Sequence record: KP869100
From: Escherichia typing phage 1
Length of the DNA: 64,000 bases
Direction: 5' to 3' (one strand)
Shown: one piece after another, positions 1 to 64,000 of the stretch
How positions within the stretch are numbered: the stretch's first letter is position 1
How the letters are laid out: the number at the start of each line of letters is the position of its first letter
Notes under the pieces: generated by a model
Told to the model about the DNA's origin: nothing
The model's database searches: none
What the model saw: the letters and a program-made list of their open reading frames with translations, nothing else
Made by a program: the position numbers and the translations under genes

Positions 1-1023
1 CAGAAGTAATCCCTCTACGAACCACTGGAACACCACCATCAAGGTCAATAAAGTTACAGTGACGTGCATCTAAAGCTGACTTCTGAATACTTGTCAGAGG
101 TCTCTGATTAGATGGCTGTAGAGAAGCAGCTACGCCAGTTAACTGTACGTTACCCCAAGCAATTGAACCTGCATCATACGGAGCGCCATAAGCAATGTAT
201 GCCATTTCTGGATAGTCTTCTGCTGCTGTGTGATGCCACAAGCAAACGGTACGAGTGTACTGACTCTTAGCAAGCTGTGCTGGAACATCATTTGCACTGG
301 CTAATTCTGTACCTTGTAGGGCTGTTACATCAGAGTTAGCTGTAAAGAAAATCTTCTTACGAGCTTGAATCTCAGAAGCCATTGCTAAGACAAACTGTTG
401 AGTTCTATCTTCTGCTGCAATGAAATACCAGTCAGTTGAATAAGCCTCAATAGCTGCCAGAGCAGTCGATGCTGTGTCAGCAGTTGTACTTGCAATTGAC
501 ACTGTTTGTGCTGTAGTGGTAACCTTCACGAAGTCATTGTCACCCGCTTTGGTGATTACCATTGTTGCTGAACCACCAGCACCAGTTACATTGACGGTAA
601 CAAGGTCTTTTACAGAAGGCTCTGCTTCAATCTGAGTTTTAAGCTGCTGTAGCACCTTCTCAGCAGTATCTTCTGACTGTGAAGTGTACTGGAATGGCTG
701 AGAAACTCCACCGCTCACAGCTACAGTTAAAGAATAGTCGGTGCTCTCAGTAACCTCATCAGGAATTGATACAGTGTACTGCATAGCACGTCTACCAATA
801 TAAAGCTGAGTTACTTTAGGAGTCTGACTCCAAAGTTGTTTAGCAGCCTTATATGCAGCAGAGTTTTCATCGAAATCTTCAGCAACTTCAGTTAAGGAAG
901 TGTAACCACGGACTCTTTCTTCAAAGTTATCTGTTGAAGCTAAAAATAGTGGTAGCCCAAAACCTTCTCTTGTAGTTCCTGCGGTGTTCAATGTAATATC
1001 TACATTAACAATTGGATTCCACA
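1..1023 (-). CDS. virion structural protein, N-terminal part (tail sheath or major tail-like); continues beyond window start
   Basis: ATG at 1023-1021 on minus strand, then open frame to position 1; lies at the distal end of the head-neck gene string. Confidence 0.45.
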
Positions 1024-1024
1024 T

Positions 1025-1624
1025 TTATTTTACCCCTTTGGAGTCTACATCTAGATGGATAGTATATTCTGGTGGCTCTTGTCCTTCTTCGTAAACTAAT
1101 TCACCATCAACAATGACACGTTCAATAATTCCCCCACGTTCATCTTTCAGGACTGAATTTTTTACAAGAGTTACAACAAGAGGCGCAGAATTTTCGAAAT
1201 CTGTATTGAGATAGGTATAGTCATTCGGGATAGCTCCAGTGTCTAAAACTGTAGCTCCTGTCTCTTCAAGAATTAAATCTCTGACTGAACTCATCTCTAA
1301 TCGTTGTTTAAGCTCAAGCATAATACTGTGAGCACCTTTACCATTTACCGTAATTAATACTGGAATCTGAAAAGCAATTCTGTAGCAAACTACATCATCC
1401 TCAACAAACTTATCAAGAACCCAACCATAAGGTGTTGCAGCATCTTGACAATATACGGTAATAAATGGCTGGTCAGGTTTTAAACCTTTGTCATTTGAGT
1501 TATCAGAAGGGTAAGCTCTAATTACATTTGGTCTATTATTTTTATCACGAGCTAGTCTGTGACCAATAACATCCACTAAGGTTCTAACTAGACCTTTTTC
1601 AAGTTCTGCTGTTTCTAACTGCAT
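1025..1624 (-). CDS. hypothetical virion protein (neck/tail completion candidate)
   Basis: 199-aa ORF tightly packed in the head-neck operon. Confidence 0.5.
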   Translation of the reverse strand: MQLETAELEKGLVRTLVDVIGHRLARDKNNRPNVIRAYPSDNSNDKGLKPDQPFITVYCQDAATPYGWVLDKFVEDDVVCYRIAFQIPVLITVNGKGAHSIMLELKQRLEMSSVRDLILEETGATVLDTGAIPNDYTYLNTDFENSAPLVVTLVKNSVLKDERGGIIERVIVDGELVYEEGQEPPEYTIHLDVDSKGVK

Positions 1625-2000
1625 TCATTTTATCCCTTCTAATAATGATATATTCATAATGGGACGTATGGGCTAATTGCTGTGACCAATCCATAGTCAT
1701 AAATACTTCATACTCATGACCATCAATCATAACAATGTCAGACTCATTCCACTCTACATCATCTGAAGTTCTAAGTTTATATGTAGTATACAGGATTCTT
1801 GTATCGGTAAGCCTGATACCTTCCGGTAAAGCAATCTGTGTACCGTTCTTTACAGAACCTTTGATATATGGCTGGATATTACCTTTGCAGTTAACCTCTA
1901 CAATATCTTGTGAAGCTACCCAATCACCATCATCATTGTAATAACCGTCTTCAGAGACTTTACGCTTTACTACAAAGCTGTGTCTGTTTAAGAGTCTCAT
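1599..2000 (-). CDS. hypothetical virion protein (head-tail joining candidate)
   Basis: 133-aa ORF, overlapping start/stop with neighbours in the structural operon. Confidence 0.45.
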   Translation of the reverse strand: MRLLNRHSFVVKRKVSEDGYYNDDGDWVASQDIVEVNCKGNIQPYIKGSVKNGTQIALPEGIRLTDTRILYTTYKLRTSDDVEWNESDIVMIDGHEYEVFMTMDWSQQLAHTSHYEYIIIRRDKMNAVRNSRT

Positions 2001-2479
2001 TTCTTAATACCCTTCTTAGTAGAAATTTTATAAGCAAGGTTATCTCTTAAGTCACCTGTCTCAACAAGAGGTGCGTTAAAGCCTTTTTTCTTGACTGTGG
2101 AAGGTGCGTTAGGAGGGAGGATAGCAGAATTACCAAAACCCCTTTTAATTGCCTTCTGAGCATTCTTTGCAAATGCTTCTAAAGTATTTGAAGGGTCTGT
2201 GTTGAGACTGCTAAGTTGCTTATAGAGATTCTTCTTAGTCTGCTCTAACAAGGTCTGTCTGTTTAGCATCATAGTGATTTCAAACAACCTACGATATACT
2301 TTACCAGAAGCTGAAGGAACCCCAATAACTTCTTGTAAATACATTAAAGCAGGATAAGAAAAACCAGAGCTATGTTGACCTTGTTCTTGAAAATACCCAA
2401 CTTGAGCATTAGCCGTTTGCAAGTTCTTCATAGCCCCGACTAATTTTGCTCTAGCGGGGTGAATAACCCTTTTAACCAT
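1997..2479 (-). CDS. hypothetical virion protein
   Basis: 160-aa ORF in the structural operon. Confidence 0.45.
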   Translation of the reverse strand: MVKRVIHPARAKLVGAMKNLQTANAQVGYFQEQGQHSSGFSYPALMYLQEVIGVPSASGKVYRRLFEITMMLNRQTLLEQTKKNLYKQLSSLNTDPSNTLEAFAKNAQKAIKRGFGNSAILPPNAPSTVKKKGFNAPLVETGDLRDNLAYKISTKKGIKK

Positions 2480-2928
2480 TATTCATCTCGCTCGATAATA
2501 AATACGCCATTAACACGGTTGCAGTAATCTCTGCCTTCGTATCTGGCAGCATCACCATATTCTGTGTATTTCTTGACAGAGCAAGGATTTTGACGACGCA
2601 TATCAATGTCGCACTGATTAATACCACCTGCATAGGGTAGTCCTGAAACAGAGCTTTTAACAAGGTCGTCATAAACAGCTTTCAGAGATTTGAATCTGGA
2701 AGAGTTACGTAAATAAACACCACCAACCTTCTCATCTCCCATCTTGGCTACTTGAAAGAGTAAATATTTAAGAGCTTTGATGGCTGCTTTCTTTTCATCC
2801 TTTCCAGATTCTAGATAGAACCACTCTAGCACAGACTGCTCAATAAGAATTTCATCATTATTGGTGTCTGTGCAGAGGATTCTTACTCTATCAAGAGGGT
2901 TATTGGCTGGGTCGCCTGTATAGCACAT
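2479..2928 (-). CDS. hypothetical virion protein (head completion/adaptor candidate)
   Basis: 149-aa ORF immediately downstream of the capsid gene. Confidence 0.45.
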   Translation of the reverse strand: MCYTGDPANNPLDRVRILCTDTNNDEILIEQSVLEWFYLESGKDEKKAAIKALKYLLFQVAKMGDEKVGGVYLRNSSRFKSLKAVYDDLVKSSVSGLPYAGGINQCDIDMRRQNPCSVKKYTEYGDAARYEGRDYCNRVNGVFIIERDE

Positions 2929-2949
2929 TCATAACCCTCCTTAAGAATA

Positions 2950-4056
2950 TTAGTCTGGTTTAGCGTCAGAACGAACGTCTACCAGCAACTGAGGACGTGT
3001 GCAGTATGGCAGCATGTAAGAGTGAGCTTCAAAGTCAATACCTTCGTCACGGTCTTTTTCGTATTCGAATACGTACAGTTCCTGACCAAGTGTATTTGCA
3101 TAACCCATCTTAGGGCATGGACCATATGCCACTTCGAAGATGTTGTTAGCTTCACCCAGCATAGAAACGTTAGGGAAAGCATGACCTACACCAACAGTTG
3201 CTGCTACACTATCAATGCTCACCAGAGTGTGAACCTTACCACGCTTGTCTTTGAACTTACCGTTGTACTGGACAAACTTAACACCACCGTAGTAGAAAGT
3301 GTTCATGTGAGCCTGAACGCCGTCAGTACCACCAGTTCTCAGAGAACCAGTAATCTGTTGCCAAGCCAGCGGAGTCTGCTGTGCAAGATAAGCGTCACGA
3401 ATCTTAGGGTGTTTAACCAGTTTGCTGAAGAATAAGCGGTCAACAACTACGTGAATTTCTTCACCGTTGATTACAGTGCCAGTCTTAGCTTCGTCTTCCA
3501 TGTGCATACGCAGTTCTTCAATAGCAGCGTCAATGTCAGCATTAGGGTTGTCAAGGTCGAAGTAAACAGTCTTCTTCTCAACGTCGAACTGCTTGTACAG
3601 GTCAGCATACAGAGTACCACGAGCATCAACAACTTTACCCTTCAGAGCTTGCATAAACAGGAACTCACGAGTAATATCGAACTTGGTACGAATCTTCATC
3701 AGCTTCTTAGCACGTACTACAGCTTCAGTAGTCAGTTCGTTTGCAGTTCCTGGCTGACGTACACCCTGAATCTCATCAGGAGTAATGCTTTCAACTTCTT
3801 TGAAGTACATCATTGGGAAGCTGATTTGACGAACACGCTCAGGTGCGCTAGTCTCTGCTTTACGGCTATCGCGGTCTACCGCATCAAGCAAGCTAACATC
3901 CCAATCAGTCAAGTCCATAAGGAAAGTAGTTTGGGTGATTGGTGCTGAACGGAACAGACCTAAGTTGGAAATATACCCATAAGTATTTGGGATAGACTGG
4001 ACTTCACCAGTAAGGTCAGCAAGGAAAAATCTGCTTTTTTCAGAATTAGTCAACAT
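2950..4056 (-). CDS. major capsid protein (HK97-fold candidate)
   Basis: 368-aa ORF in the canonical position after protease/scaffold and decoration genes; size and gene order typical of a major capsid protein. Confidence 0.6.
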   Translation of the reverse strand: MLTNSEKSRFFLADLTGEVQSIPNTYGYISNLGLFRSAPITQTTFLMDLTDWDVSLLDAVDRDSRKAETSAPERVRQISFPMMYFKEVESITPDEIQGVRQPGTANELTTEAVVRAKKLMKIRTKFDITREFLFMQALKGKVVDARGTLYADLYKQFDVEKKTVYFDLDNPNADIDAAIEELRMHMEDEAKTGTVINGEEIHVVVDRLFFSKLVKHPKIRDAYLAQQTPLAWQQITGSLRTGGTDGVQAHMNTFYYGGVKFVQYNGKFKDKRGKVHTLVSIDSVAATVGVGHAFPNVSMLGEANNIFEVAYGPCPKMGYANTLGQELYVFEYEKDRDEGIDFEAHSYMLPYCTRPQLLVDVRSDAKPD

Positions 4057-4089
4057 TGTAAAATTCTCCAGAATGTCTTATTATTGTTA

Positions 4090-4467
4090 TTACAGGCCAG
4101 TTGGTACGAAATCAATACCTTTAGCAGCCAGAGCTGTCTTGACGGCAGCAGCATCAACGCTCGCTTCAAGAGTAAGCAGGTCTTTCAGTTCTGCATCACG
4201 GTGGATACCTACCACTTTCAACTGACCATGATAAGACAGTTGCAGGTCTGCGTAGAAATTAACGATACATACAGAGTCTGCTTGGGCTTCTTCTCCAGCT
4301 TGTACCTTAGTACCATCTGCTTTCATAACTTCACCTACACGGTATTCTGTTGAAGCAACTGGAGTGTACTCTTTACGAGAGTGGCCTGTTGGGGTAATCT
4401 GTTCCCAAAGAATGATATCATTCAGAGGTTCTCTGTTACCTAACTTAGTAAAACCTTGATATGCCAT
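4090..4467 (-). CDS. head decoration protein (candidate)
   Basis: 125-aa ORF between protease/scaffold and capsid genes. Confidence 0.45.
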   Translation of the reverse strand: MAYQGFTKLGNREPLNDIILWEQITPTGHSRKEYTPVASTEYRVGEVMKADGTKVQAGEEAQADSVCIVNFYADLQLSYHGQLKVVGIHRDAELKDLLTLEASVDAAAVKTALAAKGIDFVPTGL

Positions 4468-4478
4468 TATTGTGTTCC

Positions 4479-5825
4479 TTATTTGATAAGAGATTTTAGA
4501 GCATTCTGGAGAGCCAGTTTGCGTTGTTCAGCGGTGTCTTCGGAAGCATTCTTAGCTGGTTCTTTTTCTTCTTCAACCAAATCAGCTTCACCGTTATTAC
4601 CCATTTCTTCCATAGCATTAGAATGCTCAAGAACAGCACCAGCAGTTTCTTTCAGCTTGGTAATTTCTGATTCTTTTTCTTCCATTGCAGAAGCATGGGA
4701 CGCGATAGTTTCATTAAGTTTCTGGTTAGCACCTTCCATAGCATTCATAAACAGAACACTCAGAGGGTTATCAAGACCAGCACCTAAAATAGTCGTTGCA
4801 GCTTCTTTTGCATCAAATCCAAAAGCTTCAGCAGAAGCAGAAATCTTATTAGTCAAATCTGACAAAGCAGCTTCCTGTTCTTTGGCTTTCATTTGAGCAA
4901 CCTGAAGACGCAAAGCCTCTAGTTCTTGCTTTTCTTGTTCAGTCATTTCTTCACCTGAATTGTTAACGTTTAAACTTACAGGAGCCTCTTCAGAACCTTG
5001 TAAGTAATTTAAGAAATCATCTTGAGACATGATTGAGTTAATTAAACCAAGTTCAAGAGCTTCCTGAGCAGAATAAACATTCGCCTCAGTATTCTTTACA
5101 GCTTCTTCAGAGAGATTACGAGATTCGGCTACAAAACCTGTAAAGGTTGCGTAGGTATCATTAATTCTCTTTTGAAGTCTTTCTTTGCTTTCTTCTGAGA
5201 GTGCTTGGAATGGTGAACCCATACCTTTAAACTCACCAGCTTTGATGACGTTAATTGTTACGCCATTCTTTTCAAATGCCTTAGTTAATTCCTGATGAAC
5301 CATGATTACACCAATAGAACCAACATCTGCATCTGGTGATGCAATAATTTCTTCAGCAGAAGATGCAAGAGCGTATGCAGCGGAACAAGCGAACTCATCT
5401 ACATAAGCAATAATTTTCTTTTGGCCTCTTGAAGCCATAATGTGACGTGCTAATTCAAAGCAACCTGAAGCTTCACCACCACCAGAATCAATATGCAGAA
5501 CAATAGTCTTGATTGACTCATCTGCTAAAGCTTCGTCAAAGCCTCTACGTAAACCCTCATAAGAGCTTAATCCACCTGTACACATTGCATCAATGAACGT
5601 CATACGATGAGTTAAACCACCCATAATAGGGATAATAGCAATGTCATCTTTTACTTTTAAAAGACTTCTTGCGTCACCTTTGGGTTTATCAAAGTTTACT
5701 GCTGCTTGGACATCACCCAGCAATCTGTTATTCACATAAGTTGCTGCTGAGTGAGCTAATGATTCAGTGGCTAGTAAAGGTTGGTTGAATAATCTATCAG
5801 CAAGTCTGAAGATATTCGAACTCAT
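4479..5825 (-). CDS. prohead protease, S49 (SppA/ClpP-like) family, fused to a coiled-coil scaffold-like C-terminal region
   Basis: N-terminal S49-like peptidase region (IMGGL..., DSGGGEASG, DEFACSAAYALAS, SIGVIMV); C-terminal half is charged and helical. Confidence 0.7.
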   Translation of the reverse strand: MSSNIFRLADRLFNQPLLATESLAHSAATYVNNRLLGDVQAAVNFDKPKGDARSLLKVKDDIAIIPIMGGLTHRMTFIDAMCTGGLSSYEGLRRGFDEALADESIKTIVLHIDSGGGEASGCFELARHIMASRGQKKIIAYVDEFACSAAYALASSAEEIIASPDADVGSIGVIMVHQELTKAFEKNGVTINVIKAGEFKGMGSPFQALSEESKERLQKRINDTYATFTGFVAESRNLSEEAVKNTEANVYSAQEALELGLINSIMSQDDFLNYLQGSEEAPVSLNVNNSGEEMTEQEKQELEALRLQVAQMKAKEQEAALSDLTNKISASAEAFGFDAKEAATTILGAGLDNPLSVLFMNAMEGANQKLNETIASHASAMEEKESEITKLKETAGAVLEHSNAMEEMGNNGEADLVEEEKEPAKNASEDTAEQRKLALQNALKSLIK

Positions 5826-5836
5826 TTTTACTCACC

Positions 5837-6169
5837 CTATTTGTTTAAATCTACAGAGACTGAAGAGATAACATAAATACCTTCTTCAGCAAAGAATTGA
5901 GGTTTGCTAAGAGCACCAGTTGCCACGCATTTATCGTTAGCATCCCACAAGCTATAGTGTGAGACCGTTGCAGAAGCTGGAACAGTAATATTAACTGTGT
6001 CTTCTGAGGCAATTAAGCCGTTATCCGGTTCAGAAAAATAAATAGCCACTGGCTGAGTAACCTTATTTGCTGTAGGGTCTGCCGTTGGGTCTACATTGTG
6101 TAAAATAATAGTCGTTGGGGTTAGCGTGGCGAGGATTTTATTCTTACCATCAATAGTTAATGTTCCCAT
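5837..6169 (-). CDS. hypothetical protein (head module)
   Basis: 110-aa ORF. Confidence 0.4.
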   Translation of the reverse strand: MGTLTIDGKNKILATLTPTTIILHNVDPTADPTANKVTQPVAIYFSEPDNGLIASEDTVNITVPASATVSHYSLWDANDKCVATGALSKPQFFAEEGIYVISSVSVDLNK

Positions 6170-6669
6170 TAATTAAACCTTACTTTTTGTTTAAGGACTG
6201 TTGAATGGTTACCAGATTCATCTACCACATTTACAATCATATCATATACTTTACCTTTGACAAGTACTTTGTAATCATTTTGTGAAAAAATGTATTCAAG
6301 TCTGTTTGTTTCTTTATTAACTGTCATTGGAGATTGAAATGCAGTGTCGAGGGTAATGAAAGCGGCTTCAATGCTATTAACATTGATACGTTTATTCTCG
6401 CAGTTATATAACTTTACACCCAAAAGGCATGAACTGTCAAATGGAATTTTAACAATTTCACTACAATTTCCTGAAATAAACGGTTTCCCACTCATTGGAG
6501 CATCAAGTAACCTGCAAATAGTGAAAACGTCAGAGGTTTCACCATCACTTACATAACCTGAAAGGCTGACCCTTGAGCCAACCTCTACAGATAATTTGTC
6601 AGTGATAATAAGAACACCTCTATACGAATGCACTCGTGTAGCATTTGAAATAGAGATAACTTCAGCCAT
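6169..6669 (-). CDS. hypothetical protein (head module)
   Basis: 166-aa ORF between portal and protease genes. Confidence 0.4.
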   Translation of the reverse strand: MAEVISISNATRVHSYRGVLIITDKLSVEVGSRVSLSGYVSDGETSDVFTICRLLDAPMSGKPFISGNCSEIVKIPFDSSCLLGVKLYNCENKRINVNSIEAAFITLDTAFQSPMTVNKETNRLEYIFSQNDYKVLVKGKVYDMIVNVVDESGNHSTVLKQKVRFN

Positions 6670-8144
6670 TATTTATTTGCCTTATTTGCTGTGCTTGGGT
6701 CTTTCGCTGAAGGTGTCTTTGCAGTACCTTCTCCAGCGGTCTTATAACCATCTCCTGAACGGCTTTGGCTATTTGGAGAAAGCTTTTCAGATACTGGCTG
6801 AGACTCATCAGCAGGAGGAAGACCAATATGCTCTCTAAGCTTGTTAGATAGCTCTTTGTCAACTTCCAAAGCACCTACTGCAACAGTCTTCTGAATATAA
6901 GAACCAATTGCTTCAAGGTCTGGAGTTTCGATATCATCATATGTGATTTGTACATGTTCTTCATCATCCCACATATTAAGAGCATAAGTCTGTGCAACTA
7001 AGTCACGGTTAATTACGTTCTTAATTTGCTTCAGCAGAATATCTACTGACATCGCTAATAAGCTTGTCTTAGAATCTGCAAGAGAGAATGAACCGTATTT
7101 TGACTGACCCATAGCAAGAACATCTGACATAAATGCCATCATAATCTGCTTGGAGTATCTGTCAATAATAGAACCTGTATCGTATGCTTTAGCACCCTGT
7201 CTAGAAACTAATGAGAACTCGAAAATATCCTCTTTAGTATCTGGGTCGATATATCTAGGCCAGATTAAACCTGCTCTGTCATTAGCAATCATATCGTTGA
7301 CAACAGTTTTGCAGTATTGTACGAAAGCTTTCTTTTCAGGTTCTGCATTTTCATCCAGATAATCTGGTGGTAAACCAATCTTTGGCATACCTACCAAGTC
7401 TCTTGAAACACCAACAGCTTCATACTCTTCAATCTGTACTTTATACTTCCACGGTACATAAGCATTAAGTAATGGTGAACGACCTTCTGGATTTCCATAT
7501 TCATCGTCATACTTGAACAGCATGAATTTAGCTCGTGGAAGTTTTCTTGTTAGTGGTCTTTCTCCGAGATTAATTGCTCCAGCAATATGTGAAACATTTC
7601 TCAGATTCTGCCTAACACCTGTAACTTTTCTAAAGTCTTCGTCAAAATACCACTTATCAAGTGTTGATTGGTTTCTGATTGGTAATTTAGCCCATCCAAT
7701 TAGACCATCATCAAATTTAGACTGGTACTTTCCTTTTTTACCCTGACGCTTCTTATAAACTTTCTCGTTAACACAGAACCCATAAGTGCAGAATGACATT
7801 ACAGAATTAATAAAATCTGCCCAATCATGCTCCATGTCATCCATTAAAGAATTAAAGAAGTCTGCTCTTTCAAGCATTTTAGGGTCTTGCTCTTTTCCCT
7901 TTGGAGGTACGAATCTCCAGTTGACTTTTCTGACAAACATCTTAATAATATTTACAGATGCTGCTACAGCAGGGTCACGCATCATTAATTGGAAAGTTTT
8001 AATACTTTCAGGGAACCTTAGTGCCTGACGAGGTTCTTCATAGATTCTTCCATTCTTAACCTTCAGACCCAAAGAACCTACTTCACCCATTCTAAATGGT
8101 GGTAAGCTTTCTTGTGTTTCTGTAATATCTGCCATTCTTCTCAC
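6669..8144 (-). CDS. portal protein
   Basis: 491-aa ORF directly downstream of the large terminase; size and position typical of a portal; true start probably a few codons inside the ORF. Confidence 0.65.
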   Translation of the reverse strand: MRRMADITETQESLPPFRMGEVGSLGLKVKNGRIYEEPRQALRFPESIKTFQLMMRDPAVAASVNIIKMFVRKVNWRFVPPKGKEQDPKMLERADFFNSLMDDMEHDWADFINSVMSFCTYGFCVNEKVYKKRQGKKGKYQSKFDDGLIGWAKLPIRNQSTLDKWYFDEDFRKVTGVRQNLRNVSHIAGAINLGERPLTRKLPRAKFMLFKYDDEYGNPEGRSPLLNAYVPWKYKVQIEEYEAVGVSRDLVGMPKIGLPPDYLDENAEPEKKAFVQYCKTVVNDMIANDRAGLIWPRYIDPDTKEDIFEFSLVSRQGAKAYDTGSIIDRYSKQIMMAFMSDVLAMGQSKYGSFSLADSKTSLLAMSVDILLKQIKNVINRDLVAQTYALNMWDDEEHVQITYDDIETPDLEAIGSYIQKTVAVGALEVDKELSNKLREHIGLPPADESQPVSEKLSPNSQSRSGDGYKTAGEGTAKTPSAKDPSTANKANK

Positions 8145-8151
8145 CTAGCTA

Positions 8152-9768
8152 TCAACGTCTAAGCCCCTCATATGGGTTTCCTCTCACTAAATCTGTGTGA
8201 GCACCCATTGATGGTGGCTTGAATAATTTAACTTCGTTAAGACTGTTGAAAGCATCACTGGTAGCATCCACTTGGTCATCTTTAGTTTTACCATCACCAC
8301 AAAAGCCTTCAAGCTCTTGAAAGTAAGCTTCATTCCAACTACCTCTCAAGACTTTTACAAGTCCAGCTTCAGAAGCAGCAGAAAATCCCGCAAAGCGGGT
8401 AACTTTATCTTTATTTGTTGGTTTGGCTCTTGCACGATAACCTTTCTCGGCAAGTTTCCTGATGAGGGATGTTGCGTAGGATTTACCAGCAGCGCCTGGG
8501 TCTTGAGGGATAAAAATACCAGTTCGCTTACCGTCACTTTCAGCAGTCAAATTAATTTGTGTTTCGACTCCAGAGGGTCTATCTCTAAATCTTACTACAT
8601 CAATGATATAATAGCAACCGTCTTTTTTAGATTTACCCATCTTAACACCTGCTGTCCAGTCTGGATTAGGGTTAATCTCAGATGGTAAAGTTGCTGCTAA
8701 GTCCCATGCTCTAACATCAAATACATCTTCTGGTAGTGAATCAACAATTTCACACCATTGTCTTTGCCAATAGTTTGAACCTTCTGCACGAGCCTTCCAG
8801 TTACCGAAACGAAGTCTTGCAACGTTTACAGGGGTGTTGTTTTCCAACTTACCACGGTACTTAGGCTCTAAGAAGTCAAGGATTGGGTTATCATCAATCG
8901 TACCAGAGATAAAGGTGTATGTTTGAGGAATCTCAAGAGGGAACATTTCAAGAATCTTGTCTCTCTCCCAATCAGAAACCATCACACCATCGTTCATTAC
9001 ATACCAACGAATACGACCACACTTTTCAGGGTCTGGATAACCTTCTTCATCTAAGAATGGCTCTACCCAATCGTAAATAAAGTGGTCTCTGTCTGGGTTC
9101 ATAGAAATCTTCATGTATGAATCACCTTCAGCACCAGAACGTAGACGGGTTTGTAGGTATGAAATCTGTGAAGCAGAGAAGTGTGTACCTTCGTCAAAGT
9201 AAATAGCTGAGTATTCAATACCCTGATGACCTTCAGCGTGCTTTTCAAGTTCTAGGTAGGTAAACTTGATAGTTGCCCCAGAAGGGAATGTGATAGTCAT
9301 TTTCTGCTCGTGAGGAATCCCACCAAACTTACCAAATAGTTTCTTTGCAGCAGGCCATAAACCACCTTGTAGCTGTGTTGTATTTCGACGGAAATATACA
9401 GCATTATAGTTAGGGTCTTCAATAAATCTTAAAGAGTCCATTAACAATGCAGCAGTTTTACCAGCACCAGCAGCACCACCATAAAGAACCAAGTCAGCAT
9501 TAGTGTTTAAAAAGACCTCTTGAGAACCCGGCTGAGGGGCTACATAATTCTTATCAGTCATCAATTTAAAGATAAGGCGAACTTGGTCTGGTGTGTATCT
9601 TAATAAAGTCAGAATTTGAGTTGGAAGGAATTTAGAGGGGTCTTTACCGAATGATTTGATAATTTCTTTTACTTCATCAGAAAGCCCCAACTCTCCAGCT
9701 AGGACTTTCCTAACATCTTCCACTCGCTTCTGCTTAACAGCATTTAAGTCCATTAAGCACCTCCGCAA
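8152..9768 (-). CDS. terL: terminase large subunit
   Basis: Walker A-like LYGGAAGAGKTAAL near the N-terminus; 538 aa; first gene of the head operon. Confidence 0.75.
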   Translation of the reverse strand: MRRCLMDLNAVKQKRVEDVRKVLAGELGLSDEVKEIIKSFGKDPSKFLPTQILTLLRYTPDQVRLIFKLMTDKNYVAPQPGSQEVFLNTNADLVLYGGAAGAGKTAALLMDSLRFIEDPNYNAVYFRRNTTQLQGGLWPAAKKLFGKFGGIPHEQKMTITFPSGATIKFTYLELEKHAEGHQGIEYSAIYFDEGTHFSASQISYLQTRLRSGAEGDSYMKISMNPDRDHFIYDWVEPFLDEEGYPDPEKCGRIRWYVMNDGVMVSDWERDKILEMFPLEIPQTYTFISGTIDDNPILDFLEPKYRGKLENNTPVNVARLRFGNWKARAEGSNYWQRQWCEIVDSLPEDVFDVRAWDLAATLPSEINPNPDWTAGVKMGKSKKDGCYYIIDVVRFRDRPSGVETQINLTAESDGKRTGIFIPQDPGAAGKSYATSLIRKLAEKGYRARAKPTNKDKVTRFAGFSAASEAGLVKVLRGSWNEAYFQELEGFCGDGKTKDDQVDATSDAFNSLNEVKLFKPPSMGAHTDLVRGNPYEGLRR

Positions 9769-9774
9769 ATAGAA

Positions 9775-9975
9775 TTATTCAGAGTCTGTAGCAGTCTCTT
9801 CTTTCTTAACTTCGAACTTTGCATCAACAGCATCAAGAAGTGCATCCATAGATGCTTCTTTAATATCAATACCTGTTGCTACAGACAATCTGTCTGCAAT
9901 TGCCATGATAGTATTCTGCATAAATTCTAGCTTTTTATTAGCTTCATAAAGTTCTTTATAAACGGTCTCGCTCAT
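9775..9975 (-). CDS. hypothetical small protein (small terminase subunit not excluded)
   Basis: 66-aa ORF immediately upstream of terL. Confidence 0.3.
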   Translation of the reverse strand: MSETVYKELYEANKKLEFMQNTIMAIADRLSVATGIDIKEASMDALLDAVDAKFEVKKEETATDSE

Positions 9976-10106
9976 TATGTTTTCTCCAAATAGTTAACCA
10001 TGTTTCCCCTTAAAAAAGACGGCACAGAGACCGTCAAGGAGAAACCACAATGTACGTCAGAGACATACTGTATAAGTCTTCCTATAAAGTATAACTCTGT
10101 AAAAAA

Positions 10107-10160
10107 GCCCTGTCTAAAAATACTCTTCGGTAGCGAAAGGAAGAATACTTATAGCAGGGC
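10107..10160 (-). terminator. hairpin plus U-run downstream of the tRNA array
   Basis: GCCCTG...CAGGGC stem with long structured loop; on the minus strand it is followed by TTTTTT. Confidence 0.35.
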
Positions 10161-10197
10161 ATTATTATTATTTTAATTGAGAGAGAGTAAAATAACT

Positions 10198-10273
10198 TGG
10201 AGAATCCGAAGGGACTCGAACCCTTATAAACCTGTTTTGCAGACAGGCACATAGCCGTTTCTGTCACGGATTC
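10198..10273 (-). tRNA. tRNA-Cys (anticodon GCA)
   Basis: minus-strand cloverleaf: 7-bp acceptor GAATCCG/CGGATTC, anticodon loop CUGCAAA, T-loop TTCGAGT, discriminator U, encoded CCA. Confidence 0.7.
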
Positions 10274-10277
10274 AAAT

Positions 10278-10370
10278 TGGAGGAAGATACCAGACTTGAA
10301 CTGGTACACCGATTTCTCAGCTACTGGCAGTTTAGCAAACTGCTCCCTTACCTTTTAGGGTTAATCTTCC
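10278..10370 (-). tRNA. tRNA-Ser (anticodon GCU), type II
   Basis: acceptor GGAAGAT/ATCTTCC, anticodon loop UUGCUAA, long variable arm, T-loop TTCAAGT, encoded CCA. Confidence 0.65.
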
Positions 10371-10372
10371 AT

Positions 10373-17524: not shown

Positions 17525-17549
17525 CAACTTTTTTAACTTGCAATAGTTC

Positions 17550-17578
17550 TTGACTTGTTGTATGGATTACTGTACCAT
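17550..17578 (+). promoter_or_regulatory. sigma70-like promoter for the rightward gene block
   Basis: TTGACT, 17-nt spacer, TACCAT about 45 nt upstream of the AGGAG ribosome-binding site and ATG at 17624. Confidence 0.4.
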
Positions 17579-17623
17579 CTTACTTAAAGCTGTAGGTCTG
17601 CCTTGTTCTACAAAGGAGACTTA

Positions 17624-17785
17624 ATGAGAAAATCAAATAAACCGAAGAAAGGTAAGAATACCAATCACTGTAAGGAATCCAAAAGGGTAGAGTTAATCTA
17701 CTATTCATCCTCTGAAATTGGTCTGTACCTGTTCTTTCAAAATTACAGAAGACAAGAGGATTATCTATGTGTAGTTCCCAATTAG
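17624..17785 (+). CDS. hypothetical small basic protein
   Basis: ORF 17603-17785 trimmed to the ATG preceded by AAAGGAGA. Confidence 0.35.
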   Translation: MRKSNKPKKGKNTNHCKESKRVELIYYSSSEIGLYLFFQNYRRQEDYLCVVPN

Positions 17786-18000
17786 AAATCGCAGATATTA
17801 TAGATTTATATCAAACTGCAAAGAGTCATGGCTATATAACCTCAATTGGAAAGAATAGTCACTATGATGCTTTGACTGGAATGTATTTCAGGGCAATGGC
17901 TCAATCTAGTGAACAACACTTAATGGTTTCTTCCAGTGAGTTTACTTCGTTTCTCTATTGCAGCAAAATTATAAATCGCAGGAGAACTGAAAAATGCTAA
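17767..18000 (+). CDS. hypothetical protein
   Basis: 77-aa ORF. Confidence 0.3.
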   Translation: MCSSQLEIADIIDLYQTAKSHGYITSIGKNSHYDALTGMYFRAMAQSSEQHLMVSSSEFTSFLYCSKIINRRRTEKC

Positions 18001-18584
18001 CAGTAAGTTTTAATTACAATAGTGATGGCTCTGTATCAATTAATTCACCATATGCAAATGACCTACTTAAAGAGCTAGTCAATCAGTGTGATAGAGGTCT
18101 TCACTATGTTCAAAATTCTTTTAAACAGAAGACTATTGCTAATAACTTGATGCGTGTAACAGTAACGGCATCGAATCCAAATTATGACTTTGATAGTGAA
18201 AGTCCGTACTCATTAGTTGCGCTTGGAGAGAGCAGCCAATTCAAACTTGTTTGCCACGACTCAGAAACATTCCTTAAGGTCTTTTCCAACCTTATCCATA
18301 ATAATAAGTACAGCTACGTTGATGGTAGTGTAAATTTCTATCCAGCAAACTATACATGTTTGTTGGTTGATAATATGAGAAAAAGTAAGCAAGAGCCTAC
18401 GGAAATTTCATTTGATGTGAACTCTAGTCCAGACGCAGAAACAAGTAAGAACTTTGATATGAGTTACGCATTGTCACTTAGTAAGAAATCCGAGTTCATT
18501 GATTATGTCAATGGATTTGGTTTTAAGTTTGATGAGAGTATGAATCTTAAAAAACTTAAGAACCTACTTAAGACCAAAGCTTAA
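17994..18584 (+). CDS. hypothetical protein
   Basis: 196-aa ORF followed by hairpin GGGGCTGATGCCCC. Confidence 0.5.
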   Translation: MLTVSFNYNSDGSVSINSPYANDLLKELVNQCDRGLHYVQNSFKQKTIANNLMRVTVTASNPNYDFDSESPYSLVALGESSQFKLVCHDSETFLKVFSNLIHNNKYSYVDGSVNFYPANYTCLLVDNMRKSKQEPTEISFDVNSSPDAETSKNFDMSYALSLSKKSEFIDYVNGFGFKFDESMNLKKLKNLLKTKA

Positions 18585-18593
18585 GTGTGAATA

Positions 18594-18615
18594 GGGGCTG
18601 ATGCCCCTTTAACTA
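18594..18615 (+). terminator. candidate intrinsic terminator
   Basis: GGGGCTGATGCCCC hairpin followed by a T-rich tract. Confidence 0.35.
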
Positions 18616-18631
18616 TTTATAAGGATATTTA

Positions 18632-19003
18632 ATGAAAGCTAAGAGTGCAAAAGACTTTTATTGCTTCCTACAATCCTATATCAATTCCGTGCAAAATGGT
18701 GAAAGGTACAACCTTAATGATGTTATCCCAACACCTTTGACATGGAGACTCAGTAAATGGCCTGAAGAAGATATTACACCAACAATCGAACAATGCACCT
18801 ACAAACCCGAAATCAATATTCCAGACTCTGAGAATCTATTATATCCAATGTTCCATATTGTTGGTCTTGGAAGATTCCTTATGGATATCCAGTATATAAT
18901 TGGTAAAGGTTATAAGGTTAAAGGTATTGTTGTTGGTGATGTATCTCCGAATCACAAAGGTTATTTTAGGCTAAACGCACATTTAGAGGCTGAAAAGAAA
19001 TGA
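18632..19003 (+). CDS. hypothetical protein, paralog of the N-terminal domain of the next gene
   Basis: shares KxxSxKDFxxF...WPEEDI...MDIQY pattern with the N-terminus of the 19000-19881 product. Confidence 0.5.
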   Translation: MKAKSAKDFYCFLQSYINSVQNGERYNLNDVIPTPLTWRLSKWPEEDITPTIEQCTYKPEINIPDSENLLYPMFHIVGLGRFLMDIQYIIGKGYKVKGIVVGDVSPNHKGYFRLNAHLEAEKK

Positions 19004-19881
19004 TTAAAGCAAAGACTTACCCAGACTTCAAAGAGTTTGTGAAGGGCTTCATTGCAAACGTAAAGGCTGGTAAGAGGTATGATTTTAGAACATATCAAGA
19101 GGCTATTTTACCACTTACCTATAGCTCGTATTGGCCTGAAGCTGATATTGCAGAAGTTGAGAAGTTTGACTATAAACCAGACTATAAAGTCCCATTTAGT
19201 GATGAGTTGCTTTACAGTGTTGGTGCTCAAATGAGAACTTCTGACTTCTTCATGGACTTACAATATGCAATTATCAATGGTAAAGACGTTGATACAGTTT
19301 ATTGTGAATGGCTGGCAAGAGTTAAACCATTCTCAATGTTGAATGCTAAGTTGAAGGACGCTATCAAGCCACCATCAATCACTCAGCAACCAACCAATCA
19401 AACAGTAAATGAAGGTGGTACACTTACCCTAAGCGTTATTGCAACTAATGCCACTGGATATCAATGGAAAAAGGATGGTGAGGATATCACTAGCGCCACA
19501 TCTGCAACCTACACAAAACAGTCTGTAGAACCTTCTGATGCAGGTTCATACACTTGCGTTGTAACAGGTGCAGGTGGTTCTGTCACTTCTAGCCCTGCAA
19601 CGGTTACTGTTAACGCACTTCCGGTAATCACTCAACAGCCAACCAATCAAGAAATCAATGAAGGTGAGACCTTAACGCTGAATGTTGTGGCAACAGGTGC
19701 GACAGGTTACCAGTGGAAGAAAGGTGAGGAAGACATCCTTGATGCAACTACTGCAACTTACACCAAAGAAGGTGCGACCGCTGCTGATGCAGGAAGCTAC
19801 ACCTGTGTAGTTACTGGTGCAGGTGGCTCTGTAACATCCAATGCAGCAACAGTTACAGTTAACCCAGCAGGGGAGGCGTAA
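19000..19881 (+). CDS. protein with two tandem Ig-like repeats
   Basis: two about 80-aa repeats (ITQQPTNQ...GYQWKK...DAGSYTCVVTGAGGSVTS...ATVTVN) after a paralogous N-terminal domain. Confidence 0.55.
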   Translation: MIKAKTYPDFKEFVKGFIANVKAGKRYDFRTYQEAILPLTYSSYWPEADIAEVEKFDYKPDYKVPFSDELLYSVGAQMRTSDFFMDLQYAIINGKDVDTVYCEWLARVKPFSMLNAKLKDAIKPPSITQQPTNQTVNEGGTLTLSVIATNATGYQWKKDGEDITSATSATYTKQSVEPSDAGSYTCVVTGAGGSVTSSPATVTVNALPVITQQPTNQEINEGETLTLNVVATGATGYQWKKGEEDILDATTATYTKEGATAADAGSYTCVVTGAGGSVTSNAATVTVNPAGEA

Positions 19882-20345
19882 TGCAACTCTCAAGAAAAGG
19901 TTTAGATGCTATTAAGTTCTTCGAAGGTCTGGAGTTAGAGGCTTACGAAGATTCTGCCGGAATCCCAACAATCGGGTATGGGACAATCCGTATTGACGGA
20001 AAACCTGTTAAGATGGGTATGAAAATTACTGCTGAACAAGCTGAACAGTATCTTCTCGCGGATGTTGAGAAGTTTGTTGCAGCAGTGAACAAAGCTATCA
20101 AGGTTCCAACTACTCAGAATGAGTTCGATGCACTTGTAAGTGAAACATACAACATCGGTATCACAGCTATGCAGGATTCCACATTTATCAAGCGCCACAA
20201 TGCTGGTAATAAGGTAGGTTGTGCAGAAGCTATGCAGTGGTGGAACAAGGTTACAGTCAAAGGTAAGAAGGTCACTTCAAACGGTCTGAAAAACAGACGT
20301 AGAATGGAAGCTGACATTTATCTTGACAGTGTATACCCAAAGTAA
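19881..20345 (+). CDS. endolysin, GH24 (T4 lysozyme-like) family
   Basis: FEGLELEAYEDSAGIPTIGYGT catalytic motif typical of phage lysozymes; 154 aa. Confidence 0.8.
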   Translation: MQLSRKGLDAIKFFEGLELEAYEDSAGIPTIGYGTIRIDGKPVKMGMKITAEQAEQYLLADVEKFVAAVNKAIKVPTTQNEFDALVSETYNIGITAMQDSTFIKRHNAGNKVGCAEAMQWWNKVTVKGKKVTSNGLKNRRRMEADIYLDSVYPK

Positions 20346-20354
20346 TATCTTCAT

Positions 20355-20380
20355 AGGCTCCTTCGGGAGCCTTTTTTATT
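20355..20380 (+). terminator. intrinsic terminator
   Basis: GGCTCC-TTCG-GGAGCC hairpin followed by TTTTTT. Confidence 0.65.
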
Positions 20381-20396
20381 TTCTAAGGAGAAAGCT

Positions 20397-20795
20397 ATGA
20401 AACTTTGGGCTAGTGACTTTGGAACTTTTAAGTACACTCGTAATGGCTCGCTTGTACGCATTGTCGGGAACAATGTGGTTTCAAGAGGTGACAAGGTATA
20501 TACACGGTTTACTGTAGAGCTTGTTGAGCTGTCACCTATTGAGTCTGTGAACAATGGCCTGTTCAAGTTTGAGACTTACAATGTCAACGAACATGGACAA
20601 TTCAACCCTCTTGGTGAAAGTGGACTTGATATTATTTCAGAGCACCCATTGACAAAAGAGCAACTCGCAAGTTATTATAAAACTGTTCTGGAAAGGCAGT
20701 TAGCAACACATGAACAAGAAGCTAACTATCATTTACAACATTGCGAAGCTTTAAGAGCAAAAATAGAACAAGCAGAGAGAGGTTTTTATGAATAA
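20397..20795 (+). CDS. hypothetical protein
   Basis: 132-aa ORF with GGAG-type ribosome-binding site. Confidence 0.45.
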   Translation: MKLWASDFGTFKYTRNGSLVRIVGNNVVSRGDKVYTRFTVELVELSPIESVNNGLFKFETYNVNEHGQFNPLGESGLDIISEHPLTKEQLASYYKTVLERQLATHEQEANYHLQHCEALRAKIEQAERGFYE

Positions 20796-21177
20796 AGAGA
20801 TTCAAGTAAAAGTTGACACCTTTGGCCATGATGGTCGAGAAGATGCTGGACTTGCTGACGCAGTGATTTTTGAGTGTAATGGAAATATTAGTCTTCGCTT
20901 TACAGGCTCAGGTAGCACCCTTCGCAGAATGCGAGATGATGCAGATGGTTGCCCTGTATTTGGCTGGTATGACATGGAGTTTCCTCTTTACGCCATCCAT
21001 TATCCAGATGGTGGAGAAGACTGGACAACTCAATCAATCCGCGATGAGCTTAATGGCATTCCAGTTGAGCAAGAAGAGCAAGAGCCTGTTGAACTCACAT
21101 TCACTTTTATCAAAGAAGAGAAAGTTGGTGATTTGTCTGTAACTGAAGCAATTCAAGTCTCACAGGTTATTCGTTAA
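20788..21177 (+). CDS. hypothetical protein
   Basis: 129-aa ORF. Confidence 0.45.
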   Translation: MNKEIQVKVDTFGHDGREDAGLADAVIFECNGNISLRFTGSGSTLRRMRDDADGCPVFGWYDMEFPLYAIHYPDGGEDWTTQSIRDELNGIPVEQEEQEPVELTFTFIKEEKVGDLSVTEAIQVSQVIR

Positions 21178-21470
21178 TGAGTAAAGTACAGGTTGTTTTC
21201 CCTATTTGTGACTTCTCACTAGAGCGTGAACTTGACCTGTACGAAGAAATTACTGACGAAATTATCTGGTCTGTTGTAGAAGAGGCTATCAAGAAGCTGT
21301 ATGGTGGCCTCTTAAATCCATCAAGTAAGAAGTTAAGCACTAAGCAAGTAGCTGACCCATATGTTTCATACGATGCCTACAACAAGCCTTTTGAAAATAC
21401 CTGCTTTGACCTTATGGTAGGTAATAACAAAGTCAACTATTTCTTCGTCAGAGAGTTTAACGATGAGTAA
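21177..21470 (+). CDS. hypothetical protein
   Basis: 97-aa ORF. Confidence 0.4.
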   Translation: MSKVQVVFPICDFSLERELDLYEEITDEIIWSVVEEAIKKLYGGLLNPSSKKLSTKQVADPYVSYDAYNKPFENTCFDLMVGNNKVNYFFVREFNDE

Positions 21471-21807
21471 GCTCCATGTCACAGTTTACAAAAACTTCTC
21501 AGATATCAAAGAGTCTTTAACAAATAAGCTTGACTTACAACGTAAAAGACTCTTTTTAATGTATGACATAGACAACTACAACCATCCTAAAGAGTTTAAC
21601 TACAAAGATGGTACAAAGGTTGTTGAGTTTGAAGATTCTGTGACGGTGTATGTCAAGCATGACTTACCAGCAAAGTATATAGGGATGTTAGAGTACTACA
21701 TATTCAAACATACTGGTATGCGTGGTGAATCTGTTAAGATATCTTCTATAGAAGTTTTTGAGAAACCTAACACACAACTTAAAAAGTATTTAATGAGGAA
21801 ACTGTAA
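21463..21807 (+). CDS. hypothetical protein
   Basis: 114-aa ORF. Confidence 0.4.
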   Translation: MSKLHVTVYKNFSDIKESLTNKLDLQRKRLFLMYDIDNYNHPKEFNYKDGTKVVEFEDSVTVYVKHDLPAKYIGMLEYYIFKHTGMRGESVKISSIEVFEKPNTQLKKYLMRKL

Positions 21808-22388
21808 TGTCAGAAGAACATGAGCATATCCAACCAGAAGTTACATTAGTAAAACATTTCGGAAATGTAGAAGGCTGTGTAGCACTTTTTCAGACTAACA
21901 TCAATTCTCCAGTCAAACTGTGCAAATTGACGATAAACACTAACAACATCAGTGTATGCGTGAATGAAGAAGTACAATACTTCAAATTCAATGATAAAGA
22001 GGTTGATGCTGCACTACTGAAATACAGAGCAAATCTTGAAAAAGATATTGACCATAAAGAGGTTGTGAGTCTCTTTGCAGACCTACATAAGCTTCTTGAT
22101 AAGGTTGAAAAAAGAACATACTACATGAATAATGGCTCTATCATTACCACTATGATTTCACCATGTATCTCTGAGCCAATCTTCACAGATGATGGTGCTT
22201 ATTATATTGTAGCTTCGGCAGTGTCTGATTGGTGGTTAAAAAATAACGCCCTGAAAACAGTGATTGATGCTATCAGAGAACACATCCCTACATTTAGTCC
22301 GTGGAAGGGTAAAGGTGATGAATTTATCGCACTGTTGAGTGAAGAGAGTAACAAGCGCAGTGCATTACTGCCTAAAAAATACTCTTGA
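21807..22388 (+). CDS. hypothetical protein
   Basis: 193-aa ORF. Confidence 0.45.
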   Translation: MSEEHEHIQPEVTLVKHFGNVEGCVALFQTNINSPVKLCKLTINTNNISVCVNEEVQYFKFNDKEVDAALLKYRANLEKDIDHKEVVSLFADLHKLLDKVEKRTYYMNNGSIITTMISPCISEPIFTDDGAYYIVASAVSDWWLKNNALKTVIDAIREHIPTFSPWKGKGDEFIALLSEESNKRSALLPKKYS

Positions 22389-22460
22389 CCGAGTATACAA
22401 TATTGATTATGATGGGAGCTATCGAGAGGTAGTTCCCTTTTTAGTTTCTGGAGAATAGAT

Positions 22461-23006
22461 ATGGCTAAAGTGAAAGAACACGATAAAATTATTTTGTATG
22501 TTAAACAGAATCCTTCAAAGAGTGTTGAGGCTGTTGTAACACACATCTCACACAATGGAACAGTTTATTTTCAACCACTGAAGAACTTAGACTTTGACAC
22601 AACACCAAACCACACATTTAGTACTTCTGCAAGACTGTGTGCTGGAACTGTATACTCGACTGCTGAGATTGAGTCCTTATCTTTCACAGGTGCTTACAAA
22701 AACTTTATAGGGATTGCTTTAAAGGACTCTGAGGAATCTTTTAAATTCTTCATGGAGACCAATAAAGGCTGTTATGCACATGTTATGCCAGTCTATAAGA
22801 AAGTTGACACAGAACTTACAAGCAAGTGCGAAGAGATTAGCAGCGACCTGAAGGAGCGTAAAACAGCTATTCAGAATGCTATTTACATCATTGAGAGGGA
22901 CCACTTAGAAGTTCTTTTCAGAGATATGCTAAAAGCAGGGTTTACCCCAAACGAAATTACAAGAGAAACACAACGCCAGTTCAGAAACGCTATGGTGAAA
23001 GAATGA
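22461..23006 (+). CDS. hypothetical protein
   Basis: 181-aa ORF. Confidence 0.45.
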   Translation: MAKVKEHDKIILYVKQNPSKSVEAVVTHISHNGTVYFQPLKNLDFDTTPNHTFSTSARLCAGTVYSTAEIESLSFTGAYKNFIGIALKDSEESFKFFMETNKGCYAHVMPVYKKVDTELTSKCEEISSDLKERKTAIQNAIYIIERDHLEVLFRDMLKAGFTPNEITRETQRQFRNAMVKE

Positions 23007-23221
23007 AAAAACTAACTACAGTTGAAGATTACTACAAACTGTCCTTGTTAGAACAGTATCGCAGAAGCCAGAATATCAGAAAATGCTATGGTAAACACGC
23101 TGAAGGTGACTTTTACCATTGTTACGATGCAGATTTAAAAGGTGTAACACCTAGAGGAAAAGTTCTGCAAAGATTTGTTGACCTTGAATGGAACAAGAGA
23201 TTGAGAGGGGTTGGAAAATGA
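23003..23221 (+). CDS. hypothetical protein
   Basis: 72-aa ORF. Confidence 0.35.
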   Translation: MKKLTTVEDYYKLSLLEQYRRSQNIRKCYGKHAEGDFYHCYDADLKGVTPRGKVLQRFVDLEWNKRLRGVGK

Positions 23222-23721
23222 TTTACGAAGAAAGATATAAGATAGATTACCAGAAGACTGGTCATCATGTCTCTTTAAGAGTAACCAAACCAAATGGAGA
23301 TACCGGTATCATAGCACATTTTGGTGGTGATTATTGGTATGGTACAGGTTGCTTTGAAGGCTACACTCAAGAATACTTGAAAGCTTTCTACAGAGACTTT
23401 ACAAACGACTACAACAGGGTTGTTGACGAAAAGAATAAGTGCATTAAGCATGAATACCATGCCAGAGGTTGTCTGAATATTGTTATGATACTGGCTTTCT
23501 TCTTAGCAATGTTACTGGCAGTATCAGCAATTAGCTGCATAGCTCAAGATTTGACAATTACACAGATTACTGCAAAGCTACATGATATCTGGTACTTGTA
23601 TACTGTTCCTTTAGCTGGTATTATCATCTCACTAATAAGATTCAGAGTTCATAAGAAACGACTTAAGGATTCCGAGGTTAAACTTGAAGAGGTAAGTAAA
23701 GAATGCAACCTACAATTATAG
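23218..23721 (+). CDS. hypothetical membrane protein
   Basis: ORF 23188-23721 trimmed to the ATG at 23218; two hydrophobic helices in the C-terminal half. Confidence 0.4.
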   Translation: MIYEERYKIDYQKTGHHVSLRVTKPNGDTGIIAHFGGDYWYGTGCFEGYTQEYLKAFYRDFTNDYNRVVDEKNKCIKHEYHARGCLNIVMILAFFLAMLLAVSAISCIAQDLTITQITAKLHDIWYLYTVPLAGIIISLIRFRVHKKRLKDSEVKLEEVSKECNLQL

Positions 23722-23797
23722 CTGTATGTGTTCGTTTTGCAATCGCTGAAATGATTAACAAGGCAATCTTAAAAGATGCCTATGGAGAGACTAAGTA

Positions 23798-24022
23798 ATG
23801 ATTAAGACGCCTGTACCAATTTTTGGATTTCCTTCTATAGAAGAGTTCAAAGTTTACCTTGACAAAAACTTCTACAACGAGCAACCTGTTACTTTGCTGA
23901 AGAGTGACTTATCAGAGCTTCTTGATATGGTTATCAAGGCAACTTCTGAGAAGGAACCTGAACAGAAAGCTGAGAAGAAGACTAGTAAGAAATCCGATAA
24001 GAAGACTGAAAAGTCTGAGTAG
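23798..24022 (+). CDS. hypothetical protein with lysine-rich tail
   Basis: 74-aa ORF. Confidence 0.35.
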   Translation: MIKTPVPIFGFPSIEEFKVYLDKNFYNEQPVTLLKSDLSELLDMVIKATSEKEPEQKAEKKTSKKSDKKTEKSE

Positions 24023-24074
24023 TAGCTTGAGGGGTTACTTGATAGCCCCTTTGTAGAACTTAGAAGGTAGCGAA

Positions 24075-24497
24075 ATGAAAGAGCTTATTGGTAAAAGATT
24101 GACAGTTTACTGCTCTAAAACAAAGAAACCACTTACTTCTGTGAAGGTCTTTGATGTTGACACCACTGGTGTAGAGTACCCAATCCAATGCACAATAATT
24201 ACTCCATTCCATGCAGATGATATGGATTTTAAAGAGTGTGAAGTGATATCTTTTAATGCTGATGGGTATTGGAGAGGTAAGTTAAACAAGCAATCAGAAG
24301 ATTTTGATATGCAAATCATTATCAATGAAGGCTATATCGGTGTAAAAGATATCCTCGTAGAAGCCTATGAAGAAGGTATAATTGATATTGTGCATGATGT
24401 TGAAAAAGCTTTAAAGCTTGTTATGCCGCATTTAGAATCTGGAAAGCTGACTTTAGAGATGCTTAATAGGATTATTCGGAGAGCTTATGAAAATTAA
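24075..24497 (+). CDS. hypothetical protein
   Basis: 140-aa ORF. Confidence 0.45.
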   Translation: MKELIGKRLTVYCSKTKKPLTSVKVFDVDTTGVEYPIQCTIITPFHADDMDFKECEVISFNADGYWRGKLNKQSEDFDMQIIINEGYIGVKDILVEAYEEGIIDIVHDVEKALKLVMPHLESGKLTLEMLNRIIRRAYEN

Positions 24498-24951
24498 AGA
24501 AGTAGTGCAAAGAGCAATGCTTGATAATTCTACTAAAGATGAGATGTACACAGAAATTTGTGATAAGTTGAACTGCTCAAGACATGCTGCTAAGGTTCTT
24601 GTACATTGTTTTATTTGGGAATGCTCAGAAGCCTATATGAAACACGTAGCTTTTGAGAGTTCTCATTTACTCGGTGATGTAAAAATAGGTGTAGCACTAA
24701 AAGAGCCTGAGATGAAAACAGTACCTAAGGTCGGTAATGTGTATAAACTAAAAAATTTTATTACAGGCGAGATTGTTGCAGAAGGTGAAGTGCAACAGGT
24801 TTATCATGATGGTAAATATCTGTTTAAGATATTCGAGTATGATAGTCGTTACAGACACTTATGTGGTATTACATTTTTAGTTTCAGAGGATGACCTCATC
24901 AAGAACAATAGTAATAAATTCGCAGTACCAGAATATCAAGTTTTACGATAA
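24487..24951 (+). CDS. hypothetical protein
   Basis: 154-aa ORF. Confidence 0.45.
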   Translation: MKIKEVVQRAMLDNSTKDEMYTEICDKLNCSRHAAKVLVHCFIWECSEAYMKHVAFESSHLLGDVKIGVALKEPEMKTVPKVGNVYKLKNFITGEIVAEGEVQQVYHDGKYLFKIFEYDSRYRHLCGITFLVSEDDLIKNNSNKFAVPEYQVLR

Positions 24952-24964
24952 TGGTGTGATAGAT

Positions 24965-25513
24965 ATGGAAAAAGATAACTTAAAAGATGTTGAAGGTAAC
25001 TATCTAGTCCTTGACTGGAAGGATGTTCGGGAAGCACTCTCCGAAGAAAATCTTGACTGGTTCGAACAAATTATCTTTGCAGTACGGCATAACCGAGAAG
25101 TTGAAAATGGTAAAGAGCCACTTGAAGGAATCTTTGTAGATAGGTCTTATCCATTCTATGAAGACACTTTGCAGAAAGTTAAGATGTACTTTAGACAGAA
25201 GAACCGTAAAGTGGTCACTATGGTATCTCTTGGTGGACAGAATATGTCTGTGATGGAAGATATTAATCCTAAGAGACCGAGTAAAGGTATCTGTATAAAA
25301 ATCACAGGACATGAAGAGTATATCTCAGTGGATGACTTTAGTGCATTCTGTAATGGCTCTTGTGTCTTTAATGGTTTTCACTATGATATCCGAGTGTACC
25401 CAATCAAGGGAGATGATATCATGATGCAGGTATTCGATAATAACAACGGCTTTACTCATTTTTATCAGACAACCAAGTCATCACTAAAAACAGTTCTGGA
25501 AACACTGATTTAA
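24965..25513 (+). CDS. hypothetical protein
   Basis: ORF 24890-25513 trimmed to the ATG at 24965. Confidence 0.4.
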   Translation: MEKDNLKDVEGNYLVLDWKDVREALSEENLDWFEQIIFAVRHNREVENGKEPLEGIFVDRSYPFYEDTLQKVKMYFRQKNRKVVTMVSLGGQNMSVMEDINPKRPSKGICIKITGHEEYISVDDFSAFCNGSCVFNGFHYDIRVYPIKGDDIMMQVFDNNNGFTHFYQTTKSSLKTVLETLI

Positions 25514-25523
25514 AATATCTTAA

Positions 25524-25552
25524 GAGCCTCCTTAATTGGGGGCTTTTTTTAA
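25524..25552 (+). terminator. intrinsic terminator closing the plus-strand block
   Basis: AGCCTCC-ttaatt-GGGGGCT hairpin followed by TTTTTTT. Confidence 0.6.
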
Positions 25553-25560
25553 TTTTTATA

Positions 25561-27100
25561 AAAATTTTATCGGTTGTTCCAACCTCTGGGTCACCATCAT
25601 ATGTGAATAAAATATCTATCCTTCTTAACAACCTTCTTAATCTTACTCTCTATATATAGTTATATAGTACTATATAGTGTCTTAGTAACTATCTAGTGGT
25701 CTTAATAGCCCCTCTGTATAACCCTTCTAAATAGCCCTCTAAACACTCTTCTAACAAGCCTTCTTAACAACCTATACAATCACCTTAACCATCTCTCTAT
25801 ACGCTCTTAGAAGCCTCTATACACCCCTTAATCTCTATGTCAGCTATGATACTCTCTATAGGTGTTCACTAGGCACTACTAAGCCTCTATATAGACTGTT
25901 TTAACAAACTTAACAGGAATATCTTTACAGACCTTATCTCACAAGGTCTAACACGGTACTAACAAGGTATCTTATAAGCCTGTTTCTACCTGTATTTTTA
26001 AAAGACTGTATAAGTAATTATTCAGAATTTTAAAATTTTTATAAAATAAGACTGTCAAGTCATTTTTTAGGGTCTTTGAAGGAACTCAAAAATATCTGTA
26101 GAAGATGTATATCTGCTTGGTAGCCCTTAACAGCTCCCTTACAAGTACTTTGCAAAATTTTAAAATATCCTTAACAACATCTTAACAACTCTCTCAAGCT
26201 CTTAACATCTCTTCAAAGGTCTTAACAGTTTCTTAACAGAACTAACAAGAACTTAACAGTTTTCTAACAAGCTTTGGTAGGGCTTTACAGAATCTTAACA
26301 GATAACTAACAAGAGCTAACAAGTTAATTTTAAAGAGTTATTTTGTTAAGATAATTAACAAGTTCCTAACAAGTGTTTAATCTTTTTAACAAGCTATTAA
26401 CATGGTCACTATCTCTTTTCTTATCGTTCCCTTTCTCTCTTAGTGATTCTCTAAACATACCTTTTAAAAGCTCTCTATAGCTCCTTGTAAGCTCTTTTAA
26501 GCCTCTTCCTAGTATCTACCCCTCAACTGTATGGATAGCTCTTTATAGGGCTTTACAGGAGCTTTTAAGGCTATGTCAAAGGTTCTTACAAGGCTTTTAC
26601 GTGGTCTTAACAGAGATTTAACAAGGGGCTAACAAGTTGCTAACAAGTGCCTTAAAAGCATAACTATGTAGGGATTGTTAAGAAATTGTTAAGGGGGCTA
26701 GCATTTACGTAACTTTTAAGCTACTTCAAAGTAACTTTATAGCCCCTATAACATACTTTTAAGACACTAACAAGCCCTTTTTAGTAGTTCACAAGATAGC
26801 TAACGAGATGATAAAGCTCACACCCTTATAAGATTCTTTTAAGGCTCTAGAAAGCTCTATAAAGGGCTTTTTAGAGTGGGTTAATATGATTGCTTAAGTT
26901 AGGTTGATAAGGCTGTTATAGGGCTTTATAGAGCGTTTAAATGGTTGCCCTTCCCTTTCGGGTTATGGGCTTATATTTAAGTTGATTTGATAAGGGGTTA
27001 TAGAGTAAGCTATAGAGTTATTGCTTTTAAGGTACGGGATAGATTCTAGGAAGGAAAGGAAAGGGATTGTATAGAGTCTCTTTATAGACGTAAAAAAGCC
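25561..27100. repeat. 1.5-kb ORF-free, G-depleted region packed with short direct repeats
   Basis: no ORF of 60 aa or more on either strand; repeated words CTTAACA, CTAACAAG, CTCTATA, CTTTATAGGGC and CTTTTAAG; flanked by convergent operon ends. Confidence 0.6.
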
Positions 27101-27145
27101 CCTATGAGAAGGAGCTTTTCAGGTATCTGGGGCTATTTAGCCCCG
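27092..27145 (-). terminator. candidate terminator at the 3' end of the minus-strand early array
   Basis: GGGGCTATTTAGCCCC hairpin and a second GC stem followed on the minus strand by TTTTTT. Confidence 0.35.
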
Positions 27146-27154
27146 CTGCGTCGA

Positions 27155-27403
27155 TTAGTTGTAACCTTGTTTGCTGTAGTACAGAGAGACAATCAAGTCA
27201 CCCCAATAATGGTAGTGAGATTCCTCGTTTATGGCTTCTTTTACGGCATCTTTCCAGAAGTCATCAGTAGGGTTATAATCTGGTATCACCTGCTGAATCA
27301 GCATTTTGATAAGGTCAAAGGTGTTATCTGTTCCACCGATATCGAATTTTGCATCAAGTTGGTGGCAGCCATAAGCATTAACAGTTACGCGGATAGTTGA
27401 CAT
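27155..27403 (-). CDS. hypothetical small early protein
   Basis: 82-aa ORF preceded by a type A intergenic repeat. Confidence 0.5.
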   Translation of the reverse strand: MSTIRVTVNAYGCHQLDAKFDIGGTDNTFDLIKMLIQQVIPDYNPTDDFWKDAVKEAINEESHYHYWGDLIVSLYYSKQGYN

Positions 27404-27471
27404 AATTTAGAATCTCCAGTTTAGGACTTTATTTAGTGGGGAAGGTCATTCCCTCCCCGTTGTTTAGTAAT
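27404..27471 (-). repeat. type A intergenic repeat
   Basis: GGGGAGGGAATGACCTTCCCC hairpin then conserved AAACTGGAGATTCTAAATTATG leader (minus strand). Confidence 0.6.
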
Positions 27472-27735
27472 TTACTGCATATTGGCGTAGGTTGCAAGCC
27501 TTTTTTCGTTGTATTTTGTCAGAATTTCACAAGATAGAACATCGTACATTGTAACCGCTTTGCTTTTGTCGAGGTCAAAAAAGCCAAATGCTTTACCATC
27601 TTTGAATCCGACAACTTCGTAAGATTCTTTAATGATTTCACCATTGAACAAATCACTTTCGATACGGTGAAACAACGCTACGTCTTCTTTGTCAGTTGCA
27701 ATCTGCAATAGTGTGGTTAATTCTACGTGTTCCAT
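27472..27735 (-). CDS. hypothetical small early protein
   Basis: ORF 27472-27840 trimmed to the ATG at 27735 that directly follows the repeat leader. Confidence 0.5.
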   Translation of the reverse strand: MEHVELTTLLQIATDKEDVALFHRIESDLFNGEIIKESYEVVGFKDGKAFGFFDLDKSKAVTMYDVLSCEILTKYNEKRLATYANMQ

Positions 27736-27802
27736 TTTTGAATCTCCTAGTTTAAGGACTTTACTTAGTGGGAAGGTTAATCCCTCCCCGTTGATTGACA
27801 AT
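27736..27802 (-). repeat. type A intergenic repeat
   Basis: same hairpin and leader family. Confidence 0.6.
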
Positions 27803-28333
27803 TTACAGACTTTTGATTGTCTCGTCAATATCTTTTTCAATATCTTTTAAAGTTTTTTCTAAGTTCTTGATATTGAAGGATAAGCCTTCACCGAGAGTCT
27901 TAGAATAACCGCTAGGACGTAAATCATAAAGGCCAATTTGTTCTACATTGGAGAGGTTGACCATTTCACCGCTTACATCATAAGCTATTGATACGGTGTT
28001 TTCAGGGGCTTTATAGAACTTGTTAAGATTCTTGATAGAACGTTCATAAGCCATTTTATAACCATTTAAAAGGTCTTTAACGTGGTTGCGAACGTTTTTA
28101 CACTCATCTAAGTAAATACCTAAGAATAGCGGTAACAGTTCTGCTACAGCTTGCATAAAGTGAGATACTACAACAGTAGAAACATTACGACGATGTATAT
28201 AATAAGCCCCGTTTTCTGATTTAGTGATAGTTGCAAAGTGTACACCGTTGCAACGAAATTCGAAGGTATCTTTAACGGGTTTAGTCATAACGTTAGATGA
28301 GCGAATGTAGTTGATAGCTTGAAACTTGTTCAT
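27803..28333 (-). CDS. hypothetical early protein
   Basis: 176-aa ORF preceded by a type A repeat. Confidence 0.5.
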   Translation of the reverse strand: MNKFQAINYIRSSNVMTKPVKDTFEFRCNGVHFATITKSENGAYYIHRRNVSTVVVSHFMQAVAELLPLFLGIYLDECKNVRNHVKDLLNGYKMAYERSIKNLNKFYKAPENTVSIAYDVSGEMVNLSNVEQIGLYDLRPSGYSKTLGEGLSFNIKNLEKTLKDIEKDIDETIKSL

Positions 28334-28400
28334 TTTGAATCTCCTAGTTTAAGGACTTTACTTAGTGGGGAAGGTCATTCCCTCCCCGTTGTTTAGTACT
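28334..28400 (-). repeat. type A intergenic repeat
   Basis: GGGGAAGGTCATTCCCTCCCC core on the plus strand. Confidence 0.6.
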
Positions 28401-28493
28401 ATACTTGTTTTGATTTGCCTTTGCAAGCAATTTTTTAAGTTTATCTATAAAGAATCTATTAAGTGAATCCCTTTTAGATAACCCCCTCGAACA

Positions 28494-28522
28494 AAGTTAC
28501 CAATGTCAATGGGTATTGTCAA
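28494..28522 (-). promoter_or_regulatory. sigma70-like internal promoter of the early array
   Basis: minus strand reads TTGACA, 17-nt spacer, TAACTT, with a second TTGACA copy inside the spacer. Confidence 0.45.
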
Positions 28523-28554
28523 CACTTTTTTAAAAGTTTTTTGTAAGTTATTGA

Positions 28555-28896
28555 TTAACTTATGAAGATTTTTTCAGGCTTTACATAGCTGATACGCTGA
28601 CTTTTTAGCAGGTCATCCCAGATTAAAGCGGCAATATGTGCATAACCGGATTCACGTAAAAGCTTCATTGTTTTACTTCTCGTTTCAAAACGGCTTGCGT
28701 AGTATTCACTGTTCAAGGTCGTTTTATTCCCTTCGTTATCTGTATGGATGATTTGCATCACTTGAAAGGGGCTTACACCCTCGCCTTTGTTCCACTGTTC
28801 AAAGTATTTTAGGCACTGCATAGGTGACATCTTATCACTTACTTGAGTTGACCAAGATGAGCCAGCTTTATCGGTAATTACGGTTACATAAGCCAT
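28555..28896 (-). CDS. hypothetical small early protein
   Basis: 113-aa ORF preceded by a type B repeat. Confidence 0.5.
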   Translation of the reverse strand: MAYVTVITDKAGSSWSTQVSDKMSPMQCLKYFEQWNKGEGVSPFQVMQIIHTDNEGNKTTLNSEYYASRFETRSKTMKLLRESGYAHIAALIWDDLLKSQRISYVKPEKIFIS

Positions 28897-28981
28897 TTTA
28901 GAATCTCCAGTTTAGGATTGAGTGGTAAAGCTCTTTATCTGGGGCTTACTATACAGACTAATAAGCCCCATGTAAAGTACT
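28897..28981 (-). repeat. type B intergenic repeat
   Basis: perfect inverted repeat GGGGCTTA...TAAGCCCC plus conserved TTGTAAAGTACTTTA and the shared leader. Confidence 0.6.
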
Positions 28982-29230
28982 TTAAGCGTCTTTATATTCT
29001 ATCTCTGTGCACTCACCTTTTACTAGCTCAAAGGTCCAAATAATTCGTTTATACTCAATCACTACTACAGTAACAAGGTCAGTCCTCTTCTCATTGGTTT
29101 TAAAGTCTATTGTGTGGGTATACTCATAACTAGTCTTATCCTTAATTTCCCCGTAGCGTCTACACTCTTTATAGACTTCATCCATTAAGCCATTGCTAAC
29201 CATGTTTTTTAGTTGAGTTTTAGTATACAT
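28982..29230 (-). CDS. hypothetical small early protein
   Basis: 82-aa ORF preceded by a type A repeat. Confidence 0.5.
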   Translation of the reverse strand: MYTKTQLKNMVSNGLMDEVYKECRRYGEIKDKTSYEYTHTIDFKTNEKRTDLVTVVVIEYKRIIWTFELVKGECTEIEYKDA

Positions 29231-29323
29231 TTTTTGGAATCTCCTAGTTTAAGGACTTTACTTAGTGGGGAAGGTCATTCCCTCCCCGTTGATTGATAAT
29301 TTACAGACTTTTATCAGGCTTGT
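29231..29323 (-). repeat. type A intergenic repeat
   Basis: same hairpin and leader family. Confidence 0.6.
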
Positions 29324-29557
29324 CTAGTCTTTTTCAATGATAATTTCATATTGACCATCGACACTGTCGAAATAGATTCCTTCGTCATCTTCTGTCTTAA
29401 AGTAACATTGTATATCATCACTGGCGGGGTAGTCTTGTCTTGCTATCTGGCAAACTTGAATAGCATTTTCTTTACTTCCTGTAAACTCTTCAAGCCCTTT
29501 AAAGTCACATGAATGGCCGTTACAAATGGAAAGGATGAGATAAATGGTTGTAAGCAT
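29324..29557 (-). CDS. hypothetical small early protein
   Basis: 77-aa ORF; upstream spacer carries a different small hairpin CCCCTGTAAGGGG. Confidence 0.45.
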   Translation of the reverse strand: MLTTIYLILSICNGHSCDFKGLEEFTGSKENAIQVCQIARQDYPASDDIQCYFKTEDDEGIYFDSVDGQYEIIIEKD

Positions 29558-29623
29558 GATTTAAGCCCTCTAAAAGCCCCTGTAAGGGGTTAATCAGTGT
29601 TTATAAGGTGAATGTATAGGTTT

Positions 29624-30166
29624 TTAGAAAAAGACCTTTAAATCACTCTCTACAATGTTTTCTGTCAGTGTATCCATGATGTCACAAAAAACCTGAATAC
29701 TGTCGGATTGTTGGATACTTTTAGCAAGTAGCTCCAATGTTTCATCAAGATAATTTAAATTTGGGTTATCCAGTGAAGGGAGACAAAAAGGTGAATACAT
29801 AGCGTTGAACTCTGTTGTATAGACCTTTTTAATCCAATTTACATCAAAGTACTCTGTAAAGCTTGCTATATTTGACATGTTATCACAAGAATAATCATCA
29901 TTTAGCTCATCCTCTGGAATGTCAAGTTCTAAGATAACAATATTTTGAGTTTTCATCTGAAAAGCTGCCGTGATAGTGGCATTTCCTAGAGCTTGCTGGA
30001 TACCTTCCGATGCTATCTCTTCCTCATCATCACCATAGAGTTTATTTTCTGGGTACACGTAAAAATTGCCGTCCATATCCGAACAATTCCATACACCTGA
30101 TGGTTTATCACCGTTATTAATCAGGTTAATAAAGTTTTCTTGAGTAGTACCGTGAAAGCATTTCAT
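29624..30166 (-). CDS. hypothetical early protein with N-terminal H-G-T motif
   Basis: 180-aa acidic ORF starting MKCFHGTT; preceded by a type B repeat. Confidence 0.5.
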   Translation of the reverse strand: MKCFHGTTQENFINLINNGDKPSGVWNCSDMDGNFYVYPENKLYGDDEEEIASEGIQQALGNATITAAFQMKTQNIVILELDIPEDELNDDYSCDNMSNIASFTEYFDVNWIKKVYTTEFNAMYSPFCLPSLDNPNLNYLDETLELLAKSIQQSDSIQVFCDIMDTLTENIVESDLKVFF

Positions 30167-30259
30167 TTTGAATCTCCTAGTTTAAGGATTTAGTGGTAAA
30201 GCTCTTTATCTGGGGCTTACTTTATCGAACTATAAGCCCCTTGTAAAGTACTTTATCAG
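30167..30259 (-). repeat. type B intergenic repeat
   Basis: GGGGCTTA...TAAGCCCC inverted repeat plus shared leader. Confidence 0.6.
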
Positions 30260-30457
30260 TTAATTTTTGACAACTTTTAAAACTGCAAGATAACCTAAGC
30301 AATAAGAATCACCGAAGAGAGTTCTACCCATGAAAGAATCATCTTTGATATCCTTTGCAGTGACTGTTTTTTCTACGCCGTGGGAAAGAACTACATCACC
30401 AACTTTAATGTCTTTGATGTGCGTGGTTTCAATGGTTAAACCGTTGATAATAGCCAT
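30260..30457 (-). CDS. hypothetical small early protein
   Basis: 65-aa ORF preceded by a type A repeat. Confidence 0.45.
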   Translation of the reverse strand: MAIINGLTIETTHIKDIKVGDVVLSHGVEKTVTAKDIKDDSFMGRTLFGDSYCLGYLAVLKVVKN

Positions 30458-30558
30458 TTTGAATCTCCTAGTTTAAGGACTTTACTTAGTGGGGAAGGTC
30501 ATTCCCTCCCCGTTGATGTGTAATTTAATCTATCTAAAAATCAGTGTCAATAAAATTT
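30458..30558 (-). repeat. type A intergenic repeat
   Basis: same hairpin and leader family. Confidence 0.6.
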
Positions 30559-30963
30559 TTAGAGTTCTGCATAAATTGCGTCGCAGATGTCACGAAAGTC
30601 ATGATTTGCCAAATTACGTTGTAACCAAGTGGCAAAGAAATCAGCGATTGCAAAATTAGCATCATACTCAACAGATAGCCACACTTTCACGGCAAATCTA
30701 AACATTTTCAAGTCTAACTCTTTATTCATTACCTTAGATTTGCCTAACATGTCGACCATTTCATATTGTGCACCGTCTAGCGTGATACCTGCTGCAACGT
30801 CAGCCAATGAGTTTTTTACGTTTTCAACGTCTAAGATAACGCTTTGAATCTTTCCGATAATGTTGTGCAATGTTTCATCCGGTGCTGATGATGTAATAAC
30901 ATTGATTCGATTAACGGTTAAACGTGCTTTTAAGATTGACAACTCACGATTATTAATAGCCAT
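30559..30963 (-). CDS. hypothetical early protein
   Basis: 134-aa ORF preceded by a type B repeat. Confidence 0.5.
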   Translation of the reverse strand: MAINNRELSILKARLTVNRINVITSSAPDETLHNIIGKIQSVILDVENVKNSLADVAAGITLDGAQYEMVDMLGKSKVMNKELDLKMFRFAVKVWLSVEYDANFAIADFFATWLQRNLANHDFRDICDAIYAEL

Positions 30964-31048
30964 TTTAGAATCTCCAATTTAGGATTGAGTGGTAAAGCTC
31001 TTTATCTGGGGCTTACTGTACAGACTAATAAGCCCCCTGTAAAGTACT
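30964..31048 (-). repeat. type B intergenic repeat
   Basis: GGGGCTTA...TAAGCCCC inverted repeat plus shared leader. Confidence 0.6.
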
Positions 31049-31321
31049 TTATACTAAATGCAGTTTTTTACCTTTTACTATGATGTAACTTGATGTGCTA
31101 TTGCTACATACATCCTGATAAATTCTGCGCAAACGTCCTTCATAGTATACTTTCCAGCTAGTTGGAATCTTTTTGCCGTATCCGGTAGCAGTTTTTTGGA
31201 GTCCTGCGACTTGCCAATCTAAGATATGTTGCTCAGCCTGTAAATCCTCAAAGTGCATCACACCGTCTACATAGTGACGTAGAGTGACATTTAAAGTGCG
31301 ACCGTTGTTAGTAGTATACAT
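31049..31321 (-). CDS. hypothetical small early protein
   Basis: 90-aa ORF preceded by a variant type A repeat. Confidence 0.5.
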   Translation of the reverse strand: MYTTNNGRTLNVTLRHYVDGVMHFEDLQAEQHILDWQVAGLQKTATGYGKKIPTSWKVYYEGRLRRIYQDVCSNSTSSYIIVKGKKLHLV

Positions 31322-31410
31322 TTTAGAATCTCCTAGTTTAAGGACTTTATTTAGTGGGGTGTTTATTGCCTCCCCGTTGATGTGTAATTTAATCTATCTA
31401 AAAATCAGTG
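31322..31410 (-). repeat. type A intergenic repeat (variant hairpin)
   Basis: GGGGTGTTTATTGCCTCCCC variant of the hairpin; same leader. Confidence 0.5.
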
Positions 31411-31743
31411 TCAACAGTTTTGTTTTCGTTTGCTCAACTCTTGAACAATTACAGTATGATAGTCTTTTAAGTCACTAATATTTAAAGCATTTATCAGAGA
31501 ATTATAATCATCGACTAATTGAAAATCATCTTTGAAAATGTCGCTGATTTGATAAGTTCTCGCCCTGAATCTGAAGCTCATTTCTAACCGCTTTAATTGT
31601 TCATCGCTCAACCGCTCTAGAAAGCTCATTACAAGGCTATTGCTAACCTGTTGTGTGATTGCCTTATTTGCTAGATTATAGGCTTTATATGCCTTATAGA
31701 GCGCGAAAATGGCAATGATTGCAGTGATACCAGTCATTAACAT
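31411..31743 (-). CDS. hypothetical membrane-anchored early protein
   Basis: 110-aa ORF with N-terminal hydrophobic helix (GITAIIAIFALY). Confidence 0.45.
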   Translation of the reverse strand: MLMTGITAIIAIFALYKAYKAYNLANKAITQQVSNSLVMSFLERLSDEQLKRLEMSFRFRARTYQISDIFKDDFQLVDDYNSLINALNISDLKDYHTVIVQELSKRKQNC

Positions 31744-32033
31744 GGTGCTTCCTCTTTACGTGATACTTTGCCATTTACAGTTATCTCATAAGAATCTAGT
31801 AAATCGCTTTTAGATTTGACAGGACTTTTAAGAGTATCATCATAGATATTAACTTGCAATACAGGTTTTTTATACTCCCTGCAACTATTCCATAAGCAAA
31901 TCACTACACGACGACCTTTTATTTTGCCGTGTAACCATTCCATAACATCATGGCTATTTCTTGATGTTTCAATGAAATCAATTTTGTTGAGTAATTTGCT
32001 TAGATTTTCACGAACTTTATTTGATAATTTCAT
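31737..32033 (-). CDS. hypothetical small early protein
   Basis: 98-aa ORF preceded by a type B repeat. Confidence 0.5.
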   Translation of the reverse strand: MKLSNKVRENLSKLLNKIDFIETSRNSHDVMEWLHGKIKGRRVVICLWNSCREYKKPVLQVNIYDDTLKSPVKSKSDLLDSYEITVNGKVSRKEEAPC

Positions 32034-32121
32034 TTTTGAATCTCCAGTTTAGGATTGAGTGGTAAAGCTCTTTATCTGGGGCTTAAGATACCAACTTTTA
32101 AGCCCCTTGTAAAGTACTTTA
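32034..32121 (-). repeat. type B intergenic repeat
   Basis: GGGGCTTA...TAAGCCCC inverted repeat plus shared leader. Confidence 0.6.
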
Positions 32122-32412
32122 TCAGTTAATTTTCAGCTTTGCATAACCTCTCATTGTACGAATTGGAGATGTTAAGGCTACGCGTCTAATATATGCCTTT
32201 TTCGTGTATACATTTGTCTTTCCGATAGTGTTTACACATGTAAAAAGATTTATTGGTGAATTTTTTAACTTCAACTGTTTATCAGCCTTCACACCCCATC
32301 TTACAGCAGATTGTTTTCCGTTGTCAACCACTTTCCCGCCTAACTTTTTCGCCATGATGCGAGCGTCATCACGAGTTTTTACAGGAATTACAACGTTTTT
32401 GATAGTAGCCAT
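32122..32412 (-). CDS. hypothetical small early protein
   Basis: 96-aa basic ORF preceded by a type B repeat. Confidence 0.5.
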   Translation of the reverse strand: MATIKNVVIPVKTRDDARIMAKKLGGKVVDNGKQSAVRWGVKADKQLKLKNSPINLFTCVNTIGKTNVYTKKAYIRRVALTSPIRTMRGYAKLKIN

Positions 32413-32500
32413 TTTTGAATCTCCAATTTAGGATTTAGTGGTAAAGCTCTTTATCTGGGGCTTACTTTATCGAACTATAAGCCCCTTGTAAAGTACTTTA
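32413..32500 (-). repeat. type B intergenic repeat
   Basis: nearly identical to the copy at 30167-30259. Confidence 0.6.
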
Positions 32501-32881
32501 TCAGTTAATTTTGAAGATTGTTACATAACCATCACTACCGATTATTTGAGACACTCCAGCTTTTTCTACTTGATAGCCCATATTTTCAAGATGATAAACA
32601 GCATCATCGTAACCATATGCGCCACCCTGATAACGTCTCTTATCGCATCTTATCAGGTTTTTACCACGTCCAGCAAGTGCATGTAAAATGGCTTTTTCAC
32701 TTGAAAGAGTACCATCTAGCATTGTCGCCGTGTAATGGTTAATTTTATTCCCATTGATATCATACTTAAAATTAAACGAGTGAACAACAATAACGTTACC
32801 TTTAAAATTCTCATCAAGTGACTTCTCCAGTGCGTTGCGAAAGTTGTCTTTGTTGATGAATTTAGGTGCACGATATGCCAT
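32501..32881 (-). CDS. hypothetical early protein
   Basis: 126-aa ORF preceded by a type B repeat. Confidence 0.5.
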   Translation of the reverse strand: MAYRAPKFINKDNFRNALEKSLDENFKGNVIVVHSFNFKYDINGNKINHYTATMLDGTLSSEKAILHALAGRGKNLIRCDKRRYQGGAYGYDDAVYHLENMGYQVEKAGVSQIIGSDGYVTIFKIN

Positions 32882-32972
32882 TTTTGAATCTCCTAGTTTA
32901 AGGGTTGATTTGGTAAAGCTCTTTATCTGGGGCTTAAGATATCAGCTTTTAAGCCCCTTGTAAAGTACTTTA
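32882..32972 (-). repeat. type B intergenic repeat
   Basis: GGGGCTTA...TAAGCCCC inverted repeat plus shared leader. Confidence 0.6.
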
Positions 32973-33179
32973 TTAGGCATCGTAGTAATAAACTGCTGTC
33001 TGTCTTATGTACTTTCTTGTATTTCTTGTAAGGTAGCAATTAGAGTTTATAGCTGTTTCTACATAGTTGCAATAGTCAGCCTCTGATATTCTAGACCATG
33101 CGCCACATACTTGCATGTAAAAACGTTTTACCTTTGTGTTAACGTTAGTTGTAACCATCAATTCACGACTATAAAGCAT
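32973..33179 (-). CDS. hypothetical small early protein (first gene after the promoter)
   Basis: 68-aa ORF with GGAG ribosome-binding site. Confidence 0.45.
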   Translation of the reverse strand: MLYSRELMVTTNVNTKVKRFYMQVCGAWSRISEADYCNYVETAINSNCYLTRNTRKYIRQTAVYYYDA

Positions 33180-33228
33180 TTTCGATTCTCCAGTTTAGGA
33201 AGTGGGCTTGCTTGCCCGTCTGATGCAA

Positions 33229-33257
33229 ATAGTACGTAAACTTGTTTGGCGTGTCAA
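33229..33257 (-). promoter_or_regulatory. strong sigma70-like promoter driving the early array
   Basis: minus strand reads TTGACA, 17-nt spacer (cgccaaacaagtttacg), TACTAT, about 50 nt upstream of the first ATG. Confidence 0.6.
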
Positions 33258-33436
33258 CGGTTTTTATTAAATATTTTTTGTAAGGTTGGGAAATGAACGG
33301 GCGCGCACGACTACCACAAAACAGAACACAAATCAAGAATTATTTTTCAACCCGCTACAAATTTTTCTCTTGACTTTTGGGGAGAGGTGGAGTAAGAGGG
33401 GGAGAGGGGTTGGTCTGGCTCTCTATAAAAACCTAC

Positions 33437-33613
33437 CTGCACGATTCTAAAATGATTTTTCTTGCCCGACCTGAGCGGGGTCTGCACGTTTTGAAAATGA
33501 AAAAGCTCTTTGGAGATTACCTGCACAGTTTGAAAATGAATTTTCTCTTTGGAGTTCAAAATTCTCTCTACAGATTTCTCTACAGAACTCTACCTGCACA
33601 ATCCTGAAATGAA
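33437..33613. repeat. four direct repeats CCTGCAC-N-TTYTGAAAATGA in a non-coding spacer
   Basis: copies near 33437, 33482, 33530 and 33594, spaced 44-64 bp, plus duplicated CTCTACAGA. Confidence 0.55.
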
Positions 33614-33685
33614 AAAGCCCTCCTTACCTGAAAAATTTACCAGATAAAGAAGGCTTAGTCTATTGTGAATATTATACAGAGTTTC

Positions 33686-34471
33686 TTAGTTCTTTGCGTC
33701 TAAGAAGGTAACTTCTGGTGAAGAGAAGACCGTCTCGATATCCTCATCAGTTCTTGCATAAATATATGTATCTGCATCACTGCCAAATGTTACGGCTATC
33801 CTGTGATTGCTCTTCGACAGGTGGGTAACTAGAGCGTTACTTAGAGACATCTTCTCAACCGGAGGGTTACTTTGATGTATCTTACCTTTTCTTCGTCTGA
33901 AGAGGGTAACTGTATCATCTTTGAACGTTACTACACCTGCAAAGTATTCTGGTTCACAGTAGTTATTCCAACCTGAGCGTAACTTGTGGTACATCTCTCC
34001 TTCGTAGACATACAGATAAACATCTACACTCTTCATCACCTGATTAATGATAACTGTGACGGCTTGAGGGTCAAGTCCACCGATACCTGCACCAATCATA
34101 GGTAAACCAACCTTCTTCAACTGATTAACTTCACAGTATCTGTTAAGCTGTTTCAAAGATGACTCTAAAGCACTGTATCGGGCATCTTTACCAGTCTTAA
34201 GCTGAGTGTAAAGGTTAGCTATACGACCTTGTTTTAAACGTGCTACAGAGAAATTACCCAGTAAATTTTCACAGGGTTTGTGTCCTATACCACCTGCATA
34301 CAGATAAACTTCTGTATCGGTCTCATATGCTTTTGGGTAAAGTTTAGAAATCTTGTCAGCGATACCTGCACCCATTAAATTCATACAGTTGCAACCGTGA
34401 CCGATGATGTCAAACTTACCTTTATCAAATGCGGCAAAGATATCACCATTAATTATTTTTACAATACCCAT
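33686..34471 (-). CDS. macro-domain protein (ADP-ribose binding/processing) with unknown C-terminal extension
   Basis: N-terminal INGDIF...DIIGHGCNCMNLMGAGIA and later GLPMIGAGIGGL match the two glycine-rich macro-domain motifs. Confidence 0.65.
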   Translation of the reverse strand: MGIVKIINGDIFAAFDKGKFDIIGHGCNCMNLMGAGIADKISKLYPKAYETDTEVYLYAGGIGHKPCENLLGNFSVARLKQGRIANLYTQLKTGKDARYSALESSLKQLNRYCEVNQLKKVGLPMIGAGIGGLDPQAVTVIINQVMKSVDVYLYVYEGEMYHKLRSGWNNYCEPEYFAGVVTFKDDTVTLFRRRKGKIHQSNPPVEKMSLSNALVTHLSKSNHRIAVTFGSDADTYIYARTDEDIETVFSSPEVTFLDAKN

Positions 34472-34672
34472 TTAACATCTCTCCCAAGATTCTTTGTCTT
34501 CTGAAGGTTTTACACGTTGTCCTTCGTGGTCTACCCAGATGCACCCACAACCTTCACAGATTACTGGCATTGCATAACCAGCTTTAAAGTCATCTTCAGT
34601 GATAAGACCTTTTAAGTCACCTGTATCACGTCCGAACATTTCGATAGAACAGTCTTTGCAGAAGTCAGCCAT
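34472..34672 (-). CDS. small Cys-rich (zinc-ribbon-like) protein
   Basis: ORF 34472-34762 trimmed to the internal ATG (MADFCKDCS...CEGCGC). Confidence 0.4.
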   Translation of the reverse strand: MADFCKDCSIEMFGRDTGDLKGLITEDDFKAGYAMPVICEGCGCIWVDHEGQRVKPSEDKESWERC

Positions 34673-34892
34673 TGATAATTGCCTCTTGAATGATGATACC
34701 TTTACCACAACGGCTTTTAAAATCTTCCAACGGTTGGGAGATGAAGCCACGCAAGCAATCACTAAACACTAAGTTTTTCCTGTAGGCTATCACATCGTTT
34801 GCTGTAAACGGGATGACTTCATTTCTTCCAATGAATACTGCTGACCGGATGAGTTTCCGTGTCTTTTTATCTCTGGCTAGAATTACTCTCAT
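34665..34892 (-). CDS. hypothetical protein
   Basis: 75-aa ORF. Confidence 0.35.
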   Translation of the reverse strand: MRVILARDKKTRKLIRSAVFIGRNEVIPFTANDVIAYRKNLVFSDCLRGFISQPLEDFKSRCGKGIIIQEAIING

Positions 34893-35232
34893 AGTTTACC
34901 TTCTCAGTTAGCTCATATAAATCAACATGCTCAATACTATCAATGTTGATATCAATCTTTTTGAAGCGTTCTATCACTTCGTTGTCAGTCATCCATATCA
35001 GACACCAATGATTCTGAATGGATTCTTCAAGAAGGTCAACACAATCTTTAAAAGTTTTTGTATCACTTCTCGTTCCAACTACTGCGATTGTTCCATATAG
35101 CCACCCACCATTGCCATAAGATACTTGCGCTACGCCAACTTCTTTACCTTTCTCGTAGTAAACGGCTACAAAGTCTCTTCCATTAATCTGCATTTGTAAG
35201 TTCCTCTGTTGGTAATTCACCATTTTCAGCAA
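34867..35232 (-). CDS. hypothetical protein
   Basis: 121-aa ORF. Confidence 0.45.
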   Translation of the reverse strand: MLKMVNYQQRNLQMQINGRDFVAVYYEKGKEVGVAQVSYGNGGWLYGTIAVVGTRSDTKTFKDCVDLLEESIQNHWCLIWMTDNEVIERFKKIDINIDSIEHVDLYELTEKVNYESNSSQR

Positions 35233-35497
35233 AGTATTGAAGGTACGGCAACAACTCTTTTACCTGTTCTTGATTGAGCTTCATTCTTTGATTACCTATA
35301 AAATCTTTACCAACTAATGCTGGGATATCAAGTGTTTTCCAGCCATTATCTAGGTACTGAACAGAGACCTCTTTAGCACCTAACCAGATACATGGTTCGT
35401 ATGATGAACTCTCTTGTAAAGTACAAATTTCCCCTTTAGCATCTTTAAATTCTGCATAAGAAAATCCACGATTTGTTGGCTGGAATTGCATAATCAT
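35183..35497 (-). CDS. hypothetical protein
   Basis: 104-aa ORF. Confidence 0.4.
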   Translation of the reverse strand: MIMQFQPTNRGFSYAEFKDAKGEICTLQESSSYEPCIWLGAKEVSVQYLDNGWKTLDIPALVGKDFIGNQRMKLNQEQVKELLPYLQYFAENGELPTEELTNAD

Positions 35498-35766
35498 TTC
35501 CTCGTTTTAAGAACTGCTAAGATTTCTTTAGAGTCTGGTAGGAACCATGTGTAGTGATTCTCTTTGATTTCTGGATGAGTGTCAACCTTTATTTTGCACT
35601 CTTTACCAACATGCTTAAGCTGTGCTGTGATACCTTGCATAAAGATGTGACACATTACATTATCCATAATCGTAGGTAAGAAATCAATCCTCATGTAAGT
35701 ATCTTTCGGTCTCGGTAGAAGTAAGTAACCTTCTGTGTAGAAAGTTTCATCATTACTTTGTGTCAT
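35494..35766 (-). CDS. hypothetical protein
   Basis: 90-aa ORF. Confidence 0.4.
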   Translation of the reverse strand: MTQSNDETFYTEGYLLLPRPKDTYMRIDFLPTIMDNVMCHIFMQGITAQLKHVGKECKIKVDTHPEIKENHYTWFLPDSKEILAVLKTRK

Positions 35767-36032
35767 TACTGCTTATTCCCTAATAAAATCATATCAATCA
35801 AGTTGTTAGCTTTCATAGTACACTGATAGTACCCGTCACGATAAAACTCAAGGGCTTCTGATAAGTCTGCACCAGTGTTACCTTTGACAGCATATCTTAC
35901 ATCTTCCTGAGTGTACTTATCACTTTCACTTACTTGGGAGTTTTTGAATGTATTGCTCACTTTGTTCGTTGAACACCCTGACATAGTTATCAGTAACACA
36001 AACATTATAAAACTCTGGCTTAGTCTTTTCAT
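35766..36032 (-). CDS. lipoprotein (o-spanin/Rz1-like candidate)
   Basis: signal sequence with lipobox ITMSGC; start lies inside the 3' end of the upstream membrane/coiled-coil gene in another frame. Confidence 0.35.
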   Translation of the reverse strand: MKRLSQSFIMFVLLITMSGCSTNKVSNTFKNSQVSESDKYTQEDVRYAVKGNTGADLSEALEFYRDGYYQCTMKANNLIDMILLGNKQ

Positions 36033-36273
36033 ATGTCAGTACCTCTTTTGTGTGCTTATTCTTAGCAAGCACGTCTTTCAAATCATTTTTGTAATTGGTG
36101 CTCAGTGTAGCTAATCCTTCCTGATAAGCATCTTTAGCAACACTTATTAGCTTCTGGTTGTTTAGCTCAGTTTCAGCAACTTGGTAGTCTCTGTAAGAGT
36201 ATCCTCCCCAGACACCTGCCCCAACTAAGAAAACAATTATGAAAGTAGCTTGACAGAACTCTTTAAATGTCAT
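35926..36273 (-). CDS. membrane-anchored coiled-coil protein (i-spanin/Rz-like candidate)
   Basis: N-terminal transmembrane helix (ATFIIVFLVGAGVWGG) followed by a helical charged region. Confidence 0.35.
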   Translation of the reverse strand: MTFKEFCQATFIIVFLVGAGVWGGYSYRDYQVAETELNNQKLISVAKDAYQEGLATLSTNYKNDLKDVLAKNKHTKEVLTYEKTKPEFYNVCVTDNYVRVFNEQSEQYIQKLPSK

Positions 36274-36290
36274 TTAACAATCTCCTGAAA

Positions 36291-36314
36291 TGAAAAAGGC
36301 TCCCGAAGGAGCCT
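36291..36314 (-). terminator. intrinsic terminator
   Basis: minus strand GGCTCC-TTCG-GGAGCC hairpin followed by TTTTT. Confidence 0.6.
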
Positions 36315-36325
36315 GTATCTTAACC

Positions 36326-36805
36326 TTAACCGAGGACTTTAGCAAGGATATTTGCAGCCATCGAAGAAGCTTTTGCAGCAGCAACTACGCCAGCTTTGAC
36401 AGTGCTATCCTTAATAGCAGATACCGTTGCAGCATCAGTAAAGAGATAAGTGATTGTTTTGGAACCACTTGTAAAGGAAAGCATAAGAGTAGTTTCCAGA
36501 TTGAAAGAGCGATACGGAGCACCTTCTTTAACGATACCTTCAGCACCTAACTCTGAAGCCTTACCCATATCATAGATAGTCATCAGGTTTTCTTTGTGTG
36601 CAGTCGTTGAACCAACACCTTTTACGTGCTTCTTAACGTTCAACAATGCACGATATTCACGAATGCTACCATCAGCTTTTACATTAACAGCACGGAAAAT
36701 TTTACCTTCAAAGTTACCTTGAATCATTTTACGAACTACTTCAGATTTGTTTGCCGTATCGTCCAGTGCTACCGTAATAATATTGTTCATAAGTTCTTCT
36801 CTCAA
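36326..36805 (-). CDS. hypothetical protein
   Basis: 159-aa ORF. Confidence 0.45.
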   Translation of the reverse strand: MREELMNNIITVALDDTANKSEVVRKMIQGNFEGKIFRAVNVKADGSIREYRALLNVKKHVKGVGSTTAHKENLMTIYDMGKASELGAEGIVKEGAPYRSFNLETTLMLSFTSGSKTITYLFTDAATVSAIKDSTVKAGVVAAAKASSMAANILAKVLG

Positions 36806-37497
36806 TGTTTAACTAACATAGTTTTAATGTGTGGAAGGATTCTGTTTACCTTCTGAACATTATTCTCTGTATCTTCTATAAAGCATACTATATTAAAGTA
36901 AGGAAGAATGCAAGACTGAATCATCCTCACTTTCAAACTTTCTGCACTTATAGAGTTAGTTCCAAAACCACGCATAAAAAGCAAGTAATCATGCTCTATA
37001 TTGTGCCTTAAAAACATCTCAGTAGGTATTCTCTGAGATTCACCTCTTGCTGTCAAGAGTCCAACTGCTGCATGATTTGCAATTGCATCAATAATGTTGA
37101 AAACATATGTTGGCTTTGCTCTTACAGAATCAAGAAGATTAGTGTACTGTGAGAATGAACCATCAGTCAATTCCGTTGAGCAATCTTCGTGATTAAAATT
37201 TGTAAGAACACCATCAATATCTGCTAAGATGAGGTTACCTTTTTCTACAAGGTCTTTATTGACTATGACTAAACTATCGCGCCTTACACCTATAGTTTGT
37301 CCAGTCTCTTTGTCCACAACGTTCACAATTGGTTCTGATGTGTGGAACTCTTCCAGTGAACATACAACTTCTCTTGCAGTGTCTTCAAAATCCCTACACT
37401 GTTCTGGAGTCCATACACAGGAATCAAGACCTAACTCATGAGGATGTAAGTCATAAGCGTGGCACAGGACTTCATCAGACTTTTTTAATTTTTTCAT
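36802..37497 (-). CDS. HAD-superfamily phosphatase-like protein
   Basis: ILADIDGVLTNF matches the HAD motif I (DxDG) in the C-terminal half. Confidence 0.4.
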   Translation of the reverse strand: MKKLKKSDEVLCHAYDLHPHELGLDSCVWTPEQCRDFEDTAREVVCSLEEFHTSEPIVNVVDKETGQTIGVRRDSLVIVNKDLVEKGNLILADIDGVLTNFNHEDCSTELTDGSFSQYTNLLDSVRAKPTYVFNIIDAIANHAAVGLLTARGESQRIPTEMFLRHNIEHDYLLFMRGFGTNSISAESLKVRMIQSCILPYFNIVCFIEDTENNVQKVNRILPHIKTMLVKH

Positions 37498-38023
37498 GGT
37501 TTACCTTAGAAATGTTTGTTGCAAATTCACATTGAGCAATAACTTTCATGTTGTTATAGACATCTTGAGAATATTTCTTAGCTTTAGGGATTCTGTACGA
37601 ATACCCAGCATTATATGATGCTAAAACTTTTTGTAAAGTCTTCTTTGACTTTGGGTGACCATGCACCTTCGTCCAAAACTCAAGCTCTTTATGTGTTTCT
37701 TTTGCGGCATAGTCAAAATCTTTTAAGAGTTTCTTTTTAGCAACATTAGGACTAATTTTGTTACGCTTTACAACAGTCTTCAAGTGATTCTGGAAGATAC
37801 CATAGTCATGGGTCTTTTTATTTTCTACCTTCAGACCTAACTCTGACTCTTGTAAGGCTATAGCTGCTAGAGTGATACCCCAACCTTTACCCATGTTATT
37901 CTCACCATACTGGTAAGCTTTTAACATGTTCACTTTTTGGCTAATTGATAGTTCTGGGCAGTCAACTGCATAAGATAAGTGTGCTGTAAACATTAAGCAC
38001 AAACCTAGAATCAATTTCTTCAT
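37475..38023 (-). CDS. secreted lytic transglycosylase-like protein
   Basis: N-terminal signal peptide (MKKLILGLCLMFTAHLSYA); ESELG...DYGIFQ...SYNAGYS resemble SLT-domain motifs. Confidence 0.5.
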   Translation of the reverse strand: MKKLILGLCLMFTAHLSYAVDCPELSISQKVNMLKAYQYGENNMGKGWGITLAAIALQESELGLKVENKKTHDYGIFQNHLKTVVKRNKISPNVAKKKLLKDFDYAAKETHKELEFWTKVHGHPKSKKTLQKVLASYNAGYSYRIPKAKKYSQDVYNNMKVIAQCEFATNISKVNHEKIKKV

Positions 38024-38079
38024 TGGTTCTCCTGTTTAGTTTATCGTGACATCAATTATACAGCACTCTGCACAAAATA

Positions 38080-38107
38080 CAAATAAAAAAGGCCGCCGAA
38101 GCAGCCT
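38080..38107 (-). terminator. intrinsic terminator
   Basis: minus strand GGCTGC-TTCG-GCGGCC hairpin followed by TTTTTTATTT. Confidence 0.55.
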
Positions 38108-38123
38108 TTTAAGAAATTACTTA

Positions 38124-39233
38124 TTAGATTTCACGTTTACGTTGAGAGATGAGTTCACCAGCAGTGCCAACGATGACATGCAAAGCTTCAGTCTTACCGT
38201 CCCATGCTTCCAGCACTTTACGTTGATTATCAACGATTGCTGCAACTTCATAACGAGAGGAACGCATCTTCATATCATTGTAATCAGTTGGAACAGATAC
38301 AACATCTCGTGGATGTACGCGAACCTTCAGGATTGTATCACCTGAGAAGCAACGAACATAATCCCAAGCACCAACATGAAGACCTTGAGAGCAAGTTACG
38401 TTACGGTTATTATCAACCATCCAACGTGGCATTTCTACAATGTTACCCAAATCATTAGGCACTTTGTAGGTGTGAGAGTCAACCAGCTTGCCTTCACGAG
38501 TAGAGACTTTCTTCCAACCAATGATGTAGCCTTCTTCATCAATTTCAACATCAAGGTGAGATACAAATCCCCAAAGTTGTTCTACAGAATCTTTAGATGG
38601 GTTTTCCATCAGTTTTTCGAAGAACATTACAAGTCGTTCAAAACCTTTATCGCCAGTTTTCATCATGTGAAGAATACGGTCAACCAGAGTAGAACGCATC
38701 TCAACAGCACCGTAGAATAGCTTGTCGCCTTTGATTGTGATAGCACCCTGAGTGAAGTTTTCGATAGACTTACGAATGTTCATCAGTTCAAATGCTTTCT
38801 TGAACTGACCTTTCACAACATGAACTACAATCTCTTGATAGTTCGGATGAGTAGACTCAACAATTTCAGATTCTGAACCATAAGTCATAATTACAGAATC
38901 ACCAGTAATCATGTACTCAATCTTGTCATCTTTCTGCATAGCTTCGTGCAGTTTATTTACTGGAGCTTTCTGTACAGTGTCTTTAACGACCTTTTCAACT
39001 GGTTTGCCAGCTTTCTTTTTAAAAGTCTTAGCAAATTGTTTCAAAGTCTTCGTAGCTGGTGTAGAAGTTGCCTTCTTCTTGCCTTTTAAGGTTGCTTCAT
39101 GACGCTCTACAGCACGACCAACTGAACGGGTTGAAGTATTGAACTTCTGTGCAATAGCTGTTTTAGTCAGCTTACCTTCTTTAACCAGTTTGTAAATTTC
39201 TGCGTCAATCTGTGCTTTAGTTTTAGTAGTCAT
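38124..39233 (-). CDS. rIIB-like protein (candidate)
   Basis: 369-aa ORF directly downstream of the GHKL-ATPase rIIA-like gene; N-terminal helix-turn-helix-like segment. Confidence 0.4.
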   Translation of the reverse strand: MTTKTKAQIDAEIYKLVKEGKLTKTAIAQKFNTSTRSVGRAVERHEATLKGKKKATSTPATKTLKQFAKTFKKKAGKPVEKVVKDTVQKAPVNKLHEAMQKDDKIEYMITGDSVIMTYGSESEIVESTHPNYQEIVVHVVKGQFKKAFELMNIRKSIENFTQGAITIKGDKLFYGAVEMRSTLVDRILHMMKTGDKGFERLVMFFEKLMENPSKDSVEQLWGFVSHLDVEIDEEGYIIGWKKVSTREGKLVDSHTYKVPNDLGNIVEMPRWMVDNNRNVTCSQGLHVGAWDYVRCFSGDTILKVRVHPRDVVSVPTDYNDMKMRSSRYEVAAIVDNQRKVLEAWDGKTEALHVIVGTAGELISQRKREI

Positions 39234-39312
39234 CTTATTACTCTCTCTTGTTAGTTAATCAATCAATTTGTGAGGCTATTCTAAGGGGCTTCAAAGCCCC
39301 TTGTCAAACACT

Positions 39313-41679
39313 TTAATCGTAAATTGTTGTACCTTCTGGAACACATTTCACATTAAAGCCTAAAAACTTACTCACTTCGATAGGTGATACTTTATTCCAA
39401 TCTAAGTGTGAAAGCAAGAAGTTTTCTTGTTTTCTTTTTGAAAGATAGTTTGTCAGCTTGATAACCATGCGGTCACCTGCTTTTTTAATCTTTTTGTACA
39501 GTTTTGTGTCATTATCAAGGCATGACTTCAAATCCTGAAGAACACTGATAGTGTAAGTGTATGCAAACGGTGCAGCCACATACTGAATCTTACCGAACAT
39601 TGCCTCAACAGCATCTTCATTCCCTTCTAAGAAGATTGTCTTAATAGTATCCCTTGAATAACAATACCCGCGAGAAATCTTCCTGTTATTGAACGTAAAG
39701 TTTCTGGCAATAATCCAACTGCTTGTAAGGTCGAGGACACCATCCATGTAGATGCGTGTCATATACCTGTTATGGTTAATCCAATGAACATCAGTTAAGC
39801 TGTCGTTCAAGAGCTTCTCATCTACTTCAATCCAGTCTTCTGGTATCTTTTTCCAATTTGCTTTTCGGAAAACATAGACTGTCTTGCCTGTAACATTAGC
39901 AACTGACTTAGCTACATCCTCTGGAGATGAGCAAAAACATCTACCATCAACTGTGTCACCTACTGCCTTAATATAAAGCTGAGGCTCTTCAATTGTGTCT
40001 AAGTCTTCTGACACCTCTTTGTATGAAGCTTTAGTTTCTGCTGGAACAGCTTTCCAGAGTTTTACAACACCCCTTACAGCTTCTTTACGCTGATAGTGGT
40101 GTTCCTTATCAGACATCTTCACAATCTTTAACAAGCTTTTATCAAGTTTGTGTAGATTGATTAAATCATCTAACTCTTTTTCAGTCGAGAATACAAAGAC
40201 AATACCATTGTATCTGTGAAACAGATTTGACTCACTGGCGTAGTCTCGACATGCACCACGCAAAATTTGATTGCGTCCTACAGTCTTCTCAGTACCGTTT
40301 TTATTGCGACGGTCATTAATCACGAACAAAAACTGTTCAATTTGGCTTTTACGCATTGCACCAAAGATATTGAACATGCTTGCCTCTTGAGTGTAGGAAA
40401 GTGCTGTTGCACGAATCTTACTCTCTAAAGAGTTGAACTTGACATAAGCAACTGGGTCATAAAGATAATCTACTTTAGGGATATTGTTCCCGTTCCTATC
40501 AACCTTAATATTGCCTTTACCGTCACGTTCATAAATGACTGAGCCGTCTTCTGCGTAGATAATTCCACGACGAATGTTTAACAATTCTTCTTCCAGAGAA
40601 TCAAGCTTAATGCCTCCCCACTCTAGCTTTGGACACACAGCATTAAACATCTCTCGTGAGTTCAAACGTAGCTCTGCATAAGCCTGTGCAGCATCCATGA
40701 GTGTAGGTTGGCTATTAACTTTCTTGATAACATCCTTTGTAATTGCTTCAGTTATCTTTTTGGTAGCCTCGATGATAACATTTTTTGTCGTATCATTCAT
40801 CTGCAATGCTTCACGAGAAGCTGCTATAGCAACTGAACCAATAGGCATGTAGATGTTTACAAGGTCTACGCTCCTACGGAAAAACTCTGGCAAGACTTTG
40901 AAGAAATCATCACCAAGTAATGCTTCCATGTTCACTGGATAGGCAATATTACCCATCACCACATTAAACTCTGTCCTGTTACCACTAGAACGCCAGCTTT
41001 GCTTATGAATCATGGCATCATAAACACCTTCTTCACGGGCAATGACGTTCATATCTGCTAATACATCGTCGTACTCAATATTACTTTCTGGTTTTACAGT
41101 GAAGTATGAGTACACATTTCCAGCTTCTTCAAAGAACTTTGAGATACGGTGGTCAGCAACTGCCACACGTACAGCTAAACCATTAGGTTCTTTTGTTGGG
41201 TTAGTGGTCAGCTTAGTTACTTGAGGGATACCATTCTCAAGATAAACAGAGTACTTATTAACAACACCATCAACATAGCTAGATACTGTGAATGACTGAG
41301 CAATTGCAAATGGGGATTTTGAGCCGATACCCATTGCACCAATGTAGTCATTAGAGTCATTCTTCGTAGAAGCCCCGTAGTTTAGGTACAAACTCATAAC
41401 TTTATCATGAGTCAATCCAGTTCCAAAATCACGAACTTCAAAGTAAGGCTCAAAACGAGTAGGTAAATGCACATGGAACGGAATGTTCTCTTTTCCAGCT
41501 TCTTTCTGAGCATCTACTGCGTTACATGACAGTTCACGAATCACTGCCCTTTCTTTAAAGGTATATACACCAGAACTCAAAAGGCTGAACATCTCAGGTG
41601 TCATTGTAATCTGTGCTTGAGACGTCTCTAAAGAAGTTGAACTCTTAATCACTTCTGCGTGGTCATTTACCATGCGCAT
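39313..41679 (-). CDS. rIIA-like protein with N-terminal GHKL-type ATPase domain
   Basis: Bergerat-fold motifs ELSCNAVDA, DFGTGL and GAMGIGSKS in the N-terminal region; 788 aa. Confidence 0.5.
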   Translation of the reverse strand: MRMVNDHAEVIKSSTSLETSQAQITMTPEMFSLLSSGVYTFKERAVIRELSCNAVDAQKEAGKENIPFHVHLPTRFEPYFEVRDFGTGLTHDKVMSLYLNYGASTKNDSNDYIGAMGIGSKSPFAIAQSFTVSSYVDGVVNKYSVYLENGIPQVTKLTTNPTKEPNGLAVRVAVADHRISKFFEEAGNVYSYFTVKPESNIEYDDVLADMNVIAREEGVYDAMIHKQSWRSSGNRTEFNVVMGNIAYPVNMEALLGDDFFKVLPEFFRRSVDLVNIYMPIGSVAIAASREALQMNDTTKNVIIEATKKITEAITKDVIKKVNSQPTLMDAAQAYAELRLNSREMFNAVCPKLEWGGIKLDSLEEELLNIRRGIIYAEDGSVIYERDGKGNIKVDRNGNNIPKVDYLYDPVAYVKFNSLESKIRATALSYTQEASMFNIFGAMRKSQIEQFLFVINDRRNKNGTEKTVGRNQILRGACRDYASESNLFHRYNGIVFVFSTEKELDDLINLHKLDKSLLKIVKMSDKEHHYQRKEAVRGVVKLWKAVPAETKASYKEVSEDLDTIEEPQLYIKAVGDTVDGRCFCSSPEDVAKSVANVTGKTVYVFRKANWKKIPEDWIEVDEKLLNDSLTDVHWINHNRYMTRIYMDGVLDLTSSWIIARNFTFNNRKISRGYCYSRDTIKTIFLEGNEDAVEAMFGKIQYVAAPFAYTYTISVLQDLKSCLDNDTKLYKKIKKAGDRMVIKLTNYLSKRKQENFLLSHLDWNKVSPIEVSKFLGFNVKCVPEGTTIYD

Positions 41680-41708
41680 AATACTTTCCTCTTAGTTTAC
41701 TGTTAAAT

Positions 41709-41883
41709 TACTTATTAAACATTTTACCAGAACCACCACACATAGGGCAACAACCTGCTCTTGTATACCCTTCTCCGTTACAGTAGTCACACTTCTTGTG
41801 TTCTGCAAAGTACTTACAAAGAAGATAAACAAGGACTGCTACACTACCAAGTGACAGTAAAATTTCTACCCAATATGCTTGCA
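41709..41883 (-). CDS. small membrane-anchored protein with two CxxCxGxG (DnaJ-type zinc finger) motifs
   Basis: 58-aa ORF below the track threshold, translated by eye: hydrophobic N-terminus then CDYCNGEG and CPMCGGSG. Confidence 0.35.
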
Positions 41884-42213
41884 TGACTCACCCCTCATGT
41901 TTTTGTAAAGGATAAAGCTTCTGTCATGGACGATACTTGTAGATACTGCAAAGTTACTTTCAAGCATCTGTTTGTTTGGATTGTAGAAGCTTTTTTTAAA
42001 CTCGTCAAGTGCAAATTGGTGATGGTCTGGAAGACCTTTTACACAAACTTTTATTGTGATTGCTGCTGCAATCTTGCCAGTCAGTTCTTCTTTAGCTGCT
42101 ACTAAAATTTTGTTAAGGAACTTTTTACCATCTTCAGGTTTCTTAATGTTCTCCCAACGTTCTTCTAAGATAATGTTGATGTTCATCTCTTTGATTTTCA
42201 TAGTTTTCACCAA
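41866..42213 (-). CDS. hypothetical protein
   Basis: 115-aa ORF. Confidence 0.45.
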   Translation of the reverse strand: MVKTMKIKEMNINIILEERWENIKKPEDGKKFLNKILVAAKEELTGKIAAAITIKVCVKGLPDHHQFALDEFKKSFYNPNKQMLESNFAVSTSIVHDRSFILYKNMRGESCKHIG

Positions 42214-42551
42214 GTCCAGTTAATGAGTATGCCATCGAAACCTTTTGCTAAAGGTACACCCTCATGTTCATAAAATTCAGGATTAACTTCGAATCCACGA
42301 TTTTCAATATACTCTATCATGTATTTCATTACAAAGCTAATCTCTTCGTAGTCATCTGGGTCTCTGCCAAAGAACTGTTCTATGACAAACATACCTTCTT
42401 TTGTAGCAAATTGGCAGTGGTGATTGTAGATACCTTCACAAAACTTTTCAAACTTTTCTTTACCGAGAACTTTAAGGATGTCTGTATAGGCAACTTGTAA
42501 GTATTTCGGTTGTACAGGTTTATTGTTAAACCATATGGAAAGGTTGTCCAT
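42207..42551 (-). CDS. hypothetical protein
   Basis: 114-aa ORF. Confidence 0.45.
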   Translation of the reverse strand: MDNLSIWFNNKPVQPKYLQVAYTDILKVLGKEKFEKFCEGIYNHHCQFATKEGMFVIEQFFGRDPDDYEEISFVMKYMIEYIENRGFEVNPEFYEHEGVPLAKGFDGILINWTW

Positions 42552-42565
42552 AGCATTCTCCAGAA

Positions 42566-42590
42566 ATTAAAAAGGCTCCCGTAGGAGCCT
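42566..42590 (-). terminator. intrinsic terminator after the NAMPT-like gene
   Basis: minus strand GGCTCC-TACG-GGAGCC hairpin followed by TTTTTAA. Confidence 0.6.
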
Positions 42591-42604
42591 CTTATCATAT
42601 ACTT

Positions 42605-44386
42605 TTAAAGCTGCTTGTCAATATTATTTCGAATATCACCAAGAGTTGTGTAACCGTACTGCTCAGAGTCGCTAAAGACTAAACGTAAAGCACAAGCTGG
42701 ATGTTCAAGTGCATCTGCAAAGCTCTGGAATCCATAGCCATCTACAGCTTTCAAATTCTCACCATCCCACATAGGTGCTACACCACCAAAGGCAGATTTC
42801 TTAACACCACTATCTGTTTTAGGGTCTTTTGCAAGCATAATCTCTTTGCCACCAATGCTTGCAAGAGTTGCTTTGACAGCAAATGCAAAGGTGTCACGAG
42901 TCATGTACTGGTAAGTGTAAGAGCCTACACCAAACACCACGTTAGAGCTTGCAAACCCCATTTCATACAGACGCTTCAGGATTTCGTTTGCACGTTCCAA
43001 CGTGATAGAGTCGCCATAGATAAGTCCAATGTGCTCATCCAGTACCTTAAAACCTTTAGAGTTGATAGTTCCTCCAAAGATGTTATACAAGGTCTTAATA
43101 GCTCCATCAATCTCTGCTACAGGGCGTGTTACAACGTTTGCAGAACCAACCATATAAGCGTTCTTCAACATCACTGTATCAGCAACTTCAAAGTCTTCTC
43201 TGTCAACAACCATTTCGTAGCCTTCTGACAGTAGCCATCCAGCAATACCATAGTTGATGTTTTCAAGCTTCATGTTAAGAACAGCATTCAACATTGTGTC
43301 ACTGACTTCCAGCTTGCTTAGGTGCTCGTAATAAGCCTTCTTAGCACATTCTAAGTGGATTGCTTTATAACCTGTGACAATATGTACAGGGTCTCCAGAG
43401 TCAGGGCGAATTACCAGTTTGCCATCACGTTCCATAATTTCTTTACGAAGTGCTGGTAAGATTTCTGACACAGTTCTCCAGAAGTTATAAGTATCTGAAA
43501 CAATACTTGCAATACCTGTTGGGTAAGTTTCTGTTAAGAAACGACGGAAGGTTTGTAACTCACCTTTAAAGCGTCTTTCTTCTTCAATCAACTCATTACC
43601 ACCTTCCCAAGCAATGTTTGCACACATTACAGAGTGCTCAGTGGCTGGTACAGAGCTACCAATATCAGAGATTGGGTAGGACTGTCCATAGATTCGTTTA
43701 GCCGTGTATACAGCAGGGAAGCTATCAGTCCCTTTAAAGCTGGTTAAGTGACCTACAGCGTTAAATGCGTCATCAGTAAAGCCGGACATACCACGCATAG
43801 CAAAATCATGGCACTGATAAGGTAAATGTAAGTCATTGTCACAAGTAAGGTCAGCCCACTTCTTACAGATGCGTTTGTAATGCAATGCAATAGTTGCAAT
43901 GGTGCAAGCCTTCCAAATTTCAGCAGAGAAAGCATCTTCCAGATAACCTGCTACCCAATGAAAACCTGAAACAGTGTTCTGAAAGACAATCATCGGGACA
44001 CGCATTGGAACAACTGTGCCTTCTTCTACAGCGTATACTTCAACTGGTAGATAACCTAAGTCGTGAAGTGCTTCCCAATGCTCTCGACCGATAGCATCTT
44101 TACCCAGAACACCATTCATGACTTCTAAGATTTCATCAATGGCTTCTTTTTTATCACGTTCAAAGAAAGTGGCATTCCAGTGGTCTATCAAGTAATCTTT
44201 AACAAAACGTTGAATACCAAAAGCCACTACACCGTCAATTGCTAAAGGGCTGTTAAACCATTTATCACTACGTGGTGTCAGGTTGAACATCAAGTATTCT
44301 GTTGCACTAGGATACTGGTAAACATGACCAGATTTGTAAGCATCTGCATTTAAACCTGCTGGTACTGCATAAAGTGATTTAGTCAT
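42605..44386 (-). CDS. nicotinamide phosphoribosyltransferase (NAMPT) family protein; Namat-like candidate
   Basis: 593-aa ORF, N-terminus LNADAYKSGH typical of NAMPT/NadV-family enzymes; immediately downstream of a PRPP-synthetase-like gene. Confidence 0.6.
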   Translation of the reverse strand: MTKSLYAVPAGLNADAYKSGHVYQYPSATEYLMFNLTPRSDKWFNSPLAIDGVVAFGIQRFVKDYLIDHWNATFFERDKKEAIDEILEVMNGVLGKDAIGREHWEALHDLGYLPVEVYAVEEGTVVPMRVPMIVFQNTVSGFHWVAGYLEDAFSAEIWKACTIATIALHYKRICKKWADLTCDNDLHLPYQCHDFAMRGMSGFTDDAFNAVGHLTSFKGTDSFPAVYTAKRIYGQSYPISDIGSSVPATEHSVMCANIAWEGGNELIEEERRFKGELQTFRRFLTETYPTGIASIVSDTYNFWRTVSEILPALRKEIMERDGKLVIRPDSGDPVHIVTGYKAIHLECAKKAYYEHLSKLEVSDTMLNAVLNMKLENINYGIAGWLLSEGYEMVVDREDFEVADTVMLKNAYMVGSANVVTRPVAEIDGAIKTLYNIFGGTINSKGFKVLDEHIGLIYGDSITLERANEILKRLYEMGFASSNVVFGVGSYTYQYMTRDTFAFAVKATLASIGGKEIMLAKDPKTDSGVKKSAFGGVAPMWDGENLKAVDGYGFQSFADALEHPACALRLVFSDSEQYGYTTLGDIRNNIDKQL

Positions 44387-44431
44387 CTTTTAATCTCTCT
44401 CAAAATGGGGCTTTTAAGCCCCTATAAAGTT

Positions 44432-45328
44432 TCAATCAAGGTTTGCTACAGTAACTTGACCATAATGTGTTAAGCCACGGTCTTTAGCTTCCCCTAAAGA
44501 GTTTGTAGTGTAGATATGGTCAATACCATTGTCAAGAAGGTTTTCAACATCTTTAGAGAAGATACCATGTGTTACATAGAGTTCCACACGTTTTGTACCT
44601 GCTTCACGGAGATGCTTAGCTGCTTCTATGAAGGTTCGACCACCATCACAGATATCATCCAGAATCATGACGGTTTTATCTGTCAAATCAACATCATCAA
44701 GGATTCGCATACCAGTAATTTCACCAGTCTTAAGGTTACGCACCTTAGACATTGTGATATATGGTTTATCCACCTCTTTAGCGGTCTCTGCAACCTTCTT
44801 AGCAGCACCTGCATCTGGGGCTACTAAGTAATCAACCAGTGGGTCATTTGCATAGTGGACTGCAATCTCCTTTTGAGGAATACTCTGGAAGCAGTTAAAC
44901 AGGTTATCTGGTACATAGCTGTGAGGGTCAACTGCACAGACTGCGCCAAATCCCATTGCATTAATCTGTTTAGCAAAAACCTTTAAAGCTGCTGCGTCAC
45001 CTTTAAACATGTGACGGTCATATCGTGCATTTGGTAAGTAGTAAAAGATGACAGTCTTTAAAGCATAATCATGAGGAATTAAATCATCAATTGCTTCTTT
45101 AGCAAGTGCCACAGCAAACAATGTGTCCTTGTCATAACCTTTTACAATCATAATCACATTGTTGATGGATGATGCTGCATAAGCAGTAAAATCAACAAAC
45201 TCTGGCGAAAAGTGTCCACCAATCTCACCAGAAGGGAATTGGACGATGTTAAACTCTTCTTCATGAGTCCCTTTAGTTGGTGAATGAACTGTAACACGGA
45301 TAGATGTTTTCATAGTTTTCTCTCTCAA
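44432..45328 (-). CDS. ribose-phosphate pyrophosphokinase (PRPP synthetase) family protein; Adps-like candidate
   Basis: VMILDDICDGGRT phosphoribosyl-binding motif and DPHS segment of Prs-family enzymes; 298 aa. Confidence 0.6.
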   Translation of the reverse strand: MREKTMKTSIRVTVHSPTKGTHEEEFNIVQFPSGEIGGHFSPEFVDFTAYAASSINNVIMIVKGYDKDTLFAVALAKEAIDDLIPHDYALKTVIFYYLPNARYDRHMFKGDAAALKVFAKQINAMGFGAVCAVDPHSYVPDNLFNCFQSIPQKEIAVHYANDPLVDYLVAPDAGAAKKVAETAKEVDKPYITMSKVRNLKTGEITGMRILDDVDLTDKTVMILDDICDGGRTFIEAAKHLREAGTKRVELYVTHGIFSKDVENLLDNGIDHIYTTNSLGEAKDRGLTHYGQVTVANLD

Positions 45329-45603
45329 TCAAAAGTTACGTTTGTTACTGCCATTGCAGATTTGCATTTTGCAGGGTCTACAACGTGATAAAGTACACTA
45401 CAGTTACCTGTGCTGTCTGGTACAGGTTTAACCCATTGTTGCTTGACAGTTGGTTCGCCTAAGTCTTTGTAAGAACCATCTGTAAAGTTGTTTACCATCT
45501 CAAGTGCAATTGGCTCTGGAACATGACCACGTATCATGTACATTTCACAACCATTACCTCCTTCACTGACTAATGGTAAAATCTCCCACTTTTCTTTAGT
45601 CAT
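45325..45603 (-). CDS. hypothetical protein co-transcribed with the Prs-like gene
   Basis: 92-aa ORF, stop/start overlap with 44432-45328. Confidence 0.4.
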   Translation of the reverse strand: MTKEKWEILPLVSEGGNGCEMYMIRGHVPEPIALEMVNNFTDGSYKDLGEPTVKQQWVKPVPDSTGNCSVLYHVVDPAKCKSAMAVTNVTFD

Positions 45604-46111
45604 TATAAGTTGCCCTATAAACTGTCTCGAACTTCAACAGGAGAGATATTGCCAAATCTGTATAGTTGTTGTCAAGCACATCTGGCATATTATTTTTGAT
45701 ATATTTCTCTTGCTCTTCATAGGTCATCTTAGGGATACTTAGGAGGCTATCTCCTTGCTTCTGGTTATCAGCTTTAGTTTGGATAAACCAGTTTGCACAG
45801 TGATGTTCACCACCTTTTGTAACAGGTTTGTGATGACCTAATGTAAATATTTGCTTACCCGTATACCTGCAAAGATTGTTCAGTGTTGCAATGGTGTTCT
45901 TCACAACACACCATTCATACAGGTTATCTATTGTGTAGTGTGGGTAATAACGGACAAGTGCTCTTTCACGTAAGTTACCACGATTCCAAAGAACCATGTG
46001 ATTAGAATTTGAAGGGTCATATTTGTGGGAGTCTATAAACTCTTGACGCTCATCAAAGCTGAGTCTTAGAACTGACATTGCAACCGAACGTTTCAGGTTT
46101 GACAGATACAT
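45596..46111 (-). CDS. HNH endonuclease
   Basis: GHHKPVTKGGEHHCANW...KADNQKQG resembles an HNH nuclease core. Confidence 0.5.
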   Translation of the reverse strand: MYLSNLKRSVAMSVLRLSFDERQEFIDSHKYDPSNSNHMVLWNRGNLRERALVRYYPHYTIDNLYEWCVVKNTIATLNNLCRYTGKQIFTLGHHKPVTKGGEHHCANWFIQTKADNQKQGDSLLSIPKMTYEEQEKYIKNNMPDVLDNNYTDLAISLLLKFETVYRATYND

Positions 46112-46162
46112 TTTACCTCCAAAATAAAAAGGGAACCTTTACAGTCCCCTTATAGTATCTGT

Positions 46163-46483
46163 TTACTGAGCTACTTTCAAGATTCTTGTGAATGGAATTT
46201 CACTTTCTTCCATTAACTCTTTAGTTTCTTTGGTAACTTTCACAAAGTTATCTAGGCAGATAATCTTCTTATCTTTCTTACTATAGGTTAATTTAACCTT
46301 TTCAATATCTTTCTCAGAGCTTTTCTCTTCATTGAAGAGTTTTACAGCCTCTTTGAATGGGAGATATGAGCCATCATTATCACTAATGAATCCTGTACCA
46401 CAATAGTAGGAGTTATGTTCTCTAGCCATAAACTGGCACAGTAAGAAAATCTGTAATTTACGAGTGTTATAAACTTTGCTCAT
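46163..46483 (-). CDS. hypothetical protein
   Basis: 106-aa ORF. Confidence 0.4.
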   Translation of the reverse strand: MSKVYNTRKLQIFLLCQFMAREHNSYYCGTGFISDNDGSYLPFKEAVKLFNEEKSSEKDIEKVKLTYSKKDKKIICLDNFVKVTKETKELMEESEIPFTRILKVAQ

Positions 46484-46485
46484 GA

Positions 46486-46749
46486 TTATTTAGCCTTCTT
46501 ATTACGTTTACGGTTACGGTTACGAGCTTTCTTAGCTGCGCGTTTAATTGCTGCTGCACCAGTCGGACGATGGGCTTGCTTCTTACCACCTTTGCCACGG
46601 CCTACATAGATGCTTTTCATAATCTCATTAGCCAGTTTCTCATCCATCTTGAAGTTCTGCATAAGATGAGTCACATCAACACCAGTGAGCATACCTAATG
46701 AAGCTAGTGCTGCTTTCACTTTTGATTTAAAACTATTCCAGAGTCCCAT
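46486..46749 (-). CDS. hypothetical protein with highly basic C-terminal tail
   Basis: 87-aa ORF ending KKARNRNRKRNKKAK. Confidence 0.4.
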   Translation of the reverse strand: MGLWNSFKSKVKAALASLGMLTGVDVTHLMQNFKMDEKLANEIMKSIYVGRGKGGKKQAHRPTGAAAIKRAAKKARNRNRKRNKKAK

Positions 46750-46873
46750 TTCATATCTCTCTCAATCTTTTCACAAAATGTTTTAAGTTCTTCTTCAGTG
46801 ATACCAACGGTTAAGTTTGTTCTGTAGAACATTGTAAAGTGGCTTTTACCGATAACCTACTTTATAACGAGAT

Positions 46874-47359
46874 TTACTCTGCTCTCCACTGACAATCACC
46901 TTGCCATCCGTACTCTTTTCTCCAGAGGTTTTGGTTATCTGAACCACGATACGGTTTAACTGTTGGTTTAGATGAATCATACTTACCATCAATCACCACG
47001 TCAACATATTTCATCACATCAAGGTGAATTTTTTCATGTAACTGAAAACCTGTCCAGAGCCAGATAGATTTTTCTGGGTAAACGGTTTTAATACGTTTGC
47101 ATATGTTGGTAACCTCTTGAATATTTCTATCATCTAGAGGTTCTCCACCAAGTATTGACAGCCCACTGATGGCATTATCATCCATTAACTTAATGATGCC
47201 ATAAAGGTTTGCATAAGTGAACTCTTTACCAGCATTAAACTTCCAAGATTCCTTATTAAAGCAACCTTCACAGTGATGCTTACAACCAGCTACGAAGAGG
47301 CTTACACGAACCCCTTCACCATTAGCTGTGTCAAATGGTCGAATCTCCATGTAATTCAT
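46874..47359 (-). CDS. nrdG: anaerobic ribonucleotide reductase activating protein (radical SAM)
   Basis: CKHHCEGC cysteine cluster near the N-terminus; 161 aa; adjacent to nrdD. Confidence 0.7.
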   Translation of the reverse strand: MNYMEIRPFDTANGEGVRVSLFVAGCKHHCEGCFNKESWKFNAGKEFTYANLYGIIKLMDDNAISGLSILGGEPLDDRNIQEVTNICKRIKTVYPEKSIWLWTGFQLHEKIHLDVMKYVDVVIDGKYDSSKPTVKPYRGSDNQNLWRKEYGWQGDCQWRAE

Positions 47360-47368
47360 CTAGTTACC

Positions 47369-47668
47369 TCACCAATACATATAAGTGTTCTTAGCGGCTT
47401 TCTTTGGAGACTTGCTATCAATATCAAAATCTTCATCTAAGAAGGATGTCTTAGAAAGCTGCCTTATTTGTGTTCTTGTAAGACGTTTAGTGGCCTTCTT
47501 AATCTCTCTACAAGGCTGGCTTGTGAAGTCGTAAGAGCCACCTTTTCTGGACATCATATCAGAATGGAAGTAGACATCTGAAGCATTTTCTCTGTTACGT
47601 ACCTCATTTCTCCACTCATAGAGTCCATGAACGTTCTTTAAACCTTTTCTTCGAATTGTTTTACTCAT
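47369..47668 (-). CDS. hypothetical protein
   Basis: 99-aa ORF. Confidence 0.4.
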   Translation of the reverse strand: MSKTIRRKGLKNVHGLYEWRNEVRNRENASDVYFHSDMMSRKGGSYDFTSQPCREIKKATKRLTRTQIRQLSKTSFLDEDFDIDSKSPKKAAKNTYMYW

Positions 47669-48060
47669 TCAAACACCACCTGACAAGGAACCTGTTTAGT
47701 AATAAATTCTTCGCAGTGTTCTTTAATGAAGTTTTGTAATGGCACACAATCTTGTGCACAAGTCATTAGTATAATGTACTCTGGATTCATAATGTTTTCA
47801 AGAGTGTAGAAGACAACATCGTTAGATAATTCATGACCGTCTTCTTCAGACCAAGTTCCAGAGACTACAGCTAATTTGTCAAGCAATTCATTAGGTAACG
47901 CTACGCCATCTTCTACGGAATCACTTAGAACGTTGTCGCTGATGTACAATGTGAAGGTCGTATGGAATGTTGAATATCTTACGTGATTCTTTTCGCAAGA
48001 GCCACACTCTGAGGCATAATCTTTAATCCACTCTAACTGTTTTTTGTTCAACTTAATCAT
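47665..48060 (-). CDS. hypothetical protein
   Basis: 131-aa ORF. Confidence 0.4.
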   Translation of the reverse strand: MIKLNKKQLEWIKDYASECGSCEKNHVRYSTFHTTFTLYISDNVLSDSVEDGVALPNELLDKLAVVSGTWSEEDGHELSNDVVFYTLENIMNPEYIILMTCAQDCVPLQNFIKEHCEEFITKQVPCQVVFE

Positions 48061-48257
48061 AATTTCACCTTAGTTGGCAATGCACTGAATGCTATGACTA
48101 ACCCTAAAAATGGTTTGAAGCATGACCATAAATCCATCTGACCCTGATATGCGAAACTCCATTGTGGGTCTGAAAAACCCCATACCATAACACTAACCCC
48201 AAAGAAGAAGATTAGAATGTGGAGAATGTATATCAACGCTTTTGATATTTTAAACAT
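48057..48257 (-). CDS. hypothetical small membrane protein
   Basis: 66-aa hydrophobic ORF. Confidence 0.35.
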   Translation of the reverse strand: MFKISKALIYILHILIFFFGVSVMVWGFSDPQWSFAYQGQMDLWSCFKPFLGLVIAFSALPTKVKL

Positions 48258-48411
48258 TTTAACTTGCCTCTTAATTCACAATAAGAGAGTCCTAAAAAGA
48301 ACCCTAGTAAGACAGAACCTATGAACAACCCAATAATACTCTCTGCCATATCTAACATCCAATAAAAAAGGTGATGTAAGCCTATCAAGACTCACACCAC
48401 CATGTCAAGTT

Positions 48412-50556
48412 TTACATAGAAACTCTGTCACGAATCTCAGCGATTTTTGCATCGTTCATTCGGGATTCACCTTTAATCTTAGTCCATCCAAGATACCCAC
48501 ACACCCTGTTAATCACAGAGATATCATGTGAGTGACAAACTTCACATTCTTCAACATCAGCCTTTGGCCTGTTACCACAATGTTCACAGATTGCTAAGTC
48601 AAAGTTAAGTCCCTGATAGAAACCTTTCAACATCCCTCTTGTAATACAGCTCTTAAGTGCTGATAAGTTTTCTGGGTTAGCTACTCTTACATACTGGATT
48701 CTACCGCCTCTACAGATATGGAAGAATGGCTCTTCTAAGTCCTGCTTCTCAAATGGTGAGATGTCTGCTGCAACATTCATATGGAAACTGTTTGTAAAGT
48801 ATTCCTTATCGGAAACACCTTTGATAACCCCAAACATATCTCTGAACTGTTTTAGCTGAGTCCCACATAGTGATTCTGCTGGAGTACCATAGACGGCATA
48901 TAAGAAGCCATCTTCATTTTTAAACTCTTCGGTTTTCATGTTAATGTATGCCAGAACATCATATGCAAAACTATAGCTTCCAACTTCATGAAGTCGTTTA
49001 CCTTCAGCAAGAACAGACAACTCATCAAGCGCAGTAACACCAAAAGAAGCTGTGAAGGACTTCACAATATCCCAACCAACCTTGTCAGTAGGTTTCTTAG
49101 TTCCTTTGTACAGACCACCTTGTGTGAACGCAAGAGGGTTAGAACTTGCTGGCATATTAGCAATCATTTCGTAGCGTTTCTTGTGGAAGTTGCGAATCAT
49201 CTCTAGGTACTTATCAAGCTCTTTCCAGAAATCTAAACCATTCTCTTTAGAGTACTGGTAAATCATTGGCAAGTTCAAAGATACAGCACCAATGTTAGCA
49301 CGACCAACGTAAAACTCTTCCCCATCCTCATTAAAATATGGAGATAAGAAGGCTCTGCAACCCATCGGTGAAATTACCTTACCAGAACGCTCAAAAGCCT
49401 CTGCTACAGCACCATGACCAGACACACTTAAGAAATCTGGGTACATTGCTTTAGAGCAACACTCAATAGCTTTACTGTACAGGTGACCTTGACAGATATT
49501 CTCATCATGTCTCTTCTGGTCATAAATATAAACCAGTTTAGGGAATACAACAGGTTTTTTACTCTTGCCTTGTCCATTCATACGAACATCTAGGAGAGTA
49601 CTTGCAATCATGTATTGTAGTCGATTATCCTCATTAGACATATCTGAGTCAAGTAAACCAAATGTTAAAGTTGTGAATGCAAAATCACCACGGCTACAAG
49701 GTACGGTATTTAGTTTCATCTCAAGTGACTGAAAACCTTGAGTCAGTTCAATTTGTAACTGCTCCATTACATAATTGTGGTAATGCTCTTTAGGAATACC
49801 ATAAGATGATGCTTTCTCAGCATGATAGCGTAGAGACTTCTTAGCATACGGTACAAGTACCTTATCAATCTCTGCTAAAGTAAAACCACCAAATTGCTGT
49901 GCAGTTGCTGAAAGTACTACGTCACCAATAACCTGCAACGCTGACAGTACAGATTTAGGTTCACAGTACTCAATGCCGGACATTTCAAAGCCACCTTTTA
50001 GTACTTTACCAATGTCAAACAGGCAACAGTTAATACCACCAAAAATCAGGTCTCTCAAATCGTGGATATAGATAAAGCCTTTCTCAATGGCTTCAAGTTC
50101 CTCTGGTGTTAGATGATACTGTTTAAAGATTTCTTTAGTCAGGTAACCACGGATAATTGAACCTTTCGTAGAAATTAAACTGCTGTCAAAGTTAGCATTT
50201 TCACGGTCACCTAAGAAGAGTGTATCTTTAGTCTTCTGGTAGAGTTCGTCCCAATTTTGAGCAACCTCTTTACGGTAATTTCTGTATGTTGAGTAAGACT
50301 CATAAATCTCGTGATTGACCTCTGCCAAAGCACCTTCAACAATACTGTGAATATCATTTACCGAGATAAGCAAATTATTCTGCTTAGTGGACTTTACCAA
50401 AATCCTCATAAATGCTGACTCAAGAGCTTGGGTAACATCTGGTGGAAGTTCTTTATATCCAACCCTGTTAGCTGACTTAGCTACTGCTGCTAAAACTTTT
50501 TTGATATCGGGTTCTTCAAGTGAGCCGTTCTTTTTAATAATCTGTACTTTGTTCAT
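48412..50556 (-). CDS. nrdD: anaerobic (class III) ribonucleoside-triphosphate reductase
   Basis: 714 aa; C-terminal Cys cluster CEHCG...CEVCHSHD and glycyl-radical motif RVCGYLG. Confidence 0.8.
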   Translation of the reverse strand: MNKVQIIKKNGSLEEPDIKKVLAAVAKSANRVGYKELPPDVTQALESAFMRILVKSTKQNNLLISVNDIHSIVEGALAEVNHEIYESYSTYRNYRKEVAQNWDELYQKTKDTLFLGDRENANFDSSLISTKGSIIRGYLTKEIFKQYHLTPEELEAIEKGFIYIHDLRDLIFGGINCCLFDIGKVLKGGFEMSGIEYCEPKSVLSALQVIGDVVLSATAQQFGGFTLAEIDKVLVPYAKKSLRYHAEKASSYGIPKEHYHNYVMEQLQIELTQGFQSLEMKLNTVPCSRGDFAFTTLTFGLLDSDMSNEDNRLQYMIASTLLDVRMNGQGKSKKPVVFPKLVYIYDQKRHDENICQGHLYSKAIECCSKAMYPDFLSVSGHGAVAEAFERSGKVISPMGCRAFLSPYFNEDGEEFYVGRANIGAVSLNLPMIYQYSKENGLDFWKELDKYLEMIRNFHKKRYEMIANMPASSNPLAFTQGGLYKGTKKPTDKVGWDIVKSFTASFGVTALDELSVLAEGKRLHEVGSYSFAYDVLAYINMKTEEFKNEDGFLYAVYGTPAESLCGTQLKQFRDMFGVIKGVSDKEYFTNSFHMNVAADISPFEKQDLEEPFFHICRGGRIQYVRVANPENLSALKSCITRGMLKGFYQGLNFDLAICEHCGNRPKADVEECEVCHSHDISVINRVCGYLGWTKIKGESRMNDAKIAEIRDRVSM

Positions 50557-50574
50557 TATTGCCCCTTTACATGC

Positions 50575-50597
50575 TAAAAAGGTCTCCGAAGAGACCC
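50575..50597 (-). terminator. intrinsic terminator
   Basis: minus strand GGTCTC-TTCG-GAGACC hairpin followed by TTTTT. Confidence 0.55.
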
Positions 50598-50604
50598 TTT
50601 CATT

Positions 50605-50811
50605 TTAAATCTTTTTAGAAAACTTAGAAACGAGTTTTCTAAGTTTTTCAGTGATGCCTAACTGTATCTCTAATATTTCAAAGATAACCCATAGTAACAT
50701 GGCCCCAAACAATGAACCTTGTTCAAAATCAGTAAATAGGTTAACAATCAGCATACCAATCACAATAGCTGGTGCATCAACAACCAAACCTTCCCAAATG
50801 CGTTTAAGCAT
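50605..50811 (-). CDS. hypothetical small membrane protein
   Basis: 68-aa hydrophobic ORF. Confidence 0.35.
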   Translation of the reverse strand: MLKRIWEGLVVDAPAIVIGMLIVNLFTDFEQGSLFGAMLLWVIFEILEIQLGITEKLRKLVSKFSKKI

Positions 50812-51046
50812 TATTCACCTCTGCCATAAAATTCTGTAGCGTCCCAACAGGCTTTAGGTTTTGTCCATCAGTTTTCATGATGAATGGCATCTGACGAACT
50901 GGCATCTGTGCAATATCCATCAGGTCTGACAGTTCATAATCCTGCCCTAACATTCTCACAACATGGTCAATACCACGAGTTTTTGCAAAATTCTTTGCAG
51001 TCTCACACTGAGGGCATCCAGTTTTGGAGTAAATCACATAAGTCAT
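50804..51046 (-). CDS. glutaredoxin-like protein (NrdC/NrdH-type)
   Basis: CPQC active-site motif at residues 11-14; 80 aa; next to the RNR genes. Confidence 0.7.
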   Translation of the reverse strand: MTYVIYSKTGCPQCETAKNFAKTRGIDHVVRMLGQDYELSDLMDIAQMPVRQMPFIMKTDGQNLKPVGTLQNFMAEVNNA

Positions 51047-52119
51047 TAAGGAACCTCTAAAAATCCACTATTCAAATCATCTACAACAGTATTCAACAGG
51101 TACGCACCGTTCTGTTGCTCCTGATTAGCATTCTGCTCTTTATCAATTTCCATCTTCTTAATCATATACTTCAAAGGTGGTTCTTTAGGAGCTACAAAAT
51201 CTCTGGGAATACCAAACATATCATACAGTGGGGCAGCATTATAGTAAACCCACTCATGAAGAAGTTTTGTATTTAACCCAACTACAGCACGTCCTTCAGA
51301 GAAGATATAATACGACCATTTCTCTTCACTTTCAACTACTTCATCTAAGATTACTTTAATCTCTGGAAGAATTTGTTGAAAAGCTTTCTGCCACTCATCA
51401 TCTCTTAAAGTTTCTTTTAAAACTTCAATATCAATTTTAGTGTGAAGGATTTCGTCAAGCATAATTTTCTGGACAGCTTGAGCAATACCCTGAAATTTAT
51501 CTTGAGCATCAAGTGCAAAAGTACATGCAAAGGATGCCATAAAAGATATACCTTCAAGTGCAGTCACTGCAAACAGCCCTTTCAGAATCACTTTATGGAA
51601 GTGTAAAGGGTCTTTGTCAAGAAGTGAATCACGGACATAACTCAGGCGATAGTTTATACCTTCATCCAGTAATTCTTCAAGAACACGATTCACAGTTTTT
51701 AATCGGTCTTGTACAGCAACATTCTGGTTAATCTCATCTAAGATTGTTTCAGGGTTTTTAATACATTGCCTTACAATCTCTGAGTAAGTAAGAGCATGTA
51801 GGTTTTCAATCTCAGACTGCTTCATAATTGCAGTTGCATAGATGTCATCAGAGATGAATGGTGCAAAGGCGAATGCCAAGCTCTTAGCAACTTGGGTATC
51901 TGCTTCCCACTGCCACTTAAGAATCTCAAGCATTACACCTGACATTGATGCTGGCACACTCTCAAAATCAAGACGTGATTGTTCAAAAGGAAACTCATCT
52001 TCTGACCAGTCTTGCGCTTTTTGTTGTTTATATAGCTCAAAGATTTTTGGGTAGTGCTTATTAAGTGAGTCAAATGTCTTTCTCTCACCACCTAAAAAGA
52101 TTGGGTGTTGGTTAATCAT
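51046..52119 (-). CDS. nrdB: ribonucleotide reductase class I small subunit
   Basis: ferritin-like di-iron ligand segments (ENLHALTYSEI, DEILHTKID); ORF trimmed to the internal ATG (MINQHPIF). Confidence 0.75.
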   Translation of the reverse strand: MINQHPIFLGGERKTFDSLNKHYPKIFELYKQQKAQDWSEDEFPFEQSRLDFESVPASMSGVMLEILKWQWEADTQVAKSLAFAFAPFISDDIYATAIMKQSEIENLHALTYSEIVRQCIKNPETILDEINQNVAVQDRLKTVNRVLEELLDEGINYRLSYVRDSLLDKDPLHFHKVILKGLFAVTALEGISFMASFACTFALDAQDKFQGIAQAVQKIMLDEILHTKIDIEVLKETLRDDEWQKAFQQILPEIKVILDEVVESEEKWSYYIFSEGRAVVGLNTKLLHEWVYYNAAPLYDMFGIPRDFVAPKEPPLKYMIKKMEIDKEQNANQEQQNGAYLLNTVVDDLNSGFLEVP

Positions 52120-52373
52120 AGTGTGATTTCTCCTTTCTTTATCATTTCTAAGGCTTGTTTTCGGTCTAGAACTTCCCAATTTTCTTCATTGAACATTTCA
52201 TATGGTCTTGCATAGATTTTACCATCTGCTGTAGAGATGTATGACACACCATCAACCCATGAGTCATCATTTTGTTTTATCATCATATCTGTGCTACTTA
52301 CATAGTACAACGTTTTCCGAGGTTTGTAGAGCAGATAAATTGGCCACTCATGATTTGCTATTAAGTCCTTCAT
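52116..52373 (-). CDS. hypothetical protein between nrdA and nrdB
   Basis: ORF 52116-52457 trimmed to the internal ATG to avoid overlap with the nrdA stop. Confidence 0.35.
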   Translation of the reverse strand: MKDLIANHEWPIYLLYKPRKTLYYVSSTDMMIKQNDDSWVDGVSYISTADGKIYARPYEMFNEENWEVLDRKQALEMIKKGEITL

Positions 52374-52428
52374 ACTCTCTCCAAAGTTATTTTTAGAGGG
52401 TCTTTTACGACCCTCATAGTTGTTAAAA

Positions 52429-54663
52429 CTAAACACCGCAGCCCTCGCAATAAGCATCTTGCAGTGCAGATTTACCTACACCAATGCGACTGTTAAGGTA
52501 GTACATGGTTTTCATACCTACCGAGTTGGCATAAATCATGTACTTCAGAGCTTGAGCCAATGATACCTTCTTAGACTTTGCATAGTCAACATAGAAGTCT
52601 GAAGAGATAGCTTGACCAGTGAACTTTTGAACAATTGCATAACAATCAATCATATCAAAGGTGTCAATATCCCAAGCAATTTCATAGACATACTTCAACT
52701 CTTCATAATCTGGAACAATAAACAGTACGTTACCAGTTGCAGACTTTTTAGTTAAAATAAAGTCACGAATTGGGTACAAGCCATTTGTCGTATTAGTTGC
52801 TAGTGAAGAACTCTCATTAGGCATGTAAGCTTCTAATACAGAGTTTCGGATTCCACCATTCTCTTTGATACGTTGTGCTAAGTCATCCCAATCATATCGT
52901 AGTTTCGCATCATGCTTTTCATCAATCTTCTTGTTAGCTGTCTTTGGAGGAACCCACCCTTCAGGATACTTAGTGAACTTCATATACTCAGGTACACCAC
53001 GTTCTTTAGCAAGTCTCAAAGAAGCTTCGTGTAAGTAGTAAGAGTGCATTTCAGCAAGCTCATGAAGCTTCGTCTTACCTGCTCTTGAAGAATAGTTCAC
53101 GTAGTTCTTCGCAAGGTAATGAGCCACATTTGTAAGGCCAATCCCAACAGAACGACGCTTCTGAACATGGTTACGCATCGACGGATACGGATAATCCATA
53201 AGGTCAATAACGGAGTCAACCATTGCAAGAGCATAATAAGCAACGTCAGCGTATTCATCTTCTGAAATTCTCCCTGCAACCAAACTAGCTAGGAAGCAAA
53301 GAGCTACCTCACCATCCTCTTTCACAGCATCGTCTCTGTAAAGGTCTGTCTCTTTCTCAAAACCATACACTGGCAATACAATTTCCATACAAAGATTTGA
53401 CATCTTCAATGGTTCTTTAAATGGTGTATGTGTGTTTGCATTGTTAGTGAAGAATGGATACACACGACCTGTAGCATAACGCTGTTGAATAAACAGCTTA
53501 GCAATTTCACGAGCCTTGACTCGTCTGTGTTTAACACCTGAATGTACTGCATGACCAACTGCCATAGCAAACTCATCAGCAGATGCTGTGTAGAACATGT
53601 CATAGAGTTTTGGTGCATCTTTGTAAGAGAATAGCAACCAATCTGTATCATACTGAACACACTGCCAGAAATAATCGTTTGTACCGAATGAGTAGTCCAT
53701 CTCATTAATACGTTTAGAAGGAACCGTTGTAGGGTGCTTCAAACGCAGTAAATCTTCAATCTGCGGGTCTAGAGCAGTGTAGAAGTTATTAGCTGAACCA
53801 CCACGACTCTTCTGTTTGTTTGCCTCTACAGATGAACGTACAAGCTTGTAATAAGGTAGCTTACCCATGTGCTCAATCGTATTTTGACGGATACCATCAC
53901 CAATAGTGCGAGTCTCCATCAGCATACCAATACCAGCTTGCTTTGTAGTCATATCATAAGCAACCTTTGCAGCAATACCAAGTGATTCAGCAGTATCATT
54001 TGCCTTAATCAAACAGCATGACGCATAGCCTGATTTAGTTGCTCTTAAACCGTTTAAATAAGGCGTAGGAGCGTTAATCTTCAGGTCAGATAGGTAAGTG
54101 TACAGCTTGATAACATCTTGTAGTCTACGGTGCTTTGGTTGCTTCTCAAAGGCTTTCATAGCCATGCCCATAAACATAAATTGTGGTGACTCAAAAAGTC
54201 TTCCAGTTTTAATATCACGGATACCATACTTGTCTCTGAACTGTTTCAATACTGCATAGCCGTAAGAGATATCTTTTGAGTGTACGATGTAACCTTGCAG
54301 ATATTCAAGCTCTTCCTGTGAATAATCCATCTTCTCCCAAAGTCCTGCTCTCTCCATATTTTTAACGAAGGTAATCAGCGTAGGAACCTTAGTAAAGCCT
54401 CCAAAGGCTTCTTTGTAGATAATACCCAGAAGTAGCCGTCCAGCCATATCTGAGTACTCTTGAGTTTGTTTATCAACACAAACATCAATCATGGCTTGGT
54501 GCATCTCTTTTGTGGTGCAACCTTCATAGACACGTTTCATAGCTTCCATAGTGACTTCTGACCAGATAATTCCACGCTTGTCTGCCCATGATGCCCACTT
54601 ATTCAGTCTTTCTGGGTCAAAGCTTACTACTGTGCCGTTTGATTTTTTAATTGTCTTAATCAT
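52429..54663 (-). CDS. nrdA: ribonucleotide reductase class I large subunit
   Basis: 744 aa, N-terminal ATP-cone-like region, C-terminal Cys pair (CEGCGV); adjacent to nrdB. Confidence 0.8.
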   Translation of the reverse strand: MIKTIKKSNGTVVSFDPERLNKWASWADKRGIIWSEVTMEAMKRVYEGCTTKEMHQAMIDVCVDKQTQEYSDMAGRLLLGIIYKEAFGGFTKVPTLITFVKNMERAGLWEKMDYSQEELEYLQGYIVHSKDISYGYAVLKQFRDKYGIRDIKTGRLFESPQFMFMGMAMKAFEKQPKHRRLQDVIKLYTYLSDLKINAPTPYLNGLRATKSGYASCCLIKANDTAESLGIAAKVAYDMTTKQAGIGMLMETRTIGDGIRQNTIEHMGKLPYYKLVRSSVEANKQKSRGGSANNFYTALDPQIEDLLRLKHPTTVPSKRINEMDYSFGTNDYFWQCVQYDTDWLLFSYKDAPKLYDMFYTASADEFAMAVGHAVHSGVKHRRVKAREIAKLFIQQRYATGRVYPFFTNNANTHTPFKEPLKMSNLCMEIVLPVYGFEKETDLYRDDAVKEDGEVALCFLASLVAGRISEDEYADVAYYALAMVDSVIDLMDYPYPSMRNHVQKRRSVGIGLTNVAHYLAKNYVNYSSRAGKTKLHELAEMHSYYLHEASLRLAKERGVPEYMKFTKYPEGWVPPKTANKKIDEKHDAKLRYDWDDLAQRIKENGGIRNSVLEAYMPNESSSLATNTTNGLYPIRDFILTKKSATGNVLFIVPDYEELKYVYEIAWDIDTFDMIDCYAIVQKFTGQAISSDFYVDYAKSKKVSLAQALKYMIYANSVGMKTMYYLNSRIGVGKSALQDAYCEGCGV

Positions 54664-54679
54664 TTTTAAATCCTACAGA

Positions 54680-54704
54680 TGAAAAGAGCCTCCGAAGAGG
54701 CTCC
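54680..54704 (-). terminator. intrinsic terminator
   Basis: minus strand GAGCCTC-TTCG-GAGGCTC hairpin followed by TTTTC. Confidence 0.5.
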
Positions 54705-54709
54705 CTAGT

Positions 54710-55045
54710 TTAAATCTTGAAAATTTGCTCATTCTGCCACATATCGTAAAACTTATCACTTACCTTTGTGACTGAAGAGGTGTGCATACAATTCAGGAAC
54801 CATGATGGTGTACTATCATCCATAATTGTTTCAAGTTTTTGTGTGACATTCACATCCATGTCTGCAACAACGTAATTGCCTCGCATTTTGCAAACAATTC
54901 TTCCAAACAAGATTGCGCTTCTGCCTCTTCGGTCGTCACAGTACATAACTGTGTCACCGTGCTTAACATCTTGTCCGATACTATCAACACCTAATTTAGC
55001 ACCTGAGATAATGTCATCATAAGATAGCTTTTTTGCTTTAGACAC
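54710..55045 (-). CDS. hypothetical protein
   Basis: 111-aa ORF. Confidence 0.4.
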   Translation of the reverse strand: MSKAKKLSYDDIISGAKLGVDSIGQDVKHGDTVMYCDDRRGRSAILFGRIVCKMRGNYVVADMDVNVTQKLETIMDDSTPSWFLNCMHTSSVTKVSDKFYDMWQNEQIFKI

Positions 55046-55370
55046 GGTATTTCTCCAAGTTTCTTTTTAGATATAACCAACCATAGTCAGTTCTTTCTAC
55101 ACCCATGAATAGTGGAGCCATTACAACTTTACCAAAAGTATTCCTGTGTTGGCAGATTTCAAAAGAATATTCTTTCTCAATATCAATCCCGTATTTGTAC
55201 AGGACTGCTTTTAAAACTTGTTCATTGTCCAGAAGTGTATCTGGAGTCTCACCATATTTTTCTAGTAACGGGTCATTCATAAACACCGTCATAGAAATAT
55301 TGTAGTTTGAGAAGTGGCTCTTCTGAGCCACACCTTCTTTATTAATGTTCTGTGAATCCATTATAACCAA
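55038..55370 (-). CDS. hypothetical protein
   Basis: 110-aa ORF. Confidence 0.4.
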   Translation of the reverse strand: MVIMDSQNINKEGVAQKSHFSNYNISMTVFMNDPLLEKYGETPDTLLDNEQVLKAVLYKYGIDIEKEYSFEICQHRNTFGKVVMAPLFMGVERTDYGWLYLKRNLEKYRV

Positions 55371-56097
55371 CCCCTTTTAACCAGCACTTCAGGTTATTAG
55401 CATCATAATTCAGTTTCGGGTATGAGGTTACATGGAACTGCTCACCATCATAGTAGACAATATCTGCAATCCATAGTCCGTTCTCTTTACAGAAATCTTT
55501 ATCTGCTTTAGAGGTAATTGGATTAACTTCTACAAAACCATCTACACCCAAATCCTTTAAGCTACCTACAATACCTTTGCAGATAACGCATGTCTCAGAT
55601 ACTACCACAAAAAGTTCTTGGCTTTCAAGTTCTACAATGTATTCACCAAGCTGTACTTTTGGGAGATTCGATTGCTTCATAATCTTCCCATCGGCTACAC
55701 GAACAATTGCGTACCACTCTTTACCATCAACTACTGACATTCTGACAATACAATCTTGACCAGTACGCTTCTCAATATCTGCAAGACGTTTTAAAGCTTC
55801 TTCATAATCGTCTGTGTATTTCAGGTCATTATTATGGCAAACAGCTTTCATAGCACCGTTATGGTCATGTTGTGACAGGTAAATCAAACCGTCAAGAACA
55901 TATTGCAAATCTGCCTGAGCATCCAGTGTCTCAATGGGGTCTTTCTCTTCAATCGCTTTTACAAGCTCTTTTGCTTCTTCAAGCATACACAGAGATTGAG
56001 ATTTCAAAGACTCCCAATACTCATTACTGTATGGTTGTTTTTGAGTTTTTCCGCAACGAAGATTCCAGTTTTTTACTGATTCTCTTGAGTTAAACAT
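55342..56097 (-). CDS. MazG-like nucleotide pyrophosphohydrolase domain protein
   Basis: N-terminal LEEAKELVKAIEEKDPIETLDAQADLQYVLDGL resembles the MazG EExxE...D motif; C-terminal domain unknown. Confidence 0.45.
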   Translation of the reverse strand: MFNSRESVKNWNLRCGKTQKQPYSNEYWESLKSQSLCMLEEAKELVKAIEEKDPIETLDAQADLQYVLDGLIYLSQHDHNGAMKAVCHNNDLKYTDDYEEALKRLADIEKRTGQDCIVRMSVVDGKEWYAIVRVADGKIMKQSNLPKVQLGEYIVELESQELFVVVSETCVICKGIVGSLKDLGVDGFVEVNPITSKADKDFCKENGLWIADIVYYDGEQFHVTSYPKLNYDANNLKCWLKGVGYNGFTEH

Positions 56098-56336
56098 TTG
56101 GACTCCTTAAAATATCTGTTAACCTTTAGCTCTCGTGTTTCAATATATTCCAGATGTTCACGTAGCTCTTGGCGTTTAAGCATTAGGTGCTGCATTTGAG
56201 ATTCAACAGCTTCAACTTCTTTAATTATCGACTCTCTAGCATTTGCAAGAATGCGCTCAAGTTCTTCAATCTTACTGTCAACTTTTGCTACATGACTCAC
56301 AGCTTTGCTTTTATTAAACATTTTATTCTCTCTCAA
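56073..56336 (-). CDS. hypothetical coiled-coil protein
   Basis: 87-aa ORF. Confidence 0.35.
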   Translation of the reverse strand: MRENKMFNKSKAVSHVAKVDSKIEELERILANARESIIKEVEAVESQMQHLMLKRQELREHLEYIETRELKVNRYFKESKCLTQENQ

Positions 56337-56342
56337 TAGTTA

Positions 56343-56840
56343 TCAAGCACAGTTTGCTTTCATTACCTTATGGATTCTTTTTTCAGCATCTTCATAAGTT
56401 TCTTTAGTAATAAACTTAATTGCTGCAATATTGGCATTGTAGAAGAGTCTGAGCTTAGAGTCAATCCTTTTTGTCATTACATCGAATTTATGTTGAAGAT
56501 TTGCTTCACCATAGACTAGGCCACCTTTTGTGTAGTAGGTCTGAATAATGTAAAAGTCAAAAAATTCTTTTCCAAAGCTCTCAATATCTTTTTTAATATA
56601 CTCAGAAGAAGTTTCATAAGTCATCCAATCACTCTCCTTAGTGACTACCTTCTTCCGAGTCTTGCCAGCAACTTTTCTTTTAGTCACACTATTAAGCTGT
56701 TTCTTTCCGATATAATATTGTCCGGTTTTCTTACAGTGTACTAAATAGACAAAACCAAAATGTTTAGTGGGGTCAACTTCCCCACATAAAGACACCCAAT
56801 GACCATAGGTGGGGCAATTGCCAAATCCTTTAATCTTCAT
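56343..56840 (-). CDS. GIY-YIG endonuclease (homing endonuclease-like)
   Basis: FGFVYLVHCKKTGQYYIGKK matches the GIY...YIG motif near the N-terminus. Confidence 0.55.
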   Translation of the reverse strand: MKIKGFGNCPTYGHWVSLCGEVDPTKHFGFVYLVHCKKTGQYYIGKKQLNSVTKRKVAGKTRKKVVTKESDWMTYETSSEYIKKDIESFGKEFFDFYIIQTYYTKGGLVYGEANLQHKFDVMTKRIDSKLRLFYNANIAAIKFITKETYEDAEKRIHKVMKANCA

Positions 56841-57870
56841 TCATACACGGCTCCCAATTATATTTCTTAAAAGAGAAATTATCTTTTGGATTTCTTTCTT
56901 GATAAGCTATCCAGAAATGCTGTTCCATTAGCTCTAACGGTGTCTTTGTAACTGTCTGTCCATCCCATGATACATAGGTGTAAGAGTCTTTTTTAGCATA
57001 GAGTTCATAGATAGCATCAAGACACTCTTTGTAGGTCTCTTTACCATCTAAAGCATTCATCACAGCCACTTTACCAGCACCTTTAAGTCCGAAGTAGTTG
57101 TCTGCATTATCTCCAGCAACAGCCTGATAGCACAAGAATTTAAAACCTACACCAACTGTTTTTGCAGCTTTTGGTTTTGATTTGATAGGACAATCCCAGA
57201 TATCACCAACATTATTATCAGCAATAAAGATTAGTGGTGATTTTTCATAAGTCATATCAATACAATAAGTTCCTTCAGCTTGTCGAAGGTCTTTGTCAAT
57301 ACTCATAAGAGCAGCCTTCTTACCCATCTTTTCAGCTTTAGCAATTACGATTGAATCGGCTTCGAAGCCCCCCTTTAAGAGCTTGAACTCTGGTCTGGAT
57401 AAAAGGTATTCACGACAAGCGACTAAGTGTGTTGGTGTGACAGCATCTTTACGATTACCTTGATATTGGTGCTCAAGACCTTTAATGTCTTTATGTTTAT
57501 GCACACCCTTCTCTGTTAAATAACCTACCCAAGTTCTTTCTTTACCAACAATCTTAAGCCATTCCTGAAGCACCTGTTGAGTAGCCATGATAGCTTCTTT
57601 TTCACTCTTAGCTTCTTTCCAAGTTTGTCTTTCCCATTCATCTTCCTCAAATGTCAGGCCAAGCTCTTCCACAAGGATTCTCTGGTCTGCTAACCATCTT
57701 GCAGCATCTTTCGCATTATCAAATGGTTCAGACTCTTCTGCTGTGAGTTTATTAACGTATTTATACTTTGCTTTCTCAACTACACAAGCACCTTTATAGG
57801 CAATACTGTCAGAGTCAATAAAGACATGTGTAACTGAATCGGGAAGCTTTGTTAATGTGTACTTCTCCAT
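56830..57870 (-). CDS. 5'-3' exonuclease / flap endonuclease-like protein
   Basis: 346 aa; N-terminal acidic cluster VFIDSDSIAYK as in phage FEN/RNase H-type nucleases; located in the replication module. Confidence 0.45.
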   Translation of the reverse strand: MEKYTLTKLPDSVTHVFIDSDSIAYKGACVVEKAKYKYVNKLTAEESEPFDNAKDAARWLADQRILVEELGLTFEEDEWERQTWKEAKSEKEAIMATQQVLQEWLKIVGKERTWVGYLTEKGVHKHKDIKGLEHQYQGNRKDAVTPTHLVACREYLLSRPEFKLLKGGFEADSIVIAKAEKMGKKAALMSIDKDLRQAEGTYCIDMTYEKSPLIFIADNNVGDIWDCPIKSKPKAAKTVGVGFKFLCYQAVAGDNADNYFGLKGAGKVAVMNALDGKETYKECLDAIYELYAKKDSYTYVSWDGQTVTKTPLELMEQHFWIAYQERNPKDNFSFKKYNWEPCMNED

Positions 57871-57932
57871 TATGGCTCTCCATATGAAAAAGCCCCATAC
57901 TAAGTACAGGGCTTTAAAGTAACTTTTAGAGA

Positions 57933-58790
57933 TTAGTCTTCTGTATCGAAGTCTTCATCTTCTTCGTCATCTGGGTCTGGCAAATCTTCGTCATCGCCAT
58001 CATCAGAATCATTCGAAGATTTATGGTCTGTTGCGTCTTCTTCAGTGATTTCACCGTTATCTTCGACACCATCAAGACCAAGCATAGCCAGTTCGTCTTC
58101 ATCCAGTTCAGGTTCACCGTTAGCACCGTTACCACCAGTGTAAGGTACAAGAGTATCAATGATAAACTGTTCCTGAATAGGTTTTGTCAGAACATTGTTC
58201 TCAAAAGTGTAGAAGTGAGTAGAAAGAATCACGCTACCAAAAGAACCGTTACCAACTGCAATATCTGGATGAATTACATCATAGTTCTTATCATCTTCAT
58301 GTTTGTCAGATGCTTGAGCTTTGATTTTCTTCATCGGCTGCTTAACAGCTACACGCTTACCATTTACTTCTTCAATCAGCATTACAGGGAATGACTGTTT
58401 AGCTGTCCATACAGCACCATCTTTATAAGCTGCTGCACGACTTACTTTCAAGATGTAGTAAGTGTCTGCTTCAAATGGTGGTTTGCAACCAAACTTCTCT
58501 TCGAAGTCATCTGCATCAACTGCTTCAGTAGTAACTTTATCCCAACCTTCTGGGTTTTTCTTAGACTTAGTAAACTCTTTAAACAGCTTGTTACCATCTT
58601 CTGCCAGAATTGAAACGCTGTAGTTACAGTCTTTGCCTGGGAATTTCTTATCAATAGACTTACCTTTTCCCGGACGTGGTGAAGTATTCAGGTAATAAAA
58701 CCATACATCTTTCAGCAGGTAACGCAGAGTTTGACGTTCAGTACCGTTGTACTTCTCTACCGGAGCTTTCATTTTAACAACTTTAGACAT
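57933..58790 (-). CDS. single-stranded DNA-binding protein-like (T7 gp2.5-like, acidic C-terminal tail)
   Basis: 285 aa with strongly acidic C-terminus (DDGDDEDLPDPDDEEDEDFDTED). Confidence 0.45.
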   Translation of the reverse strand: MSKVVKMKAPVEKYNGTERQTLRYLLKDVWFYYLNTSPRPGKGKSIDKKFPGKDCNYSVSILAEDGNKLFKEFTKSKKNPEGWDKVTTEAVDADDFEEKFGCKPPFEADTYYILKVSRAAAYKDGAVWTAKQSFPVMLIEEVNGKRVAVKQPMKKIKAQASDKHEDDKNYDVIHPDIAVGNGSFGSVILSTHFYTFENNVLTKPIQEQFIIDTLVPYTGGNGANGEPELDEDELAMLGLDGVEDNGEITEEDATDHKSSNDSDDGDDEDLPDPDDEEDEDFDTED

Positions 58791-59008
58791 TATTTAAACC
58801 TCTATCTCAATTTATGAAGAGTACCAATTCTAGTTTGTTGATACTCTATTGTCAAACACTAATTACTGGAAGTTGTGCTTATCTTTAGAAGCTGCTTTAC
58901 GTGCAGTTTTTCCAGTTCTTACACGTTTTTCTTCATAGTATTTTGCTGGTTTTCCAGCAGTGGCTTTTAAGGAATCCCCAAAAACTTTTTCAAATGCTTT
59001 AGAGTGTT

Positions 59009-59302
59009 TCATGATATTCTCCGATATACTTGATATTCAAACACATTTTCTTTCATTATAAACAGCCAACCAATATTATGCTGAGGTATAGTAATAGTGA
59101 CTGTGATAATACTGTGATGGAACTTTTCTTCTACCTCAACACCTCCATCACATTTCATGTAGAGCATTCTATAGAACCTATCAACCTTTGTCAAACACTC
59201 TTCCTGAAATTTATTTAAACTTTTTTCTTCAAAGAAGGGTGTGAACCCCTCTCTTTTATAACTATCACTCAGTTTCGAATGGGCAGTCATCTGCATCCTC
59301 AC
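59009..59302 (-). CDS. hypothetical protein
   Basis: 97-aa ORF. Confidence 0.35.
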   Translation of the reverse strand: MRMQMTAHSKLSDSYKREGFTPFFEEKSLNKFQEECLTKVDRFYRMLYMKCDGGVEVEEKFHHSIITVTITIPQHNIGWLFIMKENVFEYQVYRRIS

Positions 59303-61256
59303 TTAATACAGGTGGAATCGTTGAGCTTTGACGCTGCTCTTCAGTATAGACTTCACCAGTCTCACGGTCAAACACTTCATCCTCATAATGTGGCAAAGAG
59401 TCATCGTAATGGTCTTCAGCTTCACCAATACCAAACTGTTGGCGAATATTTTCTGCTGCACCATCAATGTCAACTCCGCAACCAGATGCTTTGATGAGGC
59501 GTCCTGTATCTGGATTGTACCAAGTATGACCAGCAATACCCGTTGACTTACCATGACGACGACATTTAGTTAGCTTGATTTTTGTCAAGTTTTTCTTAAC
59601 AGGGTCTGGGTCAACCTTGTTACGCATTAACAGAATGTTGTTCATAGAAATCTGGAAATACGCACCAGAGCCTTTAATATCCTCTTCAGAGATATCCCCA
59701 CCTTCAGAGTTAGCCTTCTGACCACCTGCACTCTTACGAACGTGACAGACGTTCACTTGTGCATACTGGTAGCGTTTGCAACGACGCAATAGCTCAGATA
59801 AAACTTCCTCTTCATCCGTATCTGAACGTGACAGAGCCAACGTAATAGGGTCAAGAATAATAATCTTGCAGTCTAAACTGTTAACCAGATAATCAACAAA
59901 TTCCAGCAAGTTATCTTGGTCAATTGCCCCTTGATGGTCAACGATGTGGATACGACGACCTTTAGACAGTTCTGCGTGTGCCTCCTTCAATTCATCCCAA
60001 TCACGTTCGTCATAAGGAATCTCAGAAATCTGCTTGCTCAGGTGGATTGCACAGAGCATCTCCATCAACTCTTCATAGGTATCTTCAACCGGAATTACAC
60101 CAATATTGTAATCAGTATCTTTCCAAGCTGAATAAATCATCTCACGAGTGTAAGCTGACTTACCTACTGAAGATGGTGCTGCAATAGTTGTAATCTCACC
60201 CAAACCATAACCACCGTAAGTCAGTCTGTTCAAATCCCCGAAAGATTCTGGGAAAGGAATCAATGGAATCTGACCACGATTCTTCATTGCCTCAAAACCA
60301 TCTGCAAAGTTCTTGATACCAGCAGGACAGTAACGAGGTGCGTTGTAGATACGCTGCTTAAATCCTTCCAGAACTGTGTCTTTCTCTTTATAGAACTTTG
60401 TCCACCATTCGTTAAGGTCTTTTACACCCTCTGGATACTGGAATAAACGAACCTTCTCAATAGGTAAGATACCAGCAGCCTCTTTGGTAGCTTTAGCACC
60501 TGCTTCATCGTTATCAAAGCACAAGTAAATTTCATCAAATGATGTGATGTACTGATAGTTATCTTTGATAGACTTGATGTTTGCACCTGACGGAACAGAT
60601 ACATGACAGTAATTCTTACGACGAGACTTGTCTTTAATCGCAAGAGAGGTCATATAGATTGCTGTCGCACATTCCATCTCACCTTCCCAGATGAATAGAC
60701 GGTTACCACCTTCTGGAGCAATCCATGAACCGAACATTGCCAGTTCACCTTTAATGTCTCCAACACCACCAGAAAAGTCTTTTAGCTTACCACGTAGGTG
60801 CTCTTTTGGATGGTCTTCTGGGTAACGGTGACGAACACGGTAGCCAACATGTTCTAGCTTACCATCTTCATTACGTTTGTAAGTTGGATAGAAGTGCGCA
60901 TCAATTTCACCGTCACTGTCAATGTCAACCTTGATACCTAAGCGTTCAAGGACTTTTGCAGGAATCTTCCTATCTTTCAAGTCCATTGCTTCTAGGTTTT
61001 CTTTTACATCGTCTAAATCCATTCCACGGAAAGTACGGTTTTTATTGTCTGAACCAGTAGAATAAGTGCTCACGATTTGTCCTTTATCAAAATCCCACTC
61101 TGGGAAACCTTTGTTACAACTAAAGCAAGTCATTGAATAAGAATCATCGTCATGATGATAGATTGAACCAGCATCTGATGAACCACAACGTGGACATGCG
61201 CAATGACCAACAAACTGACCAGCCTCTTTCAATTTACGACCTTTAGACATTAGCAC
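59265..61256 (-). CDS. DNA primase-helicase (T7 gp4-like)
   Basis: N-terminal zinc ribbon (CACPRCG...CFSCNKG), central primase-like region, C-terminal Walker A (APSSVGKSAYT). Confidence 0.7.
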   Translation of the reverse strand: MLMSKGRKLKEAGQFVGHCACPRCGSSDAGSIYHHDDDSYSMTCFSCNKGFPEWDFDKGQIVSTYSTGSDNKNRTFRGMDLDDVKENLEAMDLKDRKIPAKVLERLGIKVDIDSDGEIDAHFYPTYKRNEDGKLEHVGYRVRHRYPEDHPKEHLRGKLKDFSGGVGDIKGELAMFGSWIAPEGGNRLFIWEGEMECATAIYMTSLAIKDKSRRKNYCHVSVPSGANIKSIKDNYQYITSFDEIYLCFDNDEAGAKATKEAAGILPIEKVRLFQYPEGVKDLNEWWTKFYKEKDTVLEGFKQRIYNAPRYCPAGIKNFADGFEAMKNRGQIPLIPFPESFGDLNRLTYGGYGLGEITTIAAPSSVGKSAYTREMIYSAWKDTDYNIGVIPVEDTYEELMEMLCAIHLSKQISEIPYDERDWDELKEAHAELSKGRRIHIVDHQGAIDQDNLLEFVDYLVNSLDCKIIILDPITLALSRSDTDEEEVLSELLRRCKRYQYAQVNVCHVRKSAGGQKANSEGGDISEEDIKGSGAYFQISMNNILLMRNKVDPDPVKKNLTKIKLTKCRRHGKSTGIAGHTWYNPDTGRLIKASGCGVDIDGAAENIRQQFGIGEAEDHYDDSLPHYEDEVFDRETGEVYTEEQRQSSTIPPVLSEDADDCPFETE

Positions 61257-61443
61257 CTCTTCGTTGTAGTTCTGCCTTCAATCCATTTTCAATCTTGTCC
61301 AGTTCATGAATTTCATCTGCAATCTCTTTCCTTCGTGATTCAACTCTCTTAAGACGTTCAATCATTACCTCATTGGAAAGAGATGAGAGTTCCACTAAAC
61401 GGTGGTCAATAACTTTAAAATTGTCTTTTACTCTCATCTTCAT
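61243..61443 (-). CDS. hypothetical coiled-coil protein
   Basis: 66-aa ORF. Confidence 0.35.
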   Translation of the reverse strand: MKMRVKDNFKVIDHRLVELSSLSNEVMIERLKRVESRRKEIADEIHELDKIENGLKAELQRRGANV

Positions 61444-61451
61444 TATCTCTT

Positions 61452-62195
61452 TTAAACTTTAATGATGGCTCTTAGCTTGTTCTCAAGGTCTGCAAGAGTA
61501 CCATTATTATGAATAATGTCACGCTCATATTTTGTAGAAATCCCATTTTCTGAAACATGTGATGAAACCTTGTCCACATTGTCTCTTTTTACTTCAATAG
61601 TTTGGTGTGCAAATCTACTCAGCCATTCAGCTTCAGAGTCAAATCTTAAATCACTGATTAAGACAAAACCATATTGATTTCTAAGTGAGCACATTTCATG
61701 GAATCTAACCATTCTTTTTTCAAGGTCTTTAGACCAGAACTTGTCGCCCATTACTTTACGGACAACTTCAGTACCCCAAATCTGTTGAATTTGTCTTGAT
61801 GAGAATTTATACTTTTTACTAAATCCCAGACGTGTTAATAGGGTAGGTTTAGCAACCTTCTTAAGCTCCATGATTAATCGTCCGGTTAACTCTGACATAA
61901 GCTTGAAGTCCATATGGTAACGTTCATCTCTGAAGGTGAACTCCATAGCTTCCGTAACTTTAAACATCAGTTCAGGATATGATAAGTCAAATACTTGTGG
62001 AGTCTCTTTAGTTTCACCATACAGGTCATTCCAAGTCAGGTCAAATATCTTTGATGCAGACAGTTTAAGGTTGTCTGCAAAGGCCATTACAGCAACATTG
62101 TAGCCGTACTCATCCTCTAAGATGTTCTTCACAATAGAACATGAGGTGTCTTTTCCAGAACGTGCCTTTCCAGTAAATGCGATAATATTACTCAT
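61452..62195 (-). CDS. deoxynucleoside monophosphate kinase
   Basis: IIAFTGKARSGKDT P-loop at the N-terminus plus GTEVV and ISDLRFDSE segments resembling T4 gene 1 dNMP kinase. Confidence 0.6.
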   Translation of the reverse strand: MSNIIAFTGKARSGKDTSCSIVKNILEDEYGYNVAVMAFADNLKLSASKIFDLTWNDLYGETKETPQVFDLSYPELMFKVTEAMEFTFRDERYHMDFKLMSELTGRLIMELKKVAKPTLLTRLGFSKKYKFSSRQIQQIWGTEVVRKVMGDKFWSKDLEKRMVRFHEMCSLRNQYGFVLISDLRFDSEAEWLSRFAHQTIEVKRDNVDKVSSHVSENGISTKYERDIIHNNGTLADLENKLRAIIKV

Positions 62196-62256
62196 TTTAT
62201 CTCCCTTAATTACTAAAAAGCCCCCAACTAAGGAGGCTTGTAAGATTTATAAAGAC

Positions 62257-63057
62257 TTAGTGCAGTTGCTCAGCAGACTCTTTTTCAGCCATAGCTGAGA
62301 TTTGCTTCACAAAATCATCACCGAAGTTAATGCGTAGTTTCTCTTCAATGATTGAAGCACCGATGTTCACCAAAACATCATTGATTGCTTGCATACTAAC
62401 GCCACCAGTCATCTCTTCAATGAACTCAATACTTACACCCATCATCTGTGAAAGTTGGATTAGTGCAACGATATTCATCATCGTAGAGATAGCTGGAATC
62501 ATCAGTGCAACTTTCACCTGAAGAGGTTCTATATCAGCTACAGAGTCATCTTCAACAGCTTCTTCCAAAGACTCTTTAGTTTGCTGGATAATTTCTTTGA
62601 TTCGTGGGCTTAACTCTTCTACGCCCCAATCAAGTTTTTCATATCGTGAAAGTTTCTCTTCCATGCGCTTCTCAAGAACTGCCATAACAGCACTTGTTGA
62701 TGAGATTAGTGTGTCAATAAGGAAATCAGTATCCTTAGTCAGCAATAGTTCCTTTTCTTCATCTGACATCCTGATATAGTCATTCTTTTGCATTTCATAA
62801 AAAATGAACTCTGCAAGCGCATCAACACCGACTGCAATAGATGCAAGGGCAAGTGTAGTATCTGACAACATCATATTAACCTGCTCTGCAAAAGCACCGT
62901 TATCAGTTTTATCTTCAGGCAAGTTATAGCTTTTTGGCATAAACTGTTCTGTATAGTTATTTCCACGAAGAATCATAGCCATGCTTTCTACATCATTGAT
63001 TAAAAATGCTTCATCAATACCTTTTTCTTTAAGCATTTGGTCTACAGTAGTATTCAT
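62257..63057 (-). CDS. hypothetical acidic protein
   Basis: 266-aa ORF. Confidence 0.45.
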   Translation of the reverse strand: MNTTVDQMLKEKGIDEAFLINDVESMAMILRGNNYTEQFMPKSYNLPEDKTDNGAFAEQVNMMLSDTTLALASIAVGVDALAEFIFYEMQKNDYIRMSDEEKELLLTKDTDFLIDTLISSTSAVMAVLEKRMEEKLSRYEKLDWGVEELSPRIKEIIQQTKESLEEAVEDDSVADIEPLQVKVALMIPAISTMMNIVALIQLSQMMGVSIEFIEEMTGGVSMQAINDVLVNIGASIIEEKLRINFGDDFVKQISAMAEKESAEQLH

Positions 63058-63058
63058 A

Positions 63059-63481
63059 TTATTTCTCTCTCAGTTGGTTAAGTTTCTTTCTAGAGCATTT
63101 TAAGTTTTCAGATGAAGAAAAGTCAAGTGTCTTTTCAGAACGTGGATAGTAATGCCTGTCCCAAGAAGTTTCAACATCGTTAATCAGTGATGCTAGATTA
63201 CACAGGTCTGTACCACTTTGCAACCTCTTTTTAAGAGAATCTAGTAAAGCAACTGTATCTTTAGCTTTACGTCTAGCTATAGCAACGTCTTTCATATGCT
63301 CGAACACAGAGCATTTTAAGTCATCTTCATAGTCTTCTGATAACTCTATTTCATGTTGTATATCAACCATTCTCCTGTGATGGTGAGCATATTCCCGTTG
63401 AGCAGCAATGTCAAGTTCTTCCAACTTCTGCAAAGCTCTAACAAAGTCAGCTATGTCTGGGTGAACAAACATTTTCTGCAT
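63059..63481 (-). CDS. hypothetical protein (first gene of the leftward replication operon)
   Basis: 140-aa ORF. Confidence 0.45.
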   Translation of the reverse strand: MQKMFVHPDIADFVRALQKLEELDIAAQREYAHHHRRMVDIQHEIELSEDYEDDLKCSVFEHMKDVAIARRKAKDTVALLDSLKKRLQSGTDLCNLASLINDVETSWDRHYYPRSEKTLDFSSSENLKCSRKKLNQLREK

Positions 63482-63657
63482 GTAAGCCTCTTTTAAGTAA
63501 CTATTAAGTTTTAATCTTTTATCTTAACGTATTCTATACGTTATACTTTAAAGCTTTTTAAAAGCTATTAAATAATCTTTTAAGAGTTTTAAAGTATCTG
63601 TATAGTTAAACTGTTAAGTAACCTTTTAAGTAAAAACCCACTTCGCAAAGATTAACA

Positions 63658-63679
63658 CCTTGTCAAGTACATTGTCAAC
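63658..63679. promoter_or_regulatory. tandem TTGACA element, second copy of the motif at 17504-17525
   Basis: CCTTGTCAAGTACATTGTCAAC, 21 of 22 nt identical to 17504-17525; lies in a divergent intergenic region. Confidence 0.45.
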
Positions 63680-63738
63680 TTGCTTTTTATAATTTTTTGC
63701 AGTAATGTATGAGGTTAATGATTTTAGAGGGAGTAAAA

Positions 63739-64000
63739 ATGGAAAACGTAGATTTTAAAAACTTACATTTAGTTGGTGATACAGAAACTGATGGTTTACT
63801 CCTTGAGTTCACTAAAGTTCACGTAATGGCTTTCGCAGACTACAAATCTGACGACGAAGAACCACCAGTATGGGTCTTTACTGATGAGCCTATTCTCGGT
63901 CACAAGTACACTAAGTACATCAAGGGTGGATTACGTGAAGGTATTGAGTTTGCGTTGAAGGCAAAACGACTTTGTATCCATAATGGTCTCGGTTATGACT
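63739..64000 (+). CDS. DNA polymerase, family A (T7 gp5-like), N-terminal 3'-5' exonuclease part; continues beyond window end
   Basis: VGDTETDGL Exo I-like motif and LCIHNGLGYD, similar in arrangement to the T7 DNA polymerase N-terminus. Confidence 0.6.
   Translation, partial: MENVDFKNLHLVGDTETDGLLLEFTKVHVMAFADYKSDDEEPPVWVFTDEPILGHKYTKYIKGGLREGIEFALKAKRLCIHNGLGYD

What the first reader, a model, noticed from the sequence alone, without database searches (positions are those of the whole stretch)
25561..27100. 1.5-kb ORF-free, G-depleted repeat region between convergent operons
No ORF of 60 aa or more on either strand in a genome that is otherwise over 90 percent coding. The plus strand is strikingly poor in G over long stretches and is built from short reiterated words (CTTAACA/CTAACAAG about 20 times in 26160-26400; CTCTATA/CTTTATAGGGC; CTTTTAAG). 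It lies exactly where the rightward block and the 36-kb leftward block converge. Candidate roles are a replication origin with iterons, a packaging or terminal-repeat region, or a locus for non-coding RNA.
Basis: seen in the sequence. Interest (0 to 1): 0.65.

Follow-up and report, generated by a model that had tools for sequence, protein, structure and literature searches.

The report
Phage genome ends and terminal repeat
The gene-free repeat region is where this Felix O1-like phage's linear DNA begins and ends: a roughly 580-bp terminal repeat with non-coding flanks, all built from short words spaced one DNA turn apart, a known kind of feature but an unusually large and well-conserved example.

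Summary
Window 25514-27154 has no ORF of 60 aa or more. It lies between two convergent, terminator-ended operons. It is built from CTNNNNAG-type octamers (CTAACAAG, CTTAACAG, CTTTTAAG, CTTTATAG and similar): 64 copies against about 6 in shuffles, with a 10-11 bp period.

The window is a Felixounavirus. Six independently sequenced relatives have records that begin and end inside the homologous region, with exact direct terminal repeats (DTRs) of 439-651 bp. The five Felixounavirus/Mooglevirus records share identical boundaries. The Kolesnikvirus record has homologous ones. Three papers report short DTRs for Felix O1-like phages from read-based terminus calling with PhageTerm, one of them 613 bp.

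Mapped onto the window, the DTR is 26119-26698. Its boundaries read TGTATATCTGCTT|GGTAGCCC and GGGGGC|TAGCATTTACGTAA. So the region is the concatemer junction: sub-terminal array, single collapsed DTR copy, sub-terminal array.

Between genera the non-coding DNA is 76-82% identical, against 64-65% for the adjacent genes. The octamers are better conserved than the linkers between them. Indels come in 11-nt units. This points to arrayed protein-binding sites, most likely for packaging. That role is inferred.

I found no support for a replication origin or a non-coding RNA. The closest analogue is the phage T7 junction, whose terminal repeat is flanked by short-repeat arrays (SRR and SRL). Interest is moderate to low.

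The parts
25522..25557 (+). Intrinsic terminator that ends the rightward operon, forming the left limit of the non-coding region.
   Evidence: Ten-pair hairpin followed by a T-run. The same site is annotated as a rho-independent terminator in wV8.
25554..25569 (.). AT-rich palindrome TTTTATAAAAATTTTA, copy 1.
   Evidence: Inverted-repeat pair I13, 16 nt and 100% complementary with 26031-26046. Conserved across genera. Function unknown.
25570..26118 (.). Sub-terminal unique non-coding array. It is G-poor on + and lies next to one DTR boundary.
   Evidence: Sixteen CTNNNNAG octamers, 7 TAACA words on + and none on -, G 11%. It is 76-82% identical to Suspvirus and Mooglevirus.
26031..26046 (.). 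AT-rich palindrome, copy 2, inside a 60-bp AT-rich block about 75 bp outside the DTR.
   Evidence: It is the local peak of predicted bending.
26106..26118 (-). Conserved 13-mer AAGCAGATATACA that abuts the DTR boundary on the outside. It is a candidate terminase recognition or cleavage element.
   Evidence: Identical in every relative aligned across this boundary, from four genera, and directly adjacent to the record-defined terminus. It is the only exact copy in the 64-kb window.
26119..26698 (.). Direct terminal repeat, 580 bp. This assembly carries a single collapsed copy; the virion should carry one at each end.
   Evidence: It aligns end to end with the exact terminal duplications of HP1 (570 bp), CRP22 (579), I14.1 (581), SeKF_63 (613) and NBEco005 (651). 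All five start at GCCCCCTTAACA and end at GTTAAGGGCTACC.
26160..26400 (+). Densest one-orientation array of CTTAACAG/CTAACAAG words inside the DTR.
   Evidence: Fourteen TAACA words, spaced mostly 9-11 nt or about double that.
26675..26694 (.). Inverted pair TTGTTAAGAAATTGTTAAGG, 4 bp inside the other DTR boundary, complementary to 26169-26188.
   Evidence: Inverted repeat I5, 20 nt and 90% complementary. It accounts for the end-to-end pairing seen when the DTR is folded.
26699..26716 (+). Conserved flank TAGCATTTACGTAACTTT immediately outside the second DTR boundary.
   Evidence: The five Felixounavirus/Mooglevirus records read ...GTTACGTAAA(TG/CA)CTA|GCCCCC on the opposite strand. Kolesnikvirus reads TTACGCTATGGTTA|GCCAC.
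26699..27090 (.). Sub-terminal unique non-coding array on the other side. It is G-rich on + and dominated by CTTTTAAG, CTTTATAG and GGGCTTTATAGAG words.
   Evidence: Eighteen CTNNNNAG octamers, G 22%. It is 78-82% identical between genera.
27091..27154 (-). Terminator-like hairpins that end the leftward operon: GCTCC...GGGGC followed by a T-run, and GGGGCTAAATAGCCCC.
   Evidence: Read directly from the sequence. The homologous position is annotated as a terminator in Michonne. The consensus scan did not call it.

Best explanation
The region is the physical end region of a Felix O1-like (Felixounavirus) genome, seen in an assembly that collapsed the two terminal copies into one.

Window 26119-26698 is the short direct terminal repeat (DTR). 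Windows 25570-26118 and 26699-27090 are the unique sub-terminal sequences that adjoin the two ends of the virion DNA. In replicating concatemers the order is ...genes - array - one DTR copy - array - genes...

Inferred mechanism, following the T7-type model. Terminase recognises sequence-defined sites at the two DTR boundaries: ...TGTATATCTGCTT^GGTAGCCC on the top strand and ...CGTAAATGCTA^GCCCCC on the bottom strand. It cuts, and the DTR is duplicated by fill-in or strand-displacement synthesis, so each packaged genome carries a copy at both ends.

The roughly 1.6 kb of 10-11-bp-phased octamers (core TGTTAAG/CTTGTTAG, with CTTTTAAG and CTATAAAG variants) most likely forms a one-face-of-the-helix array of binding sites. 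A packaging or end-handling protein, possibly an unrecognised small terminase, would assemble on the junction there.

What is shown: the location and boundaries of the DTR, the periodic word architecture, and its conservation. What is inferred: the cutting chemistry and what binds the arrays. The confidence of 0.85 applies to the identification as the DTR and concatemer junction. The packaging-platform role of the arrays taken alone is about 0.4.
For: 1. Identity. The region is 90-92% identical to wV8, ECML-1 and other Felixounavirus records. It is present in 255 records by megablast and 272 by blastn.

2. Termini. HP1 (annotated repeat_region 1-570 and 88766-89335), CRP22, I14.1, SeKF_63 and NBEco005 carry exact duplications of 570-651 bp at their two record ends, with identical first and last bases. 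Hafnia phage SPARTY (Kolesnikvirus) has a 439-bp one. Other records also break at this point, for example ECOH1 and ECP2307.

3. Literature. A 613-bp T7-like DTR was called by PhageTerm for the FelixO1-like phage Ro111lw (PMC6454146). DTRs were reported for Felixounavirus isolates (PMC11737134), for Kolesnikvirus (PMC11984208) and for HP1 (PMC9120918).

4. Boundaries are set by sequence, not distance. DTR length changes with internal insertions (570 to 651 bp) while the boundaries stay fixed. After reverse-complementing SPARTY, both of its boundaries align with the Felix-type ones...CCACT|AAGCAGATATACA and TTACGCTATGGTTA|GCCAC. The 13-mer is unique in the window.

5. Arrays. There are 64 CTNNNNAG octamers against 5.8 +/- 2.4 in shuffles. 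The 11-nt periodicity is present in all nine Ounavirinae regions tested, from four genera. TGTTAA is among the two most frequent hexamers in each of the four genera tested.

6. Selection. The non-coding parts are 76-82% identical between genera, against 64-65% for the adjacent genes. Octamer positions score 0.80 against 0.67 for linkers. That difference vanishes when the frame is shifted 2-8 nt and returns at 10 nt. Strain-to-strain indels are 11 or 22 nt.

7. Analogue. The T7 concatemer junction shows CCTAAAG/CATAAAG arrays around and inside its terminal repeat, with a 12-13 nt period.
Against: No sequencing reads or virion DNA of this particular phage were available. The termini are transferred by homology, although both boundaries match to the base. 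The exact ends in the relatives' records rest on read-pile-up software or on the depositors' judgement; none is known to have been mapped biochemically.

Nothing here shows what binds the arrays. No small terminase was identified: the 66-aa ORF upstream of the large terminase subunit TerL matches only a family of unknown function. TerL itself carries only the generic Terminase_6N/6C domains.

Barcode insertions at most T7 genome-end loci were tolerated (bioRxiv 10.1101/2024.10.10.617714), so analogous arrays need not be essential.

The shared TGCTW^G at both cut sites rests on two sites in each of two clades and could be chance.
Confidence: 0.85

Rival explanations
1. The region is, or also contains, the replication origin. 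The phased words would be iterons for a phage initiator, and the AT-rich palindromes would be the unwinding element.
For: Iteron-like reiterated words at helical spacing. Two conserved AT-rich palindromes and a 60-bp AT block at 25990-26050. Strong conservation of non-coding DNA. From my own knowledge, not tested here: T5 has an ORF-free, repeat-rich region proposed as its origin, and T7 has secondary origins near its ends.
Against: About 60 strict octamers, with further degenerate units, spread over 1.6 kb is far beyond known iteron origins. There is only one 1-mismatch DnaA box. No initiator-like gene is nearby; the flanking genes match only families of unknown function. GC skew tracks transcription and shows no origin-type inflection here. 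The terminal-repeat identity already accounts for the location and the conservation.
Confidence: 0.1
2. The arrays are binding sites for an end-handling or nucleoid-type protein not involved in packaging. Candidates are end protection against RecBCD, DTR-DTR synapsis for concatemer formation, or a DNA-entry pause signal like the one proposed in the T5 terminal repeat.
For: The same architecture and conservation evidence as the main explanation. The arrays cover the DTR itself as well as its flanks, so they sit at both virion ends. Unit-sized indels suggest frequent out-of-register pairing or recombination.
Against: No candidate protein has been identified. Sequence alone cannot separate this from the packaging role. 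No two-step injection is known for Felix O1-like phages (my own knowledge).
Confidence: 0.2
3. The periodic words are structural DNA, intrinsically curved or anisotropically flexible, rather than sequence-specific binding sites.
For: The period of 10-11 bp is close to the helical repeat. The octamer centres are rich in TA, TT and AA steps.
Against: A dinucleotide wedge-model calculation gives a net bend in the region equal to the genome average: 40 against 37 degrees per 105 bp, with only 5-6% of positions above the genome's 95th percentile (the parameters were recalled from memory). Specific asymmetric words such as TGTTAAG are conserved across genera and kept in one orientation, which a purely structural role does not require.
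Confidence: 0.07
4. The region encodes one or more non-coding RNAs.
For: It is a long, conserved, ORF-free stretch. The DTR folds slightly better than its shuffles (z -2.1 and -1.7).
Against: No Rfam match apart from a sub-threshold hit on the operon terminator. No excess of promoter-like sites: 11 found against 11.5 expected over 24500-28000. Conservation follows an 11-nt word phase and not a helix pattern. The folding signal comes from inverted word copies at the DTR ends. The region is bracketed by the terminators of both operons.
Confidence: 0.03

Closest known systems
Phage T7/T3 concatemer junction: a 160-bp direct terminal repeat flanked by the short-repeat arrays SRL and SRR (Dunn and Studier 1983, from my own knowledge; the sequence was inspected)
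   Same: A non-permuted short DTR with fixed ends. Non-coding DNA on both sides and inside the repeat is built from 7-8-nt words (T7: CCTAAAG, CATAAAG, CTTAAAG) recurring about once per helical turn. PhageTerm classifies the Felix O1-like DTRs as T7-like (PMC6454146).
   Different: There is no sequence homology. The period is 12-13 nt in T7 against 10-11 nt here. The arrays are about 170 bp each in T7 and about 1.6 kb in total here. T7 has promoters (A0, phiOL, phiOR) in the junction, whereas here the junction lies between convergent terminators. The phage is a myovirus with a Terminase_6-type large subunit.
Short DTR termini already reported for Felix O1-like phages (Ro111lw 613 bp, PMC6454146; HP1, PMC9120918; I14.1, PMC11737134; Kolesnikvirus Fifi106/318, PMC11984208)
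   Same: This is the same element. The window's 26119-26698 is the ortholog, with identical boundary sequences.
   Different: In the passages I searched, those reports give only the existence or length of the repeat. I found no description of the phased octamer architecture, the conserved boundary motifs or the sub-terminal arrays. The searches of the Felix O1 and wV8 genome papers returned no discussion of the region.
Iteron centromeres such as plasmid R1 parC (ten 11-bp repeats bound by ParR) and small-terminase pac sites with repeated boxes (SPP1, lambda cosB). This comparison rests on my own knowledge.
   Same: Short words repeated at helical spacing, so that a protein oligomer can coat or wrap one face of the DNA.
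   Different: No partition genes or recognised small terminase lie next to the arrays. The number of units is roughly 5-10 times larger. The words are heterogeneous (a CTNNNNAG class) rather than a single iteron.
Phage T5 ORF-free repeat regions: the proposed origin, and the proposed injection-stop signal inside the long terminal repeat. This comparison rests on my own knowledge.
   Same: A kilobase-scale, ORF-free, repeat-dense region in a DTR phage of enterobacteria, associated with the genome ends.
   Different: T5 has a 10-kb coding terminal repeat and two-step DNA transfer. No such biology is known for Felix O1-like phages, and no sequence comparison was made here.

Membership tests
Short direct terminal repeat (T7-type, non-permuted) genome end / concatemer junction | The same sequence is present at both ends of the virion DNA. 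| tested here: met
   Exact terminal duplications of 570, 579, 581, 613, 651 and 439 bp in six related records. All are homologous to window 26119-26698. This was shown in relatives; this phage's own reads were not available.
Short direct terminal repeat (T7-type, non-permuted) genome end / concatemer junction | Fixed, sequence-defined end positions, with no circular permutation. | tested here: met
   Five independent records share identical first and last bases. The Kolesnikvirus boundaries align to the same positions. Boundaries stay constant while the repeat length varies. PhageTerm calls are reported in PMC6454146, PMC11737134 and PMC11984208.
Short direct terminal repeat (T7-type, non-permuted) genome end / concatemer junction | Read-start pile-ups and a two-fold coverage step in this phage's own sequencing data. 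| not testable with these tools
   No read data are available for the window.
Short direct terminal repeat (T7-type, non-permuted) genome end / concatemer junction | The large terminase subunit belongs to a DTR-generating clade. | not tested
   TerL (8152-9768, -) has Terminase_6N/6C domains and no PDB relative by sequence. No phylogeny was made. PMC11984208 assigns FelixO1-like phages to the short-DTR class partly on TerL homology.
T7 SRL/SRR-type sub-terminal short-repeat arrays | Arrays of 7-8-nt words about one helical turn apart, flanking the terminal repeat. | tested here: met
   CTNNNNAG octamers number 16, 27 and 18 in the left flank, the DTR and the right flank. Periodicity is 10-11 nt here and 12-13 nt in the T7 junction.
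T7 SRL/SRR-type sub-terminal short-repeat arrays | Sequence homology to the T7/T3 arrays. | tested here: not met
   The words and the period differ: 3 CTNNNNAG in the T7 junction against 2.4 in shuffles. All 272 blastn hits but one are to phages of Enterobacterales, nearly all of them Ounavirinae.
Iteron-type replication origin | A DnaA-box cluster or an adjacent initiator gene, together with an AT-rich unwinding element. | tested here: not met
   One 1-mismatch DnaA box. The flanking ORFs match only families of unknown function. AT-rich palindromes are present, but no other origin feature was found.
Curated non-coding RNA family (Rfam 15) | A covariance-model match at or near the gathering score. 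| tested here: not met
   The only hit is Phe_leader at 27.9 bits against a gathering score of 55, and it lies on the operon terminator.
Partition centromere (parC/parS-type repeat array) | Adjacent genes for a partition NTPase and a centromere-binding protein. | tested here: not met
   Ten flanking ORFs scanned against PHROGs gave no partition-related family. The phage is a virulent myovirus with no plasmid stage known (my own knowledge).

The most novel reading that the evidence does not exclude
The 1.6-kb junction is a dedicated nucleoprotein scaffold. More than a hundred helically phased TGTTAAG-class sites would be coated by a still-unrecognised phage protein, perhaps the 66-aa product encoded directly upstream of TerL. 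That protein would wrap the concatemer junction and present the two inverted TGCTW^G boundary sites to terminase for staggered nicking. This would be a pac/cos recognition system of unusual size. Because the T7 junction has analogous arrays, it could also explain the long-unexplained T7 SRL and SRR repeats.
Probability: 0.2. Interest if true: 0.6.

Novelty: new member of a known kind. Interest (0 to 1): 0.35.

Why it matters
Practical value. The result fixes where this phage's DNA really starts and ends: 26119 and 26698, with the 580 bp between them duplicated in the virion. That is the correct way to open and annotate Felixounavirus genomes. Most of the records inspected here are opened elsewhere and leave the region blank or labelled only 'repeat_region'. 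It matters for engineering and for therapeutic-phage quality control, because insertions here could affect packaging.

Biological value. It shows that an entire subfamily (four genera) keeps an unusually long array of helically phased words around a short terminal repeat, better conserved than the neighbouring genes. The boundary motifs are conserved, which gives concrete, testable candidates for terminase recognition in a myovirus that makes short DTRs. The parallel with the T7 arrays suggests a general and still unexplained requirement at such junctions.

Tried and rejected
- Rfam scan of 25000-27600 at permissive E-value: only a sub-threshold hit on the terminator.
- RNA folding of both strands of the DTR: z -2.1 and -1.7. 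The signal is explained by inverted word copies and is not persuasive.
- Promoter scan: no excess over shuffles.
- DnaA-box search: one 1-mismatch site.
- Intrinsic curvature by a wedge model: the region is no more curved than the genome average (parameters recalled from memory).
- Search for a unique dyad-symmetry centre at the cut sites: many pseudo-centres arise from the palindromic CT....AG frame, and none is singled out at 26119 or 26698.
- Degraded or frameshifted gene: rejected. There is no 3-nt periodicity, and the region is essentially ORF-free in all relatives inspected.
- Small terminase identification: the 66-aa ORF upstream of TerL matches only a PHROG family of unknown function, with no Pfam or PDB match.
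- Bas63 (a Felixounavirus) knockout-library paper: it reports no data for this intergenic region.
- Felix O1 and wV8 genome papers: term searches returned no discussion of the region.
- First SPARTY alignment: misleading, because that record is in the opposite orientation. It was redone after reverse-complementing.

Full report
**What the window is.** The finding region and its flanks are 90-92% identical to Escherichia phages ECML-1 and wV8 and to many other Felixounavirus records. By megablast 255 phage records hold it, 193 of them over at least 80% of its length. The window carries 26 tRNA genes, and also TerL, portal, protease and major capsid genes, rIIA, NAMPT, ribonucleotide reductases and a primase/helicase. 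That gene set fits a Felix O1-like myovirus.

**Checking the observation.** No ORF of 60 aa or more lies between the + ORF ending at 25513 and the - ORF ending at 27155. The internal ORFs are 30-35 aa, and a 59-aa ORF straddles the left edge. The rightward block (17994-25513) and the leftward block (27155 to beyond 63000) converge here. Each ends in a terminator-type hairpin (annotated in wV8 and Michonne).

The reiterated words are real and far beyond chance:
- CTAACAAG: 10 of its 11 +-strand copies in the window lie here.
- TAACA: 29 on + against 4 on -.
- CTNNNNAG, the general class (CTAACAAG, CTTAACAG, CTTTTAAG, CTTTATAG, CTTTACAG and so on): 64 copies against 5.8 +/- 2.4 in shuffles.
- Successive octamers are 10-12 nt apart in 28 of 61 intervals and 20-23 nt apart in 11 more.
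- Self-similarity peaks at lags 11, 21-22 and 31-32, unlike coding DNA.
- The three strongest periodicity scores in the whole 64-kb window lie in 25700-26750.

Two corrections apply. G-depletion holds only for about 25600-26500, and the strand bias reverses to the right. The stretch 26160-26400 has 14 TAACA words, not about 20.

**What it is.** The decisive clue came from how related GenBank records are opened. Several begin or end inside the homologous region. [quoted passage not shown]

I compared both ends of six records:

| Record | Exact terminal duplication |
|---|---|
| HP1 | 570 bp |
| CRP22 | 579 bp |
| I14.1 | 581 bp |
| SeKF_63 | 613 bp |
| NBEco005 | 651 bp |
| Hafnia phage SPARTY (Kolesnikvirus) | 439 bp |

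The five Felixounavirus/Mooglevirus records all start at GCCCCCTTAACA. At the internal copy that sequence is preceded by ...GTTACGTAAATGCTA (ACACTA in HP1). All five end at GTTAAGGGCTACC, which is followed by AAGCAGATATACA. These records come from different sources, including China, the Philippines and Canada.

Published read-based analyses agree. PhageTerm gave a 613-bp T7-like short DTR for the FelixO1-like phage Ro111lw (PMC6454146). DTRs were also reported for Felixounavirus isolates that include I14.1 (PMC11737134), and short DTRs for Kolesnikvirus phages (PMC11984208).

Mapped on the window, the DTR is 26119-26698 (580 bp). The + strand reads TGTATATCTGCTT|GGTAGCCC at the left boundary and AAGGGGGC|TAGCATTTACGTAAC at the right boundary. 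The window carries one copy, as expected for an assembly that collapses terminal repeats. So the finding region is the concatemer junction: sub-terminal array (25570-26118), DTR, sub-terminal array (26699-27090).

**The boundaries are sequence-defined and old.** DTR length varies from 570 to 651 bp because of internal insertions, yet the boundaries do not move. The SPARTY record is deposited in the opposite orientation. After reverse-complementing, both its boundaries line up with the Felix-type ones...GCGACCACT|AAGCAGATATACA, and TTACGCTATGGTTA|GCCACTTTTACA against TTACGTAAATGCTA|GCCCCCTTAACA. The 13-mer AAGCAGATATACA is identical in every relative aligned across that boundary, from Felixounavirus, Mooglevirus, Suspvirus and Kolesnikvirus, and occurs exactly once in the window.

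Read into the repeat, both boundaries show TGCT(T/A)^G. That is the arrangement needed if one enzyme nicks opposite strands 580 bp apart, leaving 5' overhangs that a polymerase fills in, as in the classical T7 model. With so few independent sites, this is only a suggestion.

**The arrays are under selection.**
- The 11-nt periodicity and the CTNNNNAG excess are present in all nine Ounavirinae regions tested, including the distant phiEa21-4. TGTTAA is among the two most frequent hexamers in all four genera.
- Against Suspvirus and Mooglevirus, the three non-coding parts are 76-82% identical. The adjacent genes are 64-65% identical or cannot be aligned.
- Within the arrays, octamer positions are conserved at 0.80 and the 3-nt linkers at 0.67. 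The difference disappears when the frame is shifted by 2-8 nt and returns at 10 nt.
- Strain differences include clean 11-nt and 22-nt indels such as TTAACATTTTC and CTTTTAAGGCA, which indicates unit-wise slippage or out-of-register recombination.

A wedge-model calculation does not predict unusual static curvature. Together with the one-orientation use of asymmetric words, this favours arrayed sequence-specific protein binding over purely structural DNA.

**How it most likely works.** Shown: this is the genome terminus with a short DTR, and it carries conserved boundary motifs and conserved phased words. Inferred: during packaging, terminase recognises the junction, cuts at the two boundary motifs, and the DTR is duplicated by DNA synthesis, so that each virion DNA carries it at both ends. 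The arrays would give a packaging or end-handling protein a long, one-faced binding platform. What binds them is unknown. No small terminase is recognisable. The 66-aa ORF immediately upstream of TerL is a candidate, but it matches only a family of unknown function.

**Rivals.**
- Iteron origin (confidence about 0.1): not excluded, but unsupported. There is no DnaA-box cluster, no initiator-like neighbour and no origin-type skew signal.
- A non-packaging end function, such as end protection, synapsis or an entry pause (about 0.2): cannot be separated from the packaging role by sequence.
- Structural DNA (about 0.07) and non-coding RNA (about 0.03): disfavoured.

**Comparison with what is known.** The closest analogue is the T7 concatemer junction, where CCTAAAG-type words flank and invade the 160-bp terminal repeat with a 12-13 nt period. 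There is no sequence homology. The Ounavirinae arrays are about five times longer in total, have an 11-nt period, and sit between convergent terminators rather than among promoters.

That Felix O1-like phages have roughly 0.6-kb DTRs is already published. In the papers I could search, I did not find the phased-word architecture, the sub-terminal arrays or the conserved boundary motifs described. The searches of the Felix O1 and wV8 genome papers returned no discussion of the region.

**Verdict.** This is a new, unusually large and well-conserved member of a known kind of feature. Interest is moderate to low (0.35). It would rise if the arrays prove to be a dedicated nucleoprotein scaffold for terminase.

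Noticed in passing
Relatives only: L002 (wV8), L009/L010 (SeKF_63), L006 (CRP22), L018 (SUSP2), L022 (IME338, three copies), L011/L012 (NBEco005). See the alignments.: A 22-nt palindromic insert, AATTGGTATTGTTACCAATCCC (hairpin ATTGGTA-n4-TACCAAT), sits at different positions of the homologous junction region in different phages. NBEco005 has a longer variant. It is absent from this window. It looks like a tiny insertional or mobile hairpin element.
   Followed up: partly
window 27408-27475, 27741-27810, 28336-28400, 29236-29310; also 28900-28985 and 30166-30250: Each small leftward gene next to the junction is preceded by one of two repeated cassettes made of a ribosome-binding site, a leader and a GC hairpin. 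The second type is the 57-bp direct repeat reported for Felix O1 (PMC3185647; DR_2/3/5 in wV8). Its words (CTTTACA, CTGTAAAG, GAGCTTTAC) resemble the junction-array words.
   Followed up: no
window 25554-25569 and 26031-26046: Two copies of the AT palindrome TTTTATAAAAATTTTA bracket the left sub-terminal array. They are perfectly complementary and conserved across genera. Their function is unknown.
   Followed up: no
window 9775-9975 (-): A 66-aa ORF lies directly upstream of the large terminase gene (8152-9768). It matches only PHROG 4397 (unknown function) and has no Pfam or PDB match. It is a possible unrecognised small terminase.
   Followed up: partly
relatives near both operon terminators (alignment columns about 150-260 and 2150-2200): A second variable insert of the type GATTCGATAGAATCTATC appears in CRP22, fjerdesal, HP1, SUSP1/2, Sf19, IME338 and Michonne, next to the terminator hairpins. 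It is absent from the window.
   Followed up: no
PP892526.1 (L007/L008): The GenBank taxonomy line of phage vB_EcoM_I14.1 says Tequintavirus (T5-like). Its 89-kb genome and its terminal region are Felixounavirus. The accessions were probably swapped, or the taxonomy mislabelled, at deposition.
   Followed up: no
window 10198-15340 (-): A cluster of 26 tRNA genes. It is slightly larger than the 22-23 reported for Felix O1 and wV8 (PMC3185647, PMC2674420).
   Followed up: no

Follow-up and report, generated by a model that had tools for sequence, protein, structure and literature searches.

The closest known kind of system to the locus described here is the PeSL cassettes of T4-like phages, whose stem-loops lowered the expression of a downstream reporter (PMC2839356). 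Start-associated repeats (SAS and ESAS) are found in cluster K mycobacteriophages, and the genome announcement of phage Mordin likened a 26-bp repeat to SAS (PMC4611695). Papers on the Felix O1 group have already listed the repeats, without reading them as cassettes of promoter, hairpin, and leader.

We analyzed a window of 64,000 nucleotides (the whole stretch of DNA under study) from a Felixounavirus with 99.9% identity to E. coli O157 typing phage 15 (TP15). As with the PeSL cassettes, genes bounded by repeats are gained, lost, and reordered; likeness to SAS/ESAS is probably limited to the leader module. From its sequence, the array is probably a hyperplastic early region of self-contained expression cassettes, served by composite repeats with three signals.

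Organization of the array

The array consists of 15 ORFs of 65–180 amino acids (aa) each on the minus strand (27155-33179), which bears out the run of about 15 small genes noted in the first-pass annotation and agrees with the CDS annotation of TP15 and wV8, two near-identical phages. Twelve genes had been said to be preceded by a repeat element; this holds for six type A and six type B copies, but the count rises to 13 of 15 with a degenerate type A copy (A*). The copies align as two families, confirming the existence of the repeat array as first described, although the families are interleaved rather than strictly alternating: A*, B, B, B, (overlapping gene), A, B, A, B, (terminator-like gap), A, B, A, A, A. 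A search of the 64-kb window found no full-length A or B copy outside the array. Chance expectation is 0.00 matches for each hairpin pattern, and the leader pattern has nine matches against 0.44 expected. The features are as follows, gene families f1 to f15 corresponding to genes 1 to 15.

33615..33656, minus: intrinsic terminator 3' of the macro-domain gene, the array's upstream boundary (terminator scan)
33177..33263, minus: A* and the first promoter, P1, upstream of gene 1 (type A nhmmer model, score 41.7)
32973..33179, minus: gene 1 (68 aa), variable; missing in wV8, DE17, and UAB_Phi87
32879..32981, minus: type B, upstream of gene 2; promoter-like TTTACA-17-TATCTT at 32964-32936
32501..32881, minus: gene 2 (126 aa)
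32410..32508, minus: type B, upstream of gene 3; TTTACA-17-TAAAGT at 32492-32464
32122..32412, minus: gene 3 (96 aa)
32031..32129, minus: type B, upstream of gene 4; TTTACA-17-TATCTT at 32113-32085
31411..32033, minus: genes 4 (98 aa) and 5 (110 aa), with stop/start overlap
31320..31420, minus: type A, upstream of gene 6; TTGACA-17-TAAATT at 31414-31386
31049..31321, minus: gene 6 (90 aa), core
30961..31058, minus: type B, upstream of gene 7; TTTACA-17-TACAGT at 31043-31015
30559..30963, minus: gene 7 (134 aa), found in 37 of 37 loci
30455..30554, minus: type A, upstream of gene 8; TTGACA-17-TAAATT at 30550-30522
30260..30457, minus: gene 8 (65 aa), variable
30166..30263, minus: type B, upstream of gene 9; TTTACA-17-TAAAGT at 30247-30219
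29624..30166, minus: gene 9 (180 aa), tentative ADP-ribosyltransferase-like predicted fold
29570..29589, minus: short terminator-like hairpin CCCCTTACAGGGGCTTTT in the gap of genes 9 and 10, read from the sequence
29324..29557, minus: gene 10 (77 aa)
29233..29332, minus: type A, upstream of gene 11; TAGACA-17-TAAATT at 29326-29298
28982..29230, minus: gene 11 (82 aa), a rare cassette (6 of 37 loci)
28894..28991, minus: type B, upstream of gene 12; TTTACA-17-TATAGT at 28976-28948
28555..28896, minus: gene 12 (113 aa), core
28420..28554, minus: non-coding and strongly conserved; includes TTGACA-17-TAACTT at 28522-28494 and a hairpin of 45 nt (predicted)
28331..28432, minus: type A, upstream of gene 13; TTGCAA-17-TATAGT at 28426-28398
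27803..28333, minus: gene 13 (176 aa)
27734..27833, minus: type A, upstream of gene 14; TTGACG-17-TAAATT at 27828-27800
27472..27735, minus: gene 14 (87 aa), a cassette in 19 of 37 loci
27404..27503, minus: type A, upstream of gene 15; TTGCAA-17-TAAATT at 27497-27469, within gene 14
27155..27403, minus: gene 15 (82 aa), the array's final gene
27144-27129, minus: B-like hairpin GGGGCTAAATAGCCCC-AGATA at the array end
27119-27092, minus: intrinsic terminator AAAAGCTCC..GGGGCTTTTTT at the array end, 3' of the B-like hairpin

The upstream terminator, with a stem of 17 pairs followed by a T run, corresponds to Felix O1 t13 (equal relative position in Felix O1 Table 2), and the terminator at the array end to t23; the end region as a whole (27092..27144) folds at -28.5 kcal/mol (z -3.8). 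The hairpin at 29570..29589 is labelled a terminator in the wV8 record, is absent from the terminator scan list, and folds unremarkably (z -0.6). The gap that holds it has no A or B element, and genes 9 and 10 are not once separated in relatives (none of 29). There is likewise no element between genes 4 and 5, which behave as a single cassette, split in one of 30 comparisons; the product of gene 5 has a hydrophobic segment at its N terminus.

Signals within the repeats

The array had been described as driven by two promoters, at 33257-33229 and 28522-28494. A scan for consensus promoters, scored as matches out of 12 hexamer positions at 17-nt spacing, picked up the first (P1, TTGACA-17-TACTAT) together with five of the six type A and all six type B sites, at 9–10 matches; the gene 15 site (8 of 12) falls under the threshold and was read from the alignment. 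The second proposed promoter is also under the threshold, but lies in a stretch at least 90% conserved over 26 distinct versions. Two promoters are probably too few, each A or B copy bearing its own sigma70-like -35/-10 pair. Across 150 distinct type A and 161 distinct type B copies from a comparison set of 37 related loci, both hexamers show conservation, unlike the spacer. Such sequence counts lack phylogenetic independence.

Type A copies have an A-rich upstream tract, a TTGACA-like -35, a free 17-nt spacer, and a TAAATT-like -10. The -35 is conserved even inside upstream coding sequence: it overlaps the gene 10 stop codon in the gene 11 element and, with the spacer, lies within gene 13 in the gene 14 element. 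The hairpin, GGGGAGGGAATGACCTTCCCC in four of six copies and variant in the other two, begins 10 nt past the -10, about 2–3 nt from the predicted transcript 5' end. The gene 6 element carries a weak variant (GGGGAGGCAATAAACACCCC), and A* has the hairpin GGGCAAGCAAGCCC and the leader CCTAAACTGGAGAATCGAAA. All 42 distinct type A hairpin sequences fold (-5.6 to -15.6 kcal/mol), more stably on the sense strand than on the antisense strand (32 vs 9, p=3e-4). In 122 distinct copies 93% of stem cells are paired, pair 6 is G.U in 98, and double changes occur at four of eight pairs, with a score reached by none of 500 shuffles.

Type B copies combine AAAGTAC and a TTTACA -35 with a 17-nt spacer and a TAnnnT -10, and all six carry the inverted repeat GGGGCTTA..TAAGCCCC. 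This hairpin occupies the spacer and overlaps the -10, so only read-through transcripts from the upstream gene would contain it. In such transcripts the flanking boxes TAAAGTACTTTA and TAAAGAGCTTTA would close it into a predicted interrupted helix of about 20 bp (59 nt, including an internal loop; -24 kcal/mol, with a z of about -3). All 45 listed sequences, of 62 distinct, fold, and 97% of inner-stem cells are paired. Within the inner stem, Kolesnikvirus has UA in place of GC (GGTG/CACC), CG alternates with UG, and the apical pair occurs as six different types; the stem's covariation of 0.127, vs 0.062 in shuffles, was reached by none of 500, and RNAalifold independently predicted the same architecture. 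The outer stem is invariant and hence gives no covariation evidence; it could alternatively be two protein-binding boxes. Among 51 distinct cores from three genera, the -10 always opens with T and A and almost always closes with T, whereas its middle three positions vary, as does the remainder of the loop; the hexamers match the consensus at only 3–5 of 6 positions. The closing T and the TTTACA -35 also lie in predicted stems, so their conservation is perhaps partly structural. The same AAAG..CTTGACA context is also found ahead of further promoter-like sites, such as one upstream of the tRNA cluster.

Both types had been said to end in the same leader. They are indeed common over the final ~35 nt and only there, but this leader has two forms, CCTTAAACTAGGAG and CCTAAACTGGAG, with the pattern (T)CC(T)-TAAACT-(A)GGAGATTC-AAAA-ATG. 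Its Shine-Dalgarno sequence lies inside a predicted mini-hairpin of 3–4 bp. The extra T and extra A are fully coupled (both in 110 copies, neither in 180, one alone in none), which could be mere linkage of sites 6 nt apart; Kolesnikvirus leaders retain the CCUU..AAGG pairing.

Cassette variation in related phages

Cassette swapping, suggested in the first-pass annotation, is supported by gene gain, loss, replacement, and reordering at the repeats. The 37 loci show about 30 architectures of 9–19 genes each, and f8/f23, f11, and f17 change their order between genomes. Elements make up 22% of the array and contain 1,238 of 1,463 internal homology breakpoints (85%), although enrichment between genes is expected anyway, since indels survive only if they preserve genes. 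Breaks occur in 140 of 326 comparisons at junctions that have an element and in one of 59 at junctions that do not; the element junction between f6 and f7 is never broken in these comparisons. Compared with the wV8 group (99.6% identical), the window has a single structural breakpoint in the array, which lies in the type B element at 32879..32981. At the gene 4 junction (32031..32129), 24 relatives carry a 170-aa cassette (f21) and an extra B copy. A given gene has A in some genomes and B in others (for gene 12, A in 17 relatives and B in seven), and leader forms are mixed. Crossovers fall in the hairpin or the leader; the promoter half of an element remains attached to the gene upstream. Several small variable ORFs (f18, f19, f20, f25, and f29) lack elements on one or both sides.

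Roles of the repeats and of the genes

In the cassette reading that we favor, the first signal of each repeat would be a host sigma70 promoter and the second a G-run/C-run stem-loop working in sense-strand RNA; this hairpin is retained through compensatory changes in three genera. The type A hairpin would probably be a 5'-terminal stabilizer, and that of type B likely a 3'-end structure (attenuator, stabilizer, or processing site) in read-through RNA. The leader, the third signal, may be a translation-initiation or operator module shared by the cassettes. Since nearly every gene has 60–100 bp of the same sequence ahead of it in direct orientation, homologous recombination could act between copies to delete, insert, replace, and reorder genes, and a moved gene would retain its promoter and ribosome-binding site.

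Alternatively, as in the T7 early region, the hairpins might be RNase III/RNase E processing and stabilizer signals and the hexamers incidental, with P1 (33257-33229), and perhaps 28522-28494, giving long polycistronic RNAs that are cut into stable monocistronic mRNAs. The read-through type B helix resembles known RNase III substrates in size and shape, G.U pairs indicate structure in sense-strand RNA, and, since the only terminator-like hairpin inside the array is weak and unlisted by the scan, read-through is likely. Processing is compatible with the promoter reading but unlikely to be the sole explanation, as it accounts neither for conserved hexamers around a free spacer, nor for the invariant TA of the type B -10 in a variable loop, nor for a type A -35 conserved inside coding sequence.

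It is less probable still that the repeats function in translation only, as proposed for SAS/ESAS and suggested for the Mordin repeat. A ribosome component or phage regulator would then bind the leader, either alone or along with the inverted repeat upstream of it. The leader is conserved beyond the Shine-Dalgarno sequence in both families and across genera, the coupled T/A insertion preserves the mini-hairpin that sequesters it, and the SAS comparison had been made for Mordin (PMC4611695). This explanation is probably correct for the leader module only; -35/-10 conservation 40–90 nt upstream of the start codon, and a type B hairpin upstream of the predicted transcription start, would go unexplained.

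We consider it improbable that the inner inverted repeat of type B, together with the AAAG-NN-CTTT boxes, offers palindromic DNA sites at which a dimeric phage or host regulator switches the promoters off or on. The boxes flank the type B promoter core and are invariant in three genera despite stem changes, and changes in both palindrome half-sites would mimic RNA covariation. However, symmetry at the DNA level is lost through G.U (U.G) pairs in most type A and about half of the type B copies, the left box can also be read as an UP-like element plus -35 that is present at non-palindromic promoters, and no candidate regulator was found. An equally doubtful proposal is that the hairpins are rho-independent terminators insulating genes or blocking antisense transcription from convergent genes. 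The wV8 GenBank record places terminators over three elements, though not on the strand that carries the genes, and PeSL stem-loops did cut reporter expression (PMC2839356), but the scan reports none at A or B elements, and neither hairpin has a sense-strand U tract after it, which makes terminator function doubtful. Selfish REP/MITE-like repeats, spread into intergenic gaps without a role in expression, would fit the many near-identical copies with an inverted repeat at each core, but are highly improbable given that the copies share one orientation, are limited to one array, contain a Shine-Dalgarno sequence, stop exactly at the start codon, and have kept their architecture in different genera through compensatory changes.

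As to the host-takeover and anti-defence roles suggested in the first-pass annotation, Pfam gave no match for any array protein, and ten proteins compared with PHROGs all belong to families without known function. Structure prediction suggests, with moderate confidence, an ADP-ribosyltransferase-like fold for gene 9; if right, this fits host takeover but proves nothing. We found no RNA-seq study of any Felixounavirus in the literature. The description of the genes as early agrees in part with an RT-PCR table for Felix O1, in which four of seven listed array ORFs (16, 20, 21, and 22) peak at 5 min, but three at 25 min (PMC3185647).

Organization of the array and its repeat elements

The window is most similar to E. 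coli O157 typing phage 15 (99.9% identity by megablast) and to wV8 (99.6%), which places it in the genus Felixounavirus; a megablast search with the region itself matched 253 phage records, although only patchily. Fifteen open reading frames (ORFs) of 65-180 amino acids, all on the minus strand and consistent with the deposited annotations, fill the array, which lies among the following features:

33686-34471: macro-domain gene, upstream of the array
33656-33615: intrinsic terminator, upstream of the array (terminator scan)
27155-33179, minus strand: array of fifteen small genes (genes 1-15)
27119-27092: strong terminator, downstream of the array (fold prediction)

Within the array, the G+C-rich hairpin with an adjoining U tract on the transcribed strand that defines a rho-independent terminator is found only at the array end (27119-27092).

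Repeat finding and profile searches identified six copies each of two intergenic elements, type A and type B, in the window, as well as a seventh, degenerate type A copy behind the first array promoter (TTGACA-17-TACTAT, 33257-33229). The repeat array reported in the first-pass annotation is thus real, as are its two families, but their order is interleaved and not, as had been proposed, strictly alternating. By chance, no match would be expected for either hairpin pattern and 0.44 for the leader, of which 9 matches were observed. Full-length copies are confined to 27.4-33.3 kb of the 64-kb window, with none elsewhere. Two junctions are free of elements: that of genes 4 and 5, which overlap, and that of genes 9 and 10, which are separated by a short terminator-like hairpin.

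In aligned type A copies, an A-rich tract precedes a -35 resembling TTGACA and, after a 17-nt spacer, a -10 that reads TAAATT or TATAGT. Ten nucleotides, the last of them TCAAC, separate the -10 from the hairpin GGGGAGGG-AATGA-CCTTCCCC, after which come ACTAAGTAAAGT and the leader. The spacer varies among copies and often lies inside the upstream gene. Across 150 distinct copies from 37 loci, conservation extends over both hexamers and all of the sequence from the -10 on, but not over the spacer, the signature of a sigma70 promoter. In a structure-aware alignment of 122 distinct copies, 93% of cells in the stem are paired, four of the eight pairs show changes on both sides, and 98 copies have G.U as the sixth pair. 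Folding is also better for the sense than for the antisense strand. Together, these features argue for an RNA structure on the coding strand. Transcription starting 6-8 nt after the -10 would place only 2-3 unpaired nucleotides before the hairpin. Hairpins that act as 5' stabilizers have few unpaired nucleotides ahead of them at the RNA 5' end, and by analogy we infer that the type A hairpin would be placed like one of these.

Type B elements are arranged as TAA-AGTACTTTACA-N-GGGGCTTA-loop-TAAGCCCC-AGATAAAGAGCTTTACC, followed by the leader. All six copies contain a promoter-like TTTACA-17-TAnnnT, and among 161 distinct copies the hexamers are conserved, the spacer is free, and an A-rich tract lies upstream. 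Across 51 distinct cores from three genera (Felixounavirus, Mooglevirus, and Kolesnikvirus), the TA at the start of the -10 is invariant, and the middle positions of this hexamer vary along with the remainder of the loop. The inner stem stays paired despite a GC-to-UA exchange in Kolesnikvirus (GGTG/CACC), alternation of CG with UG, and the occurrence of six pair types at the apical position, and its covariation is greater than in all of 500 shuffles. The -10 lies in the loop and 3' arm, so RNA begun at this promoter would lack the hairpin, which only RNA reading through from upstream would contain. In such read-through RNA, the flanking boxes are predicted to pair in a second helix, for a total of approximately 20 bp (helices of 11 and 9 bp around a 3x3 internal loop; -24 kcal/mol, z about -3). 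This outer helix is invariant, so its pairing is a prediction and the boxes are open to other readings; the left box, for example, matches an UP-like tract plus -35 that also occurs at other promoter-like sites in the window (39314, 17519, and 15403). Neither hairpin is followed by a U tract, their 3' flanks being ACTAAGTAAAG and AGATAAAGAG, and a terminator scan of the window listed no type A or type B hairpin.

Several other readings of these sequences were considered and rejected. Interpretation of AAAGTGCTTTA as a T4 MotA box is disfavored by its distance from the -10 (approximately 19 nt, not approximately 12) and by reports that the group lacks MotA/AsiA-type functions. A second promoter at the right-hand box of type B (TTTACC-16/17-GAGATT/AGATTC) would have a poor -10 and is not kept in Kolesnikvirus. 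Likeness of the type B loop TCGATAAAGT to a high-affinity H-NS site is limited to one loop variant and was set aside. The density of promoter-like sites across the window is not distinctive at a threshold of at least 10 of 12 matches and was dropped as an argument.

The leader is common to both families and has two forms, CCT-TAAACT-A-GGAG and CC-TAAACT-GGAG; every element copy ends in GGAG(A)TTC-N3-5-ATG. In a set of 290 distinct leaders, the additional T and A of the longer form are strictly coupled: both are present in 110 and neither in 180, with no leader having the one or the other alone. Together they would lengthen by one U-A pair a 3-bp helix (UCC/GGA) that holds the Shine-Dalgarno sequence. 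This mini-helix is present in fold predictions, and Kolesnikvirus leaders retain CCUU..AAGG; alternatively, the coupling may be mere linkage of sites 6 nt apart. A 26-bp version of the leader was noted previously in the announcement of the Mordin genome, where it was likened to start-associated sequences (PMC4611695). Cleavage of GGAG leaders by a RegB-like nuclease is without support, as the "RegB-like" note in Mordin belongs to a transglycosylase-type protein.

Variation of the array among related phages

Gene families and elements were mapped in 37 loci (the window, nine annotated loci, and 27 loci from IMG/VR), with families f1-f15 corresponding to genes 1-15 and those from f16 upward being seen in relatives. 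The array ranges from nine genes in Felix O1 to as many as 19 elsewhere, in about 30 architectures, while the block upstream of it keeps its gene order. Five families (f4-f7 and f12) are near-universal; f1, f2, f3, f8, f11, f14, and about fifteen others are present in some genomes and missing from others, and the order of f8/f23, f11, and f17 is not the same across genomes.

This variation is concentrated at the elements. Of 1463 internal homology breakpoints, 85% lie no more than 10 nt from an element; elements make up 22% of the array. As an internal control, junctions with an element were broken in 140 of 326 cases, compared with one of 59 for the two element-free junctions, which include a 66-nt gap between genes 9 and 10. 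Junction sequences place the crossovers within the hairpin or leader, with the promoter half staying attached to the upstream gene. One and the same gene may carry either type of element depending on the genome (type B in 16 and type A in 12 for f2; type A in 17 and type B in 7 for f12), and hairpin and leader variants are reassorted among genomes. Some indels do not have an element on both sides, and the f6-f7 junction, which has an element, is never broken.

Both families of elements occur throughout Felixounavirus and Mooglevirus, and type B is recognizable in Kolesnikvirus phages of Erwinia and Hafnia. The syntenic Kolesnikvirus array contains homologous type B elements together with a second type having a hairpin in the spacer and a type consisting of hairpin plus leader. 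Apart from two records with odd names (Staphylococcus phage SA1 and one Campylobacter record), matches to the elements were found only in records of Ounavirinae.

The proposal in the first-pass annotation that cassettes are swapped here holds: breakpoints and broken junctions concentrate at the elements, and the array is best read as the product of cassette-wise exchange in a hyperplastic early region. The two promoters that had been thought to drive the array are replaced, given the -35/-10 pairs conserved at the elements, by one predicted promoter per cassette.

Comparison with known repeat systems

The closest parallel is with the promoter-early stem-loops (PeSLs) of T4-like phages, as defined by Arbiol et al. 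(2010; PMC2839356) and Comeau et al. (2014; PMC4122927). Both are repeated intergenic motifs of approximately 100 bp. At the sequence level, the elements have an early promoter of the sigma70 type, its -35 preceded by an AT-rich tract. They also have the stem-loop with G runs and C runs that in PeSLs lies between the -35 and -10, over the -10, or downstream: that of type B (GGGGCTTA..TAAGCCCC) is in the spacer and over the -10, and that of type A (GGGGAGGG..CCTTCCCC) past the -10, both supported by compensatory changes. Every element copy has a Shine-Dalgarno sequence and start codon at its 3' end. Like PeSLs, the elements are clustered in a hyperplastic region beside genes without known homologues, and indels and replacements between related phages end in them.

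There are also differences. PeSLs were described from T4-like myoviruses, whereas the window belongs to the Ounavirinae, and the likeness drawn here is one of architecture. PeSLs are a looser motif, with five positional subclasses dispersed over hyperplastic regions, in contrast to two sharply defined families in a single array; the shared leader with its own mini-hairpin and the extra outer helix of type B are unlike PeSLs. Promoter activity, terminator or attenuator activity, and mini-circles that form when neighboring copies recombine have been demonstrated by experiment for PeSLs (PMC2839356; PMC4122927), whereas the elements are described here from sequence. Because the elements share the sequence features of PeSLs but not their taxonomic scope, they would work like PeSLs while lying outside the described set, and on these features we regard them as an independent version of a PeSL-like design. 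No literature linking the Felix O1 group to PeSLs was found.

The start-associated sequence (SAS) of cluster K mycobacteriophages, described by Pope et al. (2011; PMC3203893), is a conserved, asymmetric 13-bp motif, GGGATAGGAGCCC, that lies immediately before start codons. SAS and the leader are both short and asymmetric, contain the ribosome-binding site, occur in one orientation before a subset of genes, and can include the stop codon of the upstream gene. They agree in position and orientation, but GGGATAGGAGCCC is unrelated in sequence to CC(T)TAAACT(A)GGAGATTC; moreover, the SAS phages are temperate siphoviruses of mycobacteria, their sites are scattered along the genome, and SAS elements are not described as promoters. 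Approximately half of SAS sites are preceded by an extended SAS (ESAS), 17-bp imperfect inverted repeats with a variable spacer; Pope et al. saw little evidence that these form a hairpin in mRNA (PMC3203893). In the array, an inverted repeat lies upstream of the leader in all copies (8-9 bp, or 20 bp with the outer helix) and overlaps or follows the promoter, and compensatory changes, reportedly absent in ESAS, favor a hairpin.

Two further likenesses are of shape only. Stem-loops at the 5' terminus of mRNA, of the ompA type, are stabilizers, and T7 early mRNA has intercistronic RNase III sites, double-stranded RNA of about two helical turns that often includes an internal loop; these sites are not known to overlap promoters. 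The type A hairpin, a few nucleotides from the predicted 5' end, resembles the former; the type B read-through helix (approximately 20 bp with an internal loop, between early genes) resembles the latter.

Parts of the repeats had been recorded previously. The Felix O1 genome paper lists, without comment, repeats of 57 bp (the core of type B) and 39 bp (the promoter of type A) between genes 15/16, 19/20, 18/19, and 20/21, and omits them from its list of predicted promoters (PMC3185647). The GenBank record of wV8 annotates the repeats as direct repeats DR_1 to DR_9, some of them also as terminators on the opposite strand, and some records tag single copies as "promoter" or "terminator." These earlier sources on the Felix O1 group do not include a reading of the repeats as composite cassettes, a comparison across genomes, or a link to variation in gene content. 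By RT-PCR in Felix O1, ORFs 16, 20, 21, and 22 peak at 5 min, and the peak for ORFs 17, 19, and 23 comes at 25 min (PMC3185647). Our literature search found no transcript map for the Felix O1-like group, in which the organization of early transcription is stated to be unknown (PMC3185647; PMC4690856).

A broader reading, which we offer tentatively and consider rather unlikely when taken as a whole, is that Ounavirinae carry an integrase-free gene-cassette system built on a "socket" of stacked signals. Such a socket would combine a host promoter, a covarying RNA hairpin, and a mini-hairpin sequestering the Shine-Dalgarno sequence, so that a small gene recombined into the array would be expressed at once. 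The entire set could also come under the joint control of a putative trans-acting factor that reads the AAAG-NN-CTTT boxes or the invariant leader, and the type B spacer hairpin would tie the end of each transcript to the beginning of its successor.

In PeSL-type architecture, repeats with a regulatory role also serve as sites of recombination at which accessory genes are shuffled. The apparent recurrence of this architecture in a second, unrelated subfamily of virulent myoviruses points to a general route by which large lytic phages maintain rapid turnover of their early genes. The analysis predicts 13 early promoters in 6 kb, each at an exact position. The roughly 30 accessory early gene families that vary in presence are a candidate list for host-takeover or anti-defense screens. 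Felix O1-like phages are classical typing phages of Salmonella and are now candidates for biocontrol and therapy; natural insertion sites at which a promoter and ribosome-binding site are already predicted to be present would be useful in phage engineering.

Array proteins and neighboring sequences

Searches of all 15 array proteins against Pfam gave no family match, and the ten that were compared with PHROGs matched only families of unknown function. Sequence searches of the PDB with genes 2, 7, 9, and 13 found no match, nor did a profile of gene 9 homologues. For gene 9 (29624-30166), the predicted fold resembles that of an ADP-ribosyltransferase and an H..Y..E pattern is conserved, and the protein encoded just upstream of the array (33686-34471) has a macro domain; such domains bind or remove ADP-ribose. 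Among 5.8 billion proteins searched, the named sources of gene 9 homologues are Felix O1-like phages or E. coli/Shigella records, long contigs that contain them are 84-90 kb, and there was no sign of transfer beyond the Felix O1-like group. Rfam gave no credible match in 26500-34000 at E values up to 1, and only tRNAs across the whole window.

Three unrelated genes lying upstream of type B copies have their final codons within the repeat (…AAAATTAACTGA; 32501-32515, 32122-32136, and 30260-30274), and their products end in KIN, KIN, and KN, respectively, before the stop codon; this suggests past crossovers just within coding sequence. Outside the array, on the minus strand at 39271-39323, a promoter-like site also has a spacer hairpin (AAAGTGTTTGACA-AGGGGCTTTGAAGCCCCT-TAGAAT), so the hairpin-in-spacer design is not restricted to type B. 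Two other promoter-like sites on this strand (15350-15403 and 17470-17535), in an AAAGT.CTTGACA context, lie upstream of a cluster of 26 tRNA genes (10198-15340), and the site at 17519 is followed by TATAAATA, the T4 late-promoter motif.

Phages of the wV8 type diverge from the window upstream of 32900. The record of typing phage 15 (KP869113), a "partial genome," aligns only from 27198 on, whereas wV8 aligns through to 27100; the typing phage 15 record annotates a shorter gene 15 (74 versus 82 amino acids), and the mismatch at 27100-27198 is probably an assembly or rearrangement difference in that record. Between the array end and the convergent plus-strand genes, approximately 1.6 kb (25514-27100) contains no ORF of at least 60 amino acids and is full of short degenerate repeats (CTTTTAAG, CTATAAAG/CTTTATAG, and TAACAAG); the same unannotated gap is present in wV8 and Felix O1 and is unusual in a genome so compact. 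At the other end, the stretch from the upstream terminator to the first array promoter contains CTGCAC(R)nTTTGAAAATGAA in four to five iteron-like copies (33400-33630), which could be regulator-binding or replication-related sites.

Within the array, the first approximately 135 nt of the region between genes 12 and 13 (28420-28554) are at least 90% conserved among 26 distinct versions, more so than the adjoining type A element. This stretch contains TTGACA-17-TAACTT and a predicted 45-nt hairpin (z -2.4), and may be a small RNA or a regulatory leader.

Follow-up and report, generated by a model that had tools for sequence, protein, structure and literature searches.

Four conserved direct repeats beside the early region of Felix O1-like phages: candidate protein-binding sites and a tentative origin of replication

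What is the role of four direct repeats that stand, in a fixed orientation, in a non-coding spacer between two transcription units of a Felix O1-like phage? This question arises from a 64,000-nt stretch of Escherichia typing phage 1 (KP869100), which was analysed in full and is referred to here as the window. Sequence identity to E. coli O157 typing phage 15, a Felixounavirus, is 99.7%, and approximately 250 related phage records match the region. All genes around the repeats lie on the minus strand. Along the direction of transcription, an operon of NAD-salvage genes, rIIA, rIIB, polynucleotide kinase and a 261-aa macro-domain protein is followed by the spacer and then by an array of small genes with a sigma-70-type promoter; small genes with strong sigma-70 promoters occupy 27.4–33.2 kb. 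The repeats therefore mark the border between the conserved rIIA-rIIB-kinase-macro operon and the variable small-gene array, and their immediate neighbours in the window are the macro gene and a 68-aa protein without a Pfam match. A first-pass annotation, made from the letters alone, had correctly recognized the spacer as non-coding; its size is, however, 506 bp (33180–33685, from the macro-gene stop to the next ATG, both on the minus strand) and not 480 bp. That annotation had overlooked the minus-strand location of the genes and of the early promoter, a promoter-like element on the plus strand, and the presence of the terminal repeat elsewhere.

The NAD-salvage genes of the operon that ends at the array (window 36802–45328) are those for nicotinamide phosphoribosyltransferase and PRPP synthetase. 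Together with rIIA, rIIB, the kinase and the macro-domain protein, they form a set that suggests counter-defence against NAD-depleting or ADP-ribosylating systems. Our literature search returned no description of the repeats, no origin and no transcriptome for the Felix O1-like group. The annotations of wV8 and Felix O1 list other direct repeats, not these four, and the Felix O1-like genome paper describes no origin and gives the temporal control of transcription as unknown (PMC3185647).

A search of the plus strand for CTGCAC-N7-AAATGA returned four exact matches (33437–33455, 33482–33500, 33521–33539 and 33594–33612), all within 176 bp, which bears out the earlier count of four direct repeats. 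Their start-to-start distances are 45, 39 and 73 bp and replace the 44–64 bp given previously. The 20-nt motif reported at that time does repeat, but its invariant part is bipartite, consisting of TGCAC, seven variable bases and AAATGA, and the extended unit spans approximately 28 nt (TACC-TGCAC-RWWTYKR-AAATGA-AWWWKC). The four units and the adjoining gene are as follows.

33434..33461, plus strand: repeat copy 1, TACC-TGCAC-GATTCTA-AAATGA-TTTTTC, with a T-type tail; 36.5 bits; kept in all lineages
33479..33506, plus strand: repeat copy 2, GGTC-TGCAC-GTTTTGA-AAATGA-AAAAGC, with an A-type tail, then CTCTTTGGAG; 35.7 bits
33518..33545, plus strand: repeat copy 3, TACC-TGCAC-AGTTTGA-AAATGA-ATTTTC, then CTCTTTGGAG; 40.3 bits
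33591..33618, plus strand: repeat copy 4, TACC-TGCAC-AATCCTG-AAATGA-AAAAGC; 35.5 bits
33686-34471, minus strand: macro-domain gene (261 aa), the last gene of the rII-macro operon

When one mismatch was allowed, a single further match appeared in the 64-kb window, at 38068; shuffled sequence gave a mean of 0.49 matches per window, and none of 100 shuffles reached five. A position-weight matrix was built from 30 distinct units of several lineages and scanned against the window and the remaining 28 kb of the closest genome (KP869113). Across this genome of approximately 92 kb, the four copies scored 35–40 bits and the next best site 16.9. The four exact copies together with this gap in score establish that the array is genuine, greatly exceeds chance expectation and has no second occurrence in the genome. 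The tail of copy 4 is the complement of the T-tract in the macro-operon terminator, and all four units are homologous to the 3' part of that terminator over approximately 35 nt.

Conservation in related phages had been named in the first-pass annotation as a check on its reading, and the array is indeed kept across genera. It is present in Felixounavirus, Mooglevirus, Suspvirus and Erwinia Kolesnikvirus phages and in a distant unclassified relative, and it keeps its orientation and its place directly after the macro-domain gene. In Mooglevirus and Suspvirus, the macro protein is 64–69% identical and the repeats are spaced by 45/41/75 bp; in the Erwinia phages, the motif reads ATGCAC-N7-AAATGA and the spacings are 39/37/37 bp. 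The distant relative is an unclassified 88-kb IMG/VR phage whose syntenic proteins are 40–60% identical and whose macro protein is short (148 aa). Four spacing sets thus occur among the lineages (45/39/73, 45/41/75, 39/37/37 and 38/148/36 bp). Si3-type phages join a divergent macro allele within the array and lack copy 3, as in two records of this type (L051 and L084) with three copies only. The array is therefore a constant island between mosaic modules.

Homology with many relatives breaks at recurrent points, namely at window 33500, in the array between copies 2 and 3 (the Si3-type phages), and at 33215–33292, just inside the early promoter region. These recurrent breaks indicate that the spacer is bounded by recombination junctions between mosaic modules. 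A separate irregularity was seen in one IMG/VR contig (L020, from 3508 onward), which is chimeric and continues after copy 2 (...CAGGTCGGG) into GC-rich, bacterial-looking sequence.

The pattern of substitution within the array is highly uneven. In a comparison of the window with Mooglevirus/Suspvirus, the core bases (4 x 11) agree at 44 of 44 positions, as against 50–54% identity in the N7 gaps and 64–68% in the remaining spacer. Among 26 distinct sequences, substitutions occur in 3 of the 44 core columns, as against variation in 24 of the 28 columns of the gaps and in 106 of the 138 elsewhere; the N7 gap never varies in length. In all, 11–18 nt per unit are conserved. The sites of the array are under strong purifying selection, non-coding and fixed in orientation. 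Two half-sites that do not vary, kept at a constant distance across a gap whose own sequence is free to change, are the classical footprint of a bipartite protein recognition site. In a metagenome-wide scan, the array was found in these phages only; the other matches were eukaryote-like satellites.

Because several IMG/VR contigs end in the repeat spacer, the array was considered as a terminal repeat or packaging site. This candidate was rejected. The 608-bp direct terminal repeat (DTR) of the Felix O1-like phage UAB_Phi87 was determined experimentally (PMC4837284, Fig. S1). It maps to window 26117–26693 with 83.5% identity, approximately 6.7–7.3 kb from the array. The DTR homologue is housed in a 1.6-kb non-coding region (25550–27100) that is packed with short CTTAACA / TGTTAAG repeats and lies in the zone of converging plus- and minus-strand genes; this region probably contains the physical genome ends. 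Two contigs of a distant Ounavirinae-like phage (positions 1–1100 of L113 and of the reverse complement of L114; 88,375 and 84,893 bp) start at most 4 nt apart, adjoin TGTTAA repeats resembling those of the Felix-type DTR, and have their TGCAC-N7-AAATGA array approximately 0.75 kb from this start; the array of this lineage may be situated near the genome end.

The surroundings of the array contain several further elements.

33229..33257, minus strand: sigma-70-type promoter P(-) for the small genes, TTGACA-17-TACTAT, AT-rich on its upstream side; hexamers conserved, spacer variable
33370..33398, plus strand: candidate antisense promoter P(+), TTGACT-17-TAAGAG, directed into the repeats
33615..33656, minus strand: intrinsic terminator of the rII-macro operon, from a terminator scan
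33379-33409, plus strand: purine tract GGGGAGAGGTGGAGTAAGAGGGGGAGAGGGG, a 27/31 mirror repeat containing the -10-like TAAGAG
33333..33350, plus strand: invariant block TCAAGAATTATTTTTCAA, upstream of P(+), 100% conserved

The early promoter of the first-pass annotation is sigma-70-like, reads on the minus strand (33257..33229) and lies downstream of the repeats along transcription, at a distance of approximately 180–360 bp. The plus-strand element P(+) differs in quality between lineages. Its TTGACT (33370–33375) and a TA at 17-bp spacing are invariant across Felixounavirus, Mooglevirus and Suspvirus, and its -10 reads TAATAG in some relatives. A promoter scan of the window did not call P(+), because the -10 there (TAAGAG) lacks the critical final T. 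Where unrelated sequence replaces the purine tract, the -10 becomes TGG-TAGCCT, a better extended -10 element. The corresponding element of the Erwinia phages, TTGAC(G/C)-18-TATACT with a spacer that varies, likewise faces the repeats and diverges from the early promoter on the minus strand. It is a strong form of P(+); that of the window is weak. At the other end of the array, the right arm and T-tract of the terminator are invariant, while the left arm and loop differ in Mooglevirus with the GCCCTCC/GGAGGGC stem kept. On the plus strand, the hairpin is poor in T-tract, and it may also end plus-strand transcripts. In most lineages, the array would thus probably lie inside a short plus-strand (antisense) transcript running toward the hairpin of the shared terminator. 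Near the array of L093, the distant relative, neither P(+) nor the terminator was detected.

The purine tract noted earlier is real, with its coordinates shifted by one base from the 33380–33410 given for it. It is replaced by a C-rich plus-strand tract in six relatives (L021, L022, L193, L196, L211 and L213), which makes it a lineage-specific accessory and no constant part of the element. In several lineages, a purine/pyrimidine tract adjoins the array on either strand, and this strand switching favours a DNA-structural accessory role, or none, over a role in RNA. The reverse complement of the invariant block TCAAGAATTATTTTTCAA is partly like the TTGAAAATGAATTTTC half of the repeat unit (inverted-repeat pair I1, 73% complementary). 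An 89,066-bp IMG/VR contig is broken inside the purine tract, ending at 33389 (L037) and restarting at 33382 (L050), with Nextera adapter fused to both ends and no duplicated end; a second contig (L018) also ends at 33389, followed by adapter. For the break at 33382–33389, sequence lost in library preparation or assembly at the purine/pyrimidine mirror repeat is the probable explanation; a site-specific interruption in virion DNA is a less probable one.

On the basis of the conserved bipartite core, we consider it reasonably likely that the four repeats are protein-binding DNA sites. The earlier reading, an origin or a cluster of regulator sites, is supported in part: the comparative data favour a functional cis element that is conserved in the manner of protein recognition sites. 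At their distance from the early promoter, the repeats cannot be classical operators of it. By-eye comparison with the consensus sequences of IHF, Fis, CRP, ArgR, LexA, Fur, OmpR and nut boxA revealed none that fitted all copies. Among functions required once per genome, an origin, packaging, DNA entry and a single RNA gene were considered. Packaging is excluded by position, given that the DTR lies elsewhere, and the absence of the motif from other promoters excludes a global temporal regulator. T7-type replisomes start at promoter-linked origins. The replisome genes of this phage are T7-like (a primase-helicase fusion and an exonuclease), and the phage has no RNA polymerase of its own (PMC3185647). 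The combination of a T7-type replisome, an array present once per genome and an adjoining diverging promoter-like pair places a transcription-assisted, iteron-like origin first among the readings. We infer that a protein binds at the repeats and that the bound array would act in replication rather than in local transcription control; that the array is specifically an origin of replication is a tentative assignment, held with appreciably less confidence than protein binding itself.

According to this model, a sequence-specific DNA-binding protein, probably phage-encoded, would recognize the TGCAC and AAATGA half-sites exactly 7 bp apart, and four bound sites would form a nucleoprotein site that occurs once per genome at the boundary of operon and small-gene array. 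The bound array would mark the origin for the T7-type replisome of the phage, and transcription entering from the conserved antisense P(+) could help to open or prime the origin DNA.

The features expected of such an origin are present in part. Four copies of an 18–28-nt unit on one strand agree with iterons in number. Classical iterons, however, are spaced by approximately 22 bp, and the iteron-like spacing claimed for this array was not found; the distances are 36–45, 73–77 or 148 bp without helical phasing. No initiator-like gene is linked to the array among its neighbours (rIIA/B, kinase, macro and unknowns). The macro gene is the only conserved neighbour, and the downstream gene differs between lineages; a downstream gene was considered as the candidate binder and discarded, as none is conserved across them. 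No clear AT-rich unwinding element abuts the array, and the only pure AT stretch (approximately 33262–33285) lies approximately 150 bp away, where it also serves as upstream element of P(-). At the array, GC skew does not switch; it follows the gene strand and is therefore uninformative on an origin. The incomplete -10 of P(+) in the window and the failure to detect P(+) and a terminator in L093 also count against an origin, and since the array probably lies within a plus-strand transcript in most lineages, it may act at the RNA level. With respect to the DnaA-box consensus TTWTNCACA, the window units (ACCTGCACR) match at 6 of 9 positions, with TT missing, and the Erwinia units (CTATGCACA) at 8 of 9, so that neither makes a consensus DnaA box.

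An alternative that we regard as unlikely, although it deserves attention, is that the array, bound by a phage or host protein, acts locally as a transcription-control element or insulator; it would stop transcription of the rII-macro operon from reading through, or obstruct or modulate P(+), and so keep the two units separate in time. The array is placed exactly between the terminator and the diverging promoter pair and lies 35–200 bp downstream of P(+), a position suited to a roadblock. The invariant block, partly inverted-repeat-like, stands on the other side of P(+) and would permit looping, and the conservation pattern fits protein sites in this case as well. However, a general promoter or operator motif was rejected by the matrix scan, since the motif is missing from all other promoters of the genome, including the repeated early ones, and this rules out a general temporal switch. 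The distance of 180–360 bp between the repeats and P(-), and the failure to detect promoter and terminator near the array in L093, also weigh against local control.

A similarly low probability is given to the possibility that the repeats act as RNA, as four protein-binding modules of a plus-strand antisense RNA of approximately 250 nt that extends from P(+) to the shared terminator. Such an RNA could titrate a protein as a sponge or decoy, a ToxN-like endoribonuclease of the host being one candidate because AAAU is present in each module. A more specific proposal is somewhat more doubtful still: in it, the four conserved 18-nt modules, with AAAUGA in each, would sequester or engage a defence protein of the host that binds or cleaves RNA, for instance a type III toxin of the ToxN kind. 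Several features are compatible with these ideas. A plus-strand promoter-like element is directed into the array in three lineages, with conserved hexamers and a variable spacer in the Erwinia phages, and a hairpin stands at the far end of the array. The unit period of 37–39 nt in the Erwinia phages is like that of type III antitoxins, and ToxIN is common on E. coli and Salmonella plasmids.

Other observations argue against an RNA role. The units are neither near-identical nor constant in length (45, 39 and 73 bp), with just 11–18 conserved positions each, and P(+) is weak in the window and undetected in L093. The array had no Rfam match at E<=1, ToxI families included. RNAalifold on nine diverse plus-strand sequences returned −9.5 kcal/mol with 0 of 31 pairs compensatory, and no conserved structure was found. 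No ORF for a ToxN, CptN or TenpN toxin stands beside the array. Homology to ToxI was considered and rejected, as the units of six enterobacterial ToxIN plasmids (e.g. AGGTGATTTGCTACCTTTAAGTGCAGCTAGAAATTC; AGGTGAT...GCTACC...TAAGTGC) are unlike the phage unit; the ToxI units compared were those of E. coli, Enterobacter and Pectobacterium.

Host counterparts were sought by an exact scan for two adjacent motifs in 185,579 GTDB species genomes. The 28 loci returned all lie outside Enterobacterales, and the majority are coding repeats of 21-nt period. Two loci in Lachnospiraceae MAGs are compact, true ToxIN systems (L056, reverse complement, approximately 770–1420; L061, approximately 500–1150), ordered as promoter, two 37-nt repeats containing TGCAC-N7-AAATGA, terminator and a ToxN_toxin ORF (Pfam E=2.7e-47). 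This match lends some support to the RNA reading, but it is post hoc, and by ToxI homology the motif in that RNA lies off the cleavage site. In 72,556 plasmids and in 5,426 genomes of E. coli, BLAST gave chance-level matches only, one prophage match being inspected, and the Enterobacterales species representatives contained no similar array. Mimicry of a host repeat array was consequently dropped, with no host counterpart in either the species-genome scan or the plasmid and E. coli searches.

It is much less probable that the array is a signal for DNA entry or another DNA transaction, on the pattern of the first-step-transfer stop region of T5. The array lies approximately 6.7–7.3 kb, or approximately 8% of the genome, from the terminal repeat (DTR homologue at 26117–26693) and adjoins, on the inner side, the small-gene array with its strong promoters (27.4–33.2 kb). 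Nevertheless, the distance is not conserved, since the array of the distant relative stands approximately 0.75 kb away from what appears to be the end of the contig or genome, and two-step injection is not known for the Felix O1-like group.

The least credible explanation is that the repeats are neutral leftovers of a tandem duplication of the terminator tail, or part of a small protein-coding gene: the homology of the units to the terminator and the shared frame of copies 1–3 in the window (45 and 39 bp) speak for it, but the invariant core amid neighbouring bases only approximately 50–66% identical rules out neutrality, and spacings of 37, 41, 73, 75 and 77 bp break the frame in relatives, including Mooglevirus (41 and 75 bp) and the Erwinia phages (37 bp). 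Some records annotate CDSs over the repeats (wV8 gp13, L002 1768–1932, minus strand; Mordin gp014, L003 1722–1910, plus strand), and these two lie on opposite strands. Because the frames are unconserved among relatives, CDS calls across the repeats are probably spurious, and public annotation is corrected in this respect.

Felix O1-like phages are widely used in Salmonella and E. coli typing, biocontrol and therapy. Of the non-coding elements found around their early region, the array is under the strongest constraint. It occurs once per genome, which makes its 11-base core a well-defined target, whether for mutagenesis, for pull-down or for the mapping of an origin. It is therefore a sharp and cheap handle on where replication starts and how early and later transcription are separated. 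If it is an origin, it defines one for a whole subfamily with a T7-type replisome and no RNA polymerase of its own. If it is instead an RNA decoy or a host-factor binding site, it would be a new anti-defence or takeover element; a decoy would be one kept across the whole phage subfamily without sequence likeness to the known ToxI family.

Comparison with known systems places these readings in context. The T5 injection-stop region is a large, repeat-rich non-coding region, situated at approximately 8% of the genome, that borders the first-expressed genes; the present array resembles it in lying approximately 8% of the genome from the terminal repeat and in bordering the small-gene array, but unlike it does not keep its position relative to the genome end in relatives. 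ToxI arrays and the pseudo-ToxI of Pectobacterium phage PhiTE share with the present array direct repeats of approximately 37–45-nt period, an AAAU in each unit and a location between promoter and terminator, and PhiTE pseudo-ToxI is a precedent for phage-borne mimics. The present units differ from these in being unequal and in lacking a toxin gene, an Rfam match and similarity to enterobacterial ToxI. The p4 sites of phi29 are inverted repeats that overlap the promoters they control, between divergent early and late promoters. Both cases comprise four A-tract-containing, here putative, protein sites between opposed promoters of a lytic phage, but the sites described here are asymmetric, direct and 35–360 bp from the promoters, with no sequence or protein homology.

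The closest parallels to the preferred origin reading come from replication systems. Plasmid iterons, bound by Rep proteins (RepE, pi and RepA), are likewise asymmetric sites of approximately 19 bp that are directly repeated, with two contact regions approximately one helical turn apart; here, by contrast, there is no rep gene, no consensus DnaA box in the window and no regular 22-bp register. In lambda ori, four O-protein sites are present, and in T4 oriE, direct repeats beside a promoter require RepEB. The irregular spacing of 36–77 bp departs from the approximately 20–24 bp of these two origins, and neither a linked initiator gene nor a clear adjacent AT-rich unwinding element was found. 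The resemblance lies in four direct repeats with strongly conserved cores, in one orientation at one locus, and in the adjoining promoter-like element directed into them. Direct protein-binding repeats beside promoters are thus a familiar kind of element; the motif itself and its subfamily-wide conservation are new.

Follow-up and report, generated by a model that had tools for sequence, protein, structure and literature searches.

The Felix O1 group of phages encodes a two-domain version of a counter-defense macro protein and also carries the prototype of NARP1, the Adps–Namat pair that rebuilds NAD+ from ADP-ribose (ADPR) and nicotinamide. Here we describe this protein in Escherichia typing phage 1 (sequence record KP869100; "the window" is the whole stretch of 64,000 nucleotides that was analyzed), where it combines a macrodomain of the ALC1/TARG1/Poa1p class with an orphan C-terminal domain, and where its in vivo role may be the reversal of DNA modification by DarT2. 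The macro gene was already annotated, and the function of its family is just beginning to be defined; the two-domain architecture and the pairing with prototype NARP1 set it apart within this family. Our literature search found no experimental data on the Felix O1-type macro protein, and no work on Felix-type phages facing either DarTG2 or aRES.

The Macro Gene and Its Fold

The macro gene is an open reading frame with an ATG start on the minus strand; the plus-strand reading of 33686-34471 is full of stop codons. The gene and its parts are as follows:

33686..34471, minus strand: macro gene, whole, 261 aa plus stop codon (ORF); ortholog of bas63_0095 and of the Felix O1 'phosphatase'
34004..34471, minus strand: macrodomain, aa 1-156, ALC1/TARG1/Poa1p class, H/N/Q subtype (Pfam, profile versus PDB, Foldseek, site table and tree)
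34385..34399, minus strand: H25-G-C-N28-C29 motif, loop 1 (invariance and alignments)
34202..34216, minus strand: N86-L-Y-T-Q90 motif, with Q90 at the catalytic-lysine position (invariance and alignment register)
34076..34102, minus strand: phosphate-binding loop P124-M-I-G-A-G-I-G-G132 (invariance; alignment to TARG1 'IGCGLDRL')
33689..34003, minus strand: orphan C-terminal domain, aa 157-261, with one helix, six beta-strands and a terminal helix
33615..33656, minus strand: terminator-like hairpin, 17-bp stem and T-run, 30 nt past the macro stop codon

The protein is 100% identical to ECTP15_02537 of the Felixounavirus E. coli O157 typing phage 15 (KP869113.1), which already carries the GenBank annotation "macro domain protein", and 97% identical to bas63_0095 of phage Bas63 (MZ501086). 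Other orthologs carry the automatic GenBank names "phosphatase", "putative phosphatase" and "O-acetyl-ADP-ribose deacetylase"; phrog_335 matches the protein over its full length (E=4e-113).

That this gene encodes a macro-domain protein had been predicted from the letters of the sequence, and the prediction holds once the strand is corrected to minus—the Pfam score, the profile matches to the PDB and the modeled fold all agree, and both of the glycine-rich macro motifs that had been named are found in the protein. The Pfam Macro family (PF01661) is matched at 32.3 bits, against a gathering cut-off of 22. Structure prediction, which had been proposed alongside the original prediction, gives a macro alpha/beta/alpha fold: the AlphaFold2 model, built from 26 homologs, has a pLDDT of 91 and a pTM of 0.89. 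A Foldseek search of this model against the PDB returns the TARG1, Poa1p and DarG macrodomains as the best matches, with a probability of 1.0 to many macrodomains, and the family profile scores about equally against four of the PDB proteins (TARG1 65 bits, MtbDarG 62.5, SCO6735 60.7 and Poa1p 60.4). We can therefore place residues 1-156 with confidence in the ALC1/TARG1/Poa1p class. MacroD, YmdB and Af1521 had been put forward as comparators; no chain of any of these names occurs among the family-profile PDB matches at E<=0.01, and that assignment was rejected; the closer company of the protein is a lysine-less H/N/Q subgroup formed by T4 Tk.4, Adpp and SCO6735.

Reference sequences were checked against PDB chains before alignment, and the register of SCO6735 was verified. 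In the resulting site table and in neighbor-joining trees, the Felix O1 family, Tk.4, all sampled NARP1-adjacent Adpps, Poa1p and SCO6735 form one radiation, from which DarG, the chimallivirus AdfM and TARG1 stand apart. As a side observation, one distant relative (P0026) has the same type of macrodomain fused to a cREC_REC cyclic-phosphate-processing domain.

The Active Site

The positions that are invariant across the 26 homologs include H25, G26, N28, C29, N86, L87, T89, Q90, P124, G127 and G129, and for H25, N28, Q90, G127 and G129 the invariance reaches homologs down to 30% identity. The complete conservation of H25, N28 and Q90 throughout the alignment argues for an active enzyme, a putative hydrolase cutting the substituent at the ribose 1'' position.

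The site is one without a catalytic lysine. Q90 aligns with the catalytic lysine of both TARG1 (K84) and DarG (K80), and G131 aligns with TARG1 D125; both members of the TARG1 Lys84/Asp125 dyad are thus missing. H25 and N28 align with H24 and N27 of Adpp and likewise with H24 and N27 of SCO6735, and N28 also aligns with DarG N22 (Asn23 in the chimallivirus AdfM).

SCO6735 of Streptomyces coelicolor (PDB 5E3B), is a lysine-less ALC1-class macrodomain with an H/N/Q site of its own. Its residues His24, Asn27, Gln85 and Gly128 correspond to H25, N28, Q90 and G129 here; its Q85A mutant is inactive and its N27S mutant nearly so. The enzyme hydrolyzes thymidine-ADPr DNA and protects against DarT, by a proposed water-mediated mechanism in which the glutamine positions the distal ribose. 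Unlike the phage protein, to which it is only 25% identical (30 bits), SCO6735 is bacterial, has a longer loop after the glutamine and positions DNA with its own lysines, K34 and K89—the equivalent of the DNA-positioning Lys34 is A35 here, and T4 Tk.4 is also without a lysine there, having Ser (TMGSGVA).

Comparison with Characterized Macrodomains

Two independent studies of 2025-26 gave phage macrodomains different roles, Tk.4 acting against DarTG2 and Adpp acting against aRES via NARP1. In T4, tk.4 is the sole gene that is conditionally essential with DarTG2; its clean knockout sensitizes T4, and the gene was named adfM (HIDEN-SEQ preprint, bioRxiv 10.1101/2025.11.20.689424). The evidence in that study is genetic, and the enzymology was inferred by its authors. 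The RES-domain defense aRES phosphorolyzes NAD+ to nicotinamide and ADPR-1''-phosphate, which is unusable by NARP1, and in Vibrio phage Gary the gene flanked by Adps and Namat codes for Adpp (gp137), a Poa1p-like macro protein that turns ADPR-1''-phosphate into ADPR, from which NARP1 can rebuild NAD+ (bioRxiv 10.64898/2026.01.28.702374).

The Felix-type protein resembles T4 Tk.4 in several respects: Tk.4 is a phrog_335 member, repeats the HGCNC and NLYTQ motifs exactly, has an equally short loop behind the glutamine (the post-Q loop), and gives the best BLASTP score among characterized relatives (34% identity, 82 bits). Tk.4 is, however, a single macrodomain of 155 aa, whereas the Felix-type protein has an extra orphan domain of 105 aa. 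Both genes stand alone, with no linkage to NARP1, but T4 is not known to have a NARP1 and the Felix-type phage carries one. Adpp, for its part, has a homologous macrodomain (27% identity for Gary, 30% for the JG004 type) and occurs in phages with Adps and Namat; in contrast to the Felix-type protein, it adjoins or sits between these two genes, is single-domain, mostly has 'HQ' rather than 'HG', and has a longer 'QY.[YW]' loop (post-Q loop QYNYGREEGRVY, against 8 residues in the Felix type).

Overall similarity to the macro protein cannot separate a Tk.4-like from an Adpp-like role, judging by the two scores that we compared: BLASTP ranks Tk.4 first, followed by the JG004-type Adpp (76 bits) and Gary Adpp (52), whereas the family HMM ranks the JG004-type Adpp (96.6 bits) ahead of Tk.4 (93.0) and Gary Adpp (66.3). 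The motifs say somewhat more. The Felix family and Tk.4 have in common "HG", "YTQ" and an 8-residue post-Q loop ('QLKTGKDARY' in the macro protein); most sampled Adpps have "HQ" and "YGQ", and all 8 sampled Adpp subtypes have an aromatic "QY.[YW]" loop of 10-15 residues. Counted by motif, the ~128 operon-linked Adpps of the published table include 103 with "YGQY" and 13 with "YTQY"; the only two "NLYTQ" entries also have a long loop, and no short-loop entry was seen in these counts. The long aromatic loop as a mark of Adpp is our own empirical criterion and not that of the Adpp authors, and among 79 viral contigs it has exceptions, at metagenomic loci, in both directions (a single macro with the short loop sits 4 kb away from a NARP1 pair, and NARP1 is missing within 10 kb of 8 "QY" macros). 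Loop length is thus only suggestive as a marker of specificity; taken with the other motif details and the non-operonic position of the gene, it may slightly favor DarT2 reversal.

More distant comparators share the class and differ in the catalytic residues. DarG2 and the chimallivirus AdfM (PhiKZ gp104 / PhiPA3 gp108; Cell Rep 2026) have the same class of macrodomain and the Asn, resemble the macro protein in their GAGxGGL phosphate loop and are likewise proposed to remove DarT2 marks, but they use a catalytic Lys (K80/K78) in place of Q90 and are without H25. The macro protein is not a DarG ortholog: it scores 47.5 bits against a cut-off of 250 for the NCBIfam DarG model NF048014, the match is confined to the macro part (aa 7-162), and both the catalytic Lys and the DarT-binding domain are absent. 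The chimallivirus-type AdfM was likewise rejected as the closest relative (PhiPA3 AdfM gives 23 bits and is K-type), and no Felix-type phage is found among TaqDarG-type macros in the 40 matches listed of 291 phage records. Yeast Poa1p (PDB 6LFQ) and human TARG1/OARD1 (PDB 4J5S) are the best PDB matches in structure and sequence. Poa1p is an ADPR-1''-phosphate phosphatase with an H-x-C-N-C motif and no lysine; unlike the macro protein, it has Ser at position 90, a 15-residue loop and a large insertion. TARG1 differs in its reliance on the K84/D125 dyad.

Genomic Context and NARP1

The same strand of the window carries the two genes of NARP1:

44432..45328, minus strand: Adps, the PRPP-synthetase-like ADPR pyrophosphokinase of NARP1 (Pfam Pribosyltran/Pribosyl_synth); annotated start 45313
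42605..44386, minus strand: Namat, the Nampt-like nicotinamide ADPR-transferase of NARP1 (Pfam NAPRTase/NAMPT_N)

The product of the first is 38% identical to Adps of phage Gary and its gene is syntenic with bas63_0079; that of the second matches bas63_0080 at 98% identity and Gary Namat at 37%. Gene order around NARP1 is that of Bas63, a Felixounavirus also named JohannRWettstein; the discovery and the genetic testing of NARP1 were both made in this phage, and the Bas63 Namat has been experimentally characterized. The original prediction had read this pair, at 42.6-45.3 kb, as NAD+ salvage; the pair does rebuild NAD+, although by NARP1, from ADPR and nicotinamide, and not by classical salvage. 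The wider suggestion that the phage manipulates ADP-ribose/NAD+ chemistry fits the presence of NARP1, and the removal of ADP-ribosyl marks, one of its two examples, coincides with our leading reading; the other, degradation of ADPR-derived immune signals, gained no support as regards cyclic-ADPR, and the literature backs two more specific alternatives, DarT2 reversal and dephosphorylation of ADPR-1''-phosphate.

Some 15 annotated genes, over 8.1 kb, separate the macro gene from Namat, which puts it outside the two-gene limit that was used for Adpp operons, and the published Adpp table contains no Felix-type macro gene. The macro gene closes a minus-strand string that opens with an i-/o-spanin pair, and is followed by the terminator-like hairpin. 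An Rfam scan of the repeat-bearing intergenic region gave no match, and a CxxC mini-protein encoded upstream was rejected as a conserved partner, being absent from divergent relatives. The order Namat, rIIA, rIIB, Dam methylase, HAD/PNKP-like gene and so on to the macro gene persists even in relatives that share only 33-35% identity in the macro protein, and the linkage between NARP1 and the macro gene is therefore synteny by descent.

Outside these phages the linkage is mostly absent. Homologs of the macro family occur in 2,846 phage records, and Adps/Namat are missing within 10 kb in 52 of 57 single-domain relatives. Records labeled "Escherichia" include 997 with the macro protein and 190 with a Namat/Nampt homolog; Namat is thus missing altogether from the majority of Escherichia phages that encode this type of macro protein, and the family has a function that does not depend on NARP1. 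Neighborhood linkage to NARP1 was consequently rejected as a means of telling the candidate roles apart—in Felix-type phages it reflects descent, and in single-domain relatives it is mostly not there.

The C-Terminal Domain

Residues 157-261 form an orphan domain that occurs nowhere but in this fusion. Of the 2,846 phage records, only 256 cover 80% or more of the protein, so the two-domain form is essentially restricted to Felix O1-like phages and their relatives. The C-terminal domain evolves faster than the macrodomain: identities for the macrodomain and the C-terminal domain are 81% and 52% in one relative (P0002), and 53% and 22% in another (P0009).

As to its origin, PQQ/BamB-type propeller proteins give weak repeated matches to the C-terminal domain (hhalign probability 63% over 72 columns), and the domain may derive from about two beta-propeller blades, which we offer as a hint and not as a finding. 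A search for similarity to the DarT-binding domain of DarG found none. The pI of the domain ranges inconsistently from 4.6 to 9.5 across the family, and charge was dropped as an indicator of whether the domain binds or mimics DNA.

One contig (L027) records what appears to be a replacement of the gene. It is 92-94% identical to the window on either side of the macro gene, and its Namat is 97% identical; nucleotide similarity is lost from 143 nt inside the macro ORF to about 190 nt beyond the stop codon, and the macro allele is only 41% identical at the protein level. This pattern fits a cassette-like allele replacement confined to the macro gene and, together with the fast-evolving C-terminal domain, fits a gene in an arms race.

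Proposed Role and Alternatives

From the observed fold, class, active-site residues, family relationships and genomic context we infer a substrate, a phenotype and a role for the C-terminal domain. The macrodomain would bind ADP-ribose and cleave an attachment on the 1'' carbon of the distal ribose; the lysine-less H25/N28/Q90 site would replace the TARG1/DarG lysine, with Q90, held by N28, orienting the ribose ring so that an activated water can attack it, the mechanism put forward for SCO6735. The likeliest substrate in vivo would be the thymidine-linked ADP-ribose that host DarT2, of DarTG2, makes on single-stranded phage DNA. The protein would then be an orphan antitoxin of the T4 Tk.4/'AdfM' kind that allows the modified DNA to be replicated and transcribed again, and the freed ADP-ribose could go back to NAD+ through the phage's own NARP1. 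The C-terminal domain would be an accessory module for targeting, oligomerization or the binding of a host defense protein.

Reversal of DarT2 modification, as for T4 Tk.4, is the role to which we tentatively give most weight for the putative hydrolase, while rating it at something short of an even chance. It is consistent with a macro gene outside the NARP1 operon and with single-domain relatives that mostly have no NARP1 nearby. Against it stand the identity to Tk.4 of only 34%, the family HMM that puts the JG004-type Adpp slightly above Tk.4, the alanine at the position of SCO6735 K34, and a C-terminal domain unlike the DarT-binding domain of DarG; moreover, the presence of NARP1 and the order from Namat to the macro gene, kept across deep divergence, would suit an Adpp role too. 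The protein would in that case be an Adpp-type phosphatase in a distal, non-operonic NARP1-AP, removing the 1''-phosphate from aRES-made ADPR-1''-phosphate and so supplying ADPR for conversion to NAD+ by Adps and Namat. We regard this as somewhat unlikely, though a serious contender. Gary Adpp is a validated ADPR-1P phosphatase that NARP1-AP needs to defeat aRES, and aRES systems have been cloned from E. coli, Klebsiella and Enterobacter (bioRxiv 10.64898/2026.01.28.702374). It is a detectable homolog of the macro protein (E=2e-13) with the H/N/Q signature in common; Adpp mutations abolish anti-defense, and the H24A and N27A mutant constructs map to H25/N28. The Felix family also nests within the radiation of NARP1-adjacent Adpps, where the JG004 type has the top family-HMM score among relatives from a characterized context, and NARP1 is present in the same genome, on the same strand, with a Namat nearly identical to the proven one of Bas63 and a module order kept in very divergent relatives. 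The published survey extended only two genes to each side of NARP1 and includes no Felix-type phage, so a case like this one would have been missed. However, the 8-kb separation from NARP1 means that the gene is not operon-linked, the long aromatic 'QY' loop is found in at least 116 of the ~128 operon-linked Adpps where the Felix protein has the short Tk.4-type loop, the nearest single-domain relatives are mostly without NARP1, and no Adpp in part 1 of Table S1 has the extra C-terminal domain.

DarT2 reversal and the Adpp activity are not mutually exclusive, since both break a bond at ribose 1''. It is conceivable, if rather improbable, that the protein is a generalist '1''-deconjugase' that takes both DarT2-modified thymidines and aRES-made ADPR-1''-phosphate to ADP-ribose, and on through NARP1 to NAD+; a second activity would come from its C-terminal domain, which may be a fragment of two propeller blades: either the direct binding and inhibition of a host defense protein, as the DarG C-domain binds DarT, or a ring-like oligomerization. 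A shade less probable again is the reversal of some other ADP-ribosylation—protein (Glu/Asp)- or RNA-linked ADP-ribose, or O-acetyl-ADP-ribose—that originates from another ADP-ribosyltransferase of host defense or from the phage's own modification of host proteins. TARG1 as the best PDB match in sequence and fold points this way, as do the stripping of Glu-linked protein ADP-ribose by SCO6735, the 'O-acetyl-ADP-ribose deacetylase' name on some GenBank records, the cREC_REC fusion in P0026 and a polynucleotide-kinase/HAD-like gene in the same phage module; yet Q90 and G131 stand where TARG1 has its catalytic K84 and D125, the GenBank names are automatic, and one study reported in its results that SCO6735 does not act on 5'-phosphate- and 2'-OH-linked nucleic-acid ADP-ribose (its discussion is inconsistent on RNA phosphate ends). 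A non-catalytic binder that either sponges up immune signals derived from ADP-ribose or inhibits a defense protein stoichiometrically, with the essential work done by the C-terminal domain, seems to us highly improbable. The canonical catalytic lysine is indeed absent, the C-terminal domain evolves quickly, and SCO6735, DarG and TARG1 keep their ability to inhibit DarT, through direct interaction, when they are catalytically dead; but the five residues that are invariant down to 30% identity are the same ones required for catalysis in Adpp and SCO6735, and PHROGs and PADLOC scans showed no similarity to known sponge proteins.

Implications

Tk.4 and Adpp fall within one lysine-less H/N/Q radiation that is present in about 2,800 sequenced phages. 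If the generalist reading were true, a single enzyme would link two separately described counter-defenses, T4 Tk.4/AdfM and Adpp. The Felix-type protein raises questions that gene 0095 of Bas63 could serve to address as a genetic system: the specificity or promiscuity of the enzyme, whether NARP1-AP is wider than an operon-only search suggests, and what the orphan domain contributes. For phage therapy, in which Felix O1-type phages are directed against Salmonella and E. coli, knowing the defenses that the macro gene neutralizes would help host-range prediction. On a point of nomenclature, the name 'AdfM' is now applied to two non-orthologous macro types with different catalytic residues.

Gene neighborhood of the macro gene

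The macro gene was originally assumed to lie in an early region; this region is not purely early, however, because the gene string that includes the macro gene is headed by an overlapping pair of spanin-type ORFs (35766-36273). Features upstream of the macro gene are as follows:

35926-36273, minus strand: i-spanin (phrog_1152, Rz-like)
35766-36032, minus strand: o-spanin-like lipoprotein ORF with an 'LLITMSGC' lipobox
34472-34672, minus strand: 66-aa zinc-ribbon-like protein (phrog_2210) with two CxxC pairs (CKDC...CEGC)

The stop codon of the 66-aa CxxC gene abuts the macro start codon, an arrangement that suggests translational coupling of the two genes. Among divergent relatives, contig L086 carries a different CxxC mini-protein at this upstream position, and contig L085 carries none.

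Two further features belong to the same module—the NARP1 genes, whose products Adps and Namat rebuild NAD+ from ADPR and nicotinamide, and a HAD/PNKP-like gene:

42605-45328, minus strand: Namat and Adps (NARP1)
~36800-37500: HAD/PNKP-like 'polynucleotide kinase' gene, ortholog of bas63_0087
L085 7565-8227 and L086 7675-8361: HAD/PNKP-like gene in relatives

Namat shares 98% identity with its counterpart in Bas63, the Felixounavirus in which the pathway was proven. Since these genes are NARP1, their names in the GenBank record of this phage, 'nicotinate phosphoribosyltransferase' and 'prs', are functionally misleading. The HAD/PNKP-like gene, located between NARP1 and the macro gene, has been kept across deep divergence.

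Allele replacement and downstream repeats

In the related contig L027, most of the macro gene and ~190 nt downstream have undergone a cassette-like replacement (L027 10143-10934, corresponding to window 34329-33500). The remainder of this genome is 92-94% identical to the window, and the upstream CxxC mini-gene encodes a 100% identical protein; the breakpoint falls directly past the conserved HGCNC...MGAGIA region, which includes the loop-1 active-site motif.

An intergenic repeat array lies 3' of the terminator-like hairpin of the macro gene:

33420-33627: four motif copies of ~20-36 nt each, minus-strand reading TTCATTTTCAAA-NN-GTGCAGGTA

Within the 64-kb window the motif occurs only in this region, with 3 matches (chance expectation 0.14). 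Rfam returned nothing matching for this region, and KP869113, the annotated record of the matching phage, has no gene annotation across it; in the equivalent gap of Bas63, two small opposite-strand ORFs are annotated (bas63_0096/0097). The repeats could be operator repeats, promoter repeats, or a small RNA.

Relatives and naming of phage macrodomains

P0026, a distant metagenomic member of the same macro family (339 aa), carries a cREC_REC domain (PF20274, 'cyclic-phosphate processing receiver') as a fusion partner—a domain architecture that hints at a link between some family members and RNA-repair or ADPR-cyclic-phosphate chemistry. The name AdfM, used for phage macrodomains proposed to counter DarT2, has been given independently to PhiKZ gp104 (K-type) and T4 Tk.4 (Q-type); these proteins are non-orthologous and differ in their catalytic residue, Lys or Gln.
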